IMG/VR virus record: IMGVR_UViG_3300028558_000016
Location: 310,001 to 374,000 of that record
Strand: one strand, 5' to 3'
DNA length: 64,000 bases
The notes below the pieces were generated by a model. That model searched no databases. It was not told the DNA's origin and saw only the letters and a program-made list of their open reading frames with translations. Positions 1 to 64,000 of this stretch are shown here, in pieces (position 1 is the first letter of the stretch; each line of letters opens with the position of its first letter). Made by a program: the position numbers and the translations under genes.

Positions 1-501
1 GATGGTTACTTTAACAAGAACACGTCCTATATTAGACGTAAATTCAAACAACCTTTGATATACGTAGTTGGTTCGGATACATTAAACAGAATATTGGAAA
101 GCTCATATAACATTTTAAATCCAGAACTTAGCGAGAGATATAATCATTACGTCAATCAATTGATTTCCATGAAGCCTGAGAATGAACTGATAACAGACGA
201 AGAATTGGATGAAATAGAAAAAATGGCATTACAACATTATTTAAGAAGATTCAAAGAGGATTTCAAAGATGTAAAATTCTTCGTTGTAAATAGACCAGGG
301 AGCGAATTGCACGAAGATGCAAAACGAATAGAAGAATTTTATTCAATGGTTGAAGAACATCCTGAGTATTTCCATATAAGCTCAACTAAAATTCGTGCCA
401 TGCTTATAGCTGGAGATTATGAGACAATTAAAAAATTGATACCAGAAAAAATATTTGAAAAGTATATTAACCAAAAAACAAACAACCATGTCAACAACTA
501 A
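1..501 (+). CDS. NMN/NaMN adenylyltransferase-like protein (5'-partial)
   Basis: Frame open from base 1; VVGSDTL and ISSTKIR motifs of NadD/NMNAT cytidylyltransferase fold; near Nudix and NadV genes. Confidence 0.7.
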   Translation, partial: DGYFNKNTSYIRRKFKQPLIYVVGSDTLNRILESSYNILNPELSERYNHYVNQLISMKPENELITDEELDEIEKMALQHYLRRFKEDFKDVKFFVVNRPGSELHEDAKRIEEFYSMVEEHPEYFHISSTKIRAMLIAGDYETIKKLIPEKIFEKYINQKTNNHVNN

Positions 502-787
502 AACAAAAAAGTCAAAGAAAGAAAAAATTGAAATCAACAACTTCACAATCCATCGTTCGATGGGAGAGAGTTTTGATTGGAAAAAACTCGATCTTAAAAA
601 GAAACACATTGAAGCTCTTAATGAAATAGGAAATTCAGGAAAGTTAAAAGGCAAAAAAATAACCATCAGCGAATACTTTGAAAGGTATCTTAATGGAAAA
701 GGTCTTAAACACGAAGTGACATCTATGAAATCCAATAACATGGAATTTACAGACACGCTTTTAATAACAAGAGTTAAAGTAAATTAA
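488..787 (+). CDS. Hypothetical basic protein
   Basis: ORF; ATG at 488 preferred over the upstream TTG. Confidence 0.6.
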   Translation: MSTTKTKKSKKEKIEINNFTIHRSMGESFDWKKLDLKKKHIEALNEIGNSGKLKGKKITISEYFERYLNGKGLKHEVTSMKSNNMEFTDTLLITRVKVN

Positions 788-797
788 AAATTAAAAC

Positions 798-1157
798 ATG
801 GCAGCTTTTTACATATTGTTAGGAGTTATGTGTGGAGTAGTTGGAATTTTCATATTCGGTTATTATGCTTCAAAGAAGGATAACAAAAAATTTGATGCAA
901 CCGAAACAATGAATAAAACTGTAACTGAAAGCTCAGGCCCAATTTGGCCTGAGCCTGGTTACATGAGCGAACCTATATGGCAATCAACAAGGATTGAAAC
1001 AACGTTCGTCAATGCTGGAAAAGGTTCAGAAAAAAAGTCAGACAAGAATGCAAAAGAAAAACCTCTTGAAGACCAATTGAAAGAAGCTCTTGAAAATGAA
1101 TGGTACGAAAAGGCTGCAGAAATTAGAGATAAAATTAATAACGCTAAAACCAAATAA
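798..1157 (+). CDS. Membrane-anchored protein with C-terminal UvrB/UvrC (UVR) motif
   Basis: N-terminal TM helix; LEDQLKEALENEWYEKAAEIRDKI. Confidence 0.7.
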   Translation: MAAFYILLGVMCGVVGIFIFGYYASKKDNKKFDATETMNKTVTESSGPIWPEPGYMSEPIWQSTRIETTFVNAGKGSEKKSDKNAKEKPLEDQLKEALENEWYEKAAEIRDKINNAKTK

Positions 1158-2003
1158 ATGTATAACATAAAATACCCGGTCGCATTCCACCCAGTGGATA
1201 TGGCCATAACAAGAATACACGAAGGAAGAATACAAGTTCTCCTTGCGCAAAAAGTAAAAGACACAGAAGGTGGAGCTAACATTGTTAGATTCCCTGGAGG
1301 TTTCCTTGATGTGTGTGACTCGTGTGCTGAAGAAGCAGCATTGAGAGAAGCAATGGAAGAAACAGGAATGAGATTTGGAAACTCTGCTATGGCAGATTAT
1401 TTCATCGGATACTTTGCTAAGAAGAAACCATTTACCGATAAGTTGAACAAACTTATAGAATCAAACGGTGATGCAAAGGAAATAACTGAAACCATCAACC
1501 AATTGCATGCAATCAAAATATCCGATGATGCTTTAGCATGGTTGAGAACAAGAACAACTTACATTGGTTCAACTAAGATTGATGATGCAAGATATGCTGA
1601 CACAGATCACAAAGTAATCACAAGCTTTTATGAGCTACATCCAAATCCAAAATTCGATAAGGATGGTGAAGGTCCATTTGATGACATCGCAAGAACAAAA
1701 TGGTTTTTCCTTTCAGACATTAAAGAAGAAATCATGCACAAGTCGCATGTTCCATTGTTCAACATGTTATTTGAAAAATACAAAGCAGAGAGACTTGCAG
1801 ACAACGTGTTTAACGCTGCTGAAGAGGTATTCAAATCAACAGAGGAAATGTTCAACACCTTCAAAAAAGAAACTGATGAGATTTTTGATGGAATAAAAAA
1901 GAAAATGCCTGAATACGAAAAGAAAGTGGATGAAGCAATGCAAGGCATGGGAAAGAAAATGGATAAGTTCTTTAGCGGTTTAGAAGATATTTTAAAATCT
2001 TAA
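1158..2003 (+). CDS. Nudix hydrolase (ADP-ribose pyrophosphatase-like)
   Basis: Nudix box PGGFLDVCDSCAEEAALREAMEETG; DDIA..KWF motif; upstream of NAMPT. Confidence 0.85.
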   Translation: MYNIKYPVAFHPVDMAITRIHEGRIQVLLAQKVKDTEGGANIVRFPGGFLDVCDSCAEEAALREAMEETGMRFGNSAMADYFIGYFAKKKPFTDKLNKLIESNGDAKEITETINQLHAIKISDDALAWLRTRTTYIGSTKIDDARYADTDHKVITSFYELHPNPKFDKDGEGPFDDIARTKWFFLSDIKEEIMHKSHVPLFNMLFEKYKAERLADNVFNAAEEVFKSTEEMFNTFKKETDEIFDGIKKKMPEYEKKVDEAMQGMGKKMDKFFSGLEDILKS

Positions 2004-2006
2004 ATC

Positions 2007-2282
2007 ATGATAGACATCACAAAACTAACAGATGAGGATAAGGACCGTTGGGTTGCTTATACTGGAAAAGGACCCGACAATGAAGAAGTTGGAGCCATAA
2101 GTTCTTGGAACGACAAATTCATTTTTGTTAAGTATGTTTCAGGACAAGGTGGAACAGATAATGGAGTCGCTACAAAGCCAGAAGATCTAAGGTTCTTGTC
2201 AGAGGAAGAAGAGGAAGATCTTCCTGAATATTTGAATGCGCTTGAAGAAATGGAAGACGATGAAAACGAAGAAGAAAATTAA
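2007..2282 (+). CDS. Hypothetical acidic protein
   Basis: ORF in operon context. Confidence 0.6.
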   Translation: MIDITKLTDEDKDRWVAYTGKGPDNEEVGAISSWNDKFIFVKYVSGQGGTDNGVATKPEDLRFLSEEEEEDLPEYLNALEEMEDDENEEEN

Positions 2283-2300
2283 CGTAATAAAAACAACAAC

Positions 2301-4094
2301 ATGAAAAGATCAACTAAACATTTCGGAGATTATTCCGATGCGGAGTTAAAAAGCATGAGTCCTGAGCAACTCATTGCTATCATCTTGGAAGGTCAGAACG
2401 ATGATAACTTCATCATCATGACAGACTCTTACAAAATGACTCATCACCTGCTTTATCCTAATGGATTAAGAAGGGTTTACTCATATATGGAACCACGCGG
2501 CGGCGAAATGCCTTACACCGTATTCTTTGGATTGCAGTATTACATCAAAAGGTATCTTGCTGGAAGAAGAATCACCAAAGAGAAAATCGAAGATGCACGT
2601 CAAGCAAACATTGCACACTTTGGATTTGATTGCTTTGATGATACAATGTGGTATCACATATTAAATAAGCACGATGGTAAACTTCCATTGAGAATTAAAG
2701 CTATTCCTGAAGGAACTCCGATCGCTGTTAAGAATATCGTGATGGATATGGAAAACTTAGACCTTGATAATTGTGCAGCATTGACAAACATCACAGAAAC
2801 ATTGTTAATGAAAATCTGGGCAACATGTACTGTCGCAGCTTACAATAGAATCATCAAGGAATTAATAACAAAGAATCACGCGATCACTTCAGACCTTCCA
2901 GCATTCTTGATTGATTACATGCACCATGATTTTGGTTACAGAGGAACTTCATCAGAAGAGACTGCACGCTTAATGGCTGCGGCTGCAATGACAAGTTTTA
3001 AAGGAACTGACACAATGGGCGGTTTAAGCTTAATCAAGAAATATTATTCTCCTGATGGAGCAACATGGTCTGAATGCATGGCAGGTTTCTCTGTTATTGC
3101 GTCTGAACACTCAGTTGTTTGTTCATACGGTGGAAGACACAAAGAAGCGAAATCATACCTTGACATTATAAACAAGGTTAAGAACCATCCTAAAATTAAG
3201 ATAGCAAAACCATTGAGCGGAGTAATTATTCTATCTTTGGTGTCTGACACTTATAACATCTACAATGTGTCTAAGAAAATTCTTAAACAATTGGAAAAAG
3301 AATTTATTGGATGGACAAACGATAACGGCATTCCAATTAAGATTGTTATTCGTCCTGACTCGGGAGTTCCTGCTAACGTGTTATTTGGATATAACGATGT
3401 TGTTAAAGGAATGGTTGCTGACAAAGATGCTTTAGCAGTAGCACCAATCGACCTTTGCAAAAGAGTTGCAGATGACATGTCGATAACTTTAGAAGAAGGA
3501 ACAGAGCTTGTGACCAAAGGAGTATTTGAAATACTGTTCGATGAATTTGGATCAACAACAAACACTAAAGGTTACAGAGTATTCCATCCACAAATAGGAG
3601 TATTACAAGGTGATGGCGTTAAGTATACTGTCATCGATGAATTCCATGAGATCATGAAAACGAAAGAATACATGATAGACATCATGATGCTTGTTGTTGG
3701 TTCAGGCGGAAAAAATCTACAGGCTCACGATCGTGATGAACAAAAATGGGCAATCAAAGCAACTGAGGTTGGCATCGATAATGACTCAGTAATGGGTGGT
3801 ATAGAAACAGTTCAAATAGAAAAAAATCCAATCACAGATCCTGGAAAGAAATCTAAAAAAGGAGATCTTAAGCTTGGCAAGAAAATGCTTAAGGTAGGCC
3901 CTGATTACGATTTCACAAAAGAATGGATGAACTTTAAAACCTTCCAAGAAGGTGAAGAAGGATTTGATACTGTAACAAACCTTTTAGTTCCTGTATTTGA
4001 AATGGGAGAAATCCTCGTTGAATACGATTTTGAAGAAGTGAGAGCGAACAGTGCGGTAGTATATCCTCAAATTAAAAAAACGGCTTTAGCCTAA
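2301..4094 (+). CDS. nadV: Nicotinamide phosphoribosyltransferase
   Basis: TDSYKMTH, HDFGYRG, ASEHS, VSDTY, IRPDSG, QGDG, KNPITDPGKKSKKG motifs. Confidence 0.95.
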   Translation: MKRSTKHFGDYSDAELKSMSPEQLIAIILEGQNDDNFIIMTDSYKMTHHLLYPNGLRRVYSYMEPRGGEMPYTVFFGLQYYIKRYLAGRRITKEKIEDARQANIAHFGFDCFDDTMWYHILNKHDGKLPLRIKAIPEGTPIAVKNIVMDMENLDLDNCAALTNITETLLMKIWATCTVAAYNRIIKELITKNHAITSDLPAFLIDYMHHDFGYRGTSSEETARLMAAAAMTSFKGTDTMGGLSLIKKYYSPDGATWSECMAGFSVIASEHSVVCSYGGRHKEAKSYLDIINKVKNHPKIKIAKPLSGVIILSLVSDTYNIYNVSKKILKQLEKEFIGWTNDNGIPIKIVIRPDSGVPANVLFGYNDVVKGMVADKDALAVAPIDLCKRVADDMSITLEEGTELVTKGVFEILFDEFGSTTNTKGYRVFHPQIGVLQGDGVKYTVIDEFHEIMKTKEYMIDIMMLVVGSGGKNLQAHDRDEQKWAIKATEVGIDNDSVMGGIETVQIEKNPITDPGKKSKKGDLKLGKKMLKVGPDYDFTKEWMNFKTFQEGEEGFDTVTNLLVPVFEMGEILVEYDFEEVRANSAVVYPQIKKTALA

Positions 4095-4095
4095 T

Positions 4096-4575
4096 ATGGA
4101 AAAACAAGTAAAAATATCTCAGTCTGTTGCCATCTTGATTGATGGCAACAACATTGAGATCAGCATACATAAGGATGCAGAGAAAGATAACGTGATGTGT
4201 GATTTCGATAATCTCGTTCCCAAGCTTATTGGCGACAGATCATTAAATCGCTTGGTGTACTTCAGAGAAGGAAAAAGCATCTCGCCTAAATTGGCAGACA
4301 GACTCCATAAATTATTTTATGGAGTTGTTAAGCCATGCAGGAAGAATGCTGACATTCGTTTAACCATTGAAGCCATACAACTTGCAAACAAAGTGGACAC
4401 AATAATAATTATGAGTGGAGATTCTGATTACATTGAGCTTGTTCAACATTTGCAATCACAGGGATTAAGAGTTGAAATAGCCGGAGTCCAATCAAGCACT
4501 TCAAAGTCATTGATTGAAGCGGCCGATTTCTTCCATCCAATAACTAAAGACGATTGGTTCACATTTAAAAATTAA
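4096..4575 (+). CDS. NYN/LabA-DUF88 PIN-like domain protein
   Basis: ILIDGNN, ADIRL, SGDSDY, LIEAADFF motifs. Confidence 0.9.
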   Translation: MEKQVKISQSVAILIDGNNIEISIHKDAEKDNVMCDFDNLVPKLIGDRSLNRLVYFREGKSISPKLADRLHKLFYGVVKPCRKNADIRLTIEAIQLANKVDTIIIMSGDSDYIELVQHLQSQGLRVEIAGVQSSTSKSLIEAADFFHPITKDDWFTFKN

Positions 4576-4580
4576 TTGAA

Positions 4581-4898
4581 ATGAAGCAAGACGAAGAAGA
4601 AGACCAAATCATTTGTATTTGTTCAAAAGAAAATTCGGCTCATACCATTGGTATAAGAGTTCCATGCCGTGGTCCAGGCTGTAATGCTCAGCTTTGGCTG
4701 AGTGACAGCACTATTAATAGAATTAAAAAGGAAAAAACGGATGTTGATTTAACGAAAACACCTCCTACCCCATTGTGTATGGATTGTGGATTGAAGGCTT
4801 TGAAAAATTCAAAGGATTTTAAAATAGCTCCACCAACCACCGAACAGATGGAAGAAATATTAAAGGCAATGACAGAAATCGATGCTCAACAAAGATGA
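4581..4898 (+). CDS. Hypothetical Cys-rich (Zn-binding) protein
   Basis: CxxxxC and CxxC motifs. Confidence 0.55.
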   Translation: MKQDEEEDQIICICSKENSAHTIGIRVPCRGPGCNAQLWLSDSTINRIKKEKTDVDLTKTPPTPLCMDCGLKALKNSKDFKIAPPTTEQMEEILKAMTEIDAQQR

Positions 4899-5514
4899 CA
4901 TAATCAAAGCAGCAGGAGTCCATCCATTAAAGGTTAAAAACATTTACGTGTTTGGATCTCGGGTATATGGAACCGCAACAGCGGACTCTGACTATGACAT
5001 CATTGTTGTTGCTAATTCCATGGATGAAAAGAGAGAAGTTGTTTATAAGGATCTCAATATCCATATTCATACTCCAGATAAATTCATTAGAGATCTCAAA
5101 CAGCTTGACATGCATAACCTCGAGTGCATCTTTGCTCCAGAAGGAGCAAAGATATTGGAAAAAGTAAATTATGTCGATGCTAATTTTAAGATCAATCCAG
5201 ACCAAATGAAATATGCTGCAATGAGCCAATCATTCAACAGGTTTCACACGGCCAAGGTGAAAATTCTCGATGGAGATTTTCACAGAGGAATTAAAAGCTT
5301 ATTTCATTCATTAAGGATATTATTGTTTTCGATGCAAATACTTCGTAATGGAAGGATCGATGATTTTTCAGAAGCTAACAAATTTTGGGCCGACATCAAG
5401 ATAGACATTCAACTTACAAAAAATATCACCAACGAGGAAGAGATGTGGAGATATTTCAAAGATAAATATCTTCCACAAAAAATTGAATTAGAAAAACGAT
5501 TAAAAGAAATGTAA
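4882..5514 (+). CDS. Pol-beta superfamily nucleotidyltransferase
   Basis: FGSRVYGTATADSDYD motif. Confidence 0.85.
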   Translation: MLNKDDIIKAAGVHPLKVKNIYVFGSRVYGTATADSDYDIIVVANSMDEKREVVYKDLNIHIHTPDKFIRDLKQLDMHNLECIFAPEGAKILEKVNYVDANFKINPDQMKYAAMSQSFNRFHTAKVKILDGDFHRGIKSLFHSLRILLFSMQILRNGRIDDFSEANKFWADIKIDIQLTKNITNEEEMWRYFKDKYLPQKIELEKRLKEM

Positions 5515-5515
5515 T

Positions 5516-5917
5516 ATGAGAGTATTAGTAATGGGACCACCTGAAAAAGAGTCCATCAAAAAAGTAAAAGAATTCGCAGAGAGCCATGTTTTAAACTTCG
5601 ATGATCTGCTTGATATTAAAAATGGCGCTGAACCTTTTGTTGGAAACAGAAAAGGACATTCTTGTATCATCCCGCAAGATTTCAGAATTGTGTTTTCTGT
5701 TGAAATGCATCCAAGAAAAGATGGAAAAGGATTCACAAAATTAAGAGTGATGTCGATGTCAGTTCCTGCTGAGGGAAAACTTCCGAGTGTTGAAGCCGTT
5801 CAAATGGTTTTACCTGAGCTTGGATTCACTTCAAAATTTGAAGACTCTTATGTTACAATGGAGAATGATGCAAAAGGAGAACCTGTTGCCATAGTAGTAA
5901 TGGAAGAATTCAAATAG
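5516..5917 (+). CDS. Hypothetical protein (TAG stop)
   Basis: ORF in operon context. Confidence 0.6.
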   Translation: MRVLVMGPPEKESIKKVKEFAESHVLNFDDLLDIKNGAEPFVGNRKGHSCIIPQDFRIVFSVEMHPRKDGKGFTKLRVMSMSVPAEGKLPSVEAVQMVLPELGFTSKFEDSYVTMENDAKGEPVAIVVMEEFK

Positions 5918-6063
5918 AATGAGACCTATAGATCATAACGACACCTTATTGTACTTTGAAGAAGAAACTGGTTTTCTTTATAAGAAGAAGAAATATAGCG
6001 GCGCAGATTATTTTTCTCCGTTAAATTTTTGTACTTTAGAGTGTACACCTAAAAAAGATAATC

Positions 6064-6387
6064 ATGGCAACACAATTAACACCGTCAAAGAAGCAATTCA
6101 AGAACATACAGGAAATATACAACTACGCAGAGAACCAAAACGACAACCTGCACGTTGGGGACTTAGACCATACGTCAGCCTGCGAGATAGAACACCGAGA
6201 CGGGTCCAAGTTTTATTTAACCAATGTTCACATGGAATTGGTACGGTTCACAACAAAAACATTCGACGAAACTGTGTACATAGCATACTCGGAACATCAC
6301 CAACCACTCGTGTATATGGAATCGGACCTCGTGTCAGAACCAAAAATAATCCCATTAGGAAAGAAGAAGCTCGTAAAAAAGAAATAA
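6064..6387 (+). CDS. Hypothetical protein
   Basis: ORF with phage-like composition. Confidence 0.6.
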   Translation: MATQLTPSKKQFKNIQEIYNYAENQNDNLHVGDLDHTSACEIEHRDGSKFYLTNVHMELVRFTTKTFDETVYIAYSEHHQPLVYMESDLVSEPKIIPLGKKKLVKKK

Positions 6388-6402
6388 GATTTCCAATATC
6401 AC

Positions 6403-6858
6403 ATGGGACGAGAAAATTTTAAGCTATTAATACGTAATTTAAGAACGATGGAAACAACATGCGGGATATTTTTATTCTTAAAAAACGGAAAACTGTTGTT
6501 GGGACACGTAACAAACACTCAAGACAAATGGAGCATTCCGAAAGGACTTCCGGATGATGGAGAAGAATTGTTCGATGCAGCCAAACGAGAGATGTTCGAG
6601 GAGTCAAACATAGAATACGATAAGCTTAAGATAAACACCATTGTAAACAACCAATATACTTATTATAAGAATGGAAAGAAGAAGCTGTTCTCATTAACAG
6701 TTCACACTCATAATGAGGAAAAAGATTTTGATTTGAAATGTCATTCTTTGGTAAATGATGATTTTCCTGAAATAGATGGATATAAATTTGTCACAATAAA
6801 AGAAGCATTGGATATGGACATCCAAGAAACACAAAAAGAAATATTAAGAAATATATGA
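6403..6858 (+). CDS. Nudix hydrolase
   Basis: WSIPKGLPDDGEELFDAAKREMFEES; FPEID. Confidence 0.9.
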   Translation: MGRENFKLLIRNLRTMETTCGIFLFLKNGKLLLGHVTNTQDKWSIPKGLPDDGEELFDAAKREMFEESNIEYDKLKINTIVNNQYTYYKNGKKKLFSLTVHTHNEEKDFDLKCHSLVNDDFPEIDGYKFVTIKEALDMDIQETQKEILRNI

Positions 6859-7361
6859 ATAAGCTCGAATATAGAATGTATGGAATAGTTCCTTACAACA
6901 TTTCAGAAATACAAAAAGGAATCCAATTTGGACATGCTGTTGTAGAATACTCGTTGAAGTATTTTAAGAACGAAGACTTTCAACAGTGGGCCAAGAAGCA
7001 CAAAACATTCATGGTTATGAATGGAGGAACAACCAATATGGGAGAAGGAACAATTCAAGGAAGACCCGATTGGATGGTTGAAGAACTTAAAGGGTCATTA
7101 AATAAATACGCCGATTTACTTTCCAAAAATAAAATCAAATGCGCTTATTTCTTTGAGCCAGACTTAAATGATGCTTTAACTGCCGCGGTATTTCTTGCAG
7201 ATGAAAGAGTTTTCGACAAGATTAAATATCCTGATTATGTTCCTCTTTCTTTTGATTTAGCAAAAAATGATCCACAACACGAGAAAGAATGGGTCAAATC
7301 TATAGGAGGAAAACAAAATGTTTTCCTTCGTGAATTCATATCTAAACTAAGATTTGCATGA
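6855..7361 (+). CDS. PTH2-like (peptidyl-tRNA hydrolase type 2 fold) phage protein
   Basis: QKGIQFGHAVVEY ... FFEPDLNDALTA pattern. Confidence 0.6.
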   Translation: MNKLEYRMYGIVPYNISEIQKGIQFGHAVVEYSLKYFKNEDFQQWAKKHKTFMVMNGGTTNMGEGTIQGRPDWMVEELKGSLNKYADLLSKNKIKCAYFFEPDLNDALTAAVFLADERVFDKIKYPDYVPLSFDLAKNDPQHEKEWVKSIGGKQNVFLREFISKLRFA

Positions 7362-8044
7362 AAACGACAGACAAATACGTATTATTTTATACTGAGGTAT
7401 TTTCTCAGTGGCATCCTTCCAATTTTGAAGTAGGAGGTAAAAAATTCTGCACAGCAGAACAATTCATGATGTATTTCAAAGCATTAACGTTCGGTGATCA
7501 AGAGATTGCAGACAAGATATTAGCAACAAATAGTCCACGTGAACAAAAGAAACTTGGACGCGCTGTTAAAGGATTTGATGCTGTTAAATGGAATGCAATA
7601 GCCAAGGAAGTTGTATTCAAAGGAAACAGAGCTAAGTTTCAACAGAATCCAGAAATGTTCGAACAATTAATGGCAACAGGACACAAAGAACTTGTTGAAG
7701 CTTCCCCTTATGATACTATATGGGGAATAGGCTTTGATGAAAATGCTCCTGAAGCTCTTGATAAGTCAACATGGAATGGAACAAATTGGCTTGGCGAAGT
7801 ATTAACAAAGCTTAGAGATGTTCTTAGAAGAGAACAGACAATTCAAAACATAGTGAAACATGGTGAAGCTGAATTGGAAAAATTTGCCAGGGATTATCCA
7901 AATGACATAGGACGATTGTATGAAAGCTATAAAAAATTGAAAACACAATCTTGGTCTGAAGATTTTTTAAGAGGATATTTAGGAGCTATAACAGATTTAA
8001 TTATTATTAAAAAAGGACATTGGGGAGACTCATTTGTAAAATAA
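7358..8044 (+). CDS. NADAR/YbiA family protein
   Basis: FSQW, TAEQFMM, KKLGRAV, LVEASPYDTIWGIG, GTNWLG motifs. Confidence 0.92.
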   Translation: MKTTDKYVLFYTEVFSQWHPSNFEVGGKKFCTAEQFMMYFKALTFGDQEIADKILATNSPREQKKLGRAVKGFDAVKWNAIAKEVVFKGNRAKFQQNPEMFEQLMATGHKELVEASPYDTIWGIGFDENAPEALDKSTWNGTNWLGEVLTKLRDVLRREQTIQNIVKHGEAELEKFARDYPNDIGRLYESYKKLKTQSWSEDFLRGYLGAITDLIIIKKGHWGDSFVK

Positions 8045-8238
8045 TGGGAAATAAAAACAGATTATACAGAAATACCGATGATTGTTTTATCGGTGGAGTT
8101 TGTTCTGGAATATCAGACAAGCTTGGAATAGATCCAACATACGTTCGTGTATTGTGGGCTCTTTTCATATTCCTATTTGGATATGGATTATTGTTATACA
8201 TCCTCCTATGGATTATAATGCCTGAAAATGAAAACTAA
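8044..8238 (+). CDS. PspC domain protein
   Basis: RLYR..DCFIGGVCSGI...GIDPTYVR...YILLWIIMP. Confidence 0.9.
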   Translation: MGNKNRLYRNTDDCFIGGVCSGISDKLGIDPTYVRVLWALFIFLFGYGLLLYILLWIIMPENEN

Positions 8239-8500
8239 ATACGTCATAACTTTCCTTTTGAGCCTGACGATCTGTTTGTGTTCAGTATTGTATTTCCAAT
8301 TTTATTGGATGTTATTCATGCCTTTATTGGCCACAAATTTATTTCTTCCATTCTATATGATGGATCTTAAATCGGTAGAAACAAAGATGGAAATAATATT
8401 CTTCTTCTTGGTTCCGTTTGCAAGCGTTTTGTGGATTTTTGTAGATGGACTTCCTGGAACAATTTCTTACTTTGGAGATAAATGGAAAGAATTGAAATGA
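8228..8500 (+). CDS. Small membrane protein
   Basis: Hydrophobic ORF. Confidence 0.55.
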   Translation: MKTKYVITFLLSLTICLCSVLYFQFYWMLFMPLLATNLFLPFYMMDLKSVETKMEIIFFFLVPFASVLWIFVDGLPGTISYFGDKWKELK

Positions 8501-8667
8501 CAGCTTTATTAATCATATACATTATCGGTGCCTTGTTATTTCTATTCCTACTTTCATTAGATGCCAGCGCATTTAAACCTAAACATATAATACTAATAAC
8601 AGTATTTTGGTTTCTGTGGTTGCTTTACTTCTTGGTCATTTCAGTGACGCACTTCAAGAGAAAATAA
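8497..8667 (+). CDS. Small membrane protein
   Basis: Two hydrophobic segments. Confidence 0.5.
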   Translation: MTALLIIYIIGALLFLFLLSLDASAFKPKHIILITVFWFLWLLYFLVISVTHFKRK

Positions 8668-8681
8668 TAGATATATAAGTC

Positions 8682-9605
8682 GTGAAAAGATTCCACGATT
8701 ATAGCACATTCAACGGCCTTGAAAATCTAAAACAGATTGTTGCCAAGAAAGATCCTTCCATGAGCGAAGACCTCATGAAGGCACTATTTCCATTAAGAGA
8801 TAAGAACATTGGCAAAACATTGAAGGACATCATAAAGAGATTTGAAAAATCCGCTGAATACGATACACCGAACAAATGGTTCAGTCCAAACAAGTATAAC
8901 ACTTTTATGGAATACTTTCAAAGAGGATTAACCGACAAGAAGAAAGAAGAAATAGAAGCAACCATAGATCAATATCTCATGGTCATGCCTTCTGAATCAA
9001 ACATTGAATCAATAGGAAATTTCTCAGACACTTCATCGATATTAAGATTGAAGAAACCGACTAAAGACGTAGTTAAGGATTTAATGGATTTTGGAATAAG
9101 TGATGTGAGCACATTAAACTTTATAAGCCTAAAGCTTCTCAAATGTTATTACCACAGGGTGCATTGCCCAGTAAGCGGAACTATACAAAAGATAACATTC
9201 ATTGGAAGAGAAGAACCGTTGTTTGGAGACAATTCCCTATGGGTGGTTGAATTCAATTCAGAAGAAGGAAGAATTTACATGCTTGTAGTTGGAGAACTTT
9301 CTATACAGGATTTTAATTTCAACTTCAAAGAAGGAGACAAGGTTAACAAATTTGAAGAGCTCGGAAAATTCAATTGGGGTTCTCAGCTCGTTTTAATATA
9401 TGCAAAAGATTCATTCGTAAGCGAACCGTTGATCATAGAAAAGGAGAAATATTTTGTTGGTGATGGAATATTTAATAAGACAAAAATAGTTCAAGGCGAT
9501 ATTCTTAATTCAATGCCAATTGACCAGATAGGAAATGGACAAAGAAACGGAACAATATACGGAGATGATATTTTAAAAGCACCAACAGGAGCAAACATAT
9601 TTTAA
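8682..9605 (+). CDS. Phosphatidylserine decarboxylase-like protein
   Basis: F..YFQR.L, YYHRVHCPVSG, ELGKFNWGSQLVL (GxFxxGS autocleavage motif); GTG start. Confidence 0.7.
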   Translation: MKRFHDYSTFNGLENLKQIVAKKDPSMSEDLMKALFPLRDKNIGKTLKDIIKRFEKSAEYDTPNKWFSPNKYNTFMEYFQRGLTDKKKEEIEATIDQYLMVMPSESNIESIGNFSDTSSILRLKKPTKDVVKDLMDFGISDVSTLNFISLKLLKCYYHRVHCPVSGTIQKITFIGREEPLFGDNSLWVVEFNSEEGRIYMLVVGELSIQDFNFNFKEGDKVNKFEELGKFNWGSQLVLIYAKDSFVSEPLIIEKEKYFVGDGIFNKTKIVQGDILNSMPIDQIGNGQRNGTIYGDDILKAPTGANIF

Positions 9606-9943
9606 TGGAACAAGCAAAGATCGATAAGATAAACAGCATAATCGCAGATGCAAAGAATAAAATTAAATTTCTTGAATGTGACGGTTCAACGAGAGTATTT
9701 GATTACCTTCTAACTAAGAATAACATCAAACATACTGTAATGGTTGGAACTGCATCACTGGAAGATAAAGAGATGCTACATTATTGGATCAAAATTGATG
9801 ACATGATATTGGACCTAAAATCAAAGATGTGGTTTGGAGATGAAGCCTCAGAAGGATTATTCAAAACAAGCAAGGTCAAGTATAACGGTAAACCAATAGA
9901 GCTAAATACCTCCGAATTGATGTACCATATTTTAACAAGTTAA
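9605..9943 (+). CDS. Hypothetical protein (Cys-His-Asp, transglutaminase-like pattern)
   Basis: LECDG...HYWI...ILD. Confidence 0.45.
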   Translation: MEQAKIDKINSIIADAKNKIKFLECDGSTRVFDYLLTKNNIKHTVMVGTASLEDKEMLHYWIKIDDMILDLKSKMWFGDEASEGLFKTSKVKYNGKPIELNTSELMYHILTS

Positions 9944-9980
9944 ATTTTCGAGGCTCAAAAATATCTTTTATATTTGTTGC

Positions 9981-10208
9981 ATGAGCAATGAATTAATAAG
10001 AATACTTAAAGACATAACACATGACAATGAAGAAAAAAGACTTCAAAAAGCGAGTGAATGTTCTGATGGAATAAGCTATTACAATTGTAATGCTTTACCA
10101 ATGGTAGATCAATTAGCAAATGAACTTTCCAAGTTGTCTGAAGTTGAATTGTCATTGGCCTTAAGAATTCTCGTTAGAAAGACTCAGAAAAAGGCCCAGA
10201 AAAAATAA
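9981..10208 (+). CDS. Hypothetical protein
   Basis: ORF downstream of a TATATTTG box. Confidence 0.55.
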   Translation: MSNELIRILKDITHDNEEKRLQKASECSDGISYYNCNALPMVDQLANELSKLSEVELSLALRILVRKTQKKAQKK

Positions 10209-10233
10209 ATTTTTTAGTTTCAGAAATAGTTCC

Positions 10234-10241
10234 TATATTTG
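10234..10241 (+). promoter_or_regulatory. Bacteroidota-type sigma-A -7 box (TAnnTTTG)
   Basis: TATATTTG; same box recurs near 9969, 16490, 23375, 28358, 47648 and 54525 upstream of genes. Confidence 0.7.
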
Positions 10242-10244
10242 CAC

Positions 10245-10406
10245 TGATCATAGTTAAATGGCTTTATGCAATATATGTGTAGCTGTTCTACCTTCATCAG
10301 ATGCAAGGACAAAAATTTAGGTGCGGTTATCTCCTTGCTAAACTATCGCATAGGTCAGGATTGCATTGAGAAATGCAATTGTATGGACAGACTTTAGGTA
10401 TGATCA
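10245..10406 (+). ncRNA. Candidate structured ncRNA
   Basis: Terminal stem TGATCATA/TATGATCA, several internal helices, GAGA-tetraloop hairpin, no ORF, own promoter box. Confidence 0.55.
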
Positions 10407-10448
10407 TAATTTTAGAAACAAAAAAGGTATATAAGAATATAACAAGTC

Positions 10449-10520
10449 ATGAAAACAACATTGTCATTAAGTCTAAGTTTGTCGCTATCCTTATCAGGAT
10501 GGACTAACCGGGCTATGTGA
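10449..10520 (+). CDS. Leu/Ser-rich attenuator leader peptide MKTTLSLSLSLSLSLSGWTNRAM
   Basis: 12 alternating Leu/Ser codons using 7 different codons, followed by a terminator and a Leu/Ser tRNA array. Confidence 0.85.
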   Translation: MKTTLSLSLSLSLSLSGWTNRAM

Positions 10521-10549
10521 TAATTTCTGACTAATAAGAAATTTGAATG

Positions 10550-10580
10550 AACCCGGTGGAAACATCGGGTTTTTTATTTT
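10550..10580 (+). terminator. Attenuator terminator
   Basis: AACCCGGTG-GAAA-CATCGGGTT + T tract; 5' arm CCCGGT also complementary to ACCGGG (10507-10512) in the leader. Confidence 0.85.
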
Positions 10581-10588
10581 ATACACAT

Positions 10589-10671
10589 GCCCATGTGGCG
10601 GAATTGGTAGACGCGCCGGTCTTAGGAACCGGTGCCTTTAAGGCGTGCAGGTTCGAGTCCTGTCATGGGTA
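10589..10671 (+). tRNA. tRNA-Leu(TAG)
   Basis: Cloverleaf, anticodon arm CCGGT-CTTAGGA-ACCGG, long variable arm. Confidence 0.95.
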
Positions 10672-10752
10672 CAACGTGGTGAAAGTACATTCAGACTGTA
10701 CCATCAGATTTTAGCTACTGATGAAGCATTTGTGGTGATGCTGCTGCGAATT

Positions 10753-10839
10753 GGTGAGATGTCCGAGTGGTTTAAGGAGCAACCCTGGAAAGGTTGTATA
10801 CGGGAAACCGTATCGTGGGTTCGAATCCCACTCTCACCG
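10753..10839 (+). tRNA. tRNA-Ser(GGA)
   Basis: CAACC-CTGGAAA-GGTTG, long variable arm, G73. Confidence 0.95.
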
Positions 10840-10849
10840 CAAATAAAAT

Positions 10850-10934
10850 GGAAGGTTGGTAGAGCGGTCTATTGCACCAGTCTTGAAAACTGGAGATCCT
10901 ACGGGGTCCGTGAGTTCGAATCTCACACCTTCCG
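10850..10934 (+). tRNA. tRNA-Ser(TGA)
   Basis: CCAGT-CTTGAAA-ACTGG, long variable arm, G73. Confidence 0.95.
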
Positions 10935-10939
10935 CAATT

Positions 10940-11027
10940 GGAGAGCTACTCAAGTTGGTTAAGAGGCGCGTTTGCTAAACGTGTAGGACGAGAAATCGTT
11001 GGGTGGGTTCGAACCCCACGCTCTCCG
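10940..11027 (+). tRNA. tRNA-Ser(GCT)
   Basis: CGCGT-TTGCTAA-ACGTG, long variable arm. Confidence 0.95.
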
Positions 11028-11038
11028 CAGAAAATTCT

Positions 11039-11121
11039 GCCCCCATGGTGGAATTGGTAGACACGCAGGACTTAAAATCCTGTGCCCTTAGGGCGTACGA
11101 GTTCGAGTCTCGTTGGGGGTA
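11039..11121 (+). tRNA. tRNA-Leu(TAA)
   Basis: CAGGA-CTTAAAA-TCCTG. Confidence 0.95.
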
Positions 11122-11128
11122 CATAAAT

Positions 11129-11210
11129 GCCGAGTTGGCGGAATTGGTAGACGCGCTGGTCTCAAACACCAGTGACGAAAGTCGTGTGGGTTCGAGTCCC
11201 ACACTCGGTA
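11129..11210 (+). tRNA. tRNA-Leu(CAA)
   Basis: CTGGT-CTCAAAC-ACCAG. Confidence 0.95.
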
Positions 11211-11226
11211 CAAGAAGAAGAATAAA

Positions 11227-12690
11227 ATGGAAAATGATAAAAAATATTGCTTGGTGATGTTTCCTTATCCGTCTGGAGATGGATTGCACATTGGACATTG
11301 CTACAACTACTTGATAGTTGATAGCTATTGTCGTTGGATGAAGAGAAAAGGAATTGAAGTGTTTCAACCATTTGGTTATGACGCTTTCGGTTTGCCTGCG
11401 GAGAATTATGCGATCAAGCATAACAGAGATCCAAAAGAAGTCACCTATGAAAACATAGAAAATTTCAGAAGGCAGATGAAGAGATTGGATACTAATTATG
11501 AAGAGAAGTTAATTACAGCTGATCCATCTTATTTCAAATGGACACAATGGTTGTTCACAAAGATGTTGGAGAAGGGAATTGCTTACAAGAAATTTCATCC
11601 AGTAAACTTTTGTCCATCTTGCGCAACAGTGATTGCCAATGAGCAGGTGAAGGAAGGAAAATGTGAGAGATGCAATTCAGTTGTTGAGATGAAAAACTTG
11701 AATCAATGGTTCTTCAGAATAACAGACTACACAGATAGGTTGATCAAGAACTTGCAATGGTTGGATTATCCCGAGAAAACCAAGAAGCAACAATTACATT
11801 GGTTGGAGAAGATGAAAGAAAACAAGATCGATTGGTGTGTGTCAAGACAGAGAAAATGGGGATGTCCAATTCCTGTTGAAGGAGAGGAAGATACTTTGGA
11901 CACATTTGTTGACAGCTCATTTTACTACTTGAGATTCTTGACGGATTCTGAAGATGAATTCTTGCCAAGAGAAAAATATAAGCAGGTTGATTTGTACGTC
12001 GGAGGAAATGAACATGCTTGCATGCATTTGATTTATGCAAGATTTGTGAACATGTTCTTGTATGACTTGGGAATTGTTGAACAAGAAGAACCGTTCAAGA
12101 AGTTGATTCATCAGGGAATGATCAAGATGAATGGAACAAAGATGTCCAAGTCTATCGGCAATGTTGTTAATCCGGATGGGTATGATCCAGATGAATTGAG
12201 ATTTTACTTGATGTTCATTGGACATTATTTTGATGGCGGAGATTGGAACGATCAAAACATTGTTGGCATAAGAAAATTCTTTGCACGATGGGATAAGCTT
12301 ACTTTTAGAGAAGCAAAGGAAGGAATTGAATCTATGGATTTGACTGAATTTGAAAACCAGATCGATGGTTATGTGAAAGCTTTCAAGTTCAATAAGGTTG
12401 TTAGTTCATTCATGGAATTTTACAACAATAATAGCAGCAGAAACTTTGACAAGGAAACCAGATTGAAGTTGAGAAGAATGTTGGAGTGTTTTGCGCCAAC
12501 AAGATTTTCTAAAGATGAAAGGCCTCCAGTTGGCATGGATGAATTAAGAAGAAAATCCAATGAGTTGTCTGAGAACGTAAACAAGATTGAAGTAATGGTT
12601 AATAAAATTTTTAAAGATGTTGAACAAAAAGAAAATATCACCGGAATATCCGAGAATACCTCACTTGATGGGGAAGTCAAATCTGTATGA
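11227..12690 (+). CDS. leuS: Minimal leucyl-tRNA synthetase (no CP1 editing domain)
   Basis: MFPYPSG-LHIGH, GYDAFGLPAEN, DWCVSRQRKWG, DTFVDSS, GGNEHA, KMSKS; only 487 aa. Confidence 0.9.
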   Translation: MENDKKYCLVMFPYPSGDGLHIGHCYNYLIVDSYCRWMKRKGIEVFQPFGYDAFGLPAENYAIKHNRDPKEVTYENIENFRRQMKRLDTNYEEKLITADPSYFKWTQWLFTKMLEKGIAYKKFHPVNFCPSCATVIANEQVKEGKCERCNSVVEMKNLNQWFFRITDYTDRLIKNLQWLDYPEKTKKQQLHWLEKMKENKIDWCVSRQRKWGCPIPVEGEEDTLDTFVDSSFYYLRFLTDSEDEFLPREKYKQVDLYVGGNEHACMHLIYARFVNMFLYDLGIVEQEEPFKKLIHQGMIKMNGTKMSKSIGNVVNPDGYDPDELRFYLMFIGHYFDGGDWNDQNIVGIRKFFARWDKLTFREAKEGIESMDLTEFENQIDGYVKAFKFNKVVSSFMEFYNNNSSRNFDKETRLKLRRMLECFAPTRFSKDERPPVGMDELRRKSNELSENVNKIEVMVNKIFKDVEQKENITGISENTSLDGEVKSV

Positions 12691-13321
12691 CGATGACATT
12701 GAGATCAATGTTGAGTTAGGGTTTGATGCCTTTGTACAAGAGAAGGTTGATGGAGCAAACTGTGGAATCAGTTGGTTCGATGGACCCATTCTCAGAAACA
12801 GAACCCATGTGTTAAGAAAGGGATTTGAAAGAGACACTCCAGCAAAGAAACAATTTGTTCCAGCTTGGAATTGGTTGCATGAAAGAGAAGATGACTTGAA
12901 GGAGATGATGAAGAAGTGGAATGGACAGATAACTGTTTATGGAGAGTGGATGCTTGCAAAACATTCTATTGGATATGAGAAGCTTCCAGATTATTTTCTT
13001 GCTTATGACATTTGGTCGTGTGAAGAAAACAAGTTTGTTTCTCCGAAGGAATGCAAGGAACTTTTGAATGGGACTGGCATAAGATGGATCGAAGCAGAAA
13101 GAATAAGCATTCAATCGTTCTCTGATTTGAAGTCAGTTCTTGATGTTCCCTCTAAGTACAGAGATGGAATTAAAGAAGGAATAGTTATCAAGAAAACTGA
13201 CGAAGACGATAAGTGGATAGAGAAGACTTTCAAGGTTGTTAGAAAAGATTTTGAAAGGGCTGATGAAAGCTGGAATAAGAAAAAGCTTGAAAAGAATAAG
13301 CTGATAAAGAGGAGTGCCTGA
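12617..13321 (+). CDS. RNA ligase (ATP-dependent nucleotidyltransferase)
   Basis: YPRIPHL, QEKVDGAN (motif I), YGEW, FLAYDI, EGIVIK. Confidence 0.85.
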   Translation: MLNKKKISPEYPRIPHLMGKSNLYDDDIEINVELGFDAFVQEKVDGANCGISWFDGPILRNRTHVLRKGFERDTPAKKQFVPAWNWLHEREDDLKEMMKKWNGQITVYGEWMLAKHSIGYEKLPDYFLAYDIWSCEENKFVSPKECKELLNGTGIRWIEAERISIQSFSDLKSVLDVPSKYRDGIKEGIVIKKTDEDDKWIEKTFKVVRKDFERADESWNKKKLEKNKLIKRSA

Positions 13322-13393
13322 GTGGCTGAAAGGACCGGTCTCGAAAACCGGCACACCCAAAAGGTGTCGTGAGTTCGAATCTCACCTCCTCTG
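13308..13393 (+). tRNA. tRNA-Ser(CGA)
   Basis: CCGGT-CTCGAAA-ACCGG; overlaps the end of the RNA ligase ORF. Confidence 0.93.
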
Positions 13394-13432
13394 CATTTTT
13401 TAATTTGATGATTTTTTTGTAAATTCACTATC

Positions 13433-13738
13433 ATGAATGATGAAGATAAAAAAATAAAGGGATCATTGTTTTTCTTGTACATCGGCAAGCTTAAAGAATT
13501 GGGTTTGATAGAAGGTGGCGCAGGAGATTTGACCATGAAAGGTTTTGACATTGCCATTGATGCCTATAACAGTGGACATAGATTGTCAGATGAGGAGATT
13601 AGTAATTTTCTCGAAGCCGCTCCTGGAATGGACGATGACGACACAATAGAGGCAGCATTTGGAATGATAGCCAAGATGCAAGAAATTGGATTTGATGGAA
13701 TGAAAGAATTGGTTGAACGAGTAAAGAAAACATTATGA
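13433..13738 (+). CDS. Hypothetical protein
   Basis: ORF. Confidence 0.6.
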   Translation: MNDEDKKIKGSLFFLYIGKLKELGLIEGGAGDLTMKGFDIAIDAYNSGHRLSDEEISNFLEAAPGMDDDDTIEAAFGMIAKMQEIGFDGMKELVERVKKTL

Positions 13739-14445
13739 AAAAGAAATTAGTGGTGTTTAGCGGTGCAGGAGTTTCTGCTGAGAGCGGAATTCCTACATTC
13801 AGAGATTCAAATGGTCTTTGGGAAAACCATAAGATGGAAGATGTTGCTACTCCAGAAGGATGGGAGAAAAACAGAGAGCTTGTTCTCAACTTCTACAATC
13901 TTATGAGAACGAAACTCAAAGCAGTTGTTCCGAATAAAGCTCACAATATAATTGCAGAGCTTGAAGAACATTTTGAAGTTACAGTCATCACACAAAACAT
14001 AGATGACTTGCATGAGAGAAGCGGCTCAAAGAAGGTCATACATCTTCATGGAGAATTAATGAAGAGCAGAAGCACATTTAATCCAAATCTAAAATACGAG
14101 TGTACTGGAAATATAAACATAGGTGACAAATGTGAGAAAGGTTCTCAATTGAGGCCTGACATAGTTTGGTTTCATGAAAATGTTTATCACCTTGACACTG
14201 CGGCTGAATTGGTAGAACAGTGCGATATTCTTCTTGTTGTTGGAACTTCATTAAATGTTTGGCCTGCAGCAGGATTGTTATATGTGACGAAACCGGAAAC
14301 TGAAATATATTGCATTGATCCAAAAACAGTTGTTGGAAGTGATATTCAAGTTACTCACATAAAGAAGAAAGCGAGTGAAGGGATGGAGAAATTTAAAAAG
14401 ATTATTCTCGAGAAAAAAGATAAGAAAGAAAATTGCTGTTTATAA
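13735..14445 (+). CDS. cobB: Sir2/CobB NAD-dependent deacylase
   Basis: GAGVSAESGIPTFR, TQNIDDLHE, HLHG, LRPDIVWF, VGTS. Confidence 0.95.
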   Translation: MKKKLVVFSGAGVSAESGIPTFRDSNGLWENHKMEDVATPEGWEKNRELVLNFYNLMRTKLKAVVPNKAHNIIAELEEHFEVTVITQNIDDLHERSGSKKVIHLHGELMKSRSTFNPNLKYECTGNINIGDKCEKGSQLRPDIVWFHENVYHLDTAAELVEQCDILLVVGTSLNVWPAAGLLYVTKPETEIYCIDPKTVVGSDIQVTHIKKKASEGMEKFKKIILEKKDKKENCCL

Positions 14446-14449
14446 TAAT

Positions 14450-14531
14450 GCCCAGGTGTTGGAATTGGTAGACAAGCACGGTTGAGGGCCGTGTGCAGTA
14501 ATGCGTAGGGGTTCGAGTCCCCTTCTGGGTA
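14450..14531 (+). tRNA. tRNA-Leu(GAG)
   Basis: CACGG-TTGAGGG-CCGTG. Confidence 0.95.
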
Positions 14532-14532
14532 C

Positions 14533-14745
14533 ATGGAATTAATAGGAAAAAAATTCACAAGAAAAGATAGAACCTTCGTAGAAGATTTGCTCAAGAGCAC
14601 AACAGTGTACACCATAGAAGAATCAAAAAAGAAAGGTGTTTTAGTTGTTAGATGGGATAAGGACGGAGAGTCGGCTCATACAACATGCTCAATAAAAGAA
14701 GCTGAAAAAAACGTGAAGAAGGGAAAATGGGTTTTACAGCCATGA
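14533..14745 (+). CDS. Hypothetical protein
   Basis: ORF. Confidence 0.55.
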   Translation: MELIGKKFTRKDRTFVEDLLKSTTVYTIEESKKKGVLVVRWDKDGESAHTTCSIKEAEKNVKKGKWVLQP

Positions 14746-14924
14746 TTTCGATGGAACCTAAAAATATCTATATTAAGGATAAGAAAGATTTCAGGAGAGT
14801 TGAACACCTTCTTAATGGAAGAGTGTTCTGGAGAGAGAAGAAAGATGACATTAGTAAAGTAGAAATAAAAATAGCATTTCCAAGTAAATACACGAGAAAT
14901 ATTGTTAAATCTTTAAAAGACTAA
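14742..14924 (+). CDS. Hypothetical protein
   Basis: ORF with ATGA overlap. Confidence 0.5.
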   Translation: MISMEPKNIYIKDKKDFRRVEHLLNGRVFWREKKDDISKVEIKIAFPSKYTRNIVKSLKD

Positions 14925-14925
14925 A

Positions 14926-15381
14926 ATGGCAAAGATCAGCGAGGAAGATAAAATAGAATTAGAAGAATACACAAGGCTTAGAGATTTTCATCTCTCTGAA
15001 TATAAAAGATACAAAGGTTTATTGGAAAATAAAAGGACAAGCACGAAGGTTGTCTATAATCCAACCACCGATGCAGCAAAAGTTTATTGGAAAGAAAAGA
15101 AAAAGATGGACTGTGATGCAGTCTATTCGATCTTGATTAATAAGAAGGAAGAAATAGGAACCGGAGAGCTCTGTGATGTTTTAAACACAAAAATGGAATA
15201 CATCAACAACAAATATGATTCCATGACTTTCGCTGGAATTCTTGGTAAGCATTTAAAGGAGGATGATAGGATATATTGTTATATGGGGCAAGTTAATGGA
15301 AGAAGATCCACTATATGGGGATTGAATGAATGGAAGAAAACAAATCCATCTGTGATATTAAAATTCAAAAAACCAAAATGA
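14926..15381 (+). CDS. Hypothetical protein (possible C-terminal winged helix)
   Basis: ORF; ..WGLNEW terminal pattern. Confidence 0.55.
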   Translation: MAKISEEDKIELEEYTRLRDFHLSEYKRYKGLLENKRTSTKVVYNPTTDAAKVYWKEKKKMDCDAVYSILINKKEEIGTGELCDVLNTKMEYINNKYDSMTFAGILGKHLKEDDRIYCYMGQVNGRRSTIWGLNEWKKTNPSVILKFKKPK

Positions 15382-15397
15382 CCATGATATATAAATC

Positions 15398-15778
15398 ATG
15401 GATTATATTTTCACAATAACAGAAACTGACGAAGATAACGTAGATTCTTCATTCGCAGCTCTTCATGGAAGACTTGAACACTGGTTCAACCTCACTCAGA
15501 AAACCTATACAACTTACAGAATAGCAGATAATGTTCCAACTGTAACAACCGTTCTCGTATGGGAAGAAAACATCGCAAAGATTTACTACTATAAAAACCT
15601 TGAGATAAACAGACTTGAGCGACAGCTTCTGTTAGAAAAAACAAGGATGCATGAGATAAATTATTTTAAGGCTTACATGAGAATAGGTGCTGATGAAACC
15701 AATGCCACGATAGAGGCACAAATGGCACAGACCAACGCTGATCTAACATATCTGAAAAATTACAATCCTAATTTATGA
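15398..15778 (+). CDS. Hypothetical protein
   Basis: ORF after an ATATATAA motif. Confidence 0.6.
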   Translation: MDYIFTITETDEDNVDSSFAALHGRLEHWFNLTQKTYTTYRIADNVPTVTTVLVWEENIAKIYYYKNLEINRLERQLLLEKTRMHEINYFKAYMRIGADETNATIEAQMAQTNADLTYLKNYNPNL

Positions 15779-15933
15779 CGCACGACGAAGATTGCCCTAA
15801 TTGTGGTGAGCTTGTTGAAGTAGAGATTTGGGAAGAGGGAGAATGCCCGAGATGTTCTTCCCGCTATTGGTGGGAAGAAATATTTGATGAAGATGATTAC
15901 GAGACAACAGATCCTATTTTAGTTTGGGAATAA
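15775..15933 (+). CDS. Small Zn-ribbon protein (52 aa, not in ORF track)
   Basis: MTHDEDCPNCG...ECPRC; ATGA overlap. Confidence 0.6.
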   Translation: MTHDEDCPNCGELVEVEIWEEGECPRCSSRYWWEEIFDEDDYETTDPILVWE

Positions 15934-15978
15934 TATTGATTTTTTTTACTATATTAGCTAATAATCAACTGAAAACCC

Positions 15979-16461
15979 ATGGAGCGTAATTACGTGTTAT
16001 TCATATTCAATAATTCTAAGGATGAATTCCTTAAGGAACCAAAAGAACTTAAAATACTACAGCAAGTAACGGTAGGAGATATTAGAGGAGCAAGCTGTGG
16101 TCCAATCAACATGTGTTTCTTTCCAAGTGAACACAGCAAAGAAGAAATTTCCGATTTGTTAGTAAAAGATGGAATTCATTTTCTTCTTGTGGATGATCAA
16201 GATTCTGAACATTCATACCCAAAACACATTCGTAGCATGTTATCCGGAAAAATGGATCACACCGCTGTCAGAAAGATAGAAATAGGTGGTGGAATGGAAA
16301 TTACTGAACCAAAGAAATTATCATTGGAAGATCAACTCAAAGAAGCTTTAAAAGAAGACGATTTTGAGTTGGCCGCAGTATTACGTGACAAAATAGCCAA
16401 AGCAAAATCCCCAGAACCTAAGACAGGAAAGGGCTCAACCCTAAGGCAACTTTTTGATTAA
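15979..16461 (+). CDS. Protein with C-terminal UvrB/UvrC motif
   Basis: LEDQLKEALKEDDFELAAVLRDKI. Confidence 0.7.
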   Translation: MERNYVLFIFNNSKDEFLKEPKELKILQQVTVGDIRGASCGPINMCFFPSEHSKEEISDLLVKDGIHFLLVDDQDSEHSYPKHIRSMLSGKMDHTAVRKIEIGGGMEITEPKKLSLEDQLKEALKEDDFELAAVLRDKIAKAKSPEPKTGKGSTLRQLFD

Positions 16462-16503
16462 AATCTTTTTAATTTTAATTGATTTTTAGTATATTTGTTC
16501 TCT

Positions 16504-17238
16504 GTGATAGAGATAAAATGTATATTAAAATACGATCCTGTTCCATTATCTGGAAAAGCAGAAACCATGTGCAAACCTTGGTGGATGATCGCAACATGCG
16601 AAGGAGATCTCACTGAATATTATGCATGGCTTCTTAAAAAACGAACAGGATTAATTCTCCAACGCCCTGCATGGGGCGCACATATCTCAGTCATAAGAGG
16701 AGAAGAACCACCCAACAAAGAATTATGGAAAAAATACCAGGACAAAGAAGTCACTTTGCTCTATGATCCAAACGTCAGAACAAATGGAGATCATTGGTGG
16801 ATGAGAGTCCATTGCAACGAACTTCTTGACATAAGAGAAGAATTAGGTCTTCCAAGATTTGGAGCATTAACTTTACACCTCACGTTAGGAAGACCAATCC
16901 CAAGACACGAAGAAGCATCAGATTATTTCCATACAGTTTTTAAATCATTCGCTCCATCGGCGCCAATAAGACCATACATGACACAAGAAGAAGCTTTAAA
17001 GAATTTGTCTTTGCCTCCAATGGAAGTAAAGCATAAAGAATTAAAAACACCTGAACATTCAGACTCTATGTTCAGAAAGGAATGTCCAAACTGTGAGACT
17101 GGATTATTGATGATGAAAAGAAATCAGTCAACGCTCGCTCTTGAAAAAGATGATAATTGCACTTATTGTGGAAGACGATTCACTTACACTGACATAAAAG
17201 AAAACTCAGTAATATTAGAATATAATGAAAAAGCTTGA
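16504..17238 (+). CDS. 2H-phosphoesterase-like protein with C-terminal Zn ribbon
   Basis: HISV and HLTL motifs; CPNC..CTYC; probable GTG start. Confidence 0.55.
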   Translation: MIEIKCILKYDPVPLSGKAETMCKPWWMIATCEGDLTEYYAWLLKKRTGLILQRPAWGAHISVIRGEEPPNKELWKKYQDKEVTLLYDPNVRTNGDHWWMRVHCNELLDIREELGLPRFGALTLHLTLGRPIPRHEEASDYFHTVFKSFAPSAPIRPYMTQEEALKNLSLPPMEVKHKELKTPEHSDSMFRKECPNCETGLLMMKRNQSTLALEKDDNCTYCGRRFTYTDIKENSVILEYNEKA

Positions 17239-17599
17239 AACAAAAGATATAGAAAAAAATGGTGTAGCAGTGGAAAATTACGAAGGGGTATTATCTTACA
17301 TCTGTGAAGACGTTAATCGTAGTATAAGACTTACTACTTTCCTCAAAGACGAACTATCATCCATTTTTGGTACACACAACACAAAATACAAAGGTGACGA
17401 GTATAATTTTCACGTATGGATAATTGAGTTCGAACAAGAAATATTTCAGATTTTCACAGCTAATGGTAAAGGAACTTGTTTCTCTATTGTGGATCCAACA
17501 TTCTCGTTCGATGATGATGGACAACCGGACGGTAAATCTGACGTATGTTTAAGATTCCTAAAAGACATGGACATGAAACTTCAAAAGCTAATAAAATGA
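17225..17599 (+). CDS. Hypothetical protein
   Basis: ORF. Confidence 0.6.
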   Translation: MKKLETKDIEKNGVAVENYEGVLSYICEDVNRSIRLTTFLKDELSSIFGTHNTKYKGDEYNFHVWIIEFEQEIFQIFTANGKGTCFSIVDPTFSFDDDGQPDGKSDVCLRFLKDMDMKLQKLIK

Positions 17600-17600
17600 A

Positions 17601-18548
17601 ATGAAAGAAATAATATTACCGGTAGGACTTCCTGCAGCAGGAAAATCCACAATAGTAAATGATTACGTCAGCCAGGGGTTTGCTAAACTTTCGAGAGATG
17701 AAATTGGAGGAGGTCTTGAAGTAGACGGAAAAGTAAATACAAAACTCAAGGATTGGATCCGAATGGGCAAGGAACAAATAATAATGGATGCTACTTACAT
17801 GACTAAGGAAGTTAGGAAGCATGTTATAGACATTGCGAAGAAGAATGGATATAAAGTAACATGCGTTCACATTGCAACATCAATAGAAGATTCTCAATTT
17901 AATGCAGTTTCGAGAATGATCAACAGGCATGGAAAACTATTTCAACACGCAGACGATTATACCAAGGCAAAAGATCCTAACATGTTTCCAGTTGCTGCCT
18001 TATACAAAGCGAATAAAATAATCGAAAAGCCAACCATGTCAGAAGGATTCGACGAGGTTAAAATAGTTCCTTTCAAAAGGAAATTAAACGGCTACACAAA
18101 CAAAGCAATATTATTTGATTATGATGGAACACTAAGACAGACTAAAAATGCCGATTCATTATATCCAACAGATCCAAGCGACATTGAAATTCTTCCTGGG
18201 AGAACTGAAAAGATCAATGAATTGAAAAAAGAAGGTTACATCATACTCGGTGTTTCAAATCAAAGTGGTGTTGCTAAAGGAGTATTGACTTACGAAATGG
18301 CCGATAAGTGTTTCAAGAAAACAAATGAGCTTTTAGGTGTTGACATCGATTACAGATTTTGTTCTCACAAGGTTCCACCTATCACATGTTATTGCAGAAA
18401 ACCAGGAGTTGGATTTGGGGTTGAGTTCATCGAGAAATATAAATTGGATCCATCACAATGTATCATGGTTGGAGATATGAAATCCGATGAGACCTTCGCA
18501 AAGAGATGTGGTTTTAAATTTGTTCACGTAGATAAATTCTTTAAATGA
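17601..18548 (+). CDS. Polynucleotide kinase/3'-phosphatase (P-loop kinase + HAD IIIA)
   Basis: GLPAAGKS Walker A; FDYDGTL, SNQSG, CRKP, MVGD..SD. Confidence 0.85.
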   Translation: MKEIILPVGLPAAGKSTIVNDYVSQGFAKLSRDEIGGGLEVDGKVNTKLKDWIRMGKEQIIMDATYMTKEVRKHVIDIAKKNGYKVTCVHIATSIEDSQFNAVSRMINRHGKLFQHADDYTKAKDPNMFPVAALYKANKIIEKPTMSEGFDEVKIVPFKRKLNGYTNKAILFDYDGTLRQTKNADSLYPTDPSDIEILPGRTEKINELKKEGYIILGVSNQSGVAKGVLTYEMADKCFKKTNELLGVDIDYRFCSHKVPPITCYCRKPGVGFGVEFIEKYKLDPSQCIMVGDMKSDETFAKRCGFKFVHVDKFFK

Positions 18549-18700
18549 AGAAGAGCGATGAAGAAAAAATCAAAGACTTAAACTATGCTATAAAAGTATT
18601 TGAGAAAGCTTTAAAGGATGGAGGTTCTCCTGAAGCAGTTGAATGGGGAAAAAAATATCTCGAAAAGTTAAAGAAGAAAAAATTAAAACTAAAAAAATAA
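18545..18700 (+). CDS. Small basic protein (51 aa, not in ORF track)
   Basis: MKKSDEEKIKDLNYAIKVFEKAL...; fills the gap with an ATGA overlap. Confidence 0.55.
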   Translation: MKKSDEEKIKDLNYAIKVFEKALKDGGSPEAVEWGKKYLEKLKKKKLKLKK

Positions 18701-18706
18701 ATTATT

Positions 18707-19057
18707 ATGACAGAAGTTTTAGACAAATACGTGAAGTTCCTATGGGAACGTTTCATGGCAGACATGGATGTGCTAACGAATGTTTGGATGTACATTCCGC
18801 TTTTAATACCATTCATCTTCTACATGATATTCTTTGTCATCAAATGGTGGATCCTTCTTTTTCCAATAACCCTGCCTATAAGCATATTGAAAGGATTCTT
18901 CAGTGTAAAAATAAGAAATCAAAATGGAGTTTCCACTAAAAGTGAAATATTAAAAGAGATGAGCGATGACCTTGAAGATGTGGGTGTTCACCCAGACAAA
19001 AGTTACAAGGTCATCATGGAATGGAAGAAGAAATTCAGGATAGCTCGAAAAGATTAA
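18707..19057 (+). CDS. Membrane protein
   Basis: Hydrophobic central segment. Confidence 0.6.
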   Translation: MTEVLDKYVKFLWERFMADMDVLTNVWMYIPLLIPFIFYMIFFVIKWWILLFPITLPISILKGFFSVKIRNQNGVSTKSEILKEMSDDLEDVGVHPDKSYKVIMEWKKKFRIARKD

Positions 19058-19536
19058 AGCTTCTTTGTTATGACATGGTCTTCTATGTCCTCAAAGTTAT
19101 CGTTGAACTTAATTCTTTTCTTCTTAAGATATTCCTTGACAGATCCTATTCGTGTAAATCCCTCTCGGTAATAAAAACTGAGAGGTTTTCCTTCTTTATT
19201 TACGTATGAATTTATTTTCTTGCATCCGGCTTCCTTAGCAATCGAACACAGAAATTTCATAACTTCTTTTCCTTCTCCTTTATTTCTGTGTTGTGGAAGA
19301 ATACCGAGCCAACCGAGCCAAAGCTCTTTTGTGTCAAAATCGAGAGAATATAAACCACATACTCCTATGGTTTCTTTCTTATCATTCTTGATCAACCAAA
19401 CCTCCCAAAATTTTCCATCATCCACACATTTGCACCACATCTTCATAGTTTCTTTGAAGGACTCTCCAAAGTCAGCCATAAGTCCTGTAGTCAAACATTT
19501 GTACTGTCTGATATTTCTTGACTGAATAAATTTCAT
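19054..19536 (-). CDS. GNAT acetyltransferase
   Basis: LGWLGILPQHRNKGEG; FYYREGF. Confidence 0.85.
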   Translation of the reverse strand: MKFIQSRNIRQYKCLTTGLMADFGESFKETMKMWCKCVDDGKFWEVWLIKNDKKETIGVCGLYSLDFDTKELWLGWLGILPQHRNKGEGKEVMKFLCSIAKEAGCKKINSYVNKEGKPLSFYYREGFTRIGSVKEYLKKKRIKFNDNFEDIEDHVITKKL

Positions 19537-19538
19537 TG

Positions 19539-20279
19539 TTAACTTTGTTTAAAGTACCTAAATAGATGCGCAGACATAACATAGGTAATAGCAAGTCCGA
19601 TTCCGATAATGGTGAAAGACTTATCTATTCCTGCGTCGCCATTAACAAATATATTAAAATCGTACAAACCGTGATAAAAAGTTGCCGCACAAATACCAGC
19701 AAAAGTATGACACATCATCCTGAAACGTGGGTGAATTGATGATAGCATGTTCTTAGGCGAATCGTTGTCAATTCTGCCGAGGGCTACGAAGTATCCGAGC
19801 ATCAAACCACAAATCATGTGAACTAAGACTGAACTGAAAGATCTGATAAGAAGAACATCGCCCCCATAGATCTGGGCGTAAAGAATATTTTCAGAAACAG
19901 CAAAACCACAAGAAATAGACATCGCATAAAACATTATTGATGAAGGGTGATCAACCATCTTTTTGTTTCTGTACCAATCAGTGAGTTTGAACATCGAGAA
20001 TTTGCTCATCTCTTCAAGAGCACCAACCTTGACGAATGCCGTCGCAAAAAGCGCAATCATCATGTTCTTGCTCATTGGTTCATCCCAATTTGGGAACATG
20101 TAGTGAACTGCATTTACGAGTATCGTTGATAGAACTCCCATGCAAAAATAAAGTGATGCGGTTCTCCATCTAATTGTAAATGGTGGTGCTGTGATGTAAA
20201 CTATTATAGAGTAAATCAAAGCTGGAAGGAACGTGAAAATAAATGAGATCACGTTGTTGTCGTCAAACATTGAATGCAT
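19539..20279 (-). CDS. PrsW-family intramembrane protease
   Basis: LEEMSKF, GFAVSEN, VHM, YHGLYDF motifs. Confidence 0.85.
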   Translation of the reverse strand: MHSMFDDNNVISFIFTFLPALIYSIIVYITAPPFTIRWRTASLYFCMGVLSTILVNAVHYMFPNWDEPMSKNMMIALFATAFVKVGALEEMSKFSMFKLTDWYRNKKMVDHPSSIMFYAMSISCGFAVSENILYAQIYGGDVLLIRSFSSVLVHMICGLMLGYFVALGRIDNDSPKNMLSSIHPRFRMMCHTFAGICAATFYHGLYDFNIFVNGDAGIDKSFTIIGIGLAITYVMSAHLFRYFKQS

Positions 20280-20350
20280 GGAAAATAAACCTTTATTTTA
20301 TATATTCAAAATGATTTTATTGATTATATGTATTATTTCCAAGACGTTGT

Positions 20351-20424
20351 AACTTATTGATAATCAATAGATTGCTTCGATCATTTTCCATCTATAATTT
20401 TAACCTATTGATAATCAAGCAGTT
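20351..20424. promoter_or_regulatory. Two copies of palindromic box AACnTnTTGAnnATCAAnnnnTT
   Basis: 20351-20373 and 20402-20424; further copies at 27574-27596 and 56671-56693. Confidence 0.6.
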
Positions 20425-20532
20425 ACAAAATTGTTATTAAATATTGATGAAATTATTTTTCCATGTCACAAATAGTTAGTAAATTTACTATATCAAATTA
20501 ATCATTTAATTATAAACTCTAAAAACAAAAAA

Positions 20533-21180
20533 ATGTCAACAACTAAAAAACCAGGAGCCGGATTATTAGGCTTAGCGAAAAAAACAGTAAAAACAACTGC
20601 TGCTAAAAAAGACAACAAAGAAGTAATTACAGTTTCGGATAAAACCGTTTCTGATGCAATTGACACTTATATTAAAAACAAAAAGATCGCCGACGAAGCT
20701 GCCGCTGCAATGGCTGCCGCTTCTGAAATCGTGAAAAGCGAAGGTGGTAAAAAAATCTTCATCGAAGAAATGGAGAAAACCGGTCGCTCAAAAGAATCAT
20801 TCATTCTTGCCAGCCAAAATGGAAACAGCTTAATGTATGTTGTTACCGACGCTTACAAACGCGCAAACTTGGATGAAGAACGTGTTGAGTACTTACGCAA
20901 AATGTTTGGCGAAGAAATCATCACAGACAAAAACGAATTCATCGTTAATCCTGAATTAATCGATGAGCATGGTGAAACACTTTGCGAATTAATTAAAAAT
21001 TGTCCTAAGTTTACCGATGAGGTTAAAGAAAGCCTTATCCAATTGAAACAATCGTTCACAATTGCAAAAGGAACTAAAGATAAAATGCGCGACATCGCAA
21101 AAGCTTCCAATACAACTGTTGAAACAGTGTTTGAAGAAGTTCAACCAACATGTCAAGTGAAAGTTCGCGGTTCAAAATAA
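20533..21180 (+). CDS. Hypothetical (probably early) protein
   Basis: ORF after TAGTAAATTTACTA, followed by a terminator. Confidence 0.7.
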   Translation: MSTTKKPGAGLLGLAKKTVKTTAAKKDNKEVITVSDKTVSDAIDTYIKNKKIADEAAAAMAAASEIVKSEGGKKIFIEEMEKTGRSKESFILASQNGNSLMYVVTDAYKRANLDEERVEYLRKMFGEEIITDKNEFIVNPELIDEHGETLCELIKNCPKFTDEVKESLIQLKQSFTIAKGTKDKMRDIAKASNTTVETVFEEVQPTCQVKVRGSK

Positions 21181-21200
21181 TCCGCGGAATTTCCAAAATC

Positions 21201-21234
21201 AAGGGAAGGTTCGCCATGGACCTTCCCTTTTTTT
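21201..21234 (+). terminator. Rho-independent terminator
   Basis: AAGGGAAGGT..ACCTTCCCTT + T tract. Confidence 0.8.
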
Positions 21235-21260
21235 ATTTCACAAAACTAAAAATGATAAAA

Positions 21261-21764
21261 ATGAATAACGAAATTGAAAAAGAAGCAACAAAAGAAGCAC
21301 TCATTGATGGATTATACAATGCATGTGAGGATGTTTGCAAGACACTCACCATTGATGAAATCATGGAAACCATAGAGGAATCCAAAAAAAGAATTAAAGA
21401 TCACCTGCTGTTACTCCCATATAGCAAGAAGGAACAAACTCCATATCTTGATTGGGCTTTTGAGGATTTTGGTTACAGAGGAGGAATTACCGCTGAGGTT
21501 ATTGACAAGCTTGCTCCGCACACAATTATCGCAAAAGGAGAAATTGAAAATTCCGAAAAAGGATTATTCATGGTAAATTCCAATATTGGAAAAAAATTAT
21601 TGTGGGTGGCGAAAAAAGGTGGTGGAGATGATTGGGCCATTTACACTTTTTGGGCAGAAAAAGGTATTGATTATGTTCTGAAACATGGGGATAAAGTTAG
21701 CAAATACAATGTGCACAAACTTGTTCCTGTCGATGACGAAGCATTGAAAATGTATAGAAGTTAA
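21261..21764 (+). CDS. Hypothetical protein
   Basis: ORF; start placed downstream of the terminator. Confidence 0.6.
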   Translation: MNNEIEKEATKEALIDGLYNACEDVCKTLTIDEIMETIEESKKRIKDHLLLLPYSKKEQTPYLDWAFEDFGYRGGITAEVIDKLAPHTIIAKGEIENSEKGLFMVNSNIGKKLLWVAKKGGGDDWAIYTFWAEKGIDYVLKHGDKVSKYNVHKLVPVDDEALKMYRS

Positions 21765-21838
21765 ATCCGTAGTATGGTGCGTGGGGGAAAGCCCCCGACT
21801 CGTGTTATCATTTTCACGGTTTGAAACATACGGATAGT

Positions 21839-21869
21839 AAAACGGCCTCAATGAGGCCGTTTTTATTTT
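21839..21869 (+). terminator. Rho-independent terminator
   Basis: AAAACGGCCTC-AAT-GAGGCCGTTTT. Confidence 0.85.
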
Positions 21870-21913
21870 ACATGAAAAGTTAGTACATTTACCTGAAATC
21901 AAAAGATAACAAA

Positions 21914-22189
21914 ATGGCAACTATCATTAAAGCTGACGGCTCAGAAGAAAATCTTGTTTTGGAAAAAACAACCTCATTGAAAACATTGCAAAAAGCAGTT
22001 GGAGGTTATATCGAACTTTTACATACCAAAGATGGAAGATACATGCTCTGCAATGAAGATGGAAAAAGCATGAACCTTTCTCCAAACGAAAAAGCCACAG
22101 AGTTATGGGCTGGGCAAAACGAGATAATTCTCGGAGATGTTGTTGTCTGTGATAGAATTGAACTTGATAAAGGAGAAGGAGATGAATGA
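21914..22189 (+). CDS. DUF3846-like protein
   Basis: LQKAVGGYIE...NEDGK...N..AT...ILGDVVV. Confidence 0.75.
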   Translation: MATIIKADGSEENLVLEKTTSLKTLQKAVGGYIELLHTKDGRYMLCNEDGKSMNLSPNEKATELWAGQNEIILGDVVVCDRIELDKGEGDE

Positions 22190-22544
22190 AGAATTGACCA
22201 TAAAGGAAACAATCGTTTATGACGTTGACAAACAAAATGCAAGTGTTGTAGCTGGAGAAAAACCGAGGTCGTGGACAACATGGGAAGGCAGACGATTGAC
22301 TGTTGACCAAATTGACCACCAACATTTGTCAAACATATATTGGTTCAATGTGCTATTGTATAACAGAGTTTATTTGTTCATTGTTGAAGAACTTCAAAAA
22401 AGATTTAATTCAGTTCTTCTTCCATACAGACCGGATGTCAGATTTGACAACGAGATAAGAAGCCTTGATAAAAAAGGATTCTTATATGAGGGCGGAAGGT
22501 TGATCATGTATAACGGAGTTGTTATAGGAGAAATTAAAAAATAG
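22182..22544 (+). CDS. Hypothetical protein (TAG-TAA stop)
   Basis: ORF. Confidence 0.6.
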   Translation: MNEELTIKETIVYDVDKQNASVVAGEKPRSWTTWEGRRLTVDQIDHQHLSNIYWFNVLLYNRVYLFIVEELQKRFNSVLLPYRPDVRFDNEIRSLDKKGFLYEGGRLIMYNGVVIGEIKK

Positions 22545-22548
22545 TAAA

Positions 22549-23064
22549 ATGGAAAACACATTGGTTCAATTTAATGTTAACGATCACGTTCTTGTGAAAC
22601 TTCTCGATGATGGAATTATTGCTTTCATCAAACACTACAATCAATATGCTTTAAAGAAAGAAGACAAGTTGACCATCACTGAATTTGTAAAGAGAGCCGA
22701 CAAGGATGGATATTATGAAATTCAAATGCATGAATTCATGTCAGTGTTTGGAGAGCATGTTTCTAATACAATGGATTTTAGATACTTCGAGCCGAACATT
22801 TATTTCAACAAGAAAGACCTTCATCAAAAAGAAGTGAAAGCTGTTGAAGGATGGAGCGCCCAGAATTATCACGGATTTCAAGTTGATCTTCCCGATGGAT
22901 ATTATGAAGGAGTTTGGGGTGGCGGAGAAGTTGATATTATCAATTTGAATATTAAAGGAAGAGAATCAACTTATACATTCAAAACTTCCGTTGAAGTAAA
23001 ATGTACCAATTGTCCAGTGAAAGTGACAGTCGTTAATAAAAGAGCTTACGTATACGAACCTTAA
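22549..23064 (+). CDS. Two-domain hypothetical protein
   Basis: C-terminal LPDGYYEGVWGG domain paralogous to 24943-25161. Confidence 0.6.
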   Translation: MENTLVQFNVNDHVLVKLLDDGIIAFIKHYNQYALKKEDKLTITEFVKRADKDGYYEIQMHEFMSVFGEHVSNTMDFRYFEPNIYFNKKDLHQKEVKAVEGWSAQNYHGFQVDLPDGYYEGVWGGGEVDIINLNIKGRESTYTFKTSVEVKCTNCPVKVTVVNKRAYVYEP

Positions 23065-23073
23065 AACAAGAAT

Positions 23074-23340
23074 ATGAACAAATGCTTATGTGATGGAAAA
23101 GGATGGATTAGAATGCCTGGAACAAAGGCCCTGATTTATTGCCCTGACTGTGAAAAGCCAAGGATCCTCAAAAGAATGATAAAATCTGGAACCAAGATAG
23201 TAAGCCCTGTGTTTGGTACAGGAGAAGTGGTGGAAGATGGAAAGGCGGCAAAAAAGACCATAAAAGTGAGGTTTTCCAAGCAGGATAAAGATATTGACCT
23301 GGATAGGACAGAGGTGGCCTACGTCTATGACCAGGCTTGA
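23074..23340 (+). CDS. Hypothetical Zn-finger/SH3-like protein
   Basis: CLC..CPDC; PVFGTGEV. Confidence 0.5.
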   Translation: MNKCLCDGKGWIRMPGTKALIYCPDCEKPRILKRMIKSGTKIVSPVFGTGEVVEDGKAAKKTIKVRFSKQDKDIDLDRTEVAYVYDQA

Positions 23341-23402
23341 CTTCCGGGCATTTTTTTATGTGGATAAAAGTTAGTATATTTGTAGTATAAAACCAACCAG
23401 AT

Positions 23403-24083
23403 ATGATACAGTATAATGAGTTCAGATACATTTTTCCACCACGTGCGGAAAATGCTCTTTCACCTGATGCGTTGAAAGATTACGATAACGGAAAATATAT
23501 TGCCCAACCAAAACTTGATGGCGATTGCATGTTGATATTCACAAATGGAATAGAGACACGCATTATGGATCGTCACAAAAAAGAATTCTTGAAGAACATC
23601 AAGATGACTCCAACACTTCAAAAGCTTCACAGAGAAACTGACAATGGAACAAAAAATAAATGGATGATCCTTGTTGGTGAGCACATGATCAAATCAAAAA
23701 AGAATGCCGAAGGTAAAACATGGAATGAGAAGTATGTTATTTTTGACATCATTGCTTTTGATGGAATTCAGTTAGTAGGCAAAACATTTCAGGAGAGACA
23801 AGAACTTCTCGATAAGCTTTTTGGAAAAGAAGAAGTTGCATTGACAAAAACTGGAACATATAAGGATAAATTCCTTTATGCAACGGAAATTGAAGACGTG
23901 TTTCGCGTTAAATCATTCCGTGATTGTTTTTCTGCTCTTTGGAGCGATTTGACAAAGATTGACATGTACGAAGGTCTCGTTATAAAAAGAGCCGATGCAA
24001 AACTTGAAAATGGAAGCACACAAAAGAACAACATAAATTCACAATTAAAATTCAGAAAGGCCACTTTAAATTATCCACATTAA
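23403..24083 (+). CDS. ATP-dependent ligase-like adenylation domain
   Basis: QPKLDG, VGE, FDII, ERQELL, EGLVIK. Confidence 0.8.
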   Translation: MIQYNEFRYIFPPRAENALSPDALKDYDNGKYIAQPKLDGDCMLIFTNGIETRIMDRHKKEFLKNIKMTPTLQKLHRETDNGTKNKWMILVGEHMIKSKKNAEGKTWNEKYVIFDIIAFDGIQLVGKTFQERQELLDKLFGKEEVALTKTGTYKDKFLYATEIEDVFRVKSFRDCFSALWSDLTKIDMYEGLVIKRADAKLENGSTQKNNINSQLKFRKATLNYPH

Positions 24084-24550
24084 TGAGCAAGGAAAAAACA
24101 GTAAAGGCACATGAGACGAAATTAATAACCGCAAGGGAATTATTTTCCATGTCATACGCAACGCGTGAGCTTTATACACCGGACAAAATTGAGTCCATGA
24201 AAAAGAAAATAATCGAAAGACTCAAGCTGAAAATGTCGAGCGTTGAATTTTTCGAGAATGAAGGAATAATTTTTTATTCATCAACATTCAAGGAAGAAAA
24301 AGGTCCAAACAAAGGAGATCAATTAACCACCATCAATTATCTAAAGGATTATTCCGTAATGAGTGGTGGCGAATTATGGAAATTCGGTTACATCAACAAG
24401 AAGACAGGACAAATAACTCTTCTTTTTGGCGGTCATTGCGTGGCCAAAGGAAGACAAGAAGCATTTAAGTATTTTGAAATAGCAAAAGTAGTAACAACCA
24501 GTAAATTTGAAAACTCAGCAGACTTAATTCCGTTTGCTCATAAAGATTAA
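24083..24550 (+). CDS. Hypothetical protein
   Basis: ORF. Confidence 0.6.
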   Translation: MSKEKTVKAHETKLITARELFSMSYATRELYTPDKIESMKKKIIERLKLKMSSVEFFENEGIIFYSSTFKEEKGPNKGDQLTTINYLKDYSVMSGGELWKFGYINKKTGQITLLFGGHCVAKGRQEAFKYFEIAKVVTTSKFENSADLIPFAHKD

Positions 24551-24554
24551 AACC

Positions 24555-24941
24555 ATGAAAAAACTTTTATTCATTCCGTTAATTTTCCTTTTCGCATGTG
24601 GAAAGGAAGTAGTCCTAAACAAGGATTTCATCACCATCGACAACATTGAAAAGAACGATGATAATTCCTTTGAAATAAGCTTGAAAGCTCCGGCTGAAAG
24701 CGGAGGTTCAATGCCTGATGTCCATTTCACTTCCAAATTCAGATTTCAAGCCGGTGATACTCTTTGGTCGAGATACCAATTGAAAGAGTATAACATTGAC
24801 AAAATAACTCAAGCCAATATTGAAAATGCTTCTTTGAAAGATTCTTTACAGAAGATAAACATGCTTCTTAAAAAAGCTGAATTGGAAAATGAGCTTTTAA
24901 AAGATCATTACTTTTCAACATTACAACCAGCATCAAAATAA
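24555..24941 (+). CDS. Lipoprotein with coiled-coil C-terminus
   Basis: MKKLLFIPLIFLFAC lipobox. Confidence 0.7.
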   Translation: MKKLLFIPLIFLFACGKEVVLNKDFITIDNIEKNDDNSFEISLKAPAESGGSMPDVHFTSKFRFQAGDTLWSRYQLKEYNIDKITQANIENASLKDSLQKINMLLKKAELENELLKDHYFSTLQPASK

Positions 24942-24942
24942 T

Positions 24943-25161
24943 ATGAAACATAAAATCAAATCAATCAAAGAAAAAGTTCCTCAATTAACTACATTGCCAG
25001 ACGGCCTTTATAATGGAGTTTGGGGCGGATATGTTATAGAAGTTAAGTACAAAGACAAAACTTTTGAATTAGAAACAGAAGAAGGGGTAAGAGGTATGGA
25101 CATAAAAGTTGTTGTTGAAGTTAAAGATGGTGTTCCATCATTCGATGAAGTCAATTCTTAA
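24943..25161 (+). CDS. Hypothetical protein
   Basis: LPDGLYNGVWGG. Confidence 0.6.
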   Translation: MKHKIKSIKEKVPQLTTLPDGLYNGVWGGYVIEVKYKDKTFELETEEGVRGMDIKVVVEVKDGVPSFDEVNS

Positions 25162-25172
25162 TTCTTAAAAAC

Positions 25173-25853
25173 ATGTTTGATCAATTACAAGAATTTTTAT
25201 ATGTCATTGTAGCTTGCATTTCAGCCTACATCATTTATCAAGTATATCAGTTTAGAAAACTCCTTTTATTAGCAGGAGTTTTCGCTGTTTTAGGATATAT
25301 CGGTTACTTGATATATGGTCAACGAATGTTGACAAATGAAGTGGCACAAAAGACCACTGAAATAAAAGAGAAATCGAATGAACTCCAACAAATAAAAAAG
25401 ACGCTTGCGGAAGAAGATTTTAATAACACAAGATCGCTTGGTTATCGTTTAAACAATCCTGGAAACATACGCAAATCTTCGACAACATTTAAAGGCGAGG
25501 TGGAAAGTCCTGAAGCTTTCAAGCAATTCAAATCTATGAAGTATGGATTTAGAGCCATGACATCCTTGCTCCACACCTACATAAATAGCGGTTTCAATAC
25601 AGTGGAAACAATATTAAACAGGTATGCGCCATCGAGCGATGGAAATAATCCTGTGAATTATACAAAGTCAGTTATTAAATTAGCCAATGTTCGTCCAGAC
25701 CAGGCTCTATCAACTCCTGATTTTAAAAATGGAAATATGCTCAACATCATGTATGCTATGACGAGAGTTGAACAAGGATATTCTCCTAACATTCATGATC
25801 TCCATGAGGGTTACATGATGTATGTGAGAGAAATTAATTTACAAGTAGAATAA
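25173..25853 (+). CDS. Membrane-anchored lysozyme-like (NNPGNI family) protein
   Basis: Two TM helices; RLNNPGNIR, F.SM.YGFRA, RYAP..DGNN...Y, MTRVE.G. Confidence 0.7.
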   Translation: MFDQLQEFLYVIVACISAYIIYQVYQFRKLLLLAGVFAVLGYIGYLIYGQRMLTNEVAQKTTEIKEKSNELQQIKKTLAEEDFNNTRSLGYRLNNPGNIRKSSTTFKGEVESPEAFKQFKSMKYGFRAMTSLLHTYINSGFNTVETILNRYAPSSDGNNPVNYTKSVIKLANVRPDQALSTPDFKNGNMLNIMYAMTRVEQGYSPNIHDLHEGYMMYVREINLQVE

Positions 25854-26173
25854 TGGAAAGAATAATAATACCAGAAAAAGATTTCAACAAGCTTACAAAA
25901 GATGAGCTCATGAATTGTTTTGCATTAGTAACACATGATGGCTCAGACCAATATGTTTCAGGATGGAAAGTAATCATTGATGATTGCATGCAAGAAGCAC
26001 GTGAAACAAAATCTAACGCAGAAGCCACAAAATTTATAGCTGCTCGAACAAATTTACAGTTGCTTGATAAGTACTATGAGCAAAATTCAGATCTTAATGG
26101 AAATAATCACGAATTGTTATTGGCCAAAATAATTAAAGGAATTCCTAAACTGTACGTAATACAAATCGACTAA
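25853..26173 (+). CDS. Hypothetical protein
   Basis: ORF. Confidence 0.6.
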   Translation: MERIIIPEKDFNKLTKDELMNCFALVTHDGSDQYVSGWKVIIDDCMQEARETKSNAEATKFIAARTNLQLLDKYYEQNSDLNGNNHELLLAKIIKGIPKLYVIQID

Positions 26174-27259
26174 ATGAAAATAGAAGCCGGAAGTAAAGCA
26201 AAAATCTATTGCCTATCTGACAAACCAGAAGGTGAAATAATTTCAGTGACGGACACCACAGCAGTAATTAAGATTGACCGTGGAGTTCTAACTGTTGACA
26301 TGGATGACATCGTGGAAGGCGATGAATTCCTAAAAGTATTAAACTACAGATCCATAGAGGAAGAAAAGAATGAGCCTGAACCTAACAGTCCAGAAAAATT
26401 CGCAGATGACATGATGGCAACTGTACAAGCCTTGAAGGAAGATGACAAAGACATTTATAAGTTGTTCATGCACTTCATAAGAACTTCTGACACTGTAAAG
26501 AAAGATGGAATAATATTTCCTCTGCCATGCATATTTGAAATGCCATCAGGAAAAACCCTCGAAGGACTCGAAGATAAAATTAACACAAAGGCCACGATCG
26601 CGATGGCTGGATTGGCTTTACCTGTTCCACAGGTTTATGCTTCTGCTTCAGGCATAATTAAAAAGGAAAATCCGAAGGAAATAATATTTGCCACATTCAT
26701 TGAAAATAAATTGTCTGAAGGAAAAATAGATCCAAAATATTACAGAGTTCTTTGCATATTCAGGATGAAAAGAAATAAGTGGATGTATGGCGTCATGGGA
26801 TATAACACAAAAGAAGATCTCGTAAATCAAGAGCCTGATTGGAAGAACGAAGCATGGATCGAAAAGATGAAAGCTCTTCTTGGTTCAGGTGGTGCAATTC
26901 CTATTCCAGAAAAAGTTGGAACTGCGTATGGCAACAAGATCGACATAAAGATTTGGAGAGAGAACAGCCAAGGTTATTTTTATGAAGGAGATGTCGTTCT
27001 GGAAAAGCTCGATAAGAAGACTCAGAAGTATGTAAAGGAAAATAACCTCGATCTTAAATTCAGTGATCCGGATAACAGAACTAAGATAATGGATTTCTTC
27101 AAGAGCAAAGACATGACACTTGATTTCATGGACACTGGGACTGGTTCATTCGTTAACCTTATGGTATCAAACAAAGGATTCATGTTCATGGACAGAAGAA
27201 GTAAAACAAGAGCAATCCTCGAAGCAATAGAAGCAGTAGCAAACGAAAAGAAAAAGTAA
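26174..27259 (+). CDS. Hypothetical protein
   Basis: 361-aa ORF. Confidence 0.7.
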   Translation: MKIEAGSKAKIYCLSDKPEGEIISVTDTTAVIKIDRGVLTVDMDDIVEGDEFLKVLNYRSIEEEKNEPEPNSPEKFADDMMATVQALKEDDKDIYKLFMHFIRTSDTVKKDGIIFPLPCIFEMPSGKTLEGLEDKINTKATIAMAGLALPVPQVYASASGIIKKENPKEIIFATFIENKLSEGKIDPKYYRVLCIFRMKRNKWMYGVMGYNTKEDLVNQEPDWKNEAWIEKMKALLGSGGAIPIPEKVGTAYGNKIDIKIWRENSQGYFYEGDVVLEKLDKKTQKYVKENNLDLKFSDPDNRTKIMDFFKSKDMTLDFMDTGTGSFVNLMVSNKGFMFMDRRSKTRAILEAIEAVANEKKK

Positions 27260-27260
27260 T

Positions 27261-27575
27261 ATGAAAACAATAGTAGTAAAAGTTGAAGTAAAAACCGACA
27301 GGGTACAGGACTTCATAGATGCAACAATTGAAAGTCAAACAGCAACAACAAAAGAACCTCGTTGTTTGTCTTACACAATTTTGCAAGACGAAAAAGAGAA
27401 ACACAAATTCACTTTGGTGGAAACTTACAAGAACGATGCGGCCATAGAAGAACACAAGGCAACACCTCATTTTTTAAAGTGGAGAGAAGTGGTTCAGGAA
27501 ATGATGGCATGTCCGAGAGTGAGTTCTAAACACGATTTCATTGATTGGAAGAACAGCTCAGTAGAAACACTGTAA
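27261..27575 (+). CDS. ABM/LsrG-type putative quinol monooxygenase
   Basis: EPRCLSY, F.LVETY, H..TPHF..W. Confidence 0.85.
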   Translation: MKTIVVKVEVKTDRVQDFIDATIESQTATTKEPRCLSYTILQDEKEKHKFTLVETYKNDAAIEEHKATPHFLKWREVVQEMMACPRVSSKHDFIDWKNSSVETL

Positions 27576-27668
27576 CTTGTTGATTATCAATAGATTAGAA
27601 TTGAATAAGCATTTTTAAATGTGATGGAAATTTAGTAATTTTACTATGTAAATCAATAACAAACCAAC

Positions 27669-28283
27669 ATGGCCAAAGTAAAAGAAGTTGCTCCTAAAAA
27701 GGACGAGAAAAAAGTAAAAGTAGCAGAAACTAAAAAAGTTGAAGCTAAAAAAGCAGTTGAAAAACCTGCAAGCGAAATGACCTTTGAAGAAAAGGTTGCA
27801 AAGAACGAAGAATTCCAAGCAAAAAAACGCGAAATAAAAACCCGTATTGAAGCTGCTAAAAAAATAGAAAACGATGTTACTGTTTTTGAAATAAGCTTGA
27901 AACAAGTTCAGAATGAAGAAAGAAAATGGTTAGAGAGTTTTGCCAAGATGCTTGAACCTGAAATCAAGAAAAACGGTTTCATTTATAAGTTGTTCAAACG
28001 TGGAGAAAAAACTTTGATCTACGCACAACACGATAAACGTGATGCTGAAGATGGTGGTGGAATTAGCGAAACACCAATTGCTTACGAAGTTTTCTTAAGC
28101 AAGATTTCTCCTCCAAAAATTGCATTCAAAAAACCATACGACGCATACGAGATGTTTCCTGGAAATGGCGTGTTTGGAATTTGGGCATGGACATGTTCAA
28201 CAATCGAAAGAGCTGAAGAACGTTTCACCAACCTTGAAAAAGGTGACATCGCAGAAAGCGAAGCTGATAGCGATGAAGAATAA
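27669..28283 (+). CDS. Hypothetical (probably early) protein
   Basis: Lys/Glu-rich N-terminus; after the operator/promoter module. Confidence 0.7.
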   Translation: MAKVKEVAPKKDEKKVKVAETKKVEAKKAVEKPASEMTFEEKVAKNEEFQAKKREIKTRIEAAKKIENDVTVFEISLKQVQNEERKWLESFAKMLEPEIKKNGFIYKLFKRGEKTLIYAQHDKRDAEDGGGISETPIAYEVFLSKISPPKIAFKKPYDAYEMFPGNGVFGIWAWTCSTIERAEERFTNLEKGDIAESEADSDEE

Positions 28284-28326
28284 TTGAGTGGATGACCGGG
28301 AAGTTTTACTTGCTGGGCTCAAACTG

Positions 28327-28355
28327 AAAGCCTGAAAGAAATTTCAGGCTTTTTT
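28327..28355 (+). terminator. Rho-independent terminator
   Basis: AAAGCCTGAAA-GAAA-TTTCAGGCTTT + T tract. Confidence 0.85.
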
Positions 28356-28370
28356 GTTATATTTGCACTG

Positions 28371-28613
28371 ATGAGAAGAAGAAAAAAGAAAATACCAATC
28401 ACAAATGATCTTGACCTTCATGGCATAAAACACCGTGACGTTGAACTCATTGTTGAGGACCATGTTCTTCTACACAAACCTCCTTTTAAGATAATCACAG
28501 GTCATTCTACGACCATGAAGAAGCTCACCACAGATGTTCTTGAAAAACATCAATACAAATACCAGGATGGTGTTTTAAACAACCTCGGATGCATCCTCGT
28601 CATATCTGAATAG
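28371..28613 (+). CDS. Smr-like domain protein
   Basis: LDLHG, IITG.S, N.G motifs. Confidence 0.65.
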   Translation: MRRRKKKIPITNDLDLHGIKHRDVELIVEDHVLLHKPPFKIITGHSTTMKKLTTDVLEKHQYKYQDGVLNNLGCILVISE

Positions 28614-28659
28614 AAACTTCATCGTCTGTCATTCATATAAGTAGTAAATCATTTCAATT

Positions 28660-29904
28660 ATGATAAACATACTTATCGACGGCAATTTTATAAGTTTTTC
28701 TGAATTCTCATTGTTCTGCAATTATGGAAAAACAAAAGATCCCTTAAAGAAAGAAAGGGATCAAGTGGCATTCATCCAAGGATTATCAAACAGATTATTC
28801 TACATTCTAAACGGTCTTCCCAAAGGTGGAAGAGTCGTGTTCTGTCTTGACTCGAGATCTTGGAGAAAAGATTTCATGGACAAATACAAAGAGAGCAGGG
28901 AAGATGCTAATGGAAATAAGGGCATCATGGACACAGACACCAAGCAGATCTTTTATAGTCTTCTCGCTGAATTCGGCGAGGTGCTTCAAAAAGCTGGAAT
29001 AATTTCTTCAAAGGTACAAGGTGCTGAAGGTGATGACTTGCTTTTCAAATGGGCAAAGTTCTTCAATGACAGAGGAGAAAATTGCATCGTAATATCCGGT
29101 GACAAGGACATGACTCAAACAGTCGTTGGCCCAGAAGAACCTTGGACAGTAGTTTGGTCAAACAAATCAAACAACAACAAATTATATTCCATGCCAGGTT
29201 GGCAAGACACTATTGAACAAACAACAAGCAACACGATATTCGAGTTTGACATGGCTGGAGACAATGATTCTCTTTCAAGAATGATAAGAGACTCAGGAGC
29301 AGCGATGCAAGTCATGGACACAGACTTTTATATTTTGCACAAGATCTTAATTGGTGATGATGGTGATGATGTGCCTTCTTCTTGGAAGGTCAAAACCACT
29401 ACAGCAAAGGGAGAAGAAAAATGGGTGAGAGTTACAGACGGAAAAGCCAAAAAAATCATCGATGTCATAACAGCTCCTAACGTTGATCAATCCCTTAGCG
29501 CAAGGGAATGGTTGGATGTTATTTTAAAGTCCATCAATCCACAAGCAAAATCAATTTTACCCTATTTCAATGCTGGTCTTTCTGTTGACAAGAGAATGGA
29601 TGAAATTGCTGGAACTCTTTTAAGAGTCATGGGAGATGTCGATGATAAGGAATTAAGAAAACAAGTCATAGAAAACATAAAGAGGAATGCAAAGCTCGTT
29701 TGGCTGAAAGATGAGATGCTTCCTTTTAATGTCAACGAGATGATAAACGATAATATTGATAAATCAATAAATGAAGTACCAGCTCCTAACAGAACAAAAT
29801 GGAATAAGATGGCACTTCTTGATGGATCAAGATTTGGAAAGGTAAAGATAGCACCGAGAGGATTTGATCCTTTCAGCCTGATAAATTTGCCTGATGAAGA
29901 TTAA
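28660..29904 (+). CDS. 5'-3' exonuclease / T4 RNase H-like (FEN/PIN fold)
   Basis: LIDGN, DSRSWRK, YK..R, EGDD, SGDKD, GDDGDDVP. Confidence 0.85.
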   Translation: MINILIDGNFISFSEFSLFCNYGKTKDPLKKERDQVAFIQGLSNRLFYILNGLPKGGRVVFCLDSRSWRKDFMDKYKESREDANGNKGIMDTDTKQIFYSLLAEFGEVLQKAGIISSKVQGAEGDDLLFKWAKFFNDRGENCIVISGDKDMTQTVVGPEEPWTVVWSNKSNNNKLYSMPGWQDTIEQTTSNTIFEFDMAGDNDSLSRMIRDSGAAMQVMDTDFYILHKILIGDDGDDVPSSWKVKTTTAKGEEKWVRVTDGKAKKIIDVITAPNVDQSLSAREWLDVILKSINPQAKSILPYFNAGLSVDKRMDEIAGTLLRVMGDVDDKELRKQVIENIKRNAKLVWLKDEMLPFNVNEMINDNIDKSINEVPAPNRTKWNKMALLDGSRFGKVKIAPRGFDPFSLINLPDED

Positions 29905-29989
29905 AAGTTAATATGTTGTTAAGAACAGCAAAAAATGATTATATTAGCTTGTGTTGATAAACTGATGTTTAACAAAAAATCAAAAACAA

Positions 29990-30256
29990 ATGAGTAAAAA
30001 AAGCAGCTCTTCAAAGAAGAGCAACAGCTCTAAAAAGAGCAAGACTGATGTTACCGCATTAGGAACATTAACCAGAAGCACGGACAGAAGTAAATTCACT
30101 GAAAACACATGGGTTGTTTTTAGAGGTCCATCTGGAGAAAGAAAACCAATGTTGTTCAGCGGAAAATTAAGCCGTGACAGAGTACGTGGCGCTTATGCCA
30201 AGATCACTGGAACGTCTCACGATCGCACAAGATCAAGGAGATTGAGAAATTACTAA
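29990..30256 (+). CDS. Small very basic protein
   Basis: Ser/Lys/Arg-rich 88 aa. Confidence 0.65.
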   Translation: MSKKSSSSKKSNSSKKSKTDVTALGTLTRSTDRSKFTENTWVVFRGPSGERKPMLFSGKLSRDRVRGAYAKITGTSHDRTRSRRLRNY

Positions 30257-30263
30257 GAAATAG

Positions 30264-30378
30264 GGGAAAGTGAAACGGTTGGAACTCGACTAAGGAGTGG
30301 TGTTGAAACTCCTGTGCAACCAGGATGACCGTTGCCTTCGCAAGAAGTTTAATTGAAGACACCTTATAGATCTTTCCC
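30264..30378 (+). ncRNA. Candidate structured RNA with possible pseudoknot
   Basis: GGGAAAG/CTTTCCC closing stem, nested helices, GCAA tetraloop. Confidence 0.45.
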
Positions 30379-30387
30379 GCCAATTGG

Positions 30388-30416
30388 AAAAGCTTGCAGA
30401 AATGCAGGCTTTTTTT
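30388..30416 (+). terminator. Rho-independent terminator
   Basis: AAAAGCTTGCA-GAAA-TGCAGGCTTTT. Confidence 0.8.
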
Positions 30417-30481
30417 ATTTATTTTTATTACAAGGAAGTCATTCCGGGTTTGAATATATACAAAAACAAACTCAGCCTGTA

Positions 30482-33421
30482 ATGACTCTTAAAGAATTAT
30501 TTGACCTAAAAGAGGTATTAAGCACTGACTCTATTTCGACCACGAGGCTAACAGTCAATGATAACTTTTCCAAACTTAGAAAAGGATTATCGGCTTTAAT
30601 AGACACACTTCAGGTAAACGAAGGGCCAAACATCGTAGTAGATTCAGTTGCAGCCACAGACATTGTGGCCAATACTTTTTCAACACCTCTTCCAAAAGGA
30701 GGAACATATAAATTCACTGTAAATTCAAACGGTGAGATAACTGCAACAAGCGTTCTTGGAAAGGTTGTCGTAGAGACACCAAGATTAAGGCTTGATCCAG
30801 ATCCAACCCTCATTGCTTTTCAAGCGGGTGAGATTCGTTGGAGCGGAACAGATTTCGTTGGATGGAATGGAACTCAATGGATTTCGTTTACGGCCGGAGC
30901 AAACATTGTTATCACTGCAGGCCCTCTCGTAGTAAATCAACTTTATACAATAGTATCATACGGTGCAGGCGATGACTTCACAAACGTGGGCGCATCTTCT
31001 AATGCAGCCGGAGTCATATTTGTTGCAACCGGAATAACTCCTACAACATGGACAAACGGTTCCGTTCTCGCAAGCAGCAACGGAGAAGCAAACACATCAA
31101 GCAATGTTGGAACTGGAATAGGATCAGCACTTCCTAAAGCAGGAGTAAATCTTCCATTCAAATCATTTGCAGCAGGCGCAGGAATATTTTTAGACAACGT
31201 AACAGATCCTAATACGATTGTGATCAGCAACGTTGGTGCAACATCTGGTTACTCAGGAACTTCTGGAACATCAGGAAGATCTGGTTACTCAGGATTAAGC
31301 GGTTACTCAGGAAGCATTGGAGCAAATGGTACATCAGGTTTTAGCGGTTATTCGGGAGCTCCAGGTCTTTCTGGATTCTCAGGAATAGCAACATCTGGAT
31401 ATTCTGGAACATCAGGTTTTGGAAGTTCTGGATTTAGTGGTTACTCAGGAGTTTCTGGAACAAGCGGTTTTTCTGGAGCATCAGGAGTAAGCGGTTACAG
31501 TGGAACATCTGGTCAAGAAGGTCCAATTGGACCTGCAGGTGTTGCGGGTGGAATTGGTCCTGCTGGTACATCAGGAACATCAGGATTTTCTGGTTACTCA
31601 GGACAAGCTGGAGCACCAGTTCTTGGTCCAGCAGAAGATGGAAGTTATCTTGACGGATTCTGGACAGACTTAACTCCATTAACTCCAATCGGAACATTTG
31701 CTGATAGGGTGAACGAAATAATGCTTGCATTACTTCCTCCACCAGCACCAGCTCTTACAGATTGGAGTCAAACAACTTTAGCGCTTTCAGTTCAAGGAAA
31801 ATTAAGCTTTGACAACTTGAGTCCTATCATTGGTTACAATAACGCAAGCTCTGCAACGCCACCAGTATTTGTGGATGGAGTGTTTGTGCTTTCAGGAAAA
31901 AGACTTGGAATAACTCAACAGGTTGGAGGTACAAAACTTTCAGGAGTGTTGAATTATCAAGTCGTAACAGGACCAGGAGTTCCAACACCAGCATATCCAG
32001 CACAAACATTTGGAGATGCTGAAAAAGGATTTTTAAAATTATACATAAACGGAACTGAATTGGTTCCTAAAAGAATAGATTTAACATCGACTACTTCTGC
32101 AATTGATACGAGTGCAGGTGGATCATTAACTGGAATGGCTGTATCTGCGCAAGGAGATGTTCAGTTCCCTAATGGTGTTCCGCTTCCTCAATTTGAATAC
32201 AGAACTGGAACATGGAACGTATACAAAACAGATCTCAGCTTGGGATATAACATAGTGGAAATAAAACACGAGATAACACCTTTCAACATTCAAAGCTTAG
32301 CTGGTTTTGAAGTTGTTGTTGATGGAGACACAACACTTACTTCATTCAGCAGCGAATCTGTATTTAATCCAATCATGGGTTCTCCTAAGAAATTATCTGG
32401 AATAGAATACCATCAGGCTGGAACAATTCAGTACAACATCAACATTGATAATGCGTACAGAAATACTTATAGCACTTCTGCGACTGCGGTATCACACACA
32501 GGAAATTCCAATGGTTATGGAGTTTTATTAACTGCAGCGTCACAAGCACTTGCAGCAAACGGTGGTAACGAAGGATTAACCGTCAGCATTGTAGGAAAAA
32601 TAGGAACAGTTAGTTCTCCAGGAAAGAGATTAATCAACGAACCTTTAACTCTTACAACTACTGTATTGAGAACAGTTCAAGCAACTGCAACAAGCAGCGG
32701 AAGTTCTCTTCTTGGATTTTTAATTGACAACGTTGCAGCATCTTCAACAGCATTGTTGGAGAATTTTGACGATGAGAATTATAGATTAAACACAAACTCA
32801 AGTTACAACTTGATTGCAGATGTTACGACTGTGGGAAATGTATGGGATTCGATTCAATCATTGATTGACGGTTCTGTTGGTCACACAACTGGATTACAAG
32901 TCATTGATGGTAAATTAATATACCCTGGAGTTAATCCAAGTTATCCGTTAGATTTCAGAACAAGTAATATCATTAACGGAAGTACATTCAACAACGGTGG
33001 TATCGGTGGTACTGGAAGAGATTATACTCCAGGAAGTCCTTCGATAATCAGAACTTACATAAGGAAATTCCAACAGATCTCTCCTACAACAGGAAACTTT
33101 GTGATGAACATTGCAGGATCAGGCGGAACATTTGTGCCATTGACTACTTCATTGACAGGAACAAATATTCACGTTGAGGTAAAAGGTCCTTCACAAACCG
33201 GATGGATGGATGCTTACACAGACTTCATCACAGGAAACTGGGCTGATGGTGATGGTGCAAGATCTGCTTCAGGCGGTGTTGGACAAGCATTTGGAACACC
33301 ATGGGGATTGACTATCGGAACTAAGAATACTTCTGCGACTGGAGGATACATGTTAGTGAGAATAAGCGTTGCAGATTCGTTCACTGGTTCTTTTGATGCA
33401 ATAACATTCTCATTTGTATAA
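30482..33421 (+). CDS. Virion structural/fibre protein with collagen-like Gly-X-Ser repeats
   Basis: SGYSGTSGTSGRSGYSG tract; Gly/Ser/Thr-rich; ATG at 30482 after an ATATATAC motif. Confidence 0.75.
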   Translation: MTLKELFDLKEVLSTDSISTTRLTVNDNFSKLRKGLSALIDTLQVNEGPNIVVDSVAATDIVANTFSTPLPKGGTYKFTVNSNGEITATSVLGKVVVETPRLRLDPDPTLIAFQAGEIRWSGTDFVGWNGTQWISFTAGANIVITAGPLVVNQLYTIVSYGAGDDFTNVGASSNAAGVIFVATGITPTTWTNGSVLASSNGEANTSSNVGTGIGSALPKAGVNLPFKSFAAGAGIFLDNVTDPNTIVISNVGATSGYSGTSGTSGRSGYSGLSGYSGSIGANGTSGFSGYSGAPGLSGFSGIATSGYSGTSGFGSSGFSGYSGVSGTSGFSGASGVSGYSGTSGQEGPIGPAGVAGGIGPAGTSGTSGFSGYSGQAGAPVLGPAEDGSYLDGFWTDLTPLTPIGTFADRVNEIMLALLPPPAPALTDWSQTTLALSVQGKLSFDNLSPIIGYNNASSATPPVFVDGVFVLSGKRLGITQQVGGTKLSGVLNYQVVTGPGVPTPAYPAQTFGDAEKGFLKLYINGTELVPKRIDLTSTTSAIDTSAGGSLTGMAVSAQGDVQFPNGVPLPQFEYRTGTWNVYKTDLSLGYNIVEIKHEITPFNIQSLAGFEVVVDGDTTLTSFSSESVFNPIMGSPKKLSGIEYHQAGTIQYNINIDNAYRNTYSTSATAVSHTGNSNGYGVLLTAASQALAANGGNEGLTVSIVGKIGTVSSPGKRLINEPLTLTTTVLRTVQATATSSGSSLLGFLIDNVAASSTALLENFDDENYRLNTNSSYNLIADVTTVGNVWDSIQSLIDGSVGHTTGLQVIDGKLIYPGVNPSYPLDFRTSNIINGSTFNNGGIGGTGRDYTPGSPSIIRTYIRKFQQISPTTGNFVMNIAGSGGTFVPLTTSLTGTNIHVEVKGPSQTGWMDAYTDFITGNWADGDGARSASGGVGQAFGTPWGLTIGTKNTSATGGYMLVRISVADSFTGSFDAITFSFV

Positions 33422-33443
33422 TGGAAAATAATATATCTAAATA

Positions 33444-36400
33444 ATGTCAGGACTATCTTTAAACACGCAGACCACGATCGCGTTCAAAAACCTTTTGAAC
33501 AAGTCCAACACGGACGTAACGAAAGGTTTGGGAAATGAGGCAGAGGATATTAAATTTAATATCCACTCAGATACAATTTTTGTCAATCCAATATCGGCAA
33601 CAACTGCTACCGCAATTGCAGCTGGAGTTGCTGTGTTCGTTCAAGCCAATTTGACTCTTGATGGAACTTCAAACGGTCATGCATATTTTGCAACTTGGCC
33701 AGTAACTCCTCCAACAGGAACTGACCCTTTCACTGCATTGCCTTACGCTTATGGTTCTGGTGTATTGACAGGAATTTCTGCTGGACAAAGAGTTAAAAAT
33801 GCAATATCATTTTCATACGGAACTGCGTATGAGGTAATTCCTTATTCTGGACCTCCGGTAATTGCAAATAGAATATTCGTTAATGATCCACGAAATTGGG
33901 TTTATCAATATCAATCTGGAATTTTCTTTCAAGAAAATATTGGCGCAGCTCCTCAAATAATAGAAGTATATGCTTACACAGGTCAGATATTAACTGACGT
34001 CATAGGTGTTGCTTCATCTTCAATACCTTTAGCAGGAACAAGTCCAGGATTTCCTGTAACAGGCGATATAGAATTTACTGACGGAGTTAAAATATTTTTA
34101 AATACATCTCCGGCATCTTACATTCAATTTCACTCTGGACTTTCTCCTTCTGTTCCTACTGTTGAGATAGCAGGAAACTTGCTTCTCCTTGGAGACTTAA
34201 GTGTTTATGGAACAACAACCACAATACACGAAGAGACTGTACAGGTAGAAGACAACAACATAGTAATGAATTTTGGTGGAACTCACACCACAGCAAACGG
34301 TGGAGGTATTACAATACAAGATGGTATTAGCACTGGAGTTCCTGCTACGTTTGAGATCGACACAAACGGTGATTGGTATTTAAACGGATTCAAATTAAAA
34401 TTATCTGGAAACTTAACAACTACCGGATCTTTCAACACTACATTAGTACAACAATTTACTGGTTCAATAACTCTACCTGCTGTTGCAACAACATTGGTAG
34501 GAAAAACTGGAACTAACGTAACTAATAATGTTACGCTTTGGGCTGATGCAGATCAAGTCACAAGTGCCGCTGCAGGTTATTTAACTTTCGACGGATCATT
34601 ATTTAAAGTTGGTCCATCATCTTTGGATTTAATTGCATTTGGTCTTGGCACTGCAGAAACTTTAAACGGTGTTATAGGAATAAATGCAAAAAATATTTCG
34701 GCTGGAACTTCTGCATATTCAGTAATTGCTGCATCTGAAAGTTCAACAAACTATGTTGGAATGTTTAACTACAACGCAAGCAAATCTTCGGTGTATGTCG
34801 GAACTTCTATTTCATTGGCTTCAACAGGACACATCGCAAGTTCAAATGCCACGTTGGGAGGAAGAGCTTTAGTAATAAACGGACTTCCTATTTATAACAT
34901 ATCAGGAAACACAAGCACAAATTATGGATCAAGACTTGATGCAGCAGGTTTAAAAATTGATCAAATACAATTTTTACATTTAGCTTCTGCGTTAGCAAAG
35001 CTTCACGTGAAAGATTCTACAAACAACGGTTCAACAAACACATTGTTGCTTCAGGACTCTGTTGGAACAAACATGGTGACTGTGAATTCTGCAGGAAACG
35101 TTAATGTAGGAAATCTTGCAGGAGTAGGAAGCAGATTGGTTGAAGCAGATTCAAGCGGAAATTTATTCGCGACCATCTCAGGATCTTCACTTGGACTTTG
35201 GGAACTTGTTGGTTCTGACATTGTGACAAGCGCTTCTCTATTGAGTCCAGCTGTTCCTAATGTTTTACCAGCGTTTAATGACCTACAAGATCTTGGTTCA
35301 GTGAGCAATCGTTGGAGAGATTTATATCTTGGATCTAAAATAGATTTTTCTTCTGTTCTTGATTTTGCTGTAGGAAATTCGCCATTTGATTTGATCGGAA
35401 GATTTGAAAATGCCGGTCTTTCTATGTACAGTCAGAAAGTAATAAAGAGTCAAAATGGTAACGGGCAAATAAATATGGATTATTTTGCTACACCAGGCGT
35501 AGTAGCAATATCAAGTGATGCTGGTGGATTATCGGAATCATTCTTGTTTGTACATCCAGCGCAAATACAATTATATGGAAAAGTAACTTATGTTTCAGCA
35601 ACAGCAGGTCAATTGCAAATGACTGCAACATCGGACGTGGTTATAACCGGTAATGGAACTAATGTGTTGGGTGTTGGAGATTTTGCTGCAGACATTGCAG
35701 TGGCCGATGTACAATCAACATCTAAATCTAACAACACAGGATACACTCCAGCTCCAGTAATGATTTCTTCTAAATCAGCAACCGCTGCAGTAGGAGTAAA
35801 CACTTCGGTATTTCTTGGTGGTGTAGGACATTCAATGTTTAGTTCTGTTTCTCGATCAGCAATAATCGGAGGTTCAAGCAACACAATTCAAACTGCAGTT
35901 AATGCAGTATTAATTGGTGGTTCAGGAAATACAATTGGAACTGGTTCAACCAACGTAATTGTATTAGGCGGTTCAGGATTCAGCACAGGTTTTGTAAGCA
36001 ATTCTATATTCCTTGCAGACAATTCTATTATTGCTTCTACAAAAGTAATAAAGAGCACGAATGGTGGTGGTCAAATCGATCTTGATTATGGTGGAACTGC
36101 TTCTTTGATTGCATTGACTACAGATAATGGAGCAGCGTTTGGAGCAGCTTTAAAATTACAAGACGGCGCAGTTATATTACAAGATAGTTCTCCTTCGGCT
36201 TCAATATTAATAAACACTCCGGATACTTTTATACATTTAGATGAGTCTTCACAATTAATTACAATATCGAGCACAACCTTAACTGGACAAATTGATCTGA
36301 ATGTTTCAGCAATGTCATTAAGCATAAGCACGATCGGCGGAACTAAATTTACCGACTCAAGAATTTCACAACAAGGTATCGAATATTTTGCAGATTACTC

Positions 36401-37073
36401 TGCAACTTATTCTGCAAGATCTCTTGTGGACAAAGGATATGTTACTGGATTAATTGCAGGAATGGTGACTGGTACTGGAACAACTTATACACTTCCTCTT
36501 TGGACGGATGGACCTTCGAGCATTATTGGAGATTCTTTGTTCTTCCAAGACTCTTTAGCAAGAGGAGCAGGAGTTGGAGTTTCAACAGCGGCAGTTGTAA
36601 AAAGATACAAAGAATTCGTTCACTCATCAGACGACGCAGGTGTTGTTGGTGACGCGCAAGCTTCTGAACAAATTTTGCAAGCATTGACGTTTGATGCAAC
36701 AGTAACACAAATGTCGCTTGACTCAGGAGGATTGGAATATCTTTCAATAGGAACGGGATTAGGTGACAATAGAGTAGTAGGTTTTGAAGTTTTTGTTTCT
36801 GCTGTTCAAACAGGAGGAGTTGCTGGAACACCTGGAGATGCAATGATAATGAAATTCAGAGGTGGAATAAAATTCATCGGAGGTTCTGCAACACAAATAG
36901 GAAGCACCACACAAGAAATAGTTGCAGTGGACTCAGGAGCTTCAGCTTGGACAGTCGTTGTTGATTCAGATCCATTAGCAGTTGTTGGTGGAGTTAGAAT
37001 TAGAGTTACTGGAGAAATAAACAAGAACATCAAGTGGGTTGCCAAGTGTAATCTAACTGAAGTTGCATACTAA
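33444..37073 (+). CDS. Tail fibre/structural protein
   Basis: 1209 aa, G/S/T-rich, DLGSVSNRWRDLY and VEDNNIVMN fibre-type motifs. Confidence 0.75.
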   Translation: MSGLSLNTQTTIAFKNLLNKSNTDVTKGLGNEAEDIKFNIHSDTIFVNPISATTATAIAAGVAVFVQANLTLDGTSNGHAYFATWPVTPPTGTDPFTALPYAYGSGVLTGISAGQRVKNAISFSYGTAYEVIPYSGPPVIANRIFVNDPRNWVYQYQSGIFFQENIGAAPQIIEVYAYTGQILTDVIGVASSSIPLAGTSPGFPVTGDIEFTDGVKIFLNTSPASYIQFHSGLSPSVPTVEIAGNLLLLGDLSVYGTTTTIHEETVQVEDNNIVMNFGGTHTTANGGGITIQDGISTGVPATFEIDTNGDWYLNGFKLKLSGNLTTTGSFNTTLVQQFTGSITLPAVATTLVGKTGTNVTNNVTLWADADQVTSAAAGYLTFDGSLFKVGPSSLDLIAFGLGTAETLNGVIGINAKNISAGTSAYSVIAASESSTNYVGMFNYNASKSSVYVGTSISLASTGHIASSNATLGGRALVINGLPIYNISGNTSTNYGSRLDAAGLKIDQIQFLHLASALAKLHVKDSTNNGSTNTLLLQDSVGTNMVTVNSAGNVNVGNLAGVGSRLVEADSSGNLFATISGSSLGLWELVGSDIVTSASLLSPAVPNVLPAFNDLQDLGSVSNRWRDLYLGSKIDFSSVLDFAVGNSPFDLIGRFENAGLSMYSQKVIKSQNGNGQINMDYFATPGVVAISSDAGGLSESFLFVHPAQIQLYGKVTYVSATAGQLQMTATSDVVITGNGTNVLGVGDFAADIAVADVQSTSKSNNTGYTPAPVMISSKSATAAVGVNTSVFLGGVGHSMFSSVSRSAIIGGSSNTIQTAVNAVLIGGSGNTIGTGSTNVIVLGGSGFSTGFVSNSIFLADNSIIASTKVIKSTNGGGQIDLDYGGTASLIALTTDNGAAFGAALKLQDGAVILQDSSPSASILINTPDTFIHLDESSQLITISSTTLTGQIDLNVSAMSLSISTIGGTKFTDSRISQQGIEYFADYSATYSARSLVDKGYVTGLIAGMVTGTGTTYTLPLWTDGPSSIIGDSLFFQDSLARGAGVGVSTAAVVKRYKEFVHSSDDAGVVGDAQASEQILQALTFDATVTQMSLDSGGLEYLSIGTGLGDNRVVGFEVFVSAVQTGGVAGTPGDAMIMKFRGGIKFIGGSATQIGSTTQEIVAVDSGASAWTVVVDSDPLAVVGGVRIRVTGEINKNIKWVAKCNLTEVAY

Positions 37074-37090
37074 AAATAAATAGAGATTAG

Positions 37091-39046
37091 ATGTCTGTAT
37101 TTCAAATATTAAACGTAGAAGGAATTGAAGCCAATTCCGGATTATTCATCGATACATCGGGTCTCGTTGGAGTTGGTGTTACATCTTCTCTTCTTGCAAA
37201 TCTGCATGTTCGTGGAACCGGTTCACCTGCAAACGACATTTTAAGAATCGAAGACATTTCCACAAACGTGGTTGTGTATATCGATGATGTTGCAGCAGGC
37301 GTTGCGATAGGAAGCACAAATCTTTCTGGAACTGTTTACACAAATCCGAAATTAATAGTAAACACAGGAAGCGGAATTCCCGGCTTGATGCACTATAATT
37401 CATTTGGTGTTGAACTTATTACATTCACAAATGTATCAGACTCTTTATTTGGAAATGCGTCAAACCACGATCTATCATTAATAACAAATAACATTGAAGT
37501 AGTAAAAATAACTGCAGGCGGAAATGTTGGTATAAACCACTTGACTCCTCCTGCTAAATTAACTATTGTTGGTTCTGGAAATACAGTAGCGACTCATTCA
37601 TTGAGAATCGCTAATACATCTTCAGACATTATGATGAACATCCAAGATGATGGATTCGTAGGTCTCGGAACTATCACAAGATTAAATGGTTTCGGACTTG
37701 GTAACTTTGGATTAACGATGCCAGCTTTATTTGTTGATATGCAGGACACTACAGCATCAGCAAATTTATCGATAAGAATAGGAAATTTTACTACATCAAC
37801 TATAATAGGTACTTATAATTACACTCACGCATTGGATGGAACTAAAGTTGCAGCTATAGAATTTGATGATGCAACTGGTAATGTTTGGTTTGGTGGATAT
37901 GGCTACTCAGGACAAAAATATGATTTCGTATTAAATTATCAAGACGTAGTTTCTGGACAAAGATTTGCTATAGGAAGTGGAAATCACGTTCAAGACAGCG
38001 GAGCGAATCTTTGGTTTTATGGAGCTTCAAATTCAGCTTCAAATTCACAACAAGCTTATGCAAGCATAGAAGCGTTAAAAGAAAATGCGCTTGATGCGAA
38101 TTTTGCCGCATATTTAAAATTTGGAATAAGCGACAGCTCAAGTCCAACTGTTACGACTGAAGCAATGCGTATAACCAGCGCACAACATTTAGCCATCGGT
38201 CTGACTGTACCTTTAGCAAGACTTGATGTAAGAGCAGGAACTACTGGAGATATTTTCAGATTGAACAATTCCAATTTCCTTTTCGCAGATAAAATGTTGA
38301 TCAACAATGACGGATCTTTTTATTCTGGTTCTATAAATGGTTTTGGAGGTTCTGGAACAGGAACATTTAGGACTGATCATCTCGATTATACTTTAAATAC
38401 TGCATTCAGCACGTATTTAGCATTTACAAATAATGGATTGGCTGCAAACATTTCTTCTTATGGAATAATTGGCGGACCTATTGGAAGTTCTGACGTTAAT
38501 TTCAAACTGAAAGTTCTTAATACCGACGATGGATCTTTAGGAAGCGTAATGAACGTTGTCACAACTGCCAACAGCACGGCAAGTGATGGAACTAATTATG
38601 ATAATTATTCTATAAAAGTTGTTTCAAGCGGAACTCAGACAAATACTGGAGCTGGAACATTTTTCAAAACCGGTTTATATGTTGATGTGACCAATGGTGA
38701 TGTCAACAAAGCTATTGAGACTGTTGGAGGAACTGTTACAATTGGAGACTTAGCCGGAACTGGAAATAGAGTTGTGGAAGCTGATTCAACTGGTAAATTA
38801 GTTGCTGGCGCTGCTGTTATTGGATCTGCCGCTTCAAAGGTTGCATTTACATTTACGCCTGGAACACCTGGATCTCCAAACACAATAACACATGGACTTG
38901 GAACTACTGATTTTTCAGTTACTCTTTGGGATGTTACGGCTGGAGATATAATTTATGCTAAAATTGATAATGCATCTACTACGGCTGTAGATGTAACATT
39001 CACTGTAAATCCAGCTGGAAATGTTAGAATAGTCATAATTGGATAA
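37091..39046 (+). CDS. Tail fibre-like protein
   Basis: GNVGI..P.AKL repeats; ITHGLGT C-terminal module. Confidence 0.75.
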   Translation: MSVFQILNVEGIEANSGLFIDTSGLVGVGVTSSLLANLHVRGTGSPANDILRIEDISTNVVVYIDDVAAGVAIGSTNLSGTVYTNPKLIVNTGSGIPGLMHYNSFGVELITFTNVSDSLFGNASNHDLSLITNNIEVVKITAGGNVGINHLTPPAKLTIVGSGNTVATHSLRIANTSSDIMMNIQDDGFVGLGTITRLNGFGLGNFGLTMPALFVDMQDTTASANLSIRIGNFTTSTIIGTYNYTHALDGTKVAAIEFDDATGNVWFGGYGYSGQKYDFVLNYQDVVSGQRFAIGSGNHVQDSGANLWFYGASNSASNSQQAYASIEALKENALDANFAAYLKFGISDSSSPTVTTEAMRITSAQHLAIGLTVPLARLDVRAGTTGDIFRLNNSNFLFADKMLINNDGSFYSGSINGFGGSGTGTFRTDHLDYTLNTAFSTYLAFTNNGLAANISSYGIIGGPIGSSDVNFKLKVLNTDDGSLGSVMNVVTTANSTASDGTNYDNYSIKVVSSGTQTNTGAGTFFKTGLYVDVTNGDVNKAIETVGGTVTIGDLAGTGNRVVEADSTGKLVAGAAVIGSAASKVAFTFTPGTPGSPNTITHGLGTTDFSVTLWDVTAGDIIYAKIDNASTTAVDVTFTVNPAGNVRIVIIG

Positions 39047-39063
39047 AATAATTATAATATAAA

Positions 39064-41766
39064 ATGAGCAGAATATTTGATAATTTATTTGTAGAAGGGA
39101 ATGTTGGAGTTTATACGCAAACACCTACCGCAAAATTGCATGTAGCACAAGAAAGCCCATTATTTGTCGGTAATTTATTTACTGCATCAGATTCTGCATT
39201 AAGCTTTGAATATTTCAAAATAGACACATTAGTTAATGGAGCTGCAAACATAACGGCTTCATTATATGATAGTACATTCTTGGTTAACATAGGAGGATCT
39301 ATTGGAAAATTTAAACTTGACCAAGGTAATGGAAATACATTTGAAACAGATAAACCAGGTGGAAATGCTTTCATATACACAGCAGGATCTAATGTTGGAT
39401 CATCTCTCGAAGCTGGAGTTTTAATTAATTATTCTGCCGCTTTTACGAGTCCTTATGGTTGGGATGTGTGTGCTAATAGAATTGATGTTGGTTCTACTGG
39501 AACTGAAACTGGTATTATAAATGGTTTATTGGTAAGACAAAACAATTTCTTAAATACAGCTGCAACTTTTTATCCTGGTATATTTTTAGACGGTAATGTT
39601 GGTATTGGTACACCTACACCTCTTAATACACTGCAGGTTGGTGGAACTGGTGGAACTGGAACCATGAACATGAATGGTGGTGGTGGTCTTGGTTCTACAC
39701 TTTCAGTGCGTGGACATGCTACATCAGGATACCAATTTGATATGTACACTAAGGATTTTTCAAGAGCCTTCTTCCTGGCACAAACAACCGGAACCGGTCC
39801 TGGTACAAATGGAGAATTACAAATGATGTTTGTTTCTGGAAATGGAGCAGCCATCACAGCATACGATGTTGATGGAAAATTCAGAGTAGGATTTGGAGGA
39901 CATTATATTGGAGACGGAGCTTTATTAAACACAAGACATGACTTTGCTTCAACAGGAACTGATGCTTTATTTTCTTGGACTGATACTCAAAATTACATTC
40001 AAATAGATTCTATAGTTAAAGGAGCTTTAGCCGAACCATATTTAGAAATGGCTGGTGGTATTGGTGTTGGTTCAGTAGCTTCTGGAACTTTTAGAATATC
40101 AACTACACAAAATTCTTATTTTGGAGTTCCTCTTGTTGGAACTGTTGGAAACTTAGGTGTTGGAACTTCAACGCCTGGATTCAAACTTGATGTGGTAGGA
40201 GCGATTAATACCGACAATGGATTTTGGCATAACGGACACAGACTGTTACAAAGTGATACCGTTGATTATGGAAATGTATTTGTTGGATCCTATGGATTTG
40301 ATGCTACTCCTGGAAATACAGGAACATCAGTAAGCGCACTTGGTTATAATGCAGCTCAATCGAATACTGGCGATAATGTAATTGGAATTGGAAATTCTTC
40401 TGCTCTTGGAAACACAGGATCAAATATTACAGGAATTGGAACACAATCTGCGCAAGGTAATTCAGGAAACAACGTTATCGCGATCGGTTATCAATCTGCA
40501 ATTGCAAATACTGGAAATAACATTATAGCTTTAGGTGCATTTGCCGCAGATACAAATGCAATTAACGATGCTGTAATAATAGGTAAGTCAAGAGCCGCAG
40601 CTAATGCATTTTTAGAAATGTGGGTTGGTGTTGGTCCAAACAAGGACGGTACAGAAGCAATGCATCCACATACTATTAGACAAGGAAGTATTGCTTCCGG
40701 AGTAACTGACACAGGCATGACAGGCGTAGATTTAATTTTAGCTGGTGCTGTTGGTACTGGAACTGGTGTTGGTGGAAAAATTAAATTTCAAGTTGCTCCT
40801 GCTGGGACAACTGGTTCAACGCAGAACGCTCTAATAGATGCAGCAATCATTGACCAAGATGGACACATAGGTATAAATACAGCTCCAGTATCATCTTATT
40901 TCATGAAGATTGATAGTGCTACAGGTGTTGCAAATGGATTGCTTGTAAATAATGATTGGGATAGAGCAATAGTTGGACAGGTAATAACTAATCCAGGATT
41001 AATTGCAATACAGGGTATAGCTAACACTGGTGGAACTGGTGTCGGAGTTCAGGGTTTAACTTCAAATGGATTTGGAATTTATGGATCGGCTTCAACTGGA
41101 GTTGCTGCATACGGATATGCTTCCGGAGCTGGAATAGCTGGACAGTTTGAAGTCAACGACGCAAGTGCATTAATATTTAAAGGTATTGGAATAGGTGGAA
41201 CAGAAAGATTCAGAGTTACCGAAAAAGGTGATTGGGGTATTGGATTAATTTCTCCAACTGCCAAAGTTCACATACAAGGTTCTGATACAACTTCATCGAA
41301 TTTTGCTATTAAAGTTGATTCATCTACAGCAAATATTTTAACTGTAAGAAACGATCATACTTTATTATTTAGTGGAATTTCATCTGGGTTCACAGGTTCA
41401 CAGAAATATGAAAAACAGGATGGCACTCAAACCACATCAAAACCTTTAACAAAAACTATTTCTACTATTTCTACAGCAAGCAATCAAATGGTTATAGTTA
41501 AAGGAACCGTTGCTGGATTTAGAAGTACTTTTGCTGAGTCTTATGGTTCAACATTCTTTGCGGTGTTCTACAATAATGGTGGAACGCTTACACAAGTATC
41601 AACTACTGACTTAAGCGAAAAACACAATTTCGCTGGATTGCCTGCGCCAACTACAACAGTTACTACAAGTGGAACTGACATTATAATACAAGTTACTGGT
41701 GTCAGTGGAACTACAATAAATTGGGTATCAAGTTATGAATATTCAGCAGTTAATACTAACGCGTAA
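39064..41766 (+). CDS. Tail fibre-like protein
   Basis: GNVGIGT.TP repeats; NTG..V.(A/G)(L/I)G beta-solenoid repeats. Confidence 0.75.
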   Translation: MSRIFDNLFVEGNVGVYTQTPTAKLHVAQESPLFVGNLFTASDSALSFEYFKIDTLVNGAANITASLYDSTFLVNIGGSIGKFKLDQGNGNTFETDKPGGNAFIYTAGSNVGSSLEAGVLINYSAAFTSPYGWDVCANRIDVGSTGTETGIINGLLVRQNNFLNTAATFYPGIFLDGNVGIGTPTPLNTLQVGGTGGTGTMNMNGGGGLGSTLSVRGHATSGYQFDMYTKDFSRAFFLAQTTGTGPGTNGELQMMFVSGNGAAITAYDVDGKFRVGFGGHYIGDGALLNTRHDFASTGTDALFSWTDTQNYIQIDSIVKGALAEPYLEMAGGIGVGSVASGTFRISTTQNSYFGVPLVGTVGNLGVGTSTPGFKLDVVGAINTDNGFWHNGHRLLQSDTVDYGNVFVGSYGFDATPGNTGTSVSALGYNAAQSNTGDNVIGIGNSSALGNTGSNITGIGTQSAQGNSGNNVIAIGYQSAIANTGNNIIALGAFAADTNAINDAVIIGKSRAAANAFLEMWVGVGPNKDGTEAMHPHTIRQGSIASGVTDTGMTGVDLILAGAVGTGTGVGGKIKFQVAPAGTTGSTQNALIDAAIIDQDGHIGINTAPVSSYFMKIDSATGVANGLLVNNDWDRAIVGQVITNPGLIAIQGIANTGGTGVGVQGLTSNGFGIYGSASTGVAAYGYASGAGIAGQFEVNDASALIFKGIGIGGTERFRVTEKGDWGIGLISPTAKVHIQGSDTTSSNFAIKVDSSTANILTVRNDHTLLFSGISSGFTGSQKYEKQDGTQTTSKPLTKTISTISTASNQMVIVKGTVAGFRSTFAESYGSTFFAVFYNNGGTLTQVSTTDLSEKHNFAGLPAPTTTVTTSGTDIIIQVTGVSGTTINWVSSYEYSAVNTNA

Positions 41767-41767
41767 T

Positions 41768-42352
41768 ATGATCACACTTGAAGAATATCGTGGCAAGACA
41801 AGGCCGTTAGGAATTGTTCCAGTTGAAACTGATGAGAGATATGGTTATTATGAAACCGACCAACGTGTTCTGACTAATTTTATTAACTCACTTTACAATG
41901 CTAATTTATTAAATAACGAAGTTAAGTTAATAGATGTTGGATGTGGTTTATCGACAACATTATATAATTTTTATTTGCAATTGAAGGAAGATAATAGGTT
42001 TAAATTTGAATTGTTTGGCATAGAGGGAGATCCTATTATTGCAGAAAAATTTGAAAAAGAACTGTTGTCATTTTTCCAAGGAAATTTATCATTTTCTTTT
42101 AATGAAGCAGAAAAAATTAATTATTCAAAATACAATGTTGTGTATTTATACTCACCTATGAAATATGAGGGAATGTGTAGGCTTTATGACAAAATATTTT
42201 CTGAAATAAAACCAGGAACAATTGTTTATGATGCATATCTATATGGAAAAGGATTAAATGATGTTATAGATAGTAGGATTATAAAATTTGGATTAACGAA
42301 AATACAACTGGAGTTTGGTGGGATCAAGCACGAAATACACGTGAAAAAATAA
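41768..42352 (+). CDS. SAM-dependent methyltransferase
   Basis: IDVGCG, GIE, VVYLYSP, KPGT. Confidence 0.75.
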   Translation: MITLEEYRGKTRPLGIVPVETDERYGYYETDQRVLTNFINSLYNANLLNNEVKLIDVGCGLSTTLYNFYLQLKEDNRFKFELFGIEGDPIIAEKFEKELLSFFQGNLSFSFNEAEKINYSKYNVVYLYSPMKYEGMCRLYDKIFSEIKPGTIVYDAYLYGKGLNDVIDSRIIKFGLTKIQLEFGGIKHEIHVKK

Positions 42353-42367
42353 TAAATGAAGAAATAA

Positions 42368-44080
42368 ATGAAACAGACTAATAATAGTAAATTTTTAGAT
42401 TCTAATAACATAGTGTCGATAGATTTAGAACTAAGAAAAATGTATGACGCAACTGGAGCCCAAACATTGGATTGGACTTCTGTTTCATCTGTTCCGTCTT
42501 TTGGAACAGCAAGATGTGTATATCTCGTCCAAGACACAACAGACCAAACTAAACTCGGAGGAACTGCAAATAGAGTTTATACTACTTTCCAAACTGCTTA
42601 TGATGCAGCTAACGCTTTACAGGTTGCATTGGGAGGTACTAACATCGTTGATCTTGTAGTTGGAAATATGATAACCAACCAAGTTGCTAACACAATAACT
42701 CCAGCTGGCGGAGACTTAACCTTGTCAGCAAATTTTAATGCACGTGTAAGAATTGTTGGAGCAAGTCCAATAGTTTCAACGCTTGGAAACATTATTGCCA
42801 ATGGATTCACTATTGGAGCAGGAAGCGCAGTAGCTACATTCAGCAATGTATCCATTGGAAATATCACAACAAGCCAAGCCGGAGCTTCTGGTAATGGTGG
42901 AAGTATTTCTTTGAGATTAAATAATGCAAAAATAGGAAATATTGATACATCAATAACAAATGCTGCTAATACAACTGGAAATGGTGGAGGTGTTGGAATT
43001 ACAACTACTGTTCAGCTTGGGTCTATTGCACAAGTTGGTTCTATTGTAACATCGTCTAAAGCAACAACTACCACTGCCGGTGGATTATCTTTAACTGGAG
43101 GAAATATTACTGTTGGTGCAGTTACATTGTCAAACAATAATTTGGCAGGATTTTTGCAAATTAGTGGATTAAATAATTCAATATCATCATTCAGCAGTAC
43201 AGTTACAGATTCAACTGGAGGAACTCAGACTATATCAAACTGTTCTTTTGGAGCATTCACATCGTCTATATTTGGAGATACTTTTCCAGGAGATCCTATT
43301 TGGAAATTCCAAAATTGTAGTTTTGCTGCAGTTACTATAACACAGAATGCTTCAAGCGCAAATCACGTATACGTTATTTTCAATAATTGTTTTCTACAAA
43401 ATTTTGTAGGAGGCTCTGATTTTTTAACCACAGTATATGCGTACAATACAACATTTTGGGTAAGAGAAGGAGCAGGTGCTGGTATTTGTCCTATTCAAAA
43501 CTTAGGAGATGATTCTGCATTATTAAGCTGTGTTCTTTCAAAAGAACATCAATTCACTGTGCCGGTCATAAACAATCTTGGAACAGGATGTAAAATAGAA
43601 AATTCTTCATTAAGAGGAGGTTCTGCTTCTATATCAAGCACTTCAGGTGTTACAGTTAAATCTAACAATTCGATTTTTGAAAAAGGAAACATCCACGTAA
43701 CAATAGAAAAAGATGGTGGTGTTGTTAATTTGCCTGATGATGGTGCCGGAAATTTTTTATTTGATGCGTCTTCATATAGACATGCTATCGTAATACTAAA
43801 TGGAAGTGCTGGTGGACCAAACACATTAGCGATTAGTAATATCTCCATAGGAGAAACCTATACAGTATTAATAAATAATGCGACAGGCGCTGACACTGTT
43901 ACTATAGCAGATAGCAACGGACTTTACAGTTCCTATGTGGAAAGTACTGGTAGCTTAACTCCTGGTGGTGGTGGAGTTTATACACCAACTAACGAAGTTG
44001 GATCAATTGATAGATTATTAATAACATTTGATGGTGCTAACATATACACTGCCGCTGCTGGTAAAAACTTTATAGCATAA
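42368..44080 (+). CDS. Beta-helix tail fibre/spike-like protein
   Basis: G/N/T-rich repeats; YTTFQTAYDAA. Confidence 0.65.
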   Translation: MKQTNNSKFLDSNNIVSIDLELRKMYDATGAQTLDWTSVSSVPSFGTARCVYLVQDTTDQTKLGGTANRVYTTFQTAYDAANALQVALGGTNIVDLVVGNMITNQVANTITPAGGDLTLSANFNARVRIVGASPIVSTLGNIIANGFTIGAGSAVATFSNVSIGNITTSQAGASGNGGSISLRLNNAKIGNIDTSITNAANTTGNGGGVGITTTVQLGSIAQVGSIVTSSKATTTTAGGLSLTGGNITVGAVTLSNNNLAGFLQISGLNNSISSFSSTVTDSTGGTQTISNCSFGAFTSSIFGDTFPGDPIWKFQNCSFAAVTITQNASSANHVYVIFNNCFLQNFVGGSDFLTTVYAYNTTFWVREGAGAGICPIQNLGDDSALLSCVLSKEHQFTVPVINNLGTGCKIENSSLRGGSASISSTSGVTVKSNNSIFEKGNIHVTIEKDGGVVNLPDDGAGNFLFDASSYRHAIVILNGSAGGPNTLAISNISIGETYTVLINNATGADTVTIADSNGLYSSYVESTGSLTPGGGGVYTPTNEVGSIDRLLITFDGANIYTAAAGKNFIA

Positions 44081-44213
44081 AATAAACCGAGAAACGAAAC
44101 AAATCTCGAAAGATGTGATAAGACTATCATCGAGAGAATCCGGTGAAGTTTAAGAAAGTTTCATCTTAAAGAAAACTTAAGACAAACATATTACGAACAC
44201 TATTTGATACTTT

Positions 44214-44235
44214 AACCCCGCTCTGCGGGGTTTTT
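44214..44235 (+). terminator. Rho-independent terminator
   Basis: AACCCCGC-TCT-GCGGGGTT + T tract. Confidence 0.85.
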
Positions 44236-44271
44236 AGTTAAACATTATTCAAAGATTTTAATATAACAAAT

Positions 44272-44838
44272 ATGTTCACCATAATCAAAACTTTAGACCC
44301 ATCGATAACCGAAGAACTTCTTTCTATCGCCAAGCAAGCCCCACTCAAAGCAGACGTTTCAACCTATGCCAAAGGAAGACAGAGAACTTTTCTTAACATG
44401 AATTGGGATTTCAGAGATCGAAAATTTGATAAGGATTGTTTTCAGAATGAAAGAATGTGGGAAATACTTAAAGGAATTTGGCCTGAAGCAGAAATAGGAC
44501 TTCTCACATATTCAGGTGAAGAAAATCCAAAAGGAATAAACTTACACAGAGATGACAGCTATGCTGATTATGAAAGTTGGGGAGTTCAATTATCTGGAAC
44601 CTGCGAATTTCATTATATGGGAGGTTACAAGAATTTCAAATGGGAACAGGAAAGAGATCCAGAGATTGATCAATCATACACATTAAATCCAGGCGATGTT
44701 TTCAGGTTCAACTGCAAGAACAGACATAGCGCAATTCCAAGCATAAACAGATATGCTATAAACCTTTGGAAGATAGCAGAAAAATTCAAAAGAGATTACG
44801 ACAATTCAATAAACACAAAGATAACACCCCTATTTTAA
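44272..44838 (+). CDS. 2OG-Fe(II) oxygenase-like protein
   Basis: HRDD...H.....RYAINLW. Confidence 0.6.
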   Translation: MFTIIKTLDPSITEELLSIAKQAPLKADVSTYAKGRQRTFLNMNWDFRDRKFDKDCFQNERMWEILKGIWPEAEIGLLTYSGEENPKGINLHRDDSYADYESWGVQLSGTCEFHYMGGYKNFKWEQERDPEIDQSYTLNPGDVFRFNCKNRHSAIPSINRYAINLWKIAEKFKRDYDNSINTKITPLF

Positions 44839-45246
44839 ATGGAATTAAAAGATTTTATAAAAACCGTATTCGAGAAACCCGAAGAATATTTAGAACTGAG
44901 ATCTGAAAAGGCAAAGTTCTTCTTCATGACACAGAGATTCATGAGCATTGCTTTCCCTATTCAGGCACAAGCGTTCAACCATATAAGAATCCCTCAAGCA
45001 GAAACAATGGATTATTGGCATGAAAGCATGACGAAGCTTTACAAGAAGACTCCACCATGGATATACACTAAAACCAAGAAGGCTGAAAAGAAAAAAGCGA
45101 AGGAAGATATGCCTTCAGATGAAGCTGTCAACTATTACCTTGAAAGGATGAAAATGTCTAAAAGAGAGCTCACCGATGCCATAAAATTATTTGGTGAAGA
45201 AGCCATTGAACCCATCAGAAGAATAGAAGCTATCATGAAGGAATAG
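44839..45246 (+). CDS. Hypothetical protein (possible clamp-loader small subunit-like); TAG stop
   Basis: Size and FFMTQRFMS..WIY pattern; weak. Confidence 0.4.
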   Translation: MELKDFIKTVFEKPEEYLELRSEKAKFFFMTQRFMSIAFPIQAQAFNHIRIPQAETMDYWHESMTKLYKKTPPWIYTKTKKAEKKKAKEDMPSDEAVNYYLERMKMSKRELTDAIKLFGEEAIEPIRRIEAIMKE

Positions 45247-45275
45247 AATATATAAGAAAAGAATTCTATCATTAA

Positions 45276-45809
45276 ATGTCTAAGAACAATGGTTTTGTAG
45301 AAGGTTACGGAAAACCACGCTTTATAAAAGGTATAGGTCCGGATGAAATACCTACTACTCCGGTACCGCCATCACAAACAGGTGGATTTACAGAAGGATA
45401 TGTTGATGGTGGAGAAAGGGATATTAAACCTTTCAATCCAAATCAGCAAGTCATCGAGGAGATCATAATAGTTCCGCCAGCAGGCGGAAATGGTGGAATT
45501 CTTTTCGTTCAATATGTTACGTCAGTAAATGCCACGTTTTCAGATGGAGATTTCATAACATCAGACTCTTTTGCATTCGTGCCAGTAACAAAATCGGATA
45601 TGTGGATAACCGTCAATGGTCTTCCGATATATCCAGCAAATGGAGTGACCGAAGTTTCTACAAGCGCATTTTATGTGACTGATTCGACTGGGTCTATAAT
45701 AAGACCGAAAGGAACGTATCAAGTAGGAGACATGTTTAAATGGAATGGCAGCATCGCCAATTATCAAATTGAGACCGACGATGAAATAAAAATTGTATAC
45801 GAAGTTTAA
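45276..45809 (+). CDS. Probable virion protein
   Basis: After an ATATATAA motif; VNGL..YQIETDDEI. Confidence 0.55.
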   Translation: MSKNNGFVEGYGKPRFIKGIGPDEIPTTPVPPSQTGGFTEGYVDGGERDIKPFNPNQQVIEEIIIVPPAGGNGGILFVQYVTSVNATFSDGDFITSDSFAFVPVTKSDMWITVNGLPIYPANGVTEVSTSAFYVTDSTGSIIRPKGTYQVGDMFKWNGSIANYQIETDDEIKIVYEV

Positions 45810-47620
45810 TGTCAATATACGCTTTAGCATTTACAACAAACAACACTCTTGGCCACATAGGAAGCTATAGGATAATTTCTTATTCCGATGCTTTCTTAAA
45901 TGTGATTTCTATAGATGACGTATTTGATTCCGTATCTGGAGAAACAGATGGATATTATGCCAAGAGAAGCTTCAGATATAGCAAGGATGGAAGCAATTGG
46001 TCGTTGTGGATAGATTTCGTTCCAAGCAATCAGTCTCCAGAAAATATGGCACCAATAAGAAATTTGGTGTTCGATCCCGACCTTCAATATTATTTTGAGT
46101 TCAGATACATGGTGACGGATGTTCCAAACTTCAGTCCTCAGCTTGATCCTGGAGAACAGATTTCTCCAGAAATAACATTAGACACTTTTGACATTGGAAT
46201 AACATTTAAAAACAGAGACCCATTTGCAGGATTCAACATTAGGCCTGTGAATGGATTGTGCTCAGATGAATTTTACACAATTCCAGTTTTATTTCAAAAC
46301 ACTAACTTCACATTTGATCCATACAACGTGAACAGAGGAGTTGCGCTCTATCAAGATCTTTCTTTGATGGTGAACAACGTTTTCGGATTCATGGTCAATT
46401 ATTATAGAGTCATTCCACAGTGGAGAGCCAAGGATATTGTGTTGAAAGAATATACTATCAAATCAGTTCAAAGCGAGAAGTGTATTAAGGTTCTTGTTCC
46501 AAACAATGAGTTTCCAGATAATAAGGTAAACTACAATGAATTTGGAATTGATTTTCAACAACCGTTCGAGATTCATATCGACAAAGGATATTGGGAAAGT
46601 TTTTACGGAAAAGGAACCATGCCTCAGAAGAGGGATGTTATTTATTTCCAATTAAACAATAGGTTGTACCAAGTTCAATCAAGCTACATTTACAGAGATT
46701 TCATGCAACAGCCTTTATATTTTAAAGTGCTTCTTGTTAAATACGAAAACTACGCAGACACAATCATACCAGACGACATTCAGTCAACTCTTGACGACAT
46801 AACTATTTCCACAGAAGAATTGTTCGGTGAGGACATTCAAAAGGAGATGGATAAGATAACCAAGCCTCAGCAGTATGTCACAATAACATTTGACTCAGAT
46901 CCTATAAGAGAGAAAGTATTGAGAGTTCTCCCAATAACAAGATATGATTTCTATGTGAATTGGACTTTGGTGGCAGAACATTTTTATTCCATGAACCAAC
47001 CATTCTTGCAATTTGACGGTTCAAACGTTGAAGCAGTTAAATACAGAATTAAATCAAAAGTGCTTGCAAACGAAAATAGGTCGTTTACTTGTTGGTTCCA
47101 ACCTCAATTGAATACTAAAACTTCTGACAAGACAAGACCTTTATTGAGAGGAATGAATGAGTCAGGTCTTGGTGTTAATATTGATTTGATGTTTTCAAAC
47201 ACGGCTTTAAATGTTGCACCAAGTCAAATTGTGTTATCATTAAATGCTGATCAATACATATTCAATTTGCAAAAACAATTAAACAAGGATACTTGGTATG
47301 CGCTTGTGGTTAATTGGAGCAACGAATTTAGTCAAGCGAGTGTAGATCTTTATACACAGCAACAGGCATCTAATCAGTTGTTAAGAATATCACATGAACA
47401 GAAGAACATTGTTTCAGCTGTATTTGATACTGATACTAATTACACGTTGCTTGTGAGTCCGTTGAATTTGACAAACATCAGATTGTTCAACGAGATGCTC
47501 GAGGAAGAACATCACAACATAGTGTTAAACCAATTAGTTATTAAAGATTCTGAGAAGGCAATAATAATAGATAACGCTAAACCTATATTAAGGCTTCCAC
47601 GTATTGCTAATCCTAAATAA
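45809..47620 (+). CDS. Probable neck/head-closure-related structural protein with LamG-like C-terminus
   Basis: FG..VNYYR, FGIDF, P.KRDVIYF motifs; C-terminal jelly-roll pattern. Confidence 0.5.
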   Translation: MSIYALAFTTNNTLGHIGSYRIISYSDAFLNVISIDDVFDSVSGETDGYYAKRSFRYSKDGSNWSLWIDFVPSNQSPENMAPIRNLVFDPDLQYYFEFRYMVTDVPNFSPQLDPGEQISPEITLDTFDIGITFKNRDPFAGFNIRPVNGLCSDEFYTIPVLFQNTNFTFDPYNVNRGVALYQDLSLMVNNVFGFMVNYYRVIPQWRAKDIVLKEYTIKSVQSEKCIKVLVPNNEFPDNKVNYNEFGIDFQQPFEIHIDKGYWESFYGKGTMPQKRDVIYFQLNNRLYQVQSSYIYRDFMQQPLYFKVLLVKYENYADTIIPDDIQSTLDDITISTEELFGEDIQKEMDKITKPQQYVTITFDSDPIREKVLRVLPITRYDFYVNWTLVAEHFYSMNQPFLQFDGSNVEAVKYRIKSKVLANENRSFTCWFQPQLNTKTSDKTRPLLRGMNESGLGVNIDLMFSNTALNVAPSQIVLSLNADQYIFNLQKQLNKDTWYALVVNWSNEFSQASVDLYTQQQASNQLLRISHEQKNIVSAVFDTDTNYTLLVSPLNLTNIRLFNEMLEEEHHNIVLNQLVIKDSEKAIIIDNAKPILRLPRIANPK

Positions 47621-47700
47621 TTTTTTTCAATTAGATTATTATTTTGCTATATTTGTATCTGTTAGTCGTATCTGATAATGTTAAACTAAAAAAAAGAAAA

Positions 47701-47955
47701 ATGAACATTTTTGTAAGCAATCTGAACTTCAAGATGACTGAAGATCAGCTAAGAGAAGAGTTCGAGAAATACGGAGACGTAAGCTCGGCCAAGATCATCA
47801 AGGACAGGGATTCCGGAAGAAGCAAAGGCTTTGGTTTCGTAGAAATGCCTGAAACAGAAGATGCCAATGAGGCAATAAAAGAATTAAACGGAGCAGAGAT
47901 CAATGGCCGTGCAATCGTTGTTAACGAAGCGCGTCCAAAGACAGCATCACGATAA
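47701..47955 (+). CDS. RRM RNA-binding protein
   Basis: MNIFVSNL (RNP2), KGFGFVEM (RNP1). Confidence 0.95.
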   Translation: MNIFVSNLNFKMTEDQLREEFEKYGDVSSAKIIKDRDSGRSKGFGFVEMPETEDANEAIKELNGAEINGRAIVVNEARPKTASR

Positions 47956-47979
47956 TATTCTCTTCGCGAAAAGAACAAG

Positions 47980-48012
47980 AAAACCTCTGTACGAAAGTGC
48001 AGAGGTTTTTTT
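47980..48012. terminator. Bidirectional terminator
   Basis: AAAACCTCTGTAC-GAAA-GTGCAGAGGTTTTTT between convergent genes. Confidence 0.8.
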
Positions 48013-48020
48013 ATTTGCAG

Positions 48021-48092
48021 AACTCCAAGTGGGGATCGAACCCACGACCAAAGGTTTTAGAGACCTACGTTCTACCACTGAACTATTGGAGC
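48021..48092 (-). tRNA. Amber suppressor tRNA (anticodon CUA)
   Basis: GCTCCAA-TA-GTTC AGTGGTA GAAC-G-TAGGT CTCTAAA ACCTT-TGGTC-GTGGG TTCGATC CCCAC-TTGGAGT-T. Confidence 0.9.
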
Positions 48093-48093
48093 A

Positions 48094-49107
48094 TTAAGAG
48101 AAGATTTCTTTAATGTGAGAGTCTAATGTTTTTTCATCGAAATGTGACAGCAATTCTTGTTCTGAGATCATTTTAATCATTCCACCCATTTCAGTTATTT
48201 TGGAAATAACATTTTCGTACCAATAGGCTTCCGTCTGTCCTGTATTTTTAATTTTGAATATTGGACCCTTTGTTTGTTTTGAAAAACCTACAAACTCAAA
48301 ATCACTTGTGAAGTTCATCATGAGTCTGTCATCAGCAGGATCTTCAAGACCTACAATGTTTGCATACCACGTTAGGTCTAATATTTTGGTTGCATTTTCA
48401 AACGAAGGTGTTTTGCTTTGTATTTGTAAATTACGTACATTTACTCCGTGCATCGTAGTGTCAAGTTGTAATTTTCCATAGTATATTAATCCGTAAGAAT
48501 AATTATATCCTTGCCTATTGCTGCAGGTATCACCTTTGGCAGTGTCTTGACATAAAAATATTTGGCCACCTTCTAATGTTATTTTTCCTTTAGCAGGTTT
48601 ATAACCGCTTCCGGCATGATCGATTTCTCCTACGAACATTTGTCCTTGGTAAAAATCTTCTACGACTAATTCTGATTGTGGCTTGTTGATAGGTGAAAAT
48701 TGTTCAGTCATTTTAATAGGTTTTTTCGTAAATTTATCTTCCATAACAGATCTCATCAACCATTGTTTTTCTAAAAGATTAGCAGGTCTGCAATTTCTTC
48801 CAGTTATCCAAGGAGTGCATTCATGAATTTTACCTTTGTTATTTGAATCTTTCCTGAATGTTTCTGTTACGTCAGAAGATTCAGTTACATGAGTAATGGT
48901 TGACACATAATAATGAGAATGTGCACGATCTTTATCGTCGGTATGCTCTTTAAATTTGAACACAATCTCGAGATCCTTTTGTATTCCATCAGCATCATCC
49001 AACATTTCGTGACAGTGATAAATTTCTCCAGGTACAAGGTCCTCAACCTTAAGCGATTCCATTTTAATCTGTTTAAATGCGTAGCTTAAAACCTCTACCA
49101 TGAACAT
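48094..49107 (-). CDS. Hypothetical protein
   Basis: ORF; true start may be the downstream MESLKV. Confidence 0.65.
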   Translation of the reverse strand: MFMVEVLSYAFKQIKMESLKVEDLVPGEIYHCHEMLDDADGIQKDLEIVFKFKEHTDDKDRAHSHYYVSTITHVTESSDVTETFRKDSNNKGKIHECTPWITGRNCRPANLLEKQWLMRSVMEDKFTKKPIKMTEQFSPINKPQSELVVEDFYQGQMFVGEIDHAGSGYKPAKGKITLEGGQIFLCQDTAKGDTCSNRQGYNYSYGLIYYGKLQLDTTMHGVNVRNLQIQSKTPSFENATKILDLTWYANIVGLEDPADDRLMMNFTSDFEFVGFSKQTKGPIFKIKNTGQTEAYWYENVISKITEMGGMIKMISEQELLSHFDEKTLDSHIKEIFS

Positions 49108-49582
49108 TTAGAATTTCAATGCTGCTATCTTGTTTTAAATAAGCTCTCAGCTTTGTAATGTAAACATCCATGCTTCGGCTGTTGTAATAATTGATGTCTC
49201 TCCAAATTTCTTTCAACGCAACATTTCGTTCAAGCTCAGTGTTCATGCAAAGCATTTTGAGTAATTGAGTTTCTTTGTTTGTCAATTTCTTGTCAATTGA
49301 ATTTAGAGTTAAAATTCTCTTGTTTTCATTGAACATGTATTTACCAATTTTGAAATTGACTTCATCATTGGTTCTGATTTTAGTATCAAGACTCATGTCC
49401 TTCATCATTGTTTCCATCATAGACTCTTCGGTCCTGCCATTGAATATCATGACATTCGCGTCGATGTCCTCGATCCCTGCTTCCTTTAAGTTGAACAGTA
49501 TCGGTTCGTTGTTTTTAAGCTTCTCGATATTCTTATCGCTCAAGCCTAAAATTATTGTGTTTCCTACTTTTGCTTTTATCAT
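49073..49582 (-). CDS. OmpR/PhoB-type winged-helix DNA-binding protein lacking a receiver domain
   Basis: LTNKETQLL..IW..RSMDVYITKLR..IEILNVHGRGFKL. Confidence 0.85.
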   Translation of the reverse strand: MIKAKVGNTIILGLSDKNIEKLKNNEPILFNLKEAGIEDIDANVMIFNGRTEESMMETMMKDMSLDTKIRTNDEVNFKIGKYMFNENKRILTLNSIDKKLTNKETQLLKMLCMNTELERNVALKEIWRDINYYNSRSMDVYITKLRAYLKQDSSIEILNVHGRGFKLRI

Positions 49583-50313
49583 GGTTTTTTGTATAATTCT
49601 GGTCTGTCATGTAATCCATTGAATTGGATAAATGATTTTGCTATCTTATCAAAGTCCTTGTCATTTTTAATTTCATATCTTTCCACGGCATTAAAAAATC
49701 CATCGTCGGCCGTGCATCCGCCATAACTCTCACCGATGTAAAGAAGATACTGTCCAGGCTTCATGGCATTCCATATCATGTGAGCCAACGGATCCATATA
49801 AGGCCAAGACAACACGAACATATCTGCATCTTCTGCCTGCTTGACGAATCTAACCGCATCCTCTTGTTTAACTATTGGAAGAAAATTGTTTGATTTCTTG
49901 TAATGGGCCCACGTCTTATTGTCAACGGCTTCCTTTAATGGTATTCCATATTTTTTCATCCAATGAGAGAACCAGCCTGTTCCGCAACACAATTCGTGCA
50001 CAACCTTCATCTTCTTCTTATCACAGAACTTCTTCATGGCAGTAAGCATCTCGTCATTATAAGCGACGAACGAATGTTCGAGATACATCTCTCTAATAAC
50101 GAAAGGACTCATCCATTTGTTCTCATCCTTGATTATATCCTTAATGGATTTAATTGACAATAGGTTGTCATACGGGTCTCTTACATGCTGTGTGATTACT
50201 TTTCTTGATGGAAGCTTCTCAGACGACAAATCGAATGTAGAACGGATTGCTTCCGTAACATCCTGGTCGAGGGTTTCTATCAGTGAACCGTATCTTTTTT
50301 CAGCCCGTGTCAT
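49579..50313 (-). CDS. Methyltransferase-like protein
   Basis: ELCCGTGW, LSWP, YIGE..GGCT. Confidence 0.65.
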   Translation of the reverse strand: MTRAEKRYGSLIETLDQDVTEAIRSTFDLSSEKLPSRKVITQHVRDPYDNLLSIKSIKDIIKDENKWMSPFVIREMYLEHSFVAYNDEMLTAMKKFCDKKKMKVVHELCCGTGWFSHWMKKYGIPLKEAVDNKTWAHYKKSNNFLPIVKQEDAVRFVKQAEDADMFVLSWPYMDPLAHMIWNAMKPGQYLLYIGESYGGCTADDGFFNAVERYEIKNDKDFDKIAKSFIQFNGLHDRPELYKKP

Positions 50314-50387
50314 TGTAGCAATTTACCAAAAAACCATGAATCTTTTAAAGATATATAGATCAAATACACAAATTAACTAAAATCGCC

Positions 50388-50987
50388 ATGCTTAAGTACG
50401 TAAAATTATATGAGTCTTTTCTTTCTGAGGCACAGGCCGAGGTCACCACGACTAAGACTATCAAGCTGAATAAGGGAATTCAAGAGAAGGTTAAATTGGC
50501 AGCAGAATTAAGCTCCCAATTGAAACATGCTACAGCCGATTACGAGGCAAAGATAAAACCAATGCAAGAGGTTCTTAACAAGTATGATGAAGAGATCTTA
50601 AATGCTTTAACGGCTGTTAATGCTAATCAGGCAAAGGTTGAAGACATCATCGCAAAAGTTATGATGGCCAAAGGAAGAATGACTGACTCTTACAAAACTC
50701 TTTGGGAAGAAGCATTGAAGAAAATGAATGACGCAACAAGAAAAACAATGTTGGAAATTCAAGCAGCAAACAAGAAGCAAAATCCAGATAAGTACTGGAT
50801 GGAATATGTTAAGGAAGAAGCAATGACTAACGAAGGTTTCAAGGACATCCAAGAATGGGGTTCTAAATTGGTTAACAAATTTAAAACTTGGGTTAAAGAC
50901 GTTTGGTCTAAAGTTAAGAATGCGATTGGCGAACATGAGAAAGCAGTCGACAATCTCGAAGCAGTTGCAGCAAAACTTCCTAAATAA
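50388..50987 (+). CDS. Coiled-coil probable head internal protein
   Basis: MLKYVKLYESFLSE N-terminus; after an ATATATAG motif. Confidence 0.55.
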   Translation: MLKYVKLYESFLSEAQAEVTTTKTIKLNKGIQEKVKLAAELSSQLKHATADYEAKIKPMQEVLNKYDEEILNALTAVNANQAKVEDIIAKVMMAKGRMTDSYKTLWEEALKKMNDATRKTMLEIQAANKKQNPDKYWMEYVKEEAMTNEGFKDIQEWGSKLVNKFKTWVKDVWSKVKNAIGEHEKAVDNLEAVAAKLPK

Positions 50988-51664
50988 TGAAAAACCTTCT
51001 CCTCTACGAGAAATATATTGCTCCATTTGATTCTTCCATGAAGAAGGCAAAAGGACGTTGGGATGCATTACATGCATCAGATGAATTCGTTGAGAAGGCA
51101 GTTGATGCCATGTATAAATGGTTCTATGGTGGATTCATGTCAGGCCCTCACAAGCACGACAGTGATTACATTATAGAAATAACTAACGTGTTTAAAAACA
51201 TAGGAAAAGTTTATCACACTCCAGTTGATAAAAGCATGTTTAGAATTGCTCACTTACACATTGAACCTGGAATGGGAACAAAGGAAATAAGAAAGATAAG
51301 CAAAACGCAATCAGGTCCTAAGCAATTACAAAGTTGGTCAACTACAAAGGAAGGTGCTGAATGGTTTTTCAATCATTTTGTGAGAGACCAAAATCAAGAT
51401 GCAGTGTCACATCCGTCGAGGACGTGGGTTTTGTTAAGTACTGAAGCAGAGAATCTGAATCAGCTCTTGACATTTGAAGAATGCATGCAGTTTTTATATG
51501 ACATAGGTCACATGGATTCTAATGTGGAAATGCTGGCAGATAGATTAGTTTCCAACGACATGTTGAAATTGCATGAATTGATATGTGATACTCCAAAAGA
51601 AGTTCCAGTCAAGATAGAAAACATTCTCGTTCCGCCAGTAAAGAAAACAACAAAGAAGAAATAA
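50987..51664 (+). CDS. Hypothetical protein (SWS motif, possibly ADP-ribosyltransferase-like)
   Basis: FR..QSWSTT..E pattern; weak. Confidence 0.45.
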   Translation: MKNLLLYEKYIAPFDSSMKKAKGRWDALHASDEFVEKAVDAMYKWFYGGFMSGPHKHDSDYIIEITNVFKNIGKVYHTPVDKSMFRIAHLHIEPGMGTKEIRKISKTQSGPKQLQSWSTTKEGAEWFFNHFVRDQNQDAVSHPSRTWVLLSTEAENLNQLLTFEECMQFLYDIGHMDSNVEMLADRLVSNDMLKLHELICDTPKEVPVKIENILVPPVKKTTKKK

Positions 51665-51810
51665 TGGCCTGGATACCACCGAATTATAGAAGTAAATCAG
51701 CGTCTAAGGACAGAGACGAAAACGTTTTCATGTACAAGAAGAAAAAGAAAGGTGCAAAATCAATGGTTAGCTCTTTCAAGGGATTCAAAGAAATAAAGAA
51801 AATGAAATAA
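51664..51810 (+). CDS. Small basic protein (48 aa, not in ORF track)
   Basis: MAWIPPNYRSK...; TAATG overlaps on both sides. Confidence 0.55.
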   Translation: MAWIPPNYRSKSASKDRDENVFMYKKKKKGAKSMVSSFKGFKEIKKMK

Positions 51811-52247
51811 TGAGCATAAAGAAATTTGAAGATTTCTTCATCAATGAAGATAACAAAACAATAAAGGTAAAAGAAGTTGAACCTTATGGTGGAATGTATT
51901 CAGATGAGAACGGTGATAAATATTATCAAGACGACAAGAAAAACATTTATAAGCAAGTAGATGGAGTATGGCACATTTGCACAGACTCAGGTGAAGCTGA
52001 ATATCCTGTTCGTTATACGATTGAAATAGACGAGGCAACTAATGAAGCTAAGATCAATGAAGTTGGTCCAATGAAATTTACAAAGTCGACTGCCGGAATG
52101 ATTCCTGCGAATAAAAAGCAAGAATTTAAAACAGACGTTAAGCTAAAGAAATCCGAATGGGATGCAATGTTTGATAAAATAAACAAATTGACTTCAGCTA
52201 AACGTGCAGAAATAATAAAGAAGCTCCACCAAATGGGGTTGATGTAA
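51810..52247 (+). CDS. Probable head internal protein
   Basis: MSIKKFEDFFINE N-terminus; xNE motifs. Confidence 0.55.
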   Translation: MSIKKFEDFFINEDNKTIKVKEVEPYGGMYSDENGDKYYQDDKKNIYKQVDGVWHICTDSGEAEYPVRYTIEIDEATNEAKINEVGPMKFTKSTAGMIPANKKQEFKTDVKLKKSEWDAMFDKINKLTSAKRAEIIKKLHQMGLM

Positions 52248-52248
52248 T

Positions 52249-52494
52249 ATGGAAAACCAAGATCAAGACAGCACAGAAAAACAATTGGATAAGGTAGATA
52301 GTTATCTTACCAAGTTTGGAAACATATTGAAGAAACATTGGGGCAAATTACTTTTGCTTGGATTTGGATATTTAGTTTATTGGTATATGTCTCAACCTGC
52401 TGAACAAACAGAAGCAGATGAACAATATCAAATAGTAGATACTGTTTACGTGGAAGATACGGTTTTCGTGGCTGACACAACAGAAACAGAATAA
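52249..52494 (+). CDS. Single-TM membrane protein
   Basis: WGKLLLLGFGYLVYWY. Confidence 0.6.
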   Translation: MENQDQDSTEKQLDKVDSYLTKFGNILKKHWGKLLLLGFGYLVYWYMSQPAEQTEADEQYQIVDTVYVEDTVFVADTTETE

Positions 52495-52591
52495 TTTTCT
52501 AACCCGCTTAAATGCGGGACTTAGGACCGGTGAATCGATATTCGCTACATTGATTCACGAAAGAGAGGTACCAACGGGTACCTCTTGCTTT

Positions 52592-53116
52592 TTAATCCAA
52601 CGATTTTCTTGTGCTGTATTGAATCTTGAAGAATTCTCTTCCATCTAAAAGCTCTTTGTTCTTGTCATCAACTTCTTCTATTCGACTGTTCATCTTATTA
52701 AAGAGTCTTGTTGGTTTTAAACTGTAAGCTGTGTTTAATATGGAATTTTTTTGATCATCGTGAGACCACTTTCTGGAAAATCTATTGTCATCCTTTGTTA
52801 TTGGTTCTTTGATCAGGGTTTTCTCCTTGTTGAGCTTTATAAGCATTTTGAATGCTTCATCAGAAACAACGTATCTGTCTGGAATTATTTTTCCAGGATA
52901 CAAGAACATCAGCATAAATTTATACATCAACATTCCATATCCTCGTCCAGCTATCTCAATGATATATGTTCCGTCGAATTTATTAGTTGCCTTTATATAG
53001 GCAACAGGTTTGAAATTTTTTGAAAATACAAACTCCTGAATTTTGTTTCCTTCACAATGAAGTATTCTTAAGTTTTTTGGAAGTGTAAATTCTTCAAATG
53101 AATCTATGCGTGTCAT
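52592..53116 (-). CDS. Hypothetical protein
   Basis: MTRIDSFEEF; GRGYG..MY GNAT-like motif. Confidence 0.55.
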   Translation of the reverse strand: MTRIDSFEEFTLPKNLRILHCEGNKIQEFVFSKNFKPVAYIKATNKFDGTYIIEIAGRGYGMLMYKFMLMFLYPGKIIPDRYVVSDEAFKMLIKLNKEKTLIKEPITKDDNRFSRKWSHDDQKNSILNTAYSLKPTRLFNKMNSRIEEVDDKNKELLDGREFFKIQYSTRKSLD

Positions 53117-53130
53117 GAACTATATATCGA

Positions 53131-53580
53131 TCATAAACCTAAAGCATCACTTATTTTTTTCCTGACTTCTCTTAACGGAGTTGTTTCTCCGGCTTTAATC
53201 TTAGATGGAATTATGAAACCAGTTTCGCGCGTTTCTTCAACGCCATTCATAGTATATGATTCTCCAATAACATCCGTAAAAGTATCTTTAAACAATTCGT
53301 CTAATTGAGCAAAGTATTTTTCTTTAACGAGAAAGAAGAATTGATTCTCGTGCATCATCAAAGAATTGTAATGCCTGAGGAATATTATGTCGCTTCCCCA
53401 TTCTCCAGCTTCTTTTCTTGCTTGAACTATTCTTCCAACATACTTATCAACACCATTATTACCGGCCTGTGGACCTGTTATAAGATATTTTCCATGATCA
53501 GCATCTGTGAAGTTTCTGATCATCATTCCCTTGTCATCAACTATTTGATTTAGGAGTTTTGTTATTTCTGATTTTTTCAT
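53131..53580 (-). CDS. Hypothetical protein
   Basis: ORF. Confidence 0.6.
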   Translation of the reverse strand: MKKSEITKLLNQIVDDKGMMIRNFTDADHGKYLITGPQAGNNGVDKYVGRIVQARKEAGEWGSDIIFLRHYNSLMMHENQFFFLVKEKYFAQLDELFKDTFTDVIGESYTMNGVEETRETGFIIPSKIKAGETTPLREVRKKISDALGL

Positions 53581-54463
53581 TGTCTCGTATTTCGTTTATT
53601 GTTTTCATTTTCATTTTCCATTCATCACCTTTCCCCCATTTTTCCCAGGCAACCTTTTCTACTAATTTTCCATACTCACCTGTTGGATTTGCTATAAGCA
53701 ATGCAGAAAGCTCATTCATCGTTTTGGCCTTTATCTCTTCTTCTATTTTATGCAAATCAATATAGGCTTCTTCCATCTTTTCAACATTCTTGTCAAACCT
53801 GATGTTAAGAGTTTCCATTAATATGGCGAACAGCATCATTGAATAGATGTAACCTTTTGGAATGTTTATTCCCATACCGTCTATAAATAAGGAGAAACCT
53901 ATCATGACAAGGAACGCGAGAGCAAGTATCTTAAATGATGGATGTTTCTCTATGAAATTGTTCAATGGGGTAAAGAATAGAAACATGCAGAATATGGCGG
54001 TCAATGTTGCAGTCAATTGGATCCATCGAACATCTGACATTCCAACTGCTGTGATCGTCGAGTCGATGCTGAATATCAAATCAATTGCAGTCATCGTCAT
54101 AATCATCGACATCATTGTTTTTTTCTCAATTGGTTTGTCTGTTCCTTTTTGTTCAATGTTGTGATATAATTCCTTTACGGCTTTGAACACAAGAAAGAAA
54201 CCTCCACCAACCATTATAAGGTCATGCACGTTGTAAGATTTTCCCATGACAGAGAAAAGTTCTTCTTTCATGTTGGCGAGAAATCCAGCACATAGAATCA
54301 AGATGGTGTTCATGATCATCGAAATAACTATTCCAATTCGTCTTGCTTTCTTTTTAAACGCTGGGTCAAGCTCAGATGTTACTATTGATAGGAATATGAC
54401 GTTGTCTATCCCGAGAACTATTTGAAGGGCAGTTAACCCTATTACTGATATAATCAAATCCAT
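53537..54463 (-). CDS. terC: TerC family membrane protein
   Basis: IVLGIDNVIF, DLIFSIDS.ITAVGM, HPSFKILAL.FL..IG, IPKGYIY. Confidence 0.92.
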   Translation of the reverse strand: MDLIISVIGLTALQIVLGIDNVIFLSIVTSELDPAFKKKARRIGIVISMIMNTILILCAGFLANMKEELFSVMGKSYNVHDLIMVGGGFFLVFKAVKELYHNIEQKGTDKPIEKKTMMSMIMTMTAIDLIFSIDSTITAVGMSDVRWIQLTATLTAIFCMFLFFTPLNNFIEKHPSFKILALAFLVMIGFSLFIDGMGINIPKGYIYSMMLFAILMETLNIRFDKNVEKMEEAYIDLHKIEEEIKAKTMNELSALLIANPTGEYGKLVEKVAWEKWGKGDEWKMKMKTINEIRDNEKIRNNKTPKSNS

Positions 54464-54548
54464 GATAAGTATGATAAGTTTAATGCAAAAATAAAAAAAA
54501 TTTCTGAAGAATAAAAATTATTGGTATATTTGTGCTTATTGATAATTT

Positions 54549-55451
54549 ATGGACAACTTGTATAATAGTAATGGTTTGATTTTTTGGTCAGAAGCGGAGA
54601 TAAAACTTCGTGAGATGTTCGAGAACTATTTCGTTCAAAAACTGAAGACCAATCTCAAATCTCAGAACAGAGCATTCGACCTTTATAAGTGCGAAGCTCC
54701 ATTATTGACTCCGGTCGATTTAATAAACCCGAATTATACCGAAGAGGATGTTTGGATTCAAGCCAATTTAAGAGGTGCAATGCCGGTTGTTCGTTATGCT
54801 GAAAAGAAATCGAGCATTGACGATGACATGGAAAAATTAATGTCATTGAGCAAAGAACACATGCGTTCCGAAGAGGATAGTTATTACAAACGCATGCTTG
54901 AATTGAACGATCAAATTACAAATGGAAAATTGAATATGGACCTTGCCATTGAAATGGGTGCGGTATATACTGAGATGTATCCTAATCATTCATTAGTATT
55001 AAGGCCTGAAACCACAATGGGAAGTTATGCTTATGCAAGACATTTGCTTAATCCGCACAATGCAGTTAAGATAATGCCACCATTGGTTGTATATCAACAT
55101 GGAAAATCATTTAGAAGAGAACAGGATCAGCCCACAAAATACATGAGGCTTAAGGAATTCTATCAATTGGAATTCCAGATACTATATTCACCTTCTACCA
55201 AGAACGACTATTCTCTAACGTTGATCCCTACAGTAAAACAAATGATAGAGGATATGATTGGTCCGTGTCATGTGGAAGATTCAGACAGACTTCCAAGCTA
55301 TGCTGAATGGACAAGAGATGTCATCTGCGATAAAACAGGAATGGAAGTTTGTTCAATGTCAAAAAGAACTGACTACGAGAACATGAACGTCATTGAGGTG
55401 GCAATAGGAACCGACCGGTGCATATATAATTTCAATTTGAAGAATGGATAA
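54549..55451 (+). CDS. GlyRS-like class II aaRS catalytic core without anticodon-binding domain
   Basis: LRPETTMG, GKSFRRE..RLKEFYQLEFQ (motif 2), VIEVAIGTDR (motif 3); ends 10 aa later. Confidence 0.8.
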   Translation: MDNLYNSNGLIFWSEAEIKLREMFENYFVQKLKTNLKSQNRAFDLYKCEAPLLTPVDLINPNYTEEDVWIQANLRGAMPVVRYAEKKSSIDDDMEKLMSLSKEHMRSEEDSYYKRMLELNDQITNGKLNMDLAIEMGAVYTEMYPNHSLVLRPETTMGSYAYARHLLNPHNAVKIMPPLVVYQHGKSFRREQDQPTKYMRLKEFYQLEFQILYSPSTKNDYSLTLIPTVKQMIEDMIGPCHVEDSDRLPSYAEWTRDVICDKTGMEVCSMSKRTDYENMNVIEVAIGTDRCIYNFNLKNG

Positions 55452-55800
55452 CGAATATGGAAGCTGCATGTTTTCTATGATGTCATTGAGACATCTTGGA
55501 CAAACTTTAAAATGGGAAGCTTCTGATATTGCTTTGAAACATGTATGTCCATTTTGTAGCGGACAGGCAAAGATAAGAGCTGAACTTAGAGACTTTGGAA
55601 TTTATGGAGAATCAATACAGGCATTCTATGCCTGTGTTAAATGCGAGGAAGAGTTTACGACAACGGAAATTGATGAGATAAATATAACGCCTCTTCTTAA
55701 AAAGAAGCGTGGAACGAGAAAAGTAGTGGAAATAATAAAATCGGTATTAAAACTTAAATTAAAAAACAATGGCACAAGAAGTAACAGACAGCAATCTTGA
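55444..55800 (+). CDS. Zn-ribbon protein
   Basis: CPFC...CVKC..FTT.E. Confidence 0.6.
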   Translation: MDNEYGSCMFSMMSLRHLGQTLKWEASDIALKHVCPFCSGQAKIRAELRDFGIYGESIQAFYACVKCEEEFTTTEIDEINITPLLKKKRGTRKVVEIIKSVLKLKLKNNGTRSNRQQS

Positions 55801-56083
55801 GGAAACTCTTAAGACGGAAAAATTAGTGGTTCTCGATTTTTGGGCACCATGGTGTGGACCTTGCAGGACGATTGGTCCTGTCATAGAAGAACTACACACT
55901 GAGTATGGAGAAAATGTGGTAATTGGAAAAGTCAACGTTGATGACAATTCTGAAGCTGCCACAAAATACGGAATCAGAAGCATTCCAGCAATTTACTTCA
56001 TTAAGAATGGAGAAGTTGTTGACAAGATAATTGGCGCAGCTCCTAAAACGGAGTTTGTGGCAAGGATCGAGGCTAACAAATAA
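55769..56083 (+). CDS. trxA: Thioredoxin
   Basis: DFWAPWCGPC. Confidence 0.97.
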   Translation: MAQEVTDSNLEETLKTEKLVVLDFWAPWCGPCRTIGPVIEELHTEYGENVVIGKVNVDDNSEAATKYGIRSIPAIYFIKNGEVVDKIIGAAPKTEFVARIEANK

Positions 56084-56084
56084 T

Positions 56085-56636
56085 ATGGCGAACAATAATT
56101 TCAAAAGGCCTTACAGGCCAATTCAGAAACAAAGGGAACACAAGATCAATGAAGAGATCAGACATCCCAATGTGAGAGTTACAGGTGATGACATTGAGTC
56201 ACAGGTTGTAACCATCCAAGAGGCATTGCGCATGGCAAGGGAAGCTGGAGTTGATCTCGTTGAGATTGCTCCAAGCGCAAACCCACCTGTGTGCAAGATA
56301 ATCGAATATGGAAAACTCCTTTACGAGAAAAAGAGAAAAGACAAGGAGAATAAAAAGAACCAAGATCAGGTTGAAATAAAAGAACTTCGATTGACACCAA
56401 GCACAGACGAACATGATTTGCAATTCAAATGCAACAATGCAATGAAATGGTTAGCTGATGGAAATAAAGTGAAAGCCGTTGTAGTATTCAAAGGAAGAAT
56501 GATCAAATATAAAGAGATGGGAGAAATCCTTTTGCTTAAACTTTCTGTGATGCTCGAAGACCATGGAAAAGTTGAACAGCTACCAAAACTCGAAGGCTTC
56601 AAAATGACCATGATGGTCATTCCAAAAAAGAAGTAA
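56085..56636 (+). CDS. infC: Translation initiation factor IF-3
   Basis: INEEIR, DLVEIAP.ANPPVCKI..YGK, IKELRL.P..DEHD, GNKVK..FKGR. Confidence 0.95.
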   Translation: MANNNFKRPYRPIQKQREHKINEEIRHPNVRVTGDDIESQVVTIQEALRMAREAGVDLVEIAPSANPPVCKIIEYGKLLYEKKRKDKENKKNQDQVEIKELRLTPSTDEHDLQFKCNNAMKWLADGNKVKAVVVFKGRMIKYKEMGEILLLKLSVMLEDHGKVEQLPKLEGFKMTMMVIPKKK

Positions 56637-56778
56637 AATATTCCATTTACTAAAATTTATTATGCAATCTAACTTATTGACTATCAATAGGTTAGATTTC
56701 CATTTATTATTCTAATTATTTTTATTATTGATATTTATTTAGTAATTTTACTAATGTAAATCAATTAAACAACCAACC

Positions 56779-57198
56779 ATGAAAATTAAACAATTTAACT
56801 CAGCAGTAGATTTTAACCAATTAAGATCTGAAATCAATCAAGCTTTAGAAGGTGTAGGAAAAAAATATGGCGTAAATTTTCAAGCGCGTAATGCCTCATA
56901 CCTTGATCAAGTTGCAACCTTCAAACTTGAATTAACAACACTTGGGGAAGGTGGAACCGTAGAAACAAAAGAAGCCAAAGAGTTTAAATCTATGGCAACG
57001 TTATATGGAATGAAACCTGAGGACTTAGGTAAAACTGTTACCATACAAGGACGTAAATTTGAAATCACCGGAATGAAACCTAAAAGCAGAAATTGCATAA
57101 CAGGAAAAGATTCAAGTGGTAGAGGTTACAAACTTCCATTAGCTGGAGTAAAACGTTCTCTTGGATATGCAGTTACTGCAATGGATGAAACTTTATAA
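56779..57198 (+). CDS. Hypothetical (probably early) protein
   Basis: ORF after the operator/promoter module. Confidence 0.65.
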   Translation: MKIKQFNSAVDFNQLRSEINQALEGVGKKYGVNFQARNASYLDQVATFKLELTTLGEGGTVETKEAKEFKSMATLYGMKPEDLGKTVTIQGRKFEITGMKPKSRNCITGKDSSGRGYKLPLAGVKRSLGYAVTAMDETL

Positions 57199-57207
57199 AT
57201 TAAAATT

Positions 57208-58275
57208 ATGAAAAAATCTGTAATAAAAGTTTTTTATACAGAAAAACAAGTAAACACTAACGCAAACATAGAAGCTGCATCGAAATCAAAATCACCACTC
57301 AAACCGGTTCTTTTGATGAAAGCTTTAGATGTTCTTGGATATGGAAAAAATCTGGATATTGATCCAGATTTTTTTCCATTTAAAGACGAGGACTTCCTGC
57401 TTGCGCACACTAAAAATTACGTTGAAGCATTTTTCAATGGTGTTCAACCATTGTGTCAAAGTAATTTCTTACCGTGGAGCCAAGAATTGGCAGACTCAGT
57501 TCGTTACACTAATGCGAGTTTGTATAACGCAATTAGATATGCTTACTTAAATCCTGACCAAGTTACATTAAGTCCTACATCAGGATTCCATCATGCAATG
57601 CCTCACAGAGGCGATGGATTTTGTACATTCTCAGGACAGGTTATTGCTGCAGAAAAAATGTATCAAGAGTTTGGAGTGTCTGGTGCTGTTCTTGATTTGG
57701 ATGGTCACACAGGAAATTCCATAGATGATGCTCGTGGTTTTGCTAAAACAATTGATTTAGCAATTCCGCACGAATATAATTTTGCTCAGCTTAAAGGTAG
57801 TGATAAACACTATCTCGACTCTCTTTTAGAAGCAATGGATAAAATTGAAACAGGTGTATTGGAAAATAAAATACATTATCTAATGTGGTGCCACGGTGCA
57901 GACTCTCACGAGGATGATGATTTTGGTGGACAGGTTGACACAGAATATTGGGTTAAATGTTCTGAAGCATTTTATGCTTGGGTGAATCAATTGGATGCTA
58001 AATTGATTGCAATGGGAAGAAAACCTCTTCCAGTCATTTTAAGTTTATTTGGAGGTTATCGTGATGATGATTATTATTCAGTTATTTCGTTGCACATAAA
58101 AGATTTGACAACATGTCTTAATCTTCTTTGTGGAGAAAACATAAATTATGATGTGAACGTAAAAGATAAACGTCCAACAATAAAACGTAAACCACCTGAA
58201 AAATGGTTTGATGGAATGCCGCTATCTCTTTTGAATGTTCTTTACCCAGGAAAATATGACGATATAAACACATAG
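57208..58275 (+). CDS. Histone deacetylase-family (Zn-dependent) protein
   Basis: GFHHA..GFCTF, LDLDGH.GN, GADSH.DD, GGY; TAG stop. Confidence 0.88.
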   Translation: MKKSVIKVFYTEKQVNTNANIEAASKSKSPLKPVLLMKALDVLGYGKNLDIDPDFFPFKDEDFLLAHTKNYVEAFFNGVQPLCQSNFLPWSQELADSVRYTNASLYNAIRYAYLNPDQVTLSPTSGFHHAMPHRGDGFCTFSGQVIAAEKMYQEFGVSGAVLDLDGHTGNSIDDARGFAKTIDLAIPHEYNFAQLKGSDKHYLDSLLEAMDKIETGVLENKIHYLMWCHGADSHEDDDFGGQVDTEYWVKCSEAFYAWVNQLDAKLIAMGRKPLPVILSLFGGYRDDDYYSVISLHIKDLTTCLNLLCGENINYDVNVKDKRPTIKRKPPEKWFDGMPLSLLNVLYPGKYDDINT

Positions 58276-58349
58276 GGCTTGGCCGGAATCAGGGGACTGC
58301 GGATTCTAAACCCGCTGAACCGTGGGTTCGACTCCCACCCAGGCTACCA
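58276..58349 (+). tRNA. Second CUA-anticodon tRNA with degenerate D-arm
   Basis: GGCTTGG/CCAGGCT-A-CCA acceptor, GCGGA-TTCTAAA-CCCGC arm, GTGGG-TTCGACT-CCCAC T-arm. Confidence 0.7.
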
Positions 58350-58379
58350 ATTAAAAAAAGTAAAAAATAAAAACCAACC

Positions 58380-58697
58380 ATGGAAAAAACAACGTTAATA
58401 ACAGAATTAAAAGGAATAAGCAAAAGCTTATTTGAGAAAAAAGATTTTCAAAATGCAGGACGAATAAATCTTGCAATTGATGTTCTTGAAGAAGTATTGC
58501 CAATCAAAGAAACACCGGCACCAATAAAGACTGGTGATAAAACCAATAAATTTTTAAATGAATGTGAAGAGATGAATTGTGATAATTGCAAAGCAGTCAC
58601 TGGACATGTATTGAAAAGAAAAAGACTTGGTGGAACATCAGCAAATTCTGAAAAATCTTGGACATGTTCAATATGTGGAAATCAAAAAATTAAATAA
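58380..58697 (+). CDS. Zn-ribbon protein
   Basis: CDNC..CSICG. Confidence 0.6.
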   Translation: MEKTTLITELKGISKSLFEKKDFQNAGRINLAIDVLEEVLPIKETPAPIKTGDKTNKFLNECEEMNCDNCKAVTGHVLKRKRLGGTSANSEKSWTCSICGNQKIK

Positions 58698-58714
58698 CCT
58701 TAACATCATTAAAT

Positions 58715-59026
58715 ATGTTTGATTTTCACCAAAAAGATACACACGCAACTAATTTCTCTATAGACAAAAAAGATCTATATGAGAAGGCAATGGAAATTTT
58801 TAAAAGCTATAATCCAAAAATAAAAATATGGATTGAAGATACAGCATTTGATTCTTTCGGAAGACCCTATTATGACCATTTGAGTTTACATACAGATCAA
58901 GGTCATAAAGGTAAAATTAAATGGATAGGATTCTTTTCTACCATCAATAAAAGAAAGCTCCTGGCTGGAGAAATAAAACCAAAACAAACAATCAAAGAAA
59001 AACTTAAAGTATTTTTAAACCTATGA
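58715..59026 (+). CDS. Hypothetical protein
   Basis: ORF. Confidence 0.55.
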   Translation: MFDFHQKDTHATNFSIDKKDLYEKAMEIFKSYNPKIKIWIEDTAFDSFGRPYYDHLSLHTDQGHKGKIKWIGFFSTINKRKLLAGEIKPKQTIKEKLKVFLNL

Positions 59027-59964
59027 AAACGTTAACAGAGAACAAGTCCAAAACTTTATCTAAGTTTTTGGAAACCCTAAGGGATAAAAGAGGATTTGAC
59101 GCTGAAATTTATACAGAAAGAAAAGCGTATGCAATAAATAAATTCTTTAGAGAAAATAATCTTGATTGTGCTGTCATTGGACTTTCTGGAGGTGTCGATA
59201 GTGCTGTTGCATTTTCTCTTCTCGAATTTGCTTCTCGCAGACCAGACTCACCTATCAAAAAAATTCTTGCATTAGCAATGCCAATATATGGAAATGGAAC
59301 AACGAACCAAACTGATGCTACTAATAAAGCAACGAGGTTCATAACAAATTTTCTTGGTACAAAAAGAAAAAGGTACAATGATAAAGTAGAGTTTGAAATG
59401 TTTGATCTTTCGCATGCCTACGAATCATATCAATATGGACATGAAACAGACGCATGGTCTAACGGACAATTAGCGAGCATTGTAAGAACTCCGTTTCTAT
59501 ATTATAATGCCGCATTGTTACAAACAAAAGGATATAAATCAATTGTGGTTGGAACTACAAATCGTGATGAAGGTTCTTACATTGGCTTCTTTGGAAAAGC
59601 TTCTGACGCAATGGTCGATCTTCAACCGATAGCAGATATACACAAAAGCGAAGTGTATCAGGTTGCAAAACTTTTAGAAGTTAGTGATGAAATAATAAAT
59701 GCAACTCCGGCTGGTGACGTTCACGATGGCAGAGTTGATGAAGAAATGATTGGTGCTCCATATTGGTTTCTTGAATTATTCCTTCTTCAAAAACAATACA
59801 AAGAGACTGCCAAGTTAGAAACGTTTGAAGACGGAGAAATTTATGGAAAATATTACGCATCAATAGAAAGCATTCACGAAAAAAATAAACACAAATACCA
59901 GGTAGGTTCACCAGCACATTTTATTGATGTGATGGAACGTAAAATAGAAGGAGGTTGGCAATGA
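59023..59964 (+). CDS. nadE: NH3-dependent NAD+ synthetase
   Basis: GLSGGVDSAV, VGTTNRDE..GFFGK..D, PIADIHKSEV, DEEMIG. Confidence 0.9.
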   Translation: MKTLTENKSKTLSKFLETLRDKRGFDAEIYTERKAYAINKFFRENNLDCAVIGLSGGVDSAVAFSLLEFASRRPDSPIKKILALAMPIYGNGTTNQTDATNKATRFITNFLGTKRKRYNDKVEFEMFDLSHAYESYQYGHETDAWSNGQLASIVRTPFLYYNAALLQTKGYKSIVVGTTNRDEGSYIGFFGKASDAMVDLQPIADIHKSEVYQVAKLLEVSDEIINATPAGDVHDGRVDEEMIGAPYWFLELFLLQKQYKETAKLETFEDGEIYGKYYASIESIHEKNKHKYQVGSPAHFIDVMERKIEGGWQ

Positions 59965-60731
59965 TACAAATAGTTAATACAGAAAAACCAGCAATAGAAA
60001 AACTTCCAGGCGGTTGGGAGCCTGATTTCTCAATTCAGCTTAAAGAGACAACTGATTGTAACGAAGAAATGTTCAAGCGAGCATCAGTCTACACGAATTT
60101 ATTTTCTTCAGAAGAATGTGATGATATAATAAAAAAATTCATGCAGTCTCCGCGATTTGAAAATGTAACCGTTCAAGGAATAAAAGATGTTCCAGACGAT
60201 AGAATTGGAAGCATAAGAACAACTGCATGGAGCACGAAAATTGCAGATGAGATATGGGAAAAGAAATTCAAATTCTTTATGCAAGACATCGCATGTAGCA
60301 CAAAAACTCCAACTGATTGGTGGCAAGGGGATAACGAAAGAAGATTATGGAAACCAGTTGGCATTTCTCCCATGTTGAGATTCATGAAGTATGAAAACGG
60401 TGGACAACATTATGCTCATTACGATGCAGGCCACATATACAAGGATGATAAATTCAGAACACTTTGTTCGTTTGTAATGTATTTGACCACCAATGAAAAT
60501 GGTGGAACCACGAGGTTCATAGAAGACCAACAGAGTGATCTTAATGAATGGGAAAGAAAACACGAAGATTGGCCGAGAGAATCAAGAGAAGATGAAGTGC
60601 TGTTCAGATCTAAACCTATAAAAGGAAATGTTCTGGTATTTCCACACAGAATGTGCCATGACGTTGAAAAATATTTTGGGGACACTCCAAGGATTATTAT
60701 AAGAGGTGATGTTTTATTTGAAGCAATATGA
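59955..60731 (+). CDS. 2OG-Fe(II) oxygenase (prolyl-4-hydroxylase-like)
   Basis: RFMKY..G..HYD, YL..GG.T.F, HD, R.DVLF. Confidence 0.85.
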   Translation: MAMIQIVNTEKPAIEKLPGGWEPDFSIQLKETTDCNEEMFKRASVYTNLFSSEECDDIIKKFMQSPRFENVTVQGIKDVPDDRIGSIRTTAWSTKIADEIWEKKFKFFMQDIACSTKTPTDWWQGDNERRLWKPVGISPMLRFMKYENGGQHYAHYDAGHIYKDDKFRTLCSFVMYLTTNENGGTTRFIEDQQSDLNEWERKHEDWPRESREDEVLFRSKPIKGNVLVFPHRMCHDVEKYFGDTPRIIIRGDVLFEAI

Positions 60732-60979
60732 ATTGGAAAGTAATATTCTTCAAAGAATATAATGATTGGGTTCCATATCAAAATGAATCTGTATGTGAAT
60801 GTGTTGAAGAAGCTTGTCTTAAAAAAGTCTACAATCAATTAAATCCTGGAATTGAAGCTGACCATGATTATAAAATTGAATTTAAAGATGGTGAAATCGT
60901 TCATATTCTTTTTGGAGTAATAGTTTCTGGAAAAATTAAGTTTACTAATAAATTTGCTAATGAATTGGAAAGTAAATAG
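60728..60979 (+). CDS. Hypothetical protein (TAG stop)
   Basis: ORF. Confidence 0.5.
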   Translation: MNWKVIFFKEYNDWVPYQNESVCECVEEACLKKVYNQLNPGIEADHDYKIEFKDGEIVHILFGVIVSGKIKFTNKFANELESK

Positions 60980-62423
60980 AGATACATTTTATAAAGAACT
61001 TCTTCCAGTCCTTGGAGAAAAAGGAATTGCTGAAGCCGGTTTCTTTGAGGATGCTGCAACGAAAGACGAAGATGTCTTAAAGACCACAAAGGTTTTGTGC
61101 ACACCTCTTTCTTTTTTAAAACCTGCAACAGGACATCCTTGCATATTGCTAACGACTGGTTCTTTTTGTCCATTGCATCCAGGCCACATCAATATGATGG
61201 AAAAAGCCAAGGAGCATCTTGAAAAAAATGGATACAATGTAATTGGTGGTTTCATTTCACCTGGACACGATGAATACATATCTGCCAAGAATAAAGAAAA
61301 AGCAATTCCAATACACTATAGAATAAGAACCATAACTGAGATGATTAAAAACCACGATTGGCTTTCTGTCGATCCATGGGAAGGAATGTTCTGTAAGGTT
61401 GCTGTAAATTTCACAGATGTTTATATAAGGCTTGAGGCATACATCAGCGAACACCTAAAGAAAGACATTCCAATATTCTTTGTTAGTGGTGGTGATAATG
61501 CGAGATTTGCTTTGACCTTCATGAAGAAAGGAAATTGTGTGATAGTTAACAGACCTCCGTATGACGATAAATTCGAACATTATAAAAAAGTTTTAAAGGA
61601 TTGTCCTAACATCCATTTCGTTGAAGGTGGAATTCCTATATCTTCAACTGAATTAAGAAAGGAAGCTTTTGTTCCAGATGAAAAGAAAAACTTATTAATA
61701 AGAGTTGAAAACACTGAGAAGAGAGGAGTTCTAAGAATAATGTATAAATATTTCAATAATATAGAAAAGAAGGAACTACACAGTCAGAAAAAACACTTTT
61801 ATGGAAAGATGTCTCTTGGCGAGATGATAAGTCTTGACTCACTTCTTAAATCAGTGCACAACTTGAAAATATCAAGATCCTATGACATTTTCGGTGCAAA
61901 GAAGATGGGATTCACAAATAGACCAGGAACTCCATCATTAGAGGAACAACTGTCTGAAATAGAGAATGGGGAATACACTCTGTTCGATGATGACATCCAC
62001 AGTGGTTCAACCATGAGATTTGCTAAATCGTTAATAGAGGGAACAGGCTCTAAGGTGAAAGAAGTGACATCATTAAACATCTCACCAGATGGTTTTGAGA
62101 TTCTCGATTCAAGAGATTTTTTCATAGGAGGAAAGAACAATGGCCTTGTGATTAAAATGCCTGATGGAAAAAACGTCAGAGCTCCTTATGTTTATCCTTA
62201 TGTTTGTCCGTTTATTAGAGGCTCAATAGACAGTCCAATGCAGTTTTCAATAGATATTTGGAAGATGAACATGGATCTATTTGAAAAGACTAATCAAACA
62301 TTGGGTGACATGCCATTCCTCCAAGACCTATTCAAAAGAGCTGGATTTAGTTTGACAGATTCAATGTATGACATCTGTAAATGGCATCATGATTATTTGG
62401 TTTTGGTACTTTTCACCAAATAA
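60960..62423 (+). CDS. NMNAT-like cytidylyltransferase fused to a PRTase-like domain
   Basis: TGSFCPLHPGH, SPGHDEY, VDPWE, GGD, ISSTELR; LFDDDIHSGST. Confidence 0.8.
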   Translation: MNWKVNRDTFYKELLPVLGEKGIAEAGFFEDAATKDEDVLKTTKVLCTPLSFLKPATGHPCILLTTGSFCPLHPGHINMMEKAKEHLEKNGYNVIGGFISPGHDEYISAKNKEKAIPIHYRIRTITEMIKNHDWLSVDPWEGMFCKVAVNFTDVYIRLEAYISEHLKKDIPIFFVSGGDNARFALTFMKKGNCVIVNRPPYDDKFEHYKKVLKDCPNIHFVEGGIPISSTELRKEAFVPDEKKNLLIRVENTEKRGVLRIMYKYFNNIEKKELHSQKKHFYGKMSLGEMISLDSLLKSVHNLKISRSYDIFGAKKMGFTNRPGTPSLEEQLSEIENGEYTLFDDDIHSGSTMRFAKSLIEGTGSKVKEVTSLNISPDGFEILDSRDFFIGGKNNGLVIKMPDGKNVRAPYVYPYVCPFIRGSIDSPMQFSIDIWKMNMDLFEKTNQTLGDMPFLQDLFKRAGFSLTDSMYDICKWHHDYLVLVLFTK

Positions 62424-62502
62424 TTTTTCTATTTCTTTTATATGGCATCATGATTATTTGGTTTTGGTACTTTTCACCAAATAATTTTTCTATTTCTTTT
62501 AT
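62381..62502 (+). repeat. Exact 61-nt tandem duplication
   Basis: 62381-62441 is identical to 62442-62502. Confidence 0.9.
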
Positions 62503-62529
62503 TTTGTATTTTAGCTTAAAATTATCATT

Positions 62530-62814
62530 ATGAGCCAAGGACAGATGAATATGATAGAATGCACAGGATGCAAAGCATTGTTGGACGCATTCACAAGTGC
62601 GGATGAAGGAAGCAATAGTCTTCCGAATGATGAAGATTTAAGTGTGTGCGTATATTGTGGAGCAGTTGGAAAATATATTGAAGGAACAACAAAGATAAAA
62701 CCATTATCAGAAGTTGAATTGGCTTACATTAAATTGACTGAACCTGAACTCGCAATGGAATTGGATAAAATATCTGTTGCGGTTTTAATGATGAAAAAAG
62801 CAAAAAACAATTGA
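62530..62814 (+). CDS. Zn-binding hypothetical protein
   Basis: CTGC..CVYCG. Confidence 0.6.
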   Translation: MSQGQMNMIECTGCKALLDAFTSADEGSNSLPNDEDLSVCVYCGAVGKYIEGTTKIKPLSEVELAYIKLTEPELAMELDKISVAVLMMKKAKNN

Positions 62815-62968
62815 TATATAAATTATGAATGGTGGCGGACGTATTGTTTAATACTGAAAATCAAATAGTTATAACATTTTCACAAATTTTATAATTTAGT
62901 TTTAAAAATAAGTTACTACATTTGTACATCACAAACGAAACAAAGCTGATAAGCGACATATAACAATC

Positions 62969-63349
62969 ATGAAGTAGATTAACACATACCCAAAATTAAC
63001 CATCGTAACAAGACAAGATCTTGCACCTGGTTACCAGTTAGTACAAACGGCCCATGCCATGGCTGATTTTGCAACTTCTTATCCTAAGGAGTTTCAACAA
63101 TGGCATTCCACCTCCAATTATTTAGCGTGCCTATCTGTTAAGGATGAAAATTCTTTACAAGCTCTTTCACATAAACTTATGTGTGAAGATATTAAGCACA
63201 TCACATTCACTGAACCCGATCTCGGAAATCAGATCACTGCAATTGCTATTGAGCCAACTGATATGGCTCGAAGAATATGTAGCTCATTTCCATTGGCATT
63301 AAAGGAATGCACAAACGGATTAAACAAACATTCAATAATAAAACAATGA
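62969..63349 (+). CDS. PTH2-like peptidyl-tRNA hydrolase with in-frame TAG at codon 3
   Basis: ATG AAG TAG ATT..PKLTIVTRQDLAPGYQLVQTAHA..FTEPDLGNQITAIA..FPLAL. Confidence 0.75.
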
Positions 63350-63663
63350 ACAAGTACGAAAATTTAAAAGAAAACCTTGCAACAAAAGGAACAGGTCAAA
63401 TGAAATGCTTTGGCAATTCAATGACTCCTATATTGGAAACTGGAGGTTTGCTAACCTTTGTGAAGCAAGAAACTTACGAGATAGGAGACATCGTCTTCTG
63501 TAAAGTAAAAGGTCGTTACATCGATGCGCACAAGATAACAAAGAAAGATGCGGCAGGAAGATTTCTGATCTCAAACAATCATGGATGGGATAACGGATGG
63601 ACGAAAACAATTTACGGTAAAGCAATAAAAGCAGAATATCCAACTAAAACAAAAATGTTATGA
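63346..63663 (+). CDS. S24/S26 peptidase-like protein
   Basis: GNSMTP, GDIV, HKI, NN. Confidence 0.65.
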   Translation: MNKYENLKENLATKGTGQMKCFGNSMTPILETGGLLTFVKQETYEIGDIVFCKVKGRYIDAHKITKKDAAGRFLISNNHGWDNGWTKTIYGKAIKAEYPTKTKML

Positions 63664-63923
63664 CTTAGATAGTAAATTGCGAGAAAAAAGATTACATCAT
63701 CTTTCACTTTAACAAGATGCACTTAACTGATCAGACTATTCCAATGTGGACGATCAAACATAAAGGAGAAACATATTATGTTAATCATATAGAAGTTTCT
63801 CCAGGAGTTGGGTTCTCGACGAAAGAAACGCCAGAGAATCCTCATACAAAAGGAAGCTTGAAGTTCAGAGCGAAGTTGAAGATAGAAGAAATTGATGGAC
63901 AAGTGATGGCGACGATATATTGA
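63660..63923 (+). CDS. Hypothetical protein with in-frame TAG at codon 3
   Basis: ATG ACT TAG ATA.. in frame with ORF 63717-63923; ATGA overlap with the upstream stop. Confidence 0.65.
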
Positions 63924-63928
63924 AACAA

Positions 63929-63998
63929 GGCGATGTGACCGAGTGGTAGGTACAGATCCGCAAGATCTGGTACGGGGGTTCGAATCCTTCCATTGCCT
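63929..63998 (+). tRNA. tRNA-Cys(GCA)
   Basis: GGCGATG/CATTGCC-U73; CAGAT-CCGCAAG-ATCTG. Confidence 0.88.
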
Positions 63999-64000
63999 CA

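Follow-up and report, generated by a model that had tools for sequence, protein, structure and literature searches.

Reading of stop codons as sense by phage-encoded suppressor tRNAs has been documented in Lak, crAss-like and other gut phages, where TAG or TGA is decoded in phage genes while the host uses the standard code, and a regulatory role has been proposed there too (Ivanova 2014; Borges et al., bioRxiv 10.1101/2021.08.26.457843). In those phages 26-71% of the genes carry in-frame stops, which are scattered along late genes, and the preprint mentions neither a peptidyl-tRNA hydrolase nor N-terminal stop codons of the kind described here. The nearest design is an engineered device in E. 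coli, the suppressor-tRNA feed-forward "leak dampener", in which the target gene carries a nonsense codon and is made only when a co-expressed suppressor tRNA is present, and which works with both amber and opal codons (Ho et al., NAR 2021, PMC7969014). The autoregulated translation-factor genes prfB (early in-frame UGA plus +1 frameshift) and infC (AUU start) share the logic that an unusual decoding event early in a translation-related gene makes its output report on the state of the translation machinery, though they sense the gene's own product (RF2, IF3). In programmed readthrough, as for the Q-beta A1 protein, the stop ends a complete protein and host tRNAs read it at low frequency. The lambda bar minigenes consist of a start codon, one sense codon and a stop, are free-standing, and act by toxicity in pth-defective cells.

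Many large phages that use the standard code also carry suppressor tRNAs for which no target genes were known. The authors of the XacN1 genome wrote that they could not identify any (PMC5852040), and the papers on Atu_ph07 and phiKp24 leave the role open (PMC6102473, PMC8386662). In the full-text literature searches we made, no description was found of N-terminal stop codons in phage Pth2-like genes, or of defined targets for suppressor tRNAs in standard-code phages.

Here we analysed a stretch of 64,000 nucleotides (the window) of a 482,156-bp IMG/VR contig from a rhizosphere metagenome (IMGVR_UViG_3300028558_000016; window position = contig position minus 310,000). Two neighbouring genes in it begin with a start codon, one ordinary codon and an in-frame TAG, which we call a gate. 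The relevant features are as follows.

62969..62977 (+), gate 1, leader ATG AAG followed by in-frame TAG (62975-62977), the next codon being ATT
62969..63349 (+), PTH2-like gene (divergent peptidyl-tRNA hydrolase 2 fold, predicted), read through the TAG, with 123 residues after the gate
63346..63663 (+), gene with a predicted S24/S26 peptidase fold between the two gated genes, joined to both by ATGA overlaps and without a gate
63660..63668 (+), gate 2, leader ATG ACT followed by in-frame TAG (63666-63668), the next codon being ATA
63660..63923 (+), gene of the "FHFNK protein", named here after its invariant motif (uncharacterised family, predicted all-beta), read through the TAG, with 84 residues after the gate
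63929..63999 (+), tRNA-Cys(GCA), 5 nt after the FHFNK gene
48021..48092 (-), tRNA(CUA) of the amber suppressor type, 15 kb upstream of the operon
58276..58349 (+), doubtful tRNA-like element with a CUA "anticodon" and an encoded ACCA end, abutting the TAG stop of the deacetylase-like gene

In both frames there is no ATG, GTG or TTG between the TAG and the ORF starts found by a standard caller, 63059 and 63717. Nevertheless, the stretches between the TAG and those ATGs are coding. When the stretch is included, the Pfam PTH2 (PF01981) score of the PTH2-like protein rises from 20.9 bits, below the 23-bit cut-off, to 31 bits, and the match to phrog_1866 goes from E 1e-7 to 6e-18. The structural model (pLDDT 88.9) superposes on archaeal Pth2 and human Bit1 with TM 0.72-0.76 (3erj, 2zv3, 1wn2, 1xty and Bit1 1q7s), and the stretch forms its strand 1 and most of helix 1. 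A profile of 11 phage sequences against PDB Pth2 2zv3 gave E 9e-9. The NCBIfam Pth2 equivalog models score 20 and 17 bits, far below their cut-offs of 126 and 82; in the alignment to 2zv3 the phage family lacks the two-residue GK insertion of the GKGK loop but keeps an invariant Asp, Thr and His. In the FHFNK protein, whose model has pLDDT 93.6, the stretch forms strand 1 (pLDDT over 90) and carries H13, N15 and K16, three of the 13 invariant residues seen in the alignments. So translation must begin at or before the codon after each TAG. No hit for the FHFNK protein was found in Pfam, PHROGs, NCBIfam, PADLOC, PDB, BFVD or the ESM Atlas, although at least 3689 protein clusters, all unnamed, exist in metagenomes. 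The gene between the two is supported by Pfam Peptidase_S24 (25.9 bits, E 8e-6) and a weak hit to archaeal signal peptidase I, and it is absent from this position in the related loci that we read.

The bare motif ATGNNNTAGAT is not over-represented, with 3 matches against 3.3 expected, and it is the position that is non-random. Of 30 ATG-NNN-TAG sites in the window only these two are followed by long open frames (123 and 84 codons, the next best having 44). A scan for ATG, 1-8 codons and a stop found nothing convincing in the window beyond the two, while a third candidate (ATG AAA AAG TAG ATT AAC) lies just outside it, at 5702-6199 of the fetched locus L003, which runs past the window end, and has no relatives in IMG/VR. 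The window is otherwise ordinary standard code, 95% coding, with 97 ORFs ending in TAA 63, TGA 28 and TAG 6 times. No promoter or terminator above chance was found in the operon.

The tRNA at 48021-48092 is solid (ARAGORN; Rfam tRNA, 67.7 bits). The original prediction counted two CUA tRNAs in the window; ARAGORN calls the element at 58276 a tRNA, but Rfam gives no tRNA hit, only a weak match to the 3′ end of tmRNA (20.5 bits). Instead, a solid tRNA(CUA) of 71.6 bits lies 278 nt beyond the window end, right after the tRNA-Cys (ARAGORN; Rfam tRNA, 46 bits), at window-equivalent 64278-64350 (L003:5610-5682), and this is the suppressor most relevant to the operon.

The decisive evidence is comparative. 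Relatives of the FHFNK gene in about 60 IMG/VR contigs mostly begin with a Shine-Dalgarno sequence, ATG, one to four codons, TAG, and then the conserved sequence. Of 58 distinct genes, 36 are TAG-gated, one is gated after a GTG start, and 21 have a plain ATG; most of those not TAG-gated lie directly behind a PTH2-like gene that is itself gated (ATG, 1-3 codons, TAG). A wider search with a profile of the PTH2-like family gave 66 distinct genes, of which 61 are TAG-gated (55 with no possible canonical start before the conserved RxDL motif), two are TGA-gated, two have a normal start and one is unclear. The leader is ATG plus 1-7 codons, most often one, and its codons vary freely (MK, MKK, MT, MN, MKDT and others). 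Eleven further copies on MAG contigs, evidently mis-binned phage DNA, add 9 more TAG gates. In the pooled loci, ATG, 1-4 codons, TAG and 80 or more open codons occurs 114 times and 92 of these fall in the two families, while the TAA and TGA equivalents are at background level. The gate belongs to a subfamily and not to all phage Pth2 genes, as the Pth2 of XacN1 and the Aeromonas phiWae14 relative start normally.

Ordinary ORFs in the same loci end in TAA 227 (66%), TGA 72 (21%) and TAG 44 (13%) times, whereas the PTH2-like gates are TAG 61, TGA 2 and TAA 0; the nominal P of 6e-52 ignores shared ancestry, and the counts are not phylogenetically independent. A tRNA(CUA) gene lies within the fetched flank of 53 of 61 TAG-gated PTH2-like genes, 44 of 58 FHFNK genes and 10 of 11 MAG copies, always on the same strand as the FHFNK gene and often 40-170 nt or only tens of nucleotides away. 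In Rhizobium phage RHph_I1_18 the FHFNK gene is unannotated, begins MSEFM-TAG, and ends about a dozen nucleotides before a tRNA(CUA). However, 8 of the 61 gated loci, and the closest relative (L004), show no tRNA(CUA) in the fetched flank, though it may lie further away, and the neighbourhoods of the suppressors of fHe-Yen9-04 and phiN3, like XacN1, have no such gate.

Moreover, the gate codon and the anticodon covary. Both TGA-gated genes sit beside a tRNA(UCA) and have no tRNA(CUA). Agrobacterium phage Atu_ph07 has a TGA six codons into its Pth2 gene, and according to its authors its single suppressor tRNA has the anticodon UCA (PMC6102473). The related Sinorhizobium phage Phosso has GGAG, a spacer and ATG AAG TAT TAG at the same gene, and a tRNA(CUA) 4.6 kb upstream. 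In both phages the deposited annotation starts the gene at an internal ATG that cuts off the first strand.

The upstream ATG is a real start, as 24 of 36 gated FHFNK genes have a Shine-Dalgarno core 5-9 nt before it. The base after the gate is a purine in 55 of 55 PTH2-like gates (A in 43, G in 12), a context that may favour suppressor tRNAs in E. coli (Bossi 1983; Miller and Albertini 1983). No RNA structure that would promote readthrough was found near either gate (fold z-scores −0.8 and +1.3). The CUA tRNAs fit the general tRNA model with ordinary cloverleafs, and selenocysteine- or pyrrolysine-type insertion is not indicated; the "tRNA-Pyl" label of ARAGORN reflects only the anticodon. An initiator-type CUA tRNA starting at UAG was also rejected, since the anticodon stems lack the three G-C pairs and a conserved ATG with a Shine-Dalgarno sequence precedes the gate.

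The identity of the tRNAs gave little indication of the amino acid that would be inserted. Nearest-neighbour comparison is weak and mixed, with phage tRNA-Lys(CUU) genes the commonest match for the module tRNAs, and the discriminator bases vary (A, G, U). Public protein sets show Q at the gate, but this comes from gene callers using code 15, as the DNA has TAG in the two cases checked, and homologues without a TAG do not align residue for residue at the N-terminus. A class II synthetase-like gene at 54549-55451 has a homologue next to the tRNA(CUA) of Phosso, but in a third phage it sits in an ordinary tRNA array after three tRNA-Gly genes with no suppressor, so no specific link is supported.

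Taken together, these results support the central inference of the original prediction, that an amber codon at codon 3 makes these proteins depend on a suppressor tRNA. Translation would start at a normal AUG, and one to a few codons later the ribosome would meet a stop codon that matches the anticodon of the phage's own suppressor tRNA. If charged suppressor tRNA is available and beats release factor 1, the ribosome would read on and make the full protein, and if not it would release only a di- to penta-peptide. The cassette would therefore behave as an AND gate or coherent feed-forward loop, in which transcription plus a working suppressor gives protein. Where the FHFNK gene has no gate of its own, it overlaps the end of a gated PTH2-like gene and is probably gated through translational coupling. 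That the tRNA actually decodes the gate, and that this tunes output to suppressor activity, is inferred from comparison and not from protein or ribosome data; nevertheless, we consider this reading probable. The suggestion that the off state works like a lambda bar minigene feeding Pth remains a conjecture; only the form (ATG, one codon, stop) is shared, and here the frame continues into a conserved protein.

Two rival explanations are about equally unlikely. In the first, which the original prediction gave as its alternative, the ribosome terminates at the stop of a mini-ORF and re-initiates at the adjacent ATT/ATA, a weak start normally policed by IF3, which the phage encodes (56031-56636). 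The codon after the gate is indeed ATT in 35 of 55 and ATA in 4 of 55 PTH2-like genes, and ATT, ATA or ATC in 14 of 21 FHFNK genes, so some re-initiation cannot be excluded. In over 200 genomes of cluster C mycobacteriophages, ATG or GTG is followed by TAG and then GTG, with the Shine-Dalgarno sequence ideally spaced for the second start, so that there the gene can start without suppression, although a tRNA(CUA) and tRNA-Cys still follow it. However, a mini-ORF could end in any stop, yet TAA is used in 0 of 63 gates, and re-initiation does not explain the match to the anticodon. Moreover, 16 of 55 PTH2-like gates and several FHFNK gates are followed by codons that are not plausible starts (GTA, GTT, ACA, AAT, CAC, CAA, GAA), and in hosts that use Shine-Dalgarno sequences the sequence is spaced for the upstream ATG.

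In the second, the early TAG is read at a low level by near-cognate host tRNAs, or when RF1 is limiting, and simply keeps expression very low. The gated loci without a tRNA(CUA) in the flank fit this view, and very short ORFs may terminate poorly. It does not explain the tight, same-strand linkage to tRNA(CUA) or the switch to TGA where the suppressor is UCA, and it lacks the support of a readthrough-promoting RNA structure.

Still less likely is that the phage as a whole uses a code in which TAG is sense. The genome carries at least two solid tRNA(CUA) genes, TAG stops are rare, and recoding outside the about 69 kb of the 482-kb genome examined is not excluded, but the window is 95% coding under the standard code, including long structural-type genes with no in-frame TAG, and the gates fall almost entirely in the two families. 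The cultured carriers RHph_I1_18, Phosso and Atu_ph07 are likewise annotated under the standard code, and there the gated genes are simply missed or truncated. Decay or assembly error is refuted, since both TAGs are identical in Logan contigs of a second sample and the first also in two further samples with 0 differences, and the gate is conserved in about 100 distinct homologues with intact downstream coding sequence.

The purpose of the gate can only be guessed. The PTH2-like enzyme is tied to the suppressor even in ungated relatives (loci L002, L166 and L167), which also sit beside tRNA(CUA), so this link does not depend on the gate. tRNA-Cys lies within 1.2 kb of 21 of 58 FHFNK genes, while every other ordinary tRNA type does so in 2 or fewer, and several loci also carry a tmRNA. 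A reasonable reading is that the products deal with consequences of suppression, such as peptidyl-tRNA from readthrough or from very short ORFs, or act on the suppressor itself, and the gate would then scale their synthesis to suppressor activity. More tentatively, the suppressor tRNA, the PTH2-like enzyme and the FHFNK protein might form a self-contained, mobile control circuit, in which the tRNA licenses translation of its own companion proteins and these in turn manage the cost or the level of suppression, for example by clearing peptidyl- or aminoacyl-tRNA species or by acting on the suppressor or tRNA-Cys. This would be the long-missing function of "orphan" suppressor tRNAs in standard-code phages, and it could also be a stepping stone towards full stop-codon reassignment.

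What is new here, compared with the scattered recoding in gut phages, is that the gated members of two gene families carry exactly one stop, within the first few codons and mostly next to the tRNA, in loci that are otherwise standard code. Unlike the leak dampener the arrangement is natural, widespread and tied to specific translation-related genes; unlike prfB and infC the sensed component would be a separate tRNA, and feedback by the product is not shown; and unlike the Q-beta A1 case the stop precedes the whole protein and a dedicated tRNA is encoded alongside. The finding exposes an annotation problem, since these genes are currently missed, truncated at a downstream start, or silently translated with Q at the stop. 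It names concrete, conserved and probable targets for suppressor tRNAs in standard-code phages, would give a natural counterpart to the amber-suppression switches built in synthetic biology, and links suppression physically to a peptidyl-tRNA-hydrolase-like enzyme, tRNA-Cys and sometimes tmRNA.

Further features in the window are as follows:

10589-14532, tRNA cluster
54549-55451, minimal class II aminoacyl-tRNA-synthetase core
56031-56636, IF3 gene
57208-58275, histone-deacetylase-fold gene
58276-58349, doubtful tRNA-like element called as tRNA(CUA) by ARAGORN
59023-59964, NAD synthase
59955-60731, 2OG-Fe(II) oxygenase
60954-62423, cytidylyltransferase-like gene
62381-62502, tandem duplication

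The tRNA cluster holds only long-variable-arm tRNAs, four tRNA-Leu and four tRNA-Ser isoacceptors, while tRNA-Cys and the CUA tRNAs lie elsewhere. The IF3 gene is complete, with both Pfam domains at 94 and 99 bits, and lies in a neighbourhood with the synthetase-like gene, NAD synthase, the 2OG-Fe(II) oxygenase and the cytidylyltransferase-like gene. A perfect 61-bp tandem duplication (2.0 copies, 100% identity) spans the 3′ end of the cytidylyltransferase-like gene and the sequence after it, such that the last 14 codons and the stop are repeated just downstream.

The synthetase-like gene encodes a 300-aa core, most like glycine-tRNA ligase and without an anticodon-binding domain; copies also lie at L159:1902-2651 and L174:8001-8693, in two of the loci fetched for comparison. 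A 49%-identical copy sits next to the tRNA(CUA) of phage Phosso, where it is annotated as a serine-tRNA synthetase and lies beside a cysteinyl-tRNA synthetase. In a third phage, however, it sits after three tRNA-Gly genes with no suppressor nearby.

The element at 58276-58349 was called by ARAGORN as a tRNA(CUA) with an encoded ACCA end, starting directly after the TAG stop of the histone-deacetylase-fold gene. Nevertheless, Rfam does not see a tRNA, only a weak match to the acceptor and T-arm end of tmRNA, and the element may be tRNA-like or degenerate. Just outside the window, in the locus L003, a 277-nt spacer (L003:5333-5609) between tRNA-Cys and the third tRNA(CUA) contains T-arm-like and acceptor-like stretches that neither ARAGORN nor Rfam calls as tRNA. 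Eighteen nt after the third tRNA(CUA), a 165-codon frame (L003:5702-6199, window-equivalent 64370-64867) starts ATG AAA AAG TAG ATT AAC. The TAG and the two codons after it (TAG ATT AAC) are the same as in gate 1, that of the PTH2-like gene. No relatives were found in IMG/VR, so this possible third gate cannot be judged.

Public protein collections list the genes of P0046 (L155:4001-4561) and P0051 (L156:70-633), two protein entries, with Q where the DNA has TAG, because the gene caller switched to code 15; the look-up of these entries showed that the DNA does not translate to the listed protein. About 100 of the 120 best clusters of the FHFNK protein, the product of the second gated gene, have this M-x-Q-I-E-Y type of N-terminus.

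The FHFNK gene also occurs in other arrangements among the fetched loci. In the two jumbo phages Atu_ph07 and Phosso (L068/L150 and L069), the FHFNK domain is the C-terminal part of a 174-177-aa protein with no gate. The three-gene order Pth2, a roughly 108-aa gene, then FHFNK is kept, followed by a metallophosphatase and preceded at some distance by an RnlA-type RNA ligase. In nine loci (L023, L025, L027, L028, L030, L032, L037, L055 and L057), permuted tmRNA genes, with tag peptides such as ANDTRFALAA, lie within about 0.5-4 kb of the long form of the FHFNK gene and its tRNA(CUA). In L042 (4983-5552) the FHFNK gene starts normally but has its TAG at codon 88, between the N-terminal domain and the C-terminal domain of the long form, while in L005, L060 and L062 the short form ends in TAG. 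The stop may also be used to choose between short and long products.
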